From NCBI GenBank assembly GCA_002794465.1, contig MTSL01000132.1, positions 1 to 17,264 of the forward strand: a stretch of DNA of 17,264 nucleotides, in the 5' to 3' direction. Of the stretch, positions 1-17,264 are shown in pieces; within the stretch, counting starts at the first letter, position 1, and each line of letters opens with the position of its first letter. The notes under the pieces are model-generated. The model was given only the letters and a program-made list of their open reading frames with translations. It was not told the origin of the DNA and made no database searches. This DNA comes from Paramicrosporidium saccamoebae KSL3. Lineage: Eukaryota > Fungi > Cryptomycota. Made by a program: the position numbers and the translations under genes.

Positions 1-218
1 GAAAAGGCAGTTTGTCGCAGAGTGCCCAAAACTTGCGAGATGGAGATCTCGGTAAAAAAGCAAGTCTCTGTAGAGGGACTACATACAGTGATGGTGACAG
101 TCCTGACGGGGAGGGGACAACAGTTTAGACAGGCACAGGAGGATTCATAAGTCTCTAATTGTGCCGCCACCGTGCCCAGCAGGCCAACTAGAAGGAGCAC
201 GAGCACCAAGATCCTCAT
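1..218 (-). CDS. N-terminal part of a secreted Cys/Thr-containing protein, paralog of the 6987..7805 protein; runs off the window's left edge
   Basis: Hand translation from ATG at 218: MRILVLVLLLVGLLGTVAAQLETYESSCACLNCCPLPVRTVTITVCSPSTETCFFTEISISQVLGTLRQTAF, open to base 1. The signal peptide and CxCxxCC motif match MRILVLLLGLLLLAAAQTETGCPCDGCCVIRPVTVIIT of the 7805 gene. Not in the supplied ORF track. Confidence 0.85.
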   Translation of the reverse strand, partial: MRILVLVLLLVGLLGTVAAQLETYESSCACLNCCPLPVRTVTITVCSPSTETCFFTEISISQVLGTLRQTAF

Positions 219-593
219 GGAGAGTGCTGGTACTGGAACTATCAAAATAACCCGAGTCTGTCGCCATGACGATTCAGTTGTTCAGTGAGATTTACAGACA
301 CAAGCCTACCTGCAGCTCTATTGGGATCCAAGAGGCTACAATGTCCCGTGGTGTTACAACAACTTAAATACAGGCTAAACGAGAGCTGCTTTTATTATGC
401 CATGTTGTGGAATAGCGATCAAGTCGCTGCGCAACGATTCTTCCTTAAATGCAAACTGGTCCCCTCCCACGTGCTGCGCAGTCTCTACCGTTTTAGTTTC
501 AAAAATTCATAAACCCTTTACTGACAGTTATTCAGCCAACCATTTCTTAACTGGAGGATATCGTCTCCATCAGACGTTGGTCGGTTATCCAAC

Positions 594-1367
594 CTATGGT
601 AAGAAAACGGCCACCGATCGCGTCAATGTAGTGAGAGGTTTAGAGAAAAACGTCAGACTGCTGAACACGCTGATAATACTTGTATCTGAAGAGGTCCTCG
701 TAAAAGGCCATATAGGGACTATTGTACTGAACGACAATCCCAATGAGGGAGTCGAAGTAACAGTGGAAATGGTAATCGTGTCAAAGGAGGTAAAGACGGT
801 CTCTCGGAAGGTGAGCGTCGCAATAAACTTGTATGTGAGATTGAAACTGGTGATGGTCAAGGTGGAGGTGGTGTAGGTAAAGGTAAGATCGGTGAGTACA
901 TCGGGGATTGAAACGGTTACAAAGGATGTCCTGCTTACCACTGAAAAGGCGGTGGAAGTACGGATAGAGGTTCCAGACGTTGTCAGAGTGCTGAATGTTG
1001 TCACAAGTCGCGTGGTGCTGGTAAACTGAGTCGTCACAAAATTGGTGATAACGCGAGTGCTCGTGACGATAATGTCCGAAAAGGTATAGCGCGTAAGGGT
1101 AAAGTTTTCAGTGAGTGTCACAATGACATTGGTGGAAAAGGTGCTGACGGTCACAGAAAGAACCTGCGAAGTCAACACTGTGAATTTGGTGATAGTGGAG
1201 GTGGTGACAGAGGTGGTAGTTCGGAGAACTGAAGTCACTGTGGTAAACTCGGTGGTCATGCAAACTGAAGTTTCCGTGACATAAAGAACCAACGGATCCT
1301 GAGTGACAGTCACGGGCGAACACCATGTCAGCCCAAAGAGGAACAAGATGCACAGGAGCAGTCTCAT
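594..1367 (-). CDS. Secreted Thr/Ser-rich protein A (257 aa), no GPI-like tail
   Basis: ATG at 1367, hydrophobic signal peptide MRLLLCILFLFGLTWCS, Thr-rich body with alternating V/I/F/L. Shares DPLVLY and VLSVTVST with paralogs at 8179 (DPLTVY, LLSVTIST) and 9434 (VTVY, VLSVTVVT). Confidence 0.85.
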   Translation of the reverse strand: MRLLLCILFLFGLTWCSPVTVTQDPLVLYVTETSVCMTTEFTTVTSVLRTTTSVTTSTITKFTVLTSQVLSVTVSTFSTNVIVTLTENFTLTRYTFSDIIVTSTRVITNFVTTQFTSTTRLVTTFSTLTTSGTSIRTSTAFSVVSRTSFVTVSIPDVLTDLTFTYTTSTLTITSFNLTYKFIATLTFRETVFTSFDTITISTVTSTPSLGLSFSTIVPIWPFTRTSSDTSIISVFSSLTFFSKPLTTLTRSVAVFLP

Positions 1368-1455
1368 TATCTCTGTTGATCTTGGTTATTTTGCTAGTCG
1401 AATATATAATCGTCCGTTGCGTTGGTAACCAAGAAGTATTTGTAAAGTTTAAGAT

Positions 1456-1649
1456 CCTTTATTGAAATGTCTGGTCCGCAGATATGACATGTTGCTTGCT
1501 GTAATTACTGCATAGTATGGTGCAGTATCGCGCAGTGGGGATAATGCCACGGACTTTGTCAGGCGTGAAGAGACGGGGAGAAAACCCATTCATTGCTAGA
1601 CTTTGAGTAAAGATCCAGGCCACACTGTCCTCAAATACCCAGCTAATCA
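1456..1649 (+). repeat. Left arm of a degenerate non-coding inverted repeat; partner at 6688..6974
   Basis: 1525..1575 matches the reverse complement of 6850..6900 at 45/51. 1624..1649 matches rc(6688..6713) at 23/26. 1456..1468 matches rc(6962..6974) at 12/13. Short acccatt and gtaaagatc blocks are also shared, in collinear order. Confidence 0.85.
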
Positions 1650-1733
1650 ACCCTCCGTATTATAACCGCATAAATACTAAGCCTAGACAATCCGCTACAA
1701 ACTTACATTGACTATTTACAATGTCATGATATG

Positions 1734-2912
1734 TTATTCATTGTGACGTTGTCGATAAATCTTGACCATTCCATCGTCAGCACAACTAAACAAGGAATCT
1801 TGATGAAACAACACTTGACGGACTTCGAGTTGGTCATGATGGCAAAGCCAGCCTACTGTAAGATCCGGCTTTCGGTTGAGATTCAGCAGAACCACCGATC
1901 CGGTCACGGTGGGTGCAGCCACTAAGGAGCCGCTGACGGCCAGACGCAGGAGCCATGAGTTGGCTTGATACTGCGGATCTGCAAAGACTCGACATTGTTG
2001 AAGTTTGAAAGTGCTCCCAACCAGTGAGAGTCTAAACAGACGGATGGAATTTTCTGCCATTGGCTGTAGAGTGTCATTATTCAGCAATTCCACTCCTCGT
2101 GCCAGCACAAACCAATCTCCCTCCGTGCGCGGATATAGTACCGGGTCCAAATACTGCGGATCCACAATAACGGCGTGGTCGCAGAAGGACGTGAACGCAG
2201 TGTCAAATGACTGTACAAGTCGCATCGACTCCATGTCAAATATGCGCAACTTGTCATCACATGCTGCGAGTAATAGGCGGTCGCCTGTTCCCGGGAGAGG
2301 CTCCACTGAAAACACCATACAGCTGATATCGTCGATCAATCTCGTGTGATTTAGAAGCACTGTCCAATCTGGACTAAATGTCCAGCAGAAAATATATCCA
2401 TCCTGGCTACAGGACAGCAAAATGTTTTGTCCGGCATAGGAAACCTTTTTCAGGAAGAGAATCTCCTCTTCGTGTCCCTCCAGTCTATGCAGCACACTTC
2501 CGTCTGGGTTGAAAACCTTGACAACACCAGGCAGCATTTGATTGTCATCTTCTTCATCGTTCCAGGCGTGCCGGTCTTTTCGTTTCCCCGCCGCGGCATA
2601 GTAATCTTCTAGCCAGACGCCGCAGTAGAATTCCTCAATGGCGGGCTCTTCCCCGTCCCGCAAAGTCCCCAACAGACTCCATTGGTTGTCCTGGTGATAC
2701 CACAATTTCACATGTCCCAGTATGGACACTGTTGCCAACACCCCATCCGGCGACATGGACATTTGCAGGACTGCTCCTTGGTCGCGGATACTCATGGGCA
2801 TCTCTGAAAGCGGATTTTTCGAGTCGACTCGGCAAATTCCATTGTAACCCAGGCAATATGCGGATGTTTGGTATGGAGAAGCGCGGGAAGGCTGGCTGCA
2901 ATGGGTGCTCAT
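1734..2912 (-). CDS. WD40-repeat beta-propeller protein (about 392 aa from ATG 2912)
   Basis: WD40-like blades: LATVSILGHVKLW, LEGHEEEILFL...LLSCSQDGYIFCW, LLAACDDKLRIFD, LFSCADDGMVKIY. The ORF-track start at 2999 is a GTG; the first ATG is at 2912 (MSTHCS). Confidence 0.8.
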   Translation of the reverse strand: MSTHCSQPSRASPYQTSAYCLGYNGICRVDSKNPLSEMPMSIRDQGAVLQMSMSPDGVLATVSILGHVKLWYHQDNQWSLLGTLRDGEEPAIEEFYCGVWLEDYYAAAGKRKDRHAWNDEEDDNQMLPGVVKVFNPDGSVLHRLEGHEEEILFLKKVSYAGQNILLSCSQDGYIFCWTFSPDWTVLLNHTRLIDDISCMVFSVEPLPGTGDRLLLAACDDKLRIFDMESMRLVQSFDTAFTSFCDHAVIVDPQYLDPVLYPRTEGDWFVLARGVELLNNDTLQPMAENSIRLFRLSLVGSTFKLQQCRVFADPQYQANSWLLRLAVSGSLVAAPTVTGSVVLLNLNRKPDLTVGWLCHHDQLEVRQVLFHQDSLFSCADDGMVKIYRQRHNE

Positions 2913-3102
2913 AATGCAAAATTGATCCTGGTTGCCGCCCTGCCTCTTATTGGATCGCAAAATGATTGCAGCGGTGCGACCGCGCAAATACCGGCACACC
3001 TAGTGATGGACAGAACAACTCTAAATTACGATTTACGCGGTTTAGTTCCAGCGCGGGTCAGGCTAGCTGGCTGAATGACTGATATCAATCGGAAACGGAA
3101 AA

Positions 3103-4770
3103 TTATTTAATGCCGCGTGTTTTTAAATATGCTATAGAACCCAATAGGGTGGCAATTGCAATGGGAAGGATAAAGGGGAAGAACAGGGGCAGGTAGACCC
3201 CAAGCTTGTGCTCGTCGGGGAAATATTGATGGGCCATCATGGTGGGATGGAAAAAGGCAGCGTCAGCGAGCTGCATGGCCTGGGTAATTGCCATCAGAGC
3301 CGCCTCAGAACGACCGCGCGAGAGATGCTGTTGGGACGCGCGAAGCAATTCCGCCGATCGACGCACCAATGAACCCACCGCAGGAAGAACAACAATTTCC
3401 GAGTTTTGGGCCAGCAGTCGCTCCAGGGATTGAAGCGTCTTGACAGTTGAGAGCATCCTGGTCTGCAGCAGCCGGGTCATCAAGAGATCCGTCTCGAACG
3501 GGGTTATTCCAGTAATCTCATTGCGTGGCGCTGCCAAACTGCCGGTAAAATCGTTGGTGGAAATATCGATGAGACTGTCCAAATTCAGTCCAAACAGACG
3601 ACGCAACTCGCCCAAAAACGAAGCAACCGCAGGTTTAAGAGAATTGATATCAACCAGTGGCATTTTGCTGTTTAAAATGTAAACACCTCCCCATTGGCGA
3701 TACCCAAAATAAAGTGATTCGGTCCCGTCAATGCCTAATGGTTGAATGGATGACGGAGGAACAAAGACGATGAAATTAATGGCCGAGGCATCGCTAATCG
3801 AAGTTGCCACATTCCACTGATTCTCATTGACAAAGATGGGCAACTGGTCTTCCTGTAGTAGAAAACCCGTGTCAGTTTTGACCGCCTCGACGTGTAGTTC
3901 TGCAAATGATTTTATCTGGAAATGCACTTTAATGTCAGCCATCCTTCGAAGTTGTCCCACCAGCGGCATAAAGTATCTTTGAACCGTCTCATTCATCTGC
4001 CAATCAACCTTGCGGCTCTCGTTCTGCTGTCCCACGACCAACGTAAACGTAATTTGATATCCCGCTGCATCTGGGACCACGCCAGCGCGATCAGAAATCC
4101 CTTGTTGGAAGAGGGTGCTAAATATGGATTCTAGGAATTGCTGTGGGGCATGGAACTCGGGATGGAGGGCGGCACCTGTGCAAATGGCAATCCGACGGCT
4201 TGGATGCATCCAAATATGGAACCCTGACTCGACCATCTTTTCGACAACAAAGAGCTTCATGATGTTATCATTTTCGTCCTTGACCAACAGGCCCGCCAGC
4301 TCCTCTACACTGTCGACGCTCTCGTCAAAGTTGACTTTTGCGAATCGTAGCAGTACCGTTTCCTCAAATGCAACATTGTGCGTCTCGTCGCCCATGGGGC
4401 TTATTCGGAGTTCATCAAGGTCCCATTGCGGGTCGTTGAGATTAACCAGCTGAACTGCCGCTGTCGAGAGACGCGGGAGACGTAGCGGAAGGGTCTCAAG
4501 AGAGGGAAAAGAGAGGGCGGCGCGTGGTACGGCTGTTGTCCACCACCAAACCTGGAACATTATCAGAGTGAGAACGAGAAAGACGAGATAGAGAATGGGT
4601 CTTGTCTCATCGTCCTGTTGGACTATTATCTTTGCATTCGGTTGGACTTTTGTCTTTGTGGCCTGTTGGACTATTGTCTCGGCATTTTGCTGAGCGTCTC
4701 TTGACTGACAAAAACCAGGCTCAGTTACGTCGTCTGGCTTGGCTGACGTATCATCCCGCCTGACCACCAT
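3103..4770 (-). CDS. PIGS: GPI transamidase subunit PIG-S / Gpi17 (555 aa)
   Basis: N-terminal TM followed by WWWTT...R..L, INFIVFVPP, QWGGVYILN, AFFHPTMMAHQYFPDEHKLGVYLPLFFP and a C-terminal TM, all PIG-S family signatures. Track start 4773 is TTG; ATG is at 4770. Confidence 0.93.
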   Translation of the reverse strand: MVVRRDDTSAKPDDVTEPGFCQSRDAQQNAETIVQQATKTKVQPNAKIIVQQDDETRPILYLVFLVLTLIMFQVWWWTTAVPRAALSFPSLETLPLRLPRLSTAAVQLVNLNDPQWDLDELRISPMGDETHNVAFEETVLLRFAKVNFDESVDSVEELAGLLVKDENDNIMKLFVVEKMVESGFHIWMHPSRRIAICTGAALHPEFHAPQQFLESIFSTLFQQGISDRAGVVPDAAGYQITFTLVVGQQNESRKVDWQMNETVQRYFMPLVGQLRRMADIKVHFQIKSFAELHVEAVKTDTGFLLQEDQLPIFVNENQWNVATSISDASAINFIVFVPPSSIQPLGIDGTESLYFGYRQWGGVYILNSKMPLVDINSLKPAVASFLGELRRLFGLNLDSLIDISTNDFTGSLAAPRNEITGITPFETDLLMTRLLQTRMLSTVKTLQSLERLLAQNSEIVVLPAVGSLVRRSAELLRASQQHLSRGRSEAALMAITQAMQLADAAFFHPTMMAHQYFPDEHKLGVYLPLFFPFILPIAIATLLGSIAYLKTRGIK

Positions 4771-4907
4771 CAAGAAACGACAAATTCATTGTCATAAATA
4801 CAACATTTTTGTGAGATAATACATCATGTCTACGGAACAGAGATTCAAATAGTCACTACTACACATTCCGCAGACTTACAAAGCCCTCATTACAAACATT
4901 ACAAATT

Positions 4908-5616
4908 TTATTCGCTTTTTTCAATGACCTTGTCAATCAGTCCAAATTCAACCGCCTCTTGAGCCGTCATGTAGTAATCGCGCTCCATGATCCGTTCAAT
5001 TTTGTCCAACGGCTGTTTGGAGTGCATCGCAATAGTCTCATTCAGTCGACGACGAGTCTTGAGAATCTCCTGGGCGTGGATTGCAATGTCGCTCGCTTGA
5101 CCCTACATGGTGAGCAGCACAGAAAAGGTACAGAGGAACCACCATGTGGCTGGTGGAGCATAAGACGCGCATTAGGGAGGGCAACACGATGTCCTGCAGC
5201 ACCGGCCGTCATCAATACCGCCCCCATTGAGGCGGCTATTCCCATACAGACCGTATACACGGGTGATTTCACATACTAAAAACTTAGCACTACAGTCCAA
5301 CTACTTGCATAGTGTCGTAGATGGCAAATCCGTCAGTAACATGACCGCCGGGCGAGTTAATGTACAAATGGATGGGTTTGGTGTTGTCCTGCGATTCCAA
5401 AAAGAGCAACTGGGCAATGACACTGCTGGCCACGGCAGGATTGATTGCCGAGTGAAGACACACAATACGGTCCTTTAGGAGACGCGAATAAATATCATAG
5501 GCACGCTCTCCAGCCCCCTACTCAGAATCACCGGGCCGTTCTGCACGTCGTACCGAACGCTCAACCACTATGGGCACATAGTTGGAATAGAGTCGCCTCC
5601 TCACTACACCCAGCAT
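4908..5616 (-). CDS. clpP: Mitochondrial ATP-dependent Clp protease proteolytic subunit (204 aa, 4 exons: 5616-5554, 5517-5305, 5275-5132, 5102-4908)
   Basis: Spliced by hand: [21 protein letters not shown]|[19 protein letters not shown]...LYINSPGG...DTMQ|[18 protein letters not shown]...HQPHGGSS|[14 protein letters not shown]...[26 protein letters not shown]. Catalytic Ser (AASMG), His (HQP) and Asp (ERD) are intact, with a short Arg-rich presequence. Confidence 0.96.
5103..5131 (-). other. Spliceosomal intron, 29 nt, phase 0 (ClpP intron 3)
   Basis: gtaccttttctgtgctgctcaccatgtag; removal restores [14 protein letters not shown]. Confidence 0.93.
5276..5304 (-). other. Spliceosomal intron, 29 nt, phase 0 (ClpP intron 2)
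   Basis: gtagttggactgtagtgctaagtttttag; removal restores YDTMQ-YVKSPV. Confidence 0.93.
5518..5553 (-). other. Spliceosomal intron, 36 nt, phase 0 (ClpP intron 1)
   Basis: gtacgacgtgcagaacggcccggtgattctgagtag; its terminal TAG is an in-frame stop; removal gives [22 protein letters not shown]. Confidence 0.9.
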
Positions 5617-5829
5617 TAATTGATTTTTAATAAACCGAGTTTGTCGGTTTCCACTGACACATCCCCCGCCACCATGACGACGATGGATGCTCTTAAAAGA
5701 AACACGGTGCTCTACAACCAGGGAATCACCCACACCCACTAGGAGAGTGCGAGGAATGTATGGCCGATGAAGTCAACCGGGCCAGGGTGGTAAGATTTAT
5801 ATCCTGGAGCCTGAGAGCCGCATTGTGGG

Positions 5830-6420
5830 ATGCTATTGAAAAGCGGAATACCAAAGAATGGAGCACTGGGCAGCTTGATATCAAAGAGTGTGGTGTTTCT
5901 GAAAAGCAAAATATTGGATAATCAGAGGCTGTCTAGTTCCCTTATGGCAAGTCGACGATTGATGAGTTCATTGGCAGGTCAGAGGTTAACGGATCAAAAA
6001 CTGGCAGGTCAGAGACTATCAAATCCAAGACTGACAGGTCAGAGACTAACGAATCTAAGACTGACAAATCCAAGACTGACAAGTCAAAGGCTATACTCGG
6101 AGGACACGGGTCGACTGTTGATAGGGTTTACCTGTAAGGTCTGCGAGACACGGTCTCACCGGACAATGAGTAAGCAGGCATATACAAAGGGAATCGTACT
6201 TGTAGAATGCCCAGGTTGTCAAAACCGGCATTTGATTGCAGATAATCTCGGCTGGTTCGAGCAACGTGGCGAGTCACGCACCATTGAAGAAATGCTTGCG
6301 GCACGAGGCGACTCTGTCCGACGAGCCTGGCGGTCCGATGAGCACGGCAAGATTCTTGAATGTCTCAATGAACCCCCAACTAAAGAACCAAACGATTCTA
6401 CTCGTCTTGAAATAGAATAA
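5830..6420 (+). CDS. ZIM17: DNL-type zinc finger mitochondrial Hsp70 escort protein (Zim17/Tim15/Hep1)
   Basis: FTCKVCETRS...SKQAYTKGIVLVECPGCQNRHLIADNLGWF: two CxxC pairs plus the DNL motif. The long basic N-terminus is presequence-like. The true start may be a downstream Met. Confidence 0.93.
   Translation: MLLKSGIPKNGALGSLISKSVVFLKSKILDNQRLSSSLMASRRLMSSLAGQRLTDQKLAGQRLSNPRLTGQRLTNLRLTNPRLTSQRLYSEDTGRLLIGFTCKVCETRSHRTMSKQAYTKGIVLVECPGCQNRHLIADNLGWFEQRGESRTIEEMLAARGDSVRRAWRSDEHGKILECLNEPPTKEPNDSTRLEIE
5971..6090 (+). repeat. Coding minisatellite, 8 x 15 bp (paired as 30 bp), encoding LxxxR pentapeptides in the Zim17 presequence
   Basis: ttggcaggtcagagg/ttaacggatcaaaaa/ctggcaggtcagaga/ctatcaaatccaaga/ctgacaggtcagaga/ctaacgaatctaaga/ctgacaaatccaaga/ctgacaagtcaaagg. 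Confidence 0.9.
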
Positions 6421-6578
6421 TAAAGATGTATTTGTACAGACTGAGAAAAAGTAGATCCAAGGACCATTCCACCTCGAGCGTACCAGATGATTCTTTTTGA
6501 ACCCATTAGCCTATTGTCGTATTTCAAACACGCCGACCTGATCCAGGTGCACCATTAAATCATCGATCCAAGTACATT

Positions 6579-6671
6579 ATTAAATCAATCCAACCCCATT
6601 CAATCAACCCTCTCACATTAAATCAACTCTTTCACATTAAACCAACACTCCCTCTCAATTAGTCAATCCCC
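6579..6671 (+). repeat. Degenerate ~19-bp C/A-rich tandem repeat (4-5 units)
   Basis: attaaatcaatccaacccc / attcaatcaaccctctcac / attaaatcaactctttcac / attaaaccaacactccctctca / attagtcaatcccc. Confidence 0.7.
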
Positions 6672-6687
6672 ATGTGACGTAGAAGAC

Positions 6688-6974
6688 TGATTAGTTGGGT
6701 ATTTGAAGATAGTTCCTTAGTTTGGAGAAGAGGTAATCAGAACAATCGATGAAGGATAATGAGATCTTTACCATTTGAGGATTATGTTATTTGTGAGACT
6801 ATAAATGGGTCGTTGGATTGACTGAGGAAATTCTCTTCTCGTCCCATCTCGTCTCTTCCCGCCTGACAAAGCCCGTGATATTATCCCCACTACGCGACAC
6901 CCATATACCAAACTAGTTCACATGGGTTAAATAGTGCATTTTCAACGTGTAAATAATATGTATTTCAATACAGG
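6688..6974 (-). repeat. Right arm of the degenerate inverted repeat; partner at 1456..1649
   Basis: Reverse complement contains gtgtcgcgtagtggggataatatcacgggctttgtcaggcgggaagagacg and actatcttcaaatacccaactaatca. It is longer than the left arm because of extra sequence between the conserved blocks. Confidence 0.85.
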
Positions 6975-6986
6975 GAACTACTCCAG

Positions 6987-7805
6987 TTATACCTCATTGA
7001 TCGGAGTAAAGGTAAAGGTGGTGGGCACCGAGACGGTTAGAGTGTTGGGACCGGTGACAAGGTTGACAGTCTCAAAGATAAATTCGGTAACGTCACGGGA
7101 GACGGTAAAGGAACGATTGGTAGGCAGGGTGGCCGTAATCCCGGAAGGAGTGATAGAAAGAGTGTTGGTAAAGGTGGAGGTGAGGGTAAACTGGTAAGTG
7201 CCCGCAATGGTAACGGGATCGAGGGTGTTGGTAAAGACAGTTTGGGTGCGAGAAGTGGTTAGGGTGGGGATGGAAGAGGTGAAAGTATAGGTAGAGGTAT
7301 AGGAAAGGGTACTCTGCCGCTCAATAGTGAAAGTGGTGGTGGTGCTGTAAAAGGTCCAAGTAGTGGTGGTGGGCAGATAGGTAGTACGGGTGATACGCGA
7401 TGTCAGAGTACGGGTGTTAGTGGTGGTGAAGGGGATGATGGTGAACCGGGTGGACAAACTGATGGAATTGGTAAAGGTCGAGGTGATGGTGAGGGTGCGG
7501 GTGGAGGTAGTACGAAAGGTAAAGATAGAAGTAGAGGTGGTGCTACGGATGACCGTGTTGATCTCGGTCAGGAAAATGTTACTCGTACGGGTAAGTATGG
7601 TGGAGGTGGTAATGGTGGTAGGCTGGAACTTTGTGACCGTGTTGATTGAGCGCGTAGTTACGGTACAGGTGCTGGTTTGTGTGCGAGTGCTGGTGATGAT
7701 CACAGTGACGGGTCTGATGACACAGCATCCATCACACGGACATCCTGTCTCTGTCTGTGCTGCCGCCAGAAGCAAAAGCCCCAAAAGCAGGACCAATATC
7801 CTCAT
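6987..7805 (-). CDS. Secreted Thr-rich protein B with N-terminal CxCxxCC motif (272 aa)
   Basis: Track start 7868 is GTG. ATG at 7805 gives signal peptide MRILVLLLGLLLLAAA, then QTETGCPCDGCC and a Thr-rich body with an internal repeat (STFTNSISL / STFTNTLSI). Confidence 0.85.
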   Translation of the reverse strand: MRILVLLLGLLLLAAAQTETGCPCDGCCVIRPVTVIITSTRTQTSTCTVTTRSINTVTKFQPTTITTSTILTRTSNIFLTEINTVIRSTTSTSIFTFRTTSTRTLTITSTFTNSISLSTRFTIIPFTTTNTRTLTSRITRTTYLPTTTTWTFYSTTTTFTIERQSTLSYTSTYTFTSSIPTLTTSRTQTVFTNTLDPVTIAGTYQFTLTSTFTNTLSITPSGITATLPTNRSFTVSRDVTEFIFETVNLVTGPNTLTVSVPTTFTFTPINEV

Positions 7806-8060
7806 TCGTGTCCGCAATACCGTGCCGTGACTGGAGCTGAGACAACAATTATACTTGGCCACAGTCACTAAGCAACCACTAAGAGAGAGGGGGAGTGGGG
7901 GAGGATTATTAATATTCTTGGGGAACTTTTAGAGGGTTTTATTGGGGCATTGCTGTGTTACTGGAAGAGTTATTGAGGAACTTTTAAAGATTTAGTGATG
8001 CTAGTGGGTTATTTGAAAGATCTAAATGGTTTGGACAATTTAGACGCTAGGGAAAATTCC

Positions 8061-8159
8061 ACACTAAACACTAAACACTACAATACTTCTTCATATATCT
8101 CTTAATGACACTACAATATTTTTTCATGACATTACAATATTGCTTCATAGCACTACGAT
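8061..8159 (+). repeat. ~21-bp minisatellite (3 units plus partial) preceded by (acactaa)2, just 3' of gene C
   Basis: acactacaatacttcttcata (8075), acactacaatattttttcatg (8108), acattacaatattgcttcata (8129), gcactacgat (8150). Confidence 0.75.
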
Positions 8160-8178
8160 GCGAACATGTCGCACAATG

Positions 8179-9072
8179 TTATGGTTCGGGTTCTAGATAG
8201 ACAGTCTCGATGGGAGCATAGGCAGTGTAGGGCACAGTACCAGTGGCCAGAAGAGTCAGAGTGAGGGGCGTCTGAGAGGTGGTGGTGCCGATGAACCGGG
8301 TGAGAGAGCGAGTGGTATAACTGAGCTGAGCAGCACTGGCATAGTTGGTGACCGTCTGGGTAATCTGGGCGGCGGCAGTACTGGTGGCAGTGCCGCTAAG
8401 GAAGACAATGTACCCCGTCTCAGTAGTCAAAGTGAAGCTGTCAATACGAGCGACCGCCAAATCGAGCGATTGGGTGTGCTCAATAACACTGGTAATGGTT
8501 CCCTCAAGGGTGGAGATCAGACTGGAGATGGTGGTGAAACGATGGGTGATGGGGAAGAAGATGGTGCGGGTGCGAGTCAGGGAAGTAGTAGCCGTTAATT
8601 CAGTGCGGGTCAGACGCGTGCTGGTGACGATAAAAGTGGTAAAGAATCCGTCAATGGTGGTAGTGACGGTAGTGATCGTGTCCAAAAAGAGGAAACTGGT
8701 CAATACGGAAGTAGTGGTGCTACTGAGTACCAAAGTGCTGGTACGGGTGGAGATGGTCACAGATAACAGACTGGATGTAAAGGTTGATGTCACTGTAAAC
8801 GACGTGGTGGTGGTGCTGGTGGTACGGGACACAATCGTCCGTGTTGTAAACGACACGACAATCTCATCCACAAATTCCACAGAGTACACGGTCAATGGAT
8901 CAAACGTACGCGATGGCGTAATTGGAGGCGGACAGGCCGTGTCTGTTGCAGCCACCGCCTGGCGCAGTTTGCAGAACTGTGCCTCTGCCGAGGGGAACCA
9001 AAAACTGATGGCTAACACTCCAAAGATAAATGCGAGACGCGAAAGGGGAGTGACACTGGGAAAGAGTCTCAT
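8179..9072 (-). CDS. Secreted Thr-rich protein C (297 aa)
   Basis: Track start 9132 is TTG. ATG at 9072 gives MRLFPSVTPLSRLAFIFGVLAISFWFPSAEA-QFC. Contains a Cys pair (QFC...DTAC), DPLTVY and LLSVTIST shared with paralogs. Confidence 0.85.
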   Translation of the reverse strand: MRLFPSVTPLSRLAFIFGVLAISFWFPSAEAQFCKLRQAVAATDTACPPPITPSRTFDPLTVYSVEFVDEIVVSFTTRTIVSRTTSTTTTSFTVTSTFTSSLLSVTISTRTSTLVLSSTTTSVLTSFLFLDTITTVTTTIDGFFTTFIVTSTRLTRTELTATTSLTRTRTIFFPITHRFTTISSLISTLEGTITSVIEHTQSLDLAVARIDSFTLTTETGYIVFLSGTATSTAAAQITQTVTNYASAAQLSYTTRSLTRFIGTTTSQTPLTLTLLATGTVPYTAYAPIETVYLEPEP

Positions 9073-9433
9073 CCGAGTTGGACCGCGAAACACGAGTTGT
9101 GAGCCACGCGAGTCACGAACCAAGAAGCCCAAATGGCTCTCTCATTATAAACAGTTTCGTCGTCATGGATACTCTTTTCAATGGGATGAGAGAGGGAAAA
9201 ATTGAACATGAAGAGTCTACTGTATCAGCTATTACTAAACTACCCTACCCAACTCGCCCATATCACATTACTACTGATCCTGCCTCATTCAACCCTACTA
9301 AACTCCCATCCCCCTCCAACTAAACTCCCCATTAGATCCCATCCAACTGCCCGACCATGAATGGTTGCTAGGTGATGACTGCTGGTTATCATAATACACG
9401 ACACCAACACTCCACTCGAGGCGTCACTATTTC

Positions 9434-10363
9434 ATGGACTATCTGCGTCCACTGCTCCTTCTCTTTTTGACCTTTGTCCTAGTGTCGGCCGCCCGAATCG
9501 ACCGTCTCGATGACAATGCGTTGGCAGCGGACTATGCGGCCCTCTTTGATCCCAATGCCGACGCCAAGGCAATAGGCGGCTGTAATGCAGCTGATGCCAC
9601 ATGCACACCCGACATGTCCACTACTGTGACAGTCTATTCCATCACCTTTACTGAGACGGACACATTGACGGTGACTGTTGTGTCTACCACTACCACGTCC
9701 GTCACCTCTTTCACTACGACCACCACCACTGACACTGTCACCAACACATTTGTCACCACTGTATTGTCAGTGACAGTAGTGACGGATGTGACATCATCAA
9801 CACTCGTCTTTAGTTTCACCACCACAGAGACACCTGTAACCACCACCACCACCACTCGCACCATCACATCCATCAGTTTCACCCTCGCCAGCACTGCGAC
9901 TACCACCGTCGTGTTGACTTTTACGTCCTTTGTGCCAGAAACCACCAGTTTGCCTTTCACCGTGTCCGTTTCTTCCACCATTAGTACCGTCTCCACCCTC
10001 TACACCTCCACCTTTTCACGATTCTCTACCATTACCACACCGGCCACCAGCTTTATTGCTGTGCCCACTACGGCATCAGTGGTGGTGCCTGTCACCTTCT
10101 TCAACACTCTTTCCGTTTCCCTCACCACCACTGCCACTGTTAGCACGCCTACCGACACCATTGTGGAGACTACCATTAACACCATCTTTGCCTCTGTCAC
10201 CACCAGCAACAGCGTCTTTGTCACTGACAGCCGCGCCTTCTTGTACCGGGTCACGGCCCGTGCCACTGAATCTGTTACTACCACCTTCTTTACGCCTTCC
10301 CTACTTACCGAAAGTGTGGAGATTGACTTTACTGTTCCGGTTACACTTACCGTCACAGTGTAG
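9434..10363 (+). CDS. Secreted acidic Thr/Val-rich protein D (309 aa), divergent from gene C
   Basis: ATG 9434, signal peptide MDYLRPLLLLFLTFVLVSA, GCNAADATC (compare AATDTAC in C), VTVYS, VLSVTVVT; strong ACC/ACT codon use. Confidence 0.88.
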   Translation: MDYLRPLLLLFLTFVLVSAARIDRLDDNALAADYAALFDPNADAKAIGGCNAADATCTPDMSTTVTVYSITFTETDTLTVTVVSTTTTSVTSFTTTTTTDTVTNTFVTTVLSVTVVTDVTSSTLVFSFTTTETPVTTTTTTRTITSISFTLASTATTTVVLTFTSFVPETTSLPFTVSVSSTISTVSTLYTSTFSRFSTITTPATSFIAVPTTASVVVPVTFFNTLSVSLTTTATVSTPTDTIVETTINTIFASVTTSNSVFVTDSRAFLYRVTARATESVTTTFFTPSLLTESVEIDFTVPVTLTVTV

Positions 10364-10493
10364 TAACCAGGAGAGGTATGATTCTTTTAGAATAAACTTA
10401 CACACATTGACATGGAACTAATGAGAGGAGGGGTAATAATCGCAGGATCGGAAACGTGTTGGGGCGCCAAGATTATAATAATAGAGCAAGTTG

Positions 10494-10625
10494 CAGTGCA
10501 TAATATCAGTGCATAGTAGCAGTGCATAGTAGCAGTGAATAGTAGCAATGCATCCTAACCAACCCATCTTAACCAGCCCATCTTAATCAGCCCATCCTAA
10601 CCAGCCCAACTTAACCAACCCGTCT
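10494..10625 (+). repeat. Two abutting minisatellites: 13-bp cagtgcatagtag x4-5 (10494-10555) and 14-bp taaccarcccatct x5 (10556-10625)
   Basis: Units read directly: cagtgcataatat, cagtgcatagtag, cagtgcatagtag, cagtgaatagtag, caatgcatcc; taaccaacccatct, taaccagcccatct, taatcagcccatcc, taaccagcccaact, taaccaacccgtct. Confidence 0.9.
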
Positions 10626-10715
10626 CACCCCTCTTGATAGCTCCATGGCAACAGTTCACGCAGTCTACATAATTGCTTTGTAAAGGACTGGAATACAAAC
10701 AACCCCCCAGCCGCA

Positions 10716-10904
10716 ATGCAAGCTCCCAACCTCTTTGTGGTGCTGTCCTTTGTCGTCTTGGCCATGCTATCCATACCCGTAGTAAATGCCGAACCCCACG
10801 CAAATCAGGACATACAGGAACCCCAGCGTCCTGCCCGTATCCGTCAAACCATCTACCGAACTCCCCAAGTTACCGTCACCGTTGCCGCTCCCACTGCTCC
10901 TTAG
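10716..10904 (+). CDS. Small secreted peptide (62 aa, about 37 aa mature) ending QVTVTVAAPTAP
   Basis: ATG start, clear signal peptide MQAPNLFVVLSFVVLAMLSIPVVNA-EP; occupies an otherwise empty slot in the secreted-protein array. Confidence 0.65.
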   Translation: MQAPNLFVVLSFVVLAMLSIPVVNAEPHANQDIQEPQRPARIRQTIYRTPQVTVTVAAPTAP

Positions 10905-10942
10905 CTGTGTCACTAAACCATCTTTATTGTATTGATTGTGTT

Positions 10943-11635
10943 CTAAATGTACATGAACATCAGTGGAAGCACGCATAGGACCGCAAGCATCATCGAATTG
11001 CTTTCATCGGCGGGACTGTGATTTCCCGTAGAGGATGGCGTTGATGTGGACCGTGGCGTCAATGTTACCGTCAGCATTCGCGTCGAAATCACTGTCACTG
11101 TGAGTAGTCGACGCGTTGTAATAGTCCGTGTGCTGGTGGAGGAGACGTTGCGTGGACTCGTCACGGTTCGTGTCGTCGTCTTTCGTACCGTTACTAACAC
11201 GCGCGATGTCAGCAGACGCGTCGATTTTGTGCAAATCGTCTTACTCACTTGAATACGCGTTGTCAGAGTACGAGTGGTTGTCACTAGTTTTGTGCAGTAC
11301 CGAGGAGCCGCAATAGTTCGTGTTGTGGACTTTGTCGTTGTCGTCGATATATTAATCCGCGTTGTCAACGATCGTATCGACGTTCCCGTTGTTGTAGTTG
11401 ACACAATAACTCGCGACGAAATGGTCCTTGTTGATGGAATCACAATGGTTGACGTTATCACTCGATTCGTAGTGATCTGTCTCAGCGTTGTGATCGTCTG
11501 CGTACATGTGCTCGTGCTGATCCGCGTTGTGGACAGTGTGCGTGTTACAGTGATTGTACAATCGGCATGTGCTCTTTGCCATAAAGACAGCAGACACAGC
11601 AATCCCAATACCAAGGACTGCACCCAAACCTTCAT
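10943..11635 (-). CDS. Thr/Arg-rich surface protein E with signal peptide and GPI-anchor-like C-terminus (230 aa)
   Basis: Signal MKVWVQSLVLGLLCLLSLWQRAHA; the C-terminus GNHSPADESNS-MMLAVLCVLPLMFMYI has small residues, a spacer and a terminal hydrophobic tail with no cytosolic charges. Confidence 0.87.
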   Translation of the reverse strand: MKVWVQSLVLGLLCLLSLWQRAHADCTITVTRTLSTTRISTSTCTQTITTLRQITTNRVITSTIVIPSTRTISSRVIVSTTTTGTSIRSLTTRINISTTTTKSTTRTIAAPRYCTKLVTTTRTLTTRIQVSKTICTKSTRLLTSRVLVTVRKTTTRTVTSPRNVSSTSTRTITTRRLLTVTVISTRMLTVTLTPRSTSTPSSTGNHSPADESNSMMLAVLCVLPLMFMYI

Positions 11636-11835
11636 CTTTCCACTCTCTACCCTCCAGCCTATCCCATCTTTTCTTTAATTAGCACTTTCTCAAAATAGAA
11701 ACTTTCCAATTATAGTGCCCAATCAGATAGAGTTTCTCATTATAGCCGACATTCAACAACCTACTGTAGAGCATGAATGCTTCAATAGCACTCTGTCTTT
11801 ATCGCTGACACTAATAATATTAAAAATGAAGCAGC

Positions 11836-11950
11836 TTTAATAACACTCATGAGACATTTTAATAACACTCGTGAAATATTTTAATAACACTCATGAATCA
11901 TTTTAATAACACTCTATCACTATCACTATCACTATCACTATCACTATCAC
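11836..11950 (+). repeat. 22-bp minisatellite x3.6 followed by (tatcac)6 microsatellite
   Basis: tttaataacactcatgagacat (11836), tttaataacactcgtgaaatat (11858), tttaataacactcatgaatcat (11880), tttaataacactc (11902), then tatcac x6 at 11915-11950. Confidence 0.92.
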
Positions 11951-11984
11951 TGACACTCTGCCACTATTGTTGTCAACATTGTAT

Positions 11985-12701
11985 TTACAGACCAAACAGA
12001 ACAGCCACAACAGCAAAGGTGAATGCCCACCAAGCATTGTTGCCACCAGTCTCATTTAGACCAAAGATGGGCTTCAGGTCGGCTGCCGCGTTCAATGACA
12101 AAAGTGCAGTTGCCGAGAAGGATGGTGTCACGGATGCTGTCAGCGTGAGTACCATTGTTCGGGTTTGGCGCTGTGTCGTCGTTACAAAGGTAGTGGCCAC
12201 GATGCGCACCGTACGCGGCGTATATGCCGTGGATGTCGCTTGGATTGTCGTCGTTCCCGTCTGGGTACTCGGAATGGTCTTTGTAAAGCGACGTGTCGTG
12301 GTTCTTGTGACCGTCGATGTTGTGCGTACTAGACACGTCTTTTGTGTCGTCTTAGTTGCCAGTCGGTTGGTAAAGACTGTGGTTGTGAACTGCAAGGTTG
12401 TCGTTCGGATGATCAGATTTGTCAGTGTGATCATAGTCGTTGCTTGCACTGGCTGTGTCCTGATGTTTGTAGTTGTGGAGGGTACCGTTATTGTGAATCG
12501 CGCCGTCGTCGTAATCAGGCGGGTGGACATGCGGGGAACCGTAGTGATTATGCTGGTCGTGACTGTGCGCGTCGAGTAGGTCGTATATGTAAAGGTCCGT
12601 GTGACTGTTCTCGTAACTGTCACTCCATTGATACAGGCCCCATGGATCCCCATAAGCATTGCTGCGCCCAAAAAGAGCCATCGTACAAGGACTTCGCGCA
12701 T
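11985..12701 (-). CDS. Thr/Arg-rich surface protein F with signal peptide and GPI-anchor-like C-terminus (238 aa), paralog of E
   Basis: Signal MREVLVRWLFLGAAMLMGIHG; ACINGVTVTRTVT resembles ADCTITVTRTLS of E; C-terminus NETGGNN-AWWAFTFAVVAVLFGL. Confidence 0.87.
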   Translation of the reverse strand: MREVLVRWLFLGAAMLMGIHGACINGVTVTRTVTRTFTYTTYSTRTVTTSIITTVPRMSTRLITTTARFTITVPSTTTNIRTQPVQATTMITLTNLIIRTTTLQFTTTVFTNRLATKTTQKTCLVRTTSTVTRTTTRRFTKTIPSTQTGTTTIQATSTAYTPRTVRIVATTFVTTTQRQTRTMVLTLTASVTPSFSATALLSLNAAADLKPIFGLNETGGNNAWWAFTFAVVAVLFGL

Positions 12702-12831
12702 CGTGCTGATCCAATCGCTATTCGTTGCTCAAATTAGAAGGCAATCATGTCTTACTATATTTAGTGTCAATTGTCATTTTGGCGGAAATCATTGGTTGCA
12801 CTAATTACAAATATCAAGTGATAGGTCCACT

Positions 12832-14235
12832 TTAACCATAGATCGAACGGAAAGAGGTCAGCTGCAGCTTTAAAGCAGAGTCCAGCTTTCCACTGTCGGT
12901 GAGGGTTTGCAGGAGCGTGTCAAATGACAATCTAATCGCCTCCATCAACCCTGCATTGCTTGCCTCCAAGGCAGACTGCAAGCCTCTCTCCTCTGACGCC
13001 AAGATGCCCAAGAGCATGCCGTAGTACGCTCCAAGGTCTTTGCCAGTAGCACAGTTTTTACAAAGAAACACCACCAGTCTCGCATCCTCCAGGAAAACTT
13101 TACGGGCCTCTGTGTAACGGTCAACAACATTGGCGATCAGTATGCACAGCATGATCTGTACATCTTGACACTCCGCGGCCATTAACAAATGGCCCAAACT
13201 TTCCACCTTTGGGTGTCTAGAAAGCCTCTCTGCCCCCTCGTCCGGTCCAGTCAAAGACACTAGCGTTTGCACCAACGGTAGCATCTCCACGGCTGACAGA
13301 TCGGCAAACAAGCAACCAGCAACAGCGTCTACACAGGTGGCGACTTCCTTCCCCACCGAGCCAAGATATTCCAAAATATACAATGTCCTGGACATTCTGA
13401 CGTCAGTTTTTGCCATGTTAATCAACCCAGCAATCAAATCTACGTGCCTGAAATCCAAGACTGCAGATTGCTCAGATGTTTGTGTCGCAAATATCAGCTT
13501 TGAAATTAACCACAGTCCCAAATCGACCAAAGAATCCTACAAATCATTACATCTACATGACCATACCGCAGGAATATACGGCTTTGCAAAGAGACGCTCC
13601 AATCGGGGCGTGGTCGTGGGATCCGCCAAGGTGCCTTCTCTTTGAAGAGCCCATTCGGCCAGTCTTAGTCCAGCTGTGACATTGATGAAATGATCAATCC
13701 GTCTGACATCATCGCAAAGCCGAAACAGCAACAGCAAAAGAAATCTCCTCCCGTAATCGTCCTCCACATTCACCAAACTGCTAATTATCCGCTCCAAATA
13801 TCCAGAAGATCGTAATTTACTCGTTCGCAACGGGGAATTATCCTCGAGTATCTTGCTTCCCAGGTCGTAAAGATAAGTGTTGCGAGCCGAATTGGAACGG
13901 GCGCCGACAGGCAAGGCCTCAACACCAGTGATAAGGTAATCCAGTTCATCATAGAGACGACAAGACCCGCCGGATTCGAGTAATTCGTGCACATTTCGCA
14001 CACAATGGCGCTTAATGCTATCCTCTTCTTCCTCTCCCTGCTCCGACTCGGAATCAACTGGTTTGCTCGTGACGGTTGGCTGGAACACTTCCAACATTTT
14101 CTTGACAAAGTTAGTGTCATTAATGCATTCCTCCCCCACTGCAACACTCTTTAGCGACTCGCGTTTCACAACTCCACGACGGGAATAGGTATTCTCGGGA
14201 CGCTTCTTAGGCTCTTCCTCAATGAATCCAATCAT
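12832..14235 (-). CDS. WAPL: Wings apart-like cohesin release factor (WAPL/Wpl1/Rad61), 457 aa, 2 exons (14235-13567, 13536-12832)
   Basis: N-terminal TYSRRG (YSR motif, like KTYSRKG of human WAPL) and VRNVHELLESG...YDELDYLITG, the start of the WAPL domain, followed by a helical HEAT-like remainder. Two track ORFs are joined in frame by a 30-nt intron. Confidence 0.82.
13537..13566 (-). other. Spliceosomal intron, 30 nt, phase 0 (WAPL)
   Basis: gtatggtcatgtagatgtaatgatttgtag; joins KPYIPA to DSLVDLGLW in frame; terminal TAG is an in-frame stop. Confidence 0.85.
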
Positions 14236-14271
14236 GCCGAATGATCAAAAAACAAATGGATTTTTTATTTT

Positions 14272-15447
14272 CTACTGCTGCTGGGACCATGGATTAGGAT
14301 TTGTGCCAGTTGTCGGAGGGACATTCCAAGGTTGCTGAGCACCAGATGCGGGAGGAACATTCCAGGGCTGCTGAGCGCCAGATACCGGAGGAACATTCCA
14401 AGGCTGTTGAGAACCAGGCGCCAAAGGAGCATTCCATGGTGATGCACCGTACTGCTCGGGTGCCTTTGGCTTGTCTCCAATGTCTGCAAGAAAGTCATTG
14501 TAGGCAGTGTCCATCTGTTCAGATCGAATCCTGGATTGCTGGATCATGTCGGGATTGTCGCGGTGCATACAATCCGAAGCAATGTGTCCTGCGCCTCCAC
14601 AAATGCGACACAGCAGATTGTTTGTGACATTACGACGTTCTGTACATTCAAAGCGACGATGTCCCGATTGACCACAGTTACCGCAGATGATAGCATCTTC
14701 GTCCCGCAGGGTTCCATTAAGTGCTGCCAATTCCCGAAGTTGAATTCGTTTCAGCTCGTTTGCCTCCTCAGGCATGCTGGCAGCCGTCTCAATAATTTTG
14801 TTGATAATGCGTACGCATTTGTCAATCTTTTCCAATGTGTCGCCCATAACCAGTGCGTGCAATTCTTCATCGGCCGCCGCAAGAGATGCTGGGTCATTCT
14901 TGCCTTCTTTCAGAGAGCCCTTTCCACGAATAGATATCTTTGTTCCCGTCTCGCTTTCCATCTTCTTTAAAGTGTTCCCGCGCGGTCCAATTAGCAGACC
15001 AATAAAGTTAATGTCGGGATACTCTCTTTGTGGAATCCACACCTTTTCCTGAAACTTGTAGGAACCACCTCCGATACGTTTATCACGGGCGCCAGGTCCA
15101 AAGAGATGCCGGTCGAGCCAAGTGTTGTAATCCACGTCAGTCGAGTATTCTGGGTTATTCTGCAGCGCAGACTCGATAAGTCTTGAACGCTCGTCTTCAA
15201 GTTTTTTGCGATAGCATTCTTCTCGTTCGCTGTTCTGCCCTACGGAAGATGTCGACTCGCGAAACGGGAAAACGTTTCCACTCTTCAGCTTTCGGTTGAT
15301 TTCCTCCAGCCGAATATACACGACATATGACTTGAGCTGGCTCTCTGTGAGTCCAGGAGGAAGCTCAGTGGGCATTCCTGGAAACTCGGCTCGCTCATTC
15401 TTAGGTCCCCAGCGACTAGTTCGGCTGGCAGGTGTTGCTGTCGACAT
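14272..15447 (-). CDS. SF1: Splicing factor 1 / branchpoint-binding protein (SF1/BBP/Msl5), about 391 aa
   Basis: SRWG U2AF-ligand motif, KH domain NFIGLLIGPRGNTLKKME...IRGKGS, QUA2 LKRIQLRELAALNGTLR, two zinc knuckles (CGNCGQSGHRRFEC, CRICGGAGHIASDC). Track start 15498 is TTG; ATG is at 15447. Confidence 0.96.
   Translation of the reverse strand: MSTATPASRTSRWGPKNERAEFPGMPTELPPGLTESQLKSYVVYIRLEEINRKLKSGNVFPFRESTSSVGQNSEREECYRKKLEDERSRLIESALQNNPEYSTDVDYNTWLDRHLFGPGARDKRIGGGSYKFQEKVWIPQREYPDINFIGLLIGPRGNTLKKMESETGTKISIRGKGSLKEGKNDPASLAAADEELHALVMGDTLEKIDKCVRIINKIIETAASMPEEANELKRIQLRELAALNGTLRDEDAIICGNCGQSGHRRFECTERRNVTNNLLCRICGGAGHIASDCMHRDNPDMIQQSRIRSEQMDTAYNDFLADIGDKPKAPEQYGASPWNAPLAPGSQQPWNVPPVSGAQQPWNVPPASGAQQPWNVPPTTGTNPNPWSQQQ
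14310..14440 (-). repeat. 36-bp coding tandem repeat x4 (PWNVPPxSGAQQ) at the SF1 C-terminus
   Basis: acattcca/gcattcca recurs at 14321, 14357, 14393 and 14429 (period 36). Confidence 0.9.
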
Positions 15448-15486
15448 ACCTTGGCTGGGGCACGCGACTGGCCAATCACGTTCAAG
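15448..15486. promoter_or_regulatory. 39-nt head-to-head spacer between the SF1 and SerB start codons containing a CCAAT box (ggccaatca)
   Basis: accttggctggggcacgcgactggccaatcacgttcaag; ggccaatca fits the NF-Y/HAP RRCCAAT consensus. Function is inferred. Confidence 0.45.
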
Positions 15487-16535
15487 ATGACACTTCAAAT
15501 ATCCCAGACTTCCAATTACATTCTGTCAATAATTGCCACAAATGACTCTGCACTGCATTCAGAGGCAATTACAAAGGTCATAGAATGGTGTGAGGCTCAA
15601 AACATTCGTCCGTCTGAAAGAAAGAGGACCCACAATGTTTTTGTTGCGGGCATCTGCCTTTGCGGAGATTACGAACAGCAATTTTTGGACTCTCTGAAAA
15701 CCTCCAAGCCTTTCTGGCAAGACACTTTTCAGTGCAATGTCAACTGCTGCTCTGCGAAAGTCTGTGACTGGTGGATGTCAGAGGATTCGAAAGAAAAATG
15801 TCTTTTCATGTTTGACCTTGATTCAACCCTTATCCAGATGGAAACTATTGATGAGATGGCCCGTCTCGCGGGAAAATATGATCAAGTTGCCGTAATGAAT
15901 CTTTCCCAAACTAATTTAACAGGAGATTACTCGAGAGGCCATGGAGGGGCGGATTAGCTTTGTCGAGGCATTTAAGCAGAGAGTCCAGCTGCTCAAAGGG
16001 CTAGAGGCAGCAAAGACATGGGATGATATCACCAAAAGGATTGCCTTTACCGTAGGCTGTAGAGATCTGGCCACGGAAATTACAGAACGAGGCTGCCATT
16101 CCGCCATAGTATCGGGAGGATTCATGCCCATCGTCGATTACGTCAGGAAAACGCTTAGTTTTGACCACTGTAAGGCAAATGAAATTGAAGTGGTCAATGG
16201 TCGATTTACAGGTGAAATCAACGGTGAAATTGTAGATGGGGCGCGAAAACAAGCCGTGATGAAAAGCTACGCGGCAGCCAAGAGCATCTCGGCTGATTTG
16301 GTATAGGGCCATTGATACTGACCATTTTAGATCGTTGCTGTGGGTGATGGCGCCAACGATATTCCCATGCTAAACACTGCTGCGTATGGGATTGCCTTTA
16401 ATGCCAAACCAATTGTCCAAAGTCAAGTAAGCCTAACTTATTTATTAACCTTAGACCTCTCTACATCTTAATAATCCAGACATTTGGCTAGTTCTGGATA
16501 TTCTTGGAATCCATTGGTCGCCCATTAAATCCTAA
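15487..16535 (+). CDS. serB: Phosphoserine phosphatase (HAD family), 319 aa, 4 exons (15487-15891, 15923-16300, 16331-16426, 16455-16535)
   Basis: Motif I FDLDSTLIQMETIDEMA, then EITREAMEG, motif II VSGGF, motif III Lys, motif IV VGDGAND, GIAFNAKP, and C-terminal NNPDIWLVLDILG; three introns restore the frame. Confidence 0.95.
15892..15922 (+). other. Spliceosomal intron, 31 nt, phase 0 (SerB intron 1)
   Basis: gtaatgaatctttcccaaactaatttaacag; branch-like actaat; joins DQVA to EITREAM. Confidence 0.93.
16301..16330 (+). other. Spliceosomal intron, 30 nt, phase 0 (SerB intron 2)
   Basis: gtatagggccattgatactgaccattttag; branch-like actgac; in-frame TAG at its second codon; joins SADL to IVAVGDGAND. 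Confidence 0.93.
16427..16454 (+). other. Spliceosomal intron, 28 nt, phase 0 (SerB intron 3)
   Basis: gtaagcctaacttatttattaaccttag; joins IVQSQ to TSLHLNNPDI. Confidence 0.85.
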
Positions 16536-16586
16536 ATATAGTAACTTGCCTGGTACAAATAACCTGTCGGATCTTGCCATCCAAAT

Positions 16587-16796
16587 ATGATGCCCACGGC
16601 AAGTATAGCAACAATTGCGAGCCTAGTAGCGCTGCTTCTTTCGCGGGCGGTCGGGGAAAGAGTTGACGGAACACCAAAGTCAGAATCTAATGAGGAACTA
16701 CAGAACAAGGCGGTGGGATATTCGTTCGATGAGAATCTGTTATTGTTCCAGGAGTACCCTATAGCACTGGCCAACTACCCGGTACTGGAAGAATAG
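16587..16796 (+). CDS. Possible small secreted protein (69 aa), unknown function
   Basis: ATG start, signal-like N-terminus MMPTASIATIASLVALLLSRAVG, acidic tail; fits the gap between SerB and the convergent terminal gene. No recognisable homology. Confidence 0.35.
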   Translation: MMPTASIATIASLVALLLSRAVGERVDGTPKSESNEELQNKAVGYSFDENLLLFQEYPIALANYPVLEE

Positions 16797-16923
16797 TCTG
16801 CTTGCTAGTCATAAAAGACATTTATAATTCATGAGCTTGCCTCTGGAGGCAAACACGATAGAATGGATTGGTGCCGCGTCGGGTCGACTATAATAGATTA
16901 ACGTTTTATTAAAACTGACCGAT

Positions 16924-17264
16924 CTAATAGCCACGGAAGAAGGCAGCGACGCTTCTAATGATCCTCATCAATACGGCACCCGGGTTCAAGACGGAGGAGA
17001 AATTGGAATGGGCTCCGTTGGCAGTTTGGCCCGCGAGTTGGTGGTCGGTAGTGGTCGGCACACAGACGGCTCCCTCACAATAGGCTTCCGGAGTGACGAT
17101 GACACCCCTATTCGGAACAACAGTCATTCCAAATGGAAGACAAACGTGCGAGTCTAACATGATAGTAAGACGGTCGATGATCGTCTTCATGCACTCATCG
17201 CTGATCGGTTTATCAGCAGAGGTGAGTTGGATGGAAGGCTTGTGAGGATCGTCAGTGACAGGAA
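16924..17264 (-). CDS. C-terminal part of an unidentified protein entering from the right edge
   Basis: The frame is open from the window end (PVTDDPHKPSIQLTSADKPISDEC-MKTIIDRL...RSVAAFFRGY*) to TAG at 16924, followed by AT-rich sequence with AATAAA on the minus strand. Confidence 0.6.
   Translation of the reverse strand, partial: PVTDDPHKPSIQLTSADKPISDECMKTIIDRLTIMLDSHVCLPFGMTVVPNRGVIVTPEAYCEGAVCVPTTTDHQLAGQTANGAHSNFSSVLNPGAVLMRIIRSVAAFFRGY

Follow-up and report, generated by a model that had tools for sequence, protein, structure and literature searches.

Trypanosome mucins, whose genes form arrays, are small, GPI-signal-bearing proteins in which a signal peptide precedes a Thr-rich centre of Pro-containing, hypervariable repeats. 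The Ser/Thr-rich secreted or GPI-anchored wall glycoproteins of fungi, such as the yeast GPI-CWPs, are likewise small, carry signal peptides and form local gene families. Typically, their Ser/Thr-rich mature part bears O-mannose and is bound covalently to glucan or chitin of the wall, and their GPI attachment signal consists of a small omega region, a polar spacer and a terminal hydrophobic tail. In Candida, the T domain of the Als adhesins is a conserved, folded, Thr-rich domain of a surface protein, and dense O-glycosylation would oppose tight β packing (PMC9306254). The genes for microsporidian polar tube proteins (PTPs) evolve rapidly and sit in small clusters, an acidic, O-mannosylated product being paired with a basic one (PMC10229552); homology searches for proteins of the PTP1/PTP2 type fail because of this rapid divergence. 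PTP1 is Pro-rich and acidic, and PTP2 is Lys-rich and basic with eight conserved Cys. The spores of Paramicrosporidium saccamoebae (Rozellomycota), a parasite of amoebae, bear a polar filament, and HMMs of microsporidian polar filament proteins matched nothing in its predicted proteome (PMC5701793).

Here, we analysed P. saccamoebae contig MTSL01000132.1, which is covered end to end by the window (the whole stretch of 17,264 nt). A preliminary description of this DNA had claimed seven secreted, Thr-rich, intronless ORFs. All seven (frag0 and A–F) were found, uninterrupted, where it had placed them. Signal peptides and GPI signals were called by simple rules of thumb rather than by trained predictors. 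The features, in window coordinates, are as follows:

1–218, minus strand: frag0, the first 72 codons of a gene for a B-like secreted protein, cut by the contig end
117–137, minus strand: CxCxxCC motif of frag0 (CACLNCC, residues 28–34)
594–1367, minus strand: gene A, 257 aa, 28% Thr, signal peptide, DPLxxY, VLSVTV and LTRYTFSDI motifs, no GPI tail
1068–1316, minus strand: Thr-rich core of A (codons 18–100), dN/dS 0.04, 93–96% identity per 30-residue block
3103–4773, minus strand: PIG-S subunit of GPI transamidase (Pfam PF10510, E = 1e-75), context outside the Thr-rich set
6987–7805, minus strand: gene B, 272 aa, 32% Thr, signal peptide, N-terminal CPCDGCC, no GPI tail
7722–7742, minus strand: CxCxxCC motif of B (CPCDGCC, residues 22–28), with the same residues in the orthologue
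8179–9072, minus strand: gene C, 297 aa, 25% Thr, signal peptide, two N-terminal Cys, DPLTVY and LLSVTIST, pI 5.7, no GPI tail
8503–8979, minus strand: Thr-rich core of C (codons 32–190), dN/dS 0.03–0.04
9434–10363, plus strand: gene D, 309 aa, 29% Thr, signal peptide, acidic (pI 4.1), VLSVTVVT, no GPI tail, divergent from C
9614–10078, plus strand: Thr-rich core of D (codons 61–215), dN/dS 0.03
10716–10904, plus strand: 62-aa ORF with a signal-like N-terminus, doubtful as a gene
10943–11635, minus strand: gene E, 230 aa, 27% Thr, 10% Arg, pI 12, signal peptide and GPI-signal-like C-terminus
10946–10993, minus strand: hydrophobic C-terminal tail of E (MMLAVLCVLPLMFMYI), preceded by the polar spacer NHSPADESNS and S-T-G
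11985–12701, minus strand: gene F, 238 aa, 29% Thr, 8% Arg, pI 12, signal peptide and GPI-signal-like C-terminus
11988–12035, minus strand: hydrophobic C-terminal tail of F (AWWAFTFAVVAVLFGL)

A signal-like N-terminus, in which a hydrophobic h-region is followed by a small −3/−1 site, begins each of the seven Thr-rich ORFs (in frag0, MRILVLVLLLVGLLGTVAA/Q). The crude signal rule was passed by 12 of the 59 ATG-ORFs in the window, including A–E and the 62-aa ORF, with F falling just below the threshold. An uncharged, hydrophobic C-terminal 15-mer with no residues beyond it was found in E and F only (2/59 ORFs), and the S-T-G upstream of the E tail is a candidate omega site. By this rule of thumb, the GPI-tailed type would comprise E and F, as the preliminary description had proposed, and A, B, C and D lack such tails. 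The PIG-S gene on the same contig indicates that the organism possesses the transamidase on which E and F would depend. Thr makes up 25–32% of A–F (14% of the short frag0 piece), Pro 3–5% and Gly 1–4%, and the mature proteins contain 38–46% Ser plus Thr and 31–39% hydrophobic residues. All four Thr codons are used, no tandem repeats were found inside the Thr-rich ORFs, and the ORFs are not simple DNA repeats. The bias towards C-ending codons is strongest in B. On the antisense strand, the Thr-rich ORFs are accompanied by long, Val-rich open frames; DNA of this kind remains open in more than a single frame.

Two metagenome contigs of a closely related organism (L002 and L003) cover A–D and allowed the reading frames to be compared. 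Coding DNA is 81–87% identical and almost gap-free, while intergenic DNA is 56–68% identical and gappy. The dN/dS ratios of the four genes lie between 0.04 and 0.14, with no stops: 0.117 over the first 200 codons of A, which has a full-length orthologue on L003; 0.037 over the first 88 codons of B (L002, 92% identity); 0.137 for C, which has a full orthologue at L002:1037–1954 (87% identity); and 0.103 over codons 1–215 of D (L002, 92% identity, no gaps). The antisense frame that shares wobble positions contains stops in both species, and in A every other frame is interrupted by stops, including that on the strand annotated in GenBank. This purifying selection and the lack of stops show A–D to be real genes, read in the Thr-rich frame. 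The GenBank models of B and C are the ORFs as read here. A and E, however, are absent from the GenBank proteome, and D and F are present only inside fusions. The D fusion uses the 62-aa ORF as its last exon and needs an intron of 301 nt; the other joins F to an out-of-frame piece of E via an intron of 330 nt. These introns would excise only a stop codon and intergenic repeats; both introns that can be verified in the window measure 29 nt. The GenBank models thus look wrong for four genes (A, D, E and F).

Relationships among the proteins were assessed by comparing Smith–Waterman scores with those of composition-preserving shuffles. Within the contig, z was 8.5 for A–C, 6.9 for B–frag0, 5.6 for C–D and 5.1 for E–F. 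The five Cys of frag0 align with those of B, and E and F are 32% identical and collinear from end to end. Scores between E or F and A–D did not exceed 3.1. Of the three subfamilies originally distinguished, B/frag0, A/C and E/F were recovered in this way, but D belongs only loosely with A and C: it lacks DPLxxY, its score with B (z = 5.7) matches that with C, and its score with A is 1.3. Homology is supported inside the subfamilies (z = 5.1–8.9), the upper value being that of A with a distant metagenomic homologue (P0004) of the same layout. Between the three subfamilies no homology was detected: composition-corrected BLASTP gave E ≥ 0.02 for all pairs, and hhalign matched signal peptides only. 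The suggestion that all seven are paralogs is therefore not borne out by BLASTP, hhalign or the shuffle tests. The proteins had also been said to belong to no recognised family, and here the searches agree. No Pfam model matched at E ≤ 1, nor did any PDB sequence; when 1.84 billion proteins were searched exhaustively with profiles, only two orthologues (fragments) and the distant P0004 came back. Most likely, the genes are limited to Paramicrosporidium and close relatives and arose by local duplication.

The claim that these proteins are poor in Pro and Gly and unlike mucins in composition is upheld by the percentages given above and by their position on the ordered side of the charge–hydropathy (Uversky) plot (mean hydropathy 0.49–0.56). 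The claim of a β-strand-like character fares less evenly. Mean β propensity is raised (1.11–1.16, compared to 0.94–1.04 in neighbouring housekeeping proteins), but AlphaFold2 gave no confident fold: pLDDT was 35 and 28, and the models were mostly coil with hardly any secondary structure. Since the alignments had only 4–5 rows, this result is uninformative rather than contrary. The alternation of Thr with hydrophobic residues is weak, with a Ser/Thr lag-2 autocorrelation of about +0.2 in B, C and D, and E and F show a 6-residue period instead. Constraint on the genes is strongest in the Thr-rich cores, with dN/dS of 0.03–0.04, compared to 1.07 (near-neutral) in the N-terminal, non-Thr region of D (codons 21–60), 0.38 in the C-terminus of A and 0.29 in the C-terminal third of C. 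Within the cores, 96% of 233 Thr positions are kept, indels are absent and only 11 Ser/Thr swaps occur among ≈330 Ser/Thr positions. This constraint is unlike that of typical disordered mucin stalks, and such strong positional constraint fits an ordered structure.

On balance, we consider it probable that these are lineage-specific, secreted or GPI-anchored, ordered proteins of the surface or spore wall, presumably O-mannosylated; glycosylation, anchoring, ordered β structure and location are all inferred from the sequences. An N-terminal signal peptide would route each protein of 230–310 aa into the ER, where the abundant Thr and Ser would probably become O-mannosylated. In E and F, the transamidase would exchange the C-terminal hydrophobic peptide for a GPI anchor, and we propose that this places these basic proteins (pI ≈ 12) at the interface between plasma membrane and wall. 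The anchorless A–D and the B-like frag0 would enter the wall or surface layer on release and be retained there by non-covalent, β-type contacts or, in the B type, by the N-terminal five-Cys motif. The working part would be the non-repetitive core of Thr plus V/I/L/F, acting as an ordered structural module rather than as a flexible mucin stalk. Judged from these features, the proteins most likely serve as structural components of the parasite's surface or of its spore wall.

Compared to known systems, the proteins resemble the fungal wall glycoproteins in their signal peptides, Ser plus Thr content, small size and local gene families and, for E and F only, in a GPI-signal-like C-terminus. They differ in having no sequence relation to them and no tandem repeats, in a Thr content far above that of Ser, in very low Pro and high hydrophobic content, in that the low-complexity core is the most conserved part, and in that four or five of the seven lack an anchor signal. 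The cores share with the Als T domain a highly conserved, Thr-rich, low-complexity sequence of 100–200 residues with β-branched aliphatics, and the Als T domain is folded (PMC9306254). This domain is the best functional analogy for the cores, which by that analogy could make β-sheet contacts and possibly aggregate in a force- or density-dependent manner. Unlike in the Als adhesins, there is no Ig-like/invasin N-domain, no 36-residue repeat, no long stalk and no Pfam ALS match, and the Thr-rich module is nearly the whole protein.

Disordered, mucin-like glycoproteins, in which composition alone matters and the Thr/Ser stretch serves only as a heavily O-mannosylated stalk or glycocalyx of extended form (many fungal GPI wall proteins and protozoan mucins are of this kind), would also account for the Ser plus Thr content, the signal peptides and the GPI-like tails on E and F. 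The lack of any detected domain and the low-confidence, mainly coiled AlphaFold2 models (from 4–5-row alignments) would fit as well. We nevertheless regard this as unlikely: Pro is scarce, hydrophobic residues are abundant, hydropathy falls on the ordered side, tandem repeats are absent, and the cores combine low dN/dS with a lack of indels and few Ser/Thr swaps. E and F have the layout of protozoan GPI-anchored mucins, but they are non-repetitive and Arg-rich, with ≈31% hydrophobic residues. Nor do the proteins match a mucin PTS domain, a region of Pro/Thr/Ser-rich tandem repeats that is disordered and varies in length: Pro is low, repeats are absent, hydropathy is on the ordered side, and the cores are indel-free and constrained. 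On disorder itself, the low AlphaFold2 confidence weighs neither way.

A more speculative proposal, and a long shot, is that the acidic, secreted C and D and the very basic, putatively GPI-anchored E and F co-assemble by ordered Thr-ladder β sheets into a filament or sheath, and would be the missing structural proteins of the rozellid spore invasion apparatus or wall. If true, the spore would rely on proteins that share no sequence ancestry with those of the microsporidian polar tube, and this would bear on whether the polar filament had a single origin and on its first material. Also improbable is the idea that the proteins are parts of the invasion apparatus (polar filament, anchoring or sheath layers) that substitute for the microsporidian PTPs. 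Like PTP1 and PTP2, they are secreted, belong to a related parasite lineage, are encoded by clustered genes and have Cys near the ends, and the acidic C and D (pI 5.7 and 4.1) adjoin the very basic E and F (pI 12), as PTP clusters pair acidic and basic members (PMC10229552). The published negative HMM result came from a proteome without A and E and with D and F only fused, so these four proteins were not properly examined by that search. Against this, the Pfam and profile searches, including Pfam-A, found no similarity to known proteins, and the composition of the Thr-rich ORFs is unlike that of the Pro-rich PTP1 and Lys-rich PTP2: they are rich in Thr, and the basic members are rich in Arg, with 2–4 Cys rather than eight. 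The GPI-like tails of E and F would, moreover, indicate a membrane or wall anchor rather than a tube.

Parasite effectors commonly have signal peptides, are restricted to a lineage and lie in gene clusters, as is the case here, and evolution is fast in the C-terminal parts of A and C and in the N-terminal part of D; it is very improbable, however, that these proteins are secreted into the host amoeba to act on host processes in its nucleus or cytoplasm, since the extreme Thr/hydrophobic composition, the core constraint and the two GPI-type tails fit structural surface proteins better.

The 62-aa ORF had been listed as a further secreted peptide. Its signal-like start stands, but nothing further supports it as a gene: five other spurious-looking short ORFs pass the crude signal rule with starts as good, and no relatives were found. 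Nor was an orthologue of E or a relative of F found. These observations, the Thr codon usage of E and F, which differs from that of A–D, and the long Val-rich antisense ORFs in the same DNA would fit the least probable reading, that E, F and especially the 62-aa ORF are chance frames in A+C-rich DNA, or that the GenBank fusions are correct; E and F, however, each pair a signal-like start with one of the window's only two GPI-like ends and are collinear, the same argument from ORF architecture held for A–D, and the fusions need introns far longer than the verifiable ones.

We know of no spore-wall, surface or polar-filament protein identified in Paramicrosporidium so far, and this contig supplies seven candidates with secretion signals. 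Screens based on the proteome could not see four of them properly, since the public annotation either omits these or models them incorrectly. Non-repetitive sequence with ≈30% Thr that is kept almost residue for residue suggests that low-complexity sequence can act as a tightly folded or tightly interacting module. If these proteins are ordinary wall mannoproteins, the gain would be a corrected annotation and a warning about Val-rich antisense miscalls of Thr-rich genes. If they are components of the wall or filament, they would provide a handle on the evolution of the microsporidian type of infection apparatus.

The window comprises contig MTSL01000132.1 (assembly GCA_002794465.1) in full. 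The ORFs listed in the preliminary description were all present in it, as follows:

1–218, reverse strand: frag0, the first 72 codons of a Thr-rich ORF, the rest of the gene lying beyond the contig end
594–1367, reverse strand: A, Thr-rich ORF
6987–7805, reverse strand: B, Thr-rich ORF
8179–9072, reverse strand: C, Thr-rich ORF
9434–10363, forward strand: D, Thr-rich ORF
10716–10904, forward strand: 62-aa ORF
10943–11635, reverse strand: E, Thr-rich ORF
11985–12701, reverse strand: F, Thr-rich ORF

A–F contain 25–32% Thr and 5–14% Ser, with 3–5% Pro and 1–4% Gly, and hydrophobic residues make up 31–39% of the mature parts. By a rule-based reading, all seven Thr-rich ORFs have the secreted-type N-terminus that had been proposed for them, a hydrophobic stretch followed by a small −3/−1 site. 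The rule is deliberately crude: applied to the 59 ATG-initiated ORFs of ≥50 aa in the window, it passed 12, including A–E and the 62-aa ORF, with F just under the cut. A signal-like start on all of the long Thr-rich ORFs is well above the background rate, roughly one in eight. An uncharged hydrophobic C-terminal 15-mer was found in only two of the 59 ORFs, E and F, and both proteins terminate directly at this hydrophobic tail. A protein with a GPI signal stops at its hydrophobic tail, which a protein with a transmembrane anchor usually does not. The isoelectric points (D, 4.1; C, 5.7; A, 9.0; B, 9.7; E and F, 12.0) give a strong charge contrast.

Searches with Tandem Repeats Finder and a repeat finder detected no tandem repeats within the ORFs apart from short runs of a few codons, and the ORFs draw on all four Thr codons, which rules out microsatellite-like artefacts. 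Thr codon choice divides the cluster, with ACA/ACG at 71–81% in E and F and ACC/ACT at 68–89% in A–D; B has the strongest bias towards C-ending codons (ACC 65%, ATC 70%, GTC 62%). This split could stem from the level of expression, the age of the genes or their mutational context. N-x-S/T sequons are rarer than composition predicts in B (1 observed, 4.7 expected; shuffle P ≈ 0.03) and in D (0 observed, 3.0 expected; shuffle P ≈ 0.02). The numbers are small, and the shortage may reflect avoidance of N-glycosylation.

ACN-rich DNA tends to be open in the antisense GTN, or Val-rich, frame as well, and the window contains long antisense ORFs of this kind. GenBank models only B and C as the ORFs described here, and E is absent as such. 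The competing frames and models are:

8345–9205, forward strand: Val-rich ORF antisense to a Thr-rich gene
9634–9996, reverse strand: Val-rich ORF antisense to a Thr-rich gene
11893–12579, forward strand: Val-rich ORF antisense to a Thr-rich gene
418–1232, forward strand: GenBank model in the A region, opposite to the conserved ORF at 594–1367
9434–10904, forward strand: GenBank model joining D to the 62-aa ORF via a 301-nt intron
11352–12701, reverse strand: GenBank model joining F to an out-of-frame piece of E via a 330-nt intron

When C was used as the query, the one relative recovered was a JGI metagenome protein. Its 2.6-kb contig (L002) is syntenic with window positions 10078–7541 and includes the 5′ two-thirds of D, all of C, and B as far as codon 88. 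The coding DNA is 81–87% identical and almost gap-free, whereas the two intergenic regions are 56–68% identical and gappy. In the Thr-rich frame there were no stop codons, and dN/dS (Nei–Gojobori) was 0.137 for C, 0.103 for D and 0.037 for B. On the antisense strand, the frame with the same wobble positions gave dN/dS of 0.12–0.19, yet had stops in both species, and the remaining frames gave values above 1. An orthologue of A, found by exhaustive profile search on a second metagenome contig (L003), is a full-length ORF whose start and final residues match those of A, with dN/dS of 0.12 across the first 200 codons. The GenBank model on the opposite strand of the A region could be ruled out, since every frame of that strand has stops. 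Given the low dN/dS without stops and the orthologues on both contigs, A, B, C and D are real, uninterrupted genes, in the frame and on the strand first assigned to them.

For E and F, the case for genes is made by analogy to A–D, together with their signal-like starts, the only two GPI-like ends in the window and a collinear end-to-end alignment of the two proteins at 32% identity. The introns of the GenBank fusions of D and F would excise just a stop codon and repeat-filled intergenic DNA. They are also ten times larger than the introns that can be verified, which lie in the neighbouring ClpP gene, read against conserved ClpP motifs:

5273–5301, reverse strand: ClpP intron, 29 nt, plain GT..AG
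5103–5131, reverse strand: ClpP intron, 29 nt, plain GT..AG

Introns in this genome can thus be very short, and both fusion models are unlikely. The 62-aa ORF is doubtful as a gene. Short intergenic tandem repeats surround the Thr-rich genes (10475–10625, 11836–11957, 8061–8156 and 6540–6650), with units of 13/26, 14, 22, 6 (CTATCA ×6), 21, 25 and 19 nt, and they fall in the stretches taken as introns by the fusion models. A 10-mer, TATAATGAGA, lies upstream of E (within 11636–11935) and upstream of C, where the intergenic DNA is shared with D (within 9073–9433); the sequence upstream of the 62-aa ORF also has an 8-mer core of it. With the C/D intergenic region counted once, no k-mer common to the upstream regions, TATAATGAGA included, exceeded shuffle expectation.

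The rest of the genes in the window are of ordinary eukaryotic housekeeping type and encode a WD40 protein, PIG-S (a GPI-transamidase subunit), ClpP, a DNL zinc-finger protein, a WAPL-like protein, splicing factor SF1 and a HAD hydrolase. In the DNL zinc-finger (Zim17-like) protein, the N-terminal part (5959–6093, forward strand) has some six degenerate repeats of 15 nt (5 residues), of GQRLT or NPRLT type, and the C-terminus of the SF1-like protein (14305–14439, reverse strand) contains 3.6 copies of a 36-nt repeat encoding QQPWNVPPxSGA-type units.

Composition-corrected BLASTP gave no significant match between any pair of window proteins (the best was B–frag0, E = 0.02), and without the correction the score is mostly composition. 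We chose shuffle z-scores (Smith–Waterman scores of the mature regions against 300 shuffles each), since composition-adjusted BLASTP misses even the match between A and P0004, a distant metagenomic homologue of A/C type, which is supported by HMMER and by shuffles. The resulting scores were 8.5 for A–C, 6.9 for B–frag0, 5.7 for B–D, 5.6 for C–D, 5.1 for E–F, 3.9 for A–B and at most 3.1 for E or F against A–D. B and frag0 have five aligned Cys in common, including CxCxxCC. The proposed division into three subfamilies (B and frag0; A, C and D; E and F) is reasonable by these scores, but D is just loosely attached. Profile–profile comparison between the three subfamilies matched the signal peptide only. 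From their position and composition, a single origin of all seven ORFs is plausible.

Pfam gave no match to the Thr-rich proteins at E ≤ 1 except one at chance level, and sequence searches of the PDB gave chance-level matches only. An exhaustive search of 1.84 billion representative proteins with an A/C/D profile returned three matches: fragments of the C and A orthologues, and P0004 (E = 2.2 × 10⁻⁴). P0004 is 276 aa long and comes from one sample each of ENA and JGI. It has a signal peptide, two Cys in its N-terminal part and a DP motif, and its motifs TTEFT, VLSVTV and LTRYTFxDI follow the order seen in A. With z-scores of 8.9 against A and 7.1 against C, it indicates that the A/C type reaches at least one more distant organism. 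As judged from sequence, the Thr-rich family is otherwise an orphan and new, in agreement with the earlier failure to recognise a known family. A metagenome scan with an alignment of A, its orthologue and P0004 gave 124 pattern matches, none of them confirmed. Contigs already known from the protein searches were also not recovered, so the collection or the tblastn filter is blind to this family. No orthologue of frag0 was recognisable on contig L005, downstream of the A orthologue. Two of the four genes called by the metagenome pipeline on L002 (74–445 and 1051–1455) are antisense Val-rich frames. Prokaryotic gene callers often choose this frame, which makes metagenome protein sets a poor mirror of the Thr-rich family; protein databases probably include spurious Val-rich proteins while lacking the genuine Thr-rich ones.

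Synonymous divergence between the two taxa is appreciable (dS ≈ 0.4–0.9 in most segments). In the Thr-rich cores, per-block identity to the orthologues was mostly 93–100%, indels were absent, and 96% of 233 Thr positions were kept. Core dN/dS was 0.04 in A (codons 18–100), 0.03–0.04 in C (codons 32–190) and 0.03 in D (codons 61–215), as against 0.38 and 0.29 in the C-terminal parts of A and C and about 1.07 in the non-Thr N-terminal region of D (codons 21–60, 9494–9613). The low-complexity part is the constrained part. D codons 21–60 include two Cys, of which one is Phe in the orthologue; the pair is therefore not a conserved disulfide. The C-terminal quarter of A (594–770, ≈57 codons; L003:850–1038) is almost unalignable, with 27% identity in one 30-residue block and no blastn match. 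The last ten residues of A, given as TRSVAVFLP, are kept in the orthologue, leaving a variable segment between conserved ends.

Mean hydropathy (0.49–0.56) places the proteins well within the ordered side of the charge–hydropathy boundary, and beta propensity is higher than in the neighbouring housekeeping proteins. These indicators and the low Pro and Gly agree with the constraint on the cores, and the view that the proteins are unlike disordered mucins in composition holds, though this is no proof of a fold. AlphaFold2 produced hardly any secondary structure (mean pLDDT 35 for C with a 4-row alignment, 28 for A with a 5-row alignment), a result that at this alignment depth cannot tell a folded orphan from a disordered protein. 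The suggested alternation of Thr with hydrophobic residues was borne out in part: the Ser/Thr pattern has a weak period of 2 in B, C and D, but a period of 6 in E and F.

The best explanation, to which we lean with modest confidence, is that these are lineage-specific secreted and GPI-anchored surface or spore-wall proteins with ordered cores. The proteins would enter the ER and receive O-mannose on some Thr and Ser. E and F would be GPI-anchored at the interface between membrane and wall, and A–D and the B-like frag0 would be released into the wall or surface layer. The cores of Thr and V/I/L/F would form ordered, probably beta-rich modules packing with each other or with wall polymers. PIG-S, a subunit of the enzyme that processes GPI-type ends, is encoded on the same contig. 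The best functional analogy for the cores is the T domain of the Candida Als adhesins, a conserved, folded, Thr-rich domain with an amyloid-forming core (PMC9306254). The Thr-rich proteins are not members of the Als family, since they lack an Ig-like domain and 36-residue repeats and have no Pfam match. Fungi and protists are well known to have Ser/Thr-rich surface proteins that are secreted and GPI-anchored. Unlike the usual proteins of this kind, the present family is non-repetitive, Pro-poor and hydrophobic-rich, and its conservation peaks just where its Thr content does.

That last property also bears on a plain disordered, mucin-like coat, which we consider unlikely. In a mucin-type stalk it is composition that matters, and sequence and length drift; here, the Thr-rich cores are the most constrained parts, the opposite of that expectation.

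A role in the invasion apparatus, as components of the polar filament, has a small probability. We know of no polar filament protein in P. saccamoebae, and the published HMM search used a proteome without proper models of four of these genes. P. saccamoebae, an intranuclear amoeba parasite of the Rozellomycota, has a polar filament in its spores (PMC5701793), and microsporidian PTP genes also form small clusters in which an acidic O-mannosylated protein is paired with a basic one (PMC10229552). The compositions differ from those of PTPs, however, and the GPI-like tails of E and F favour anchoring. Host-directed effectors are slightly less probable again. Least probable is that E, F and the 62-aa ORF are mis-modelled or not genes: no relatives of E were confirmed among 600 matches to six 8-residue patterns in a metagenome scan and none of F were found by protein search, but the starts, the ends and the alignment of E and F speak against it.

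The analysis corrects the annotation of this cluster, and its products are testable candidates as surface or spore-wall proteins.
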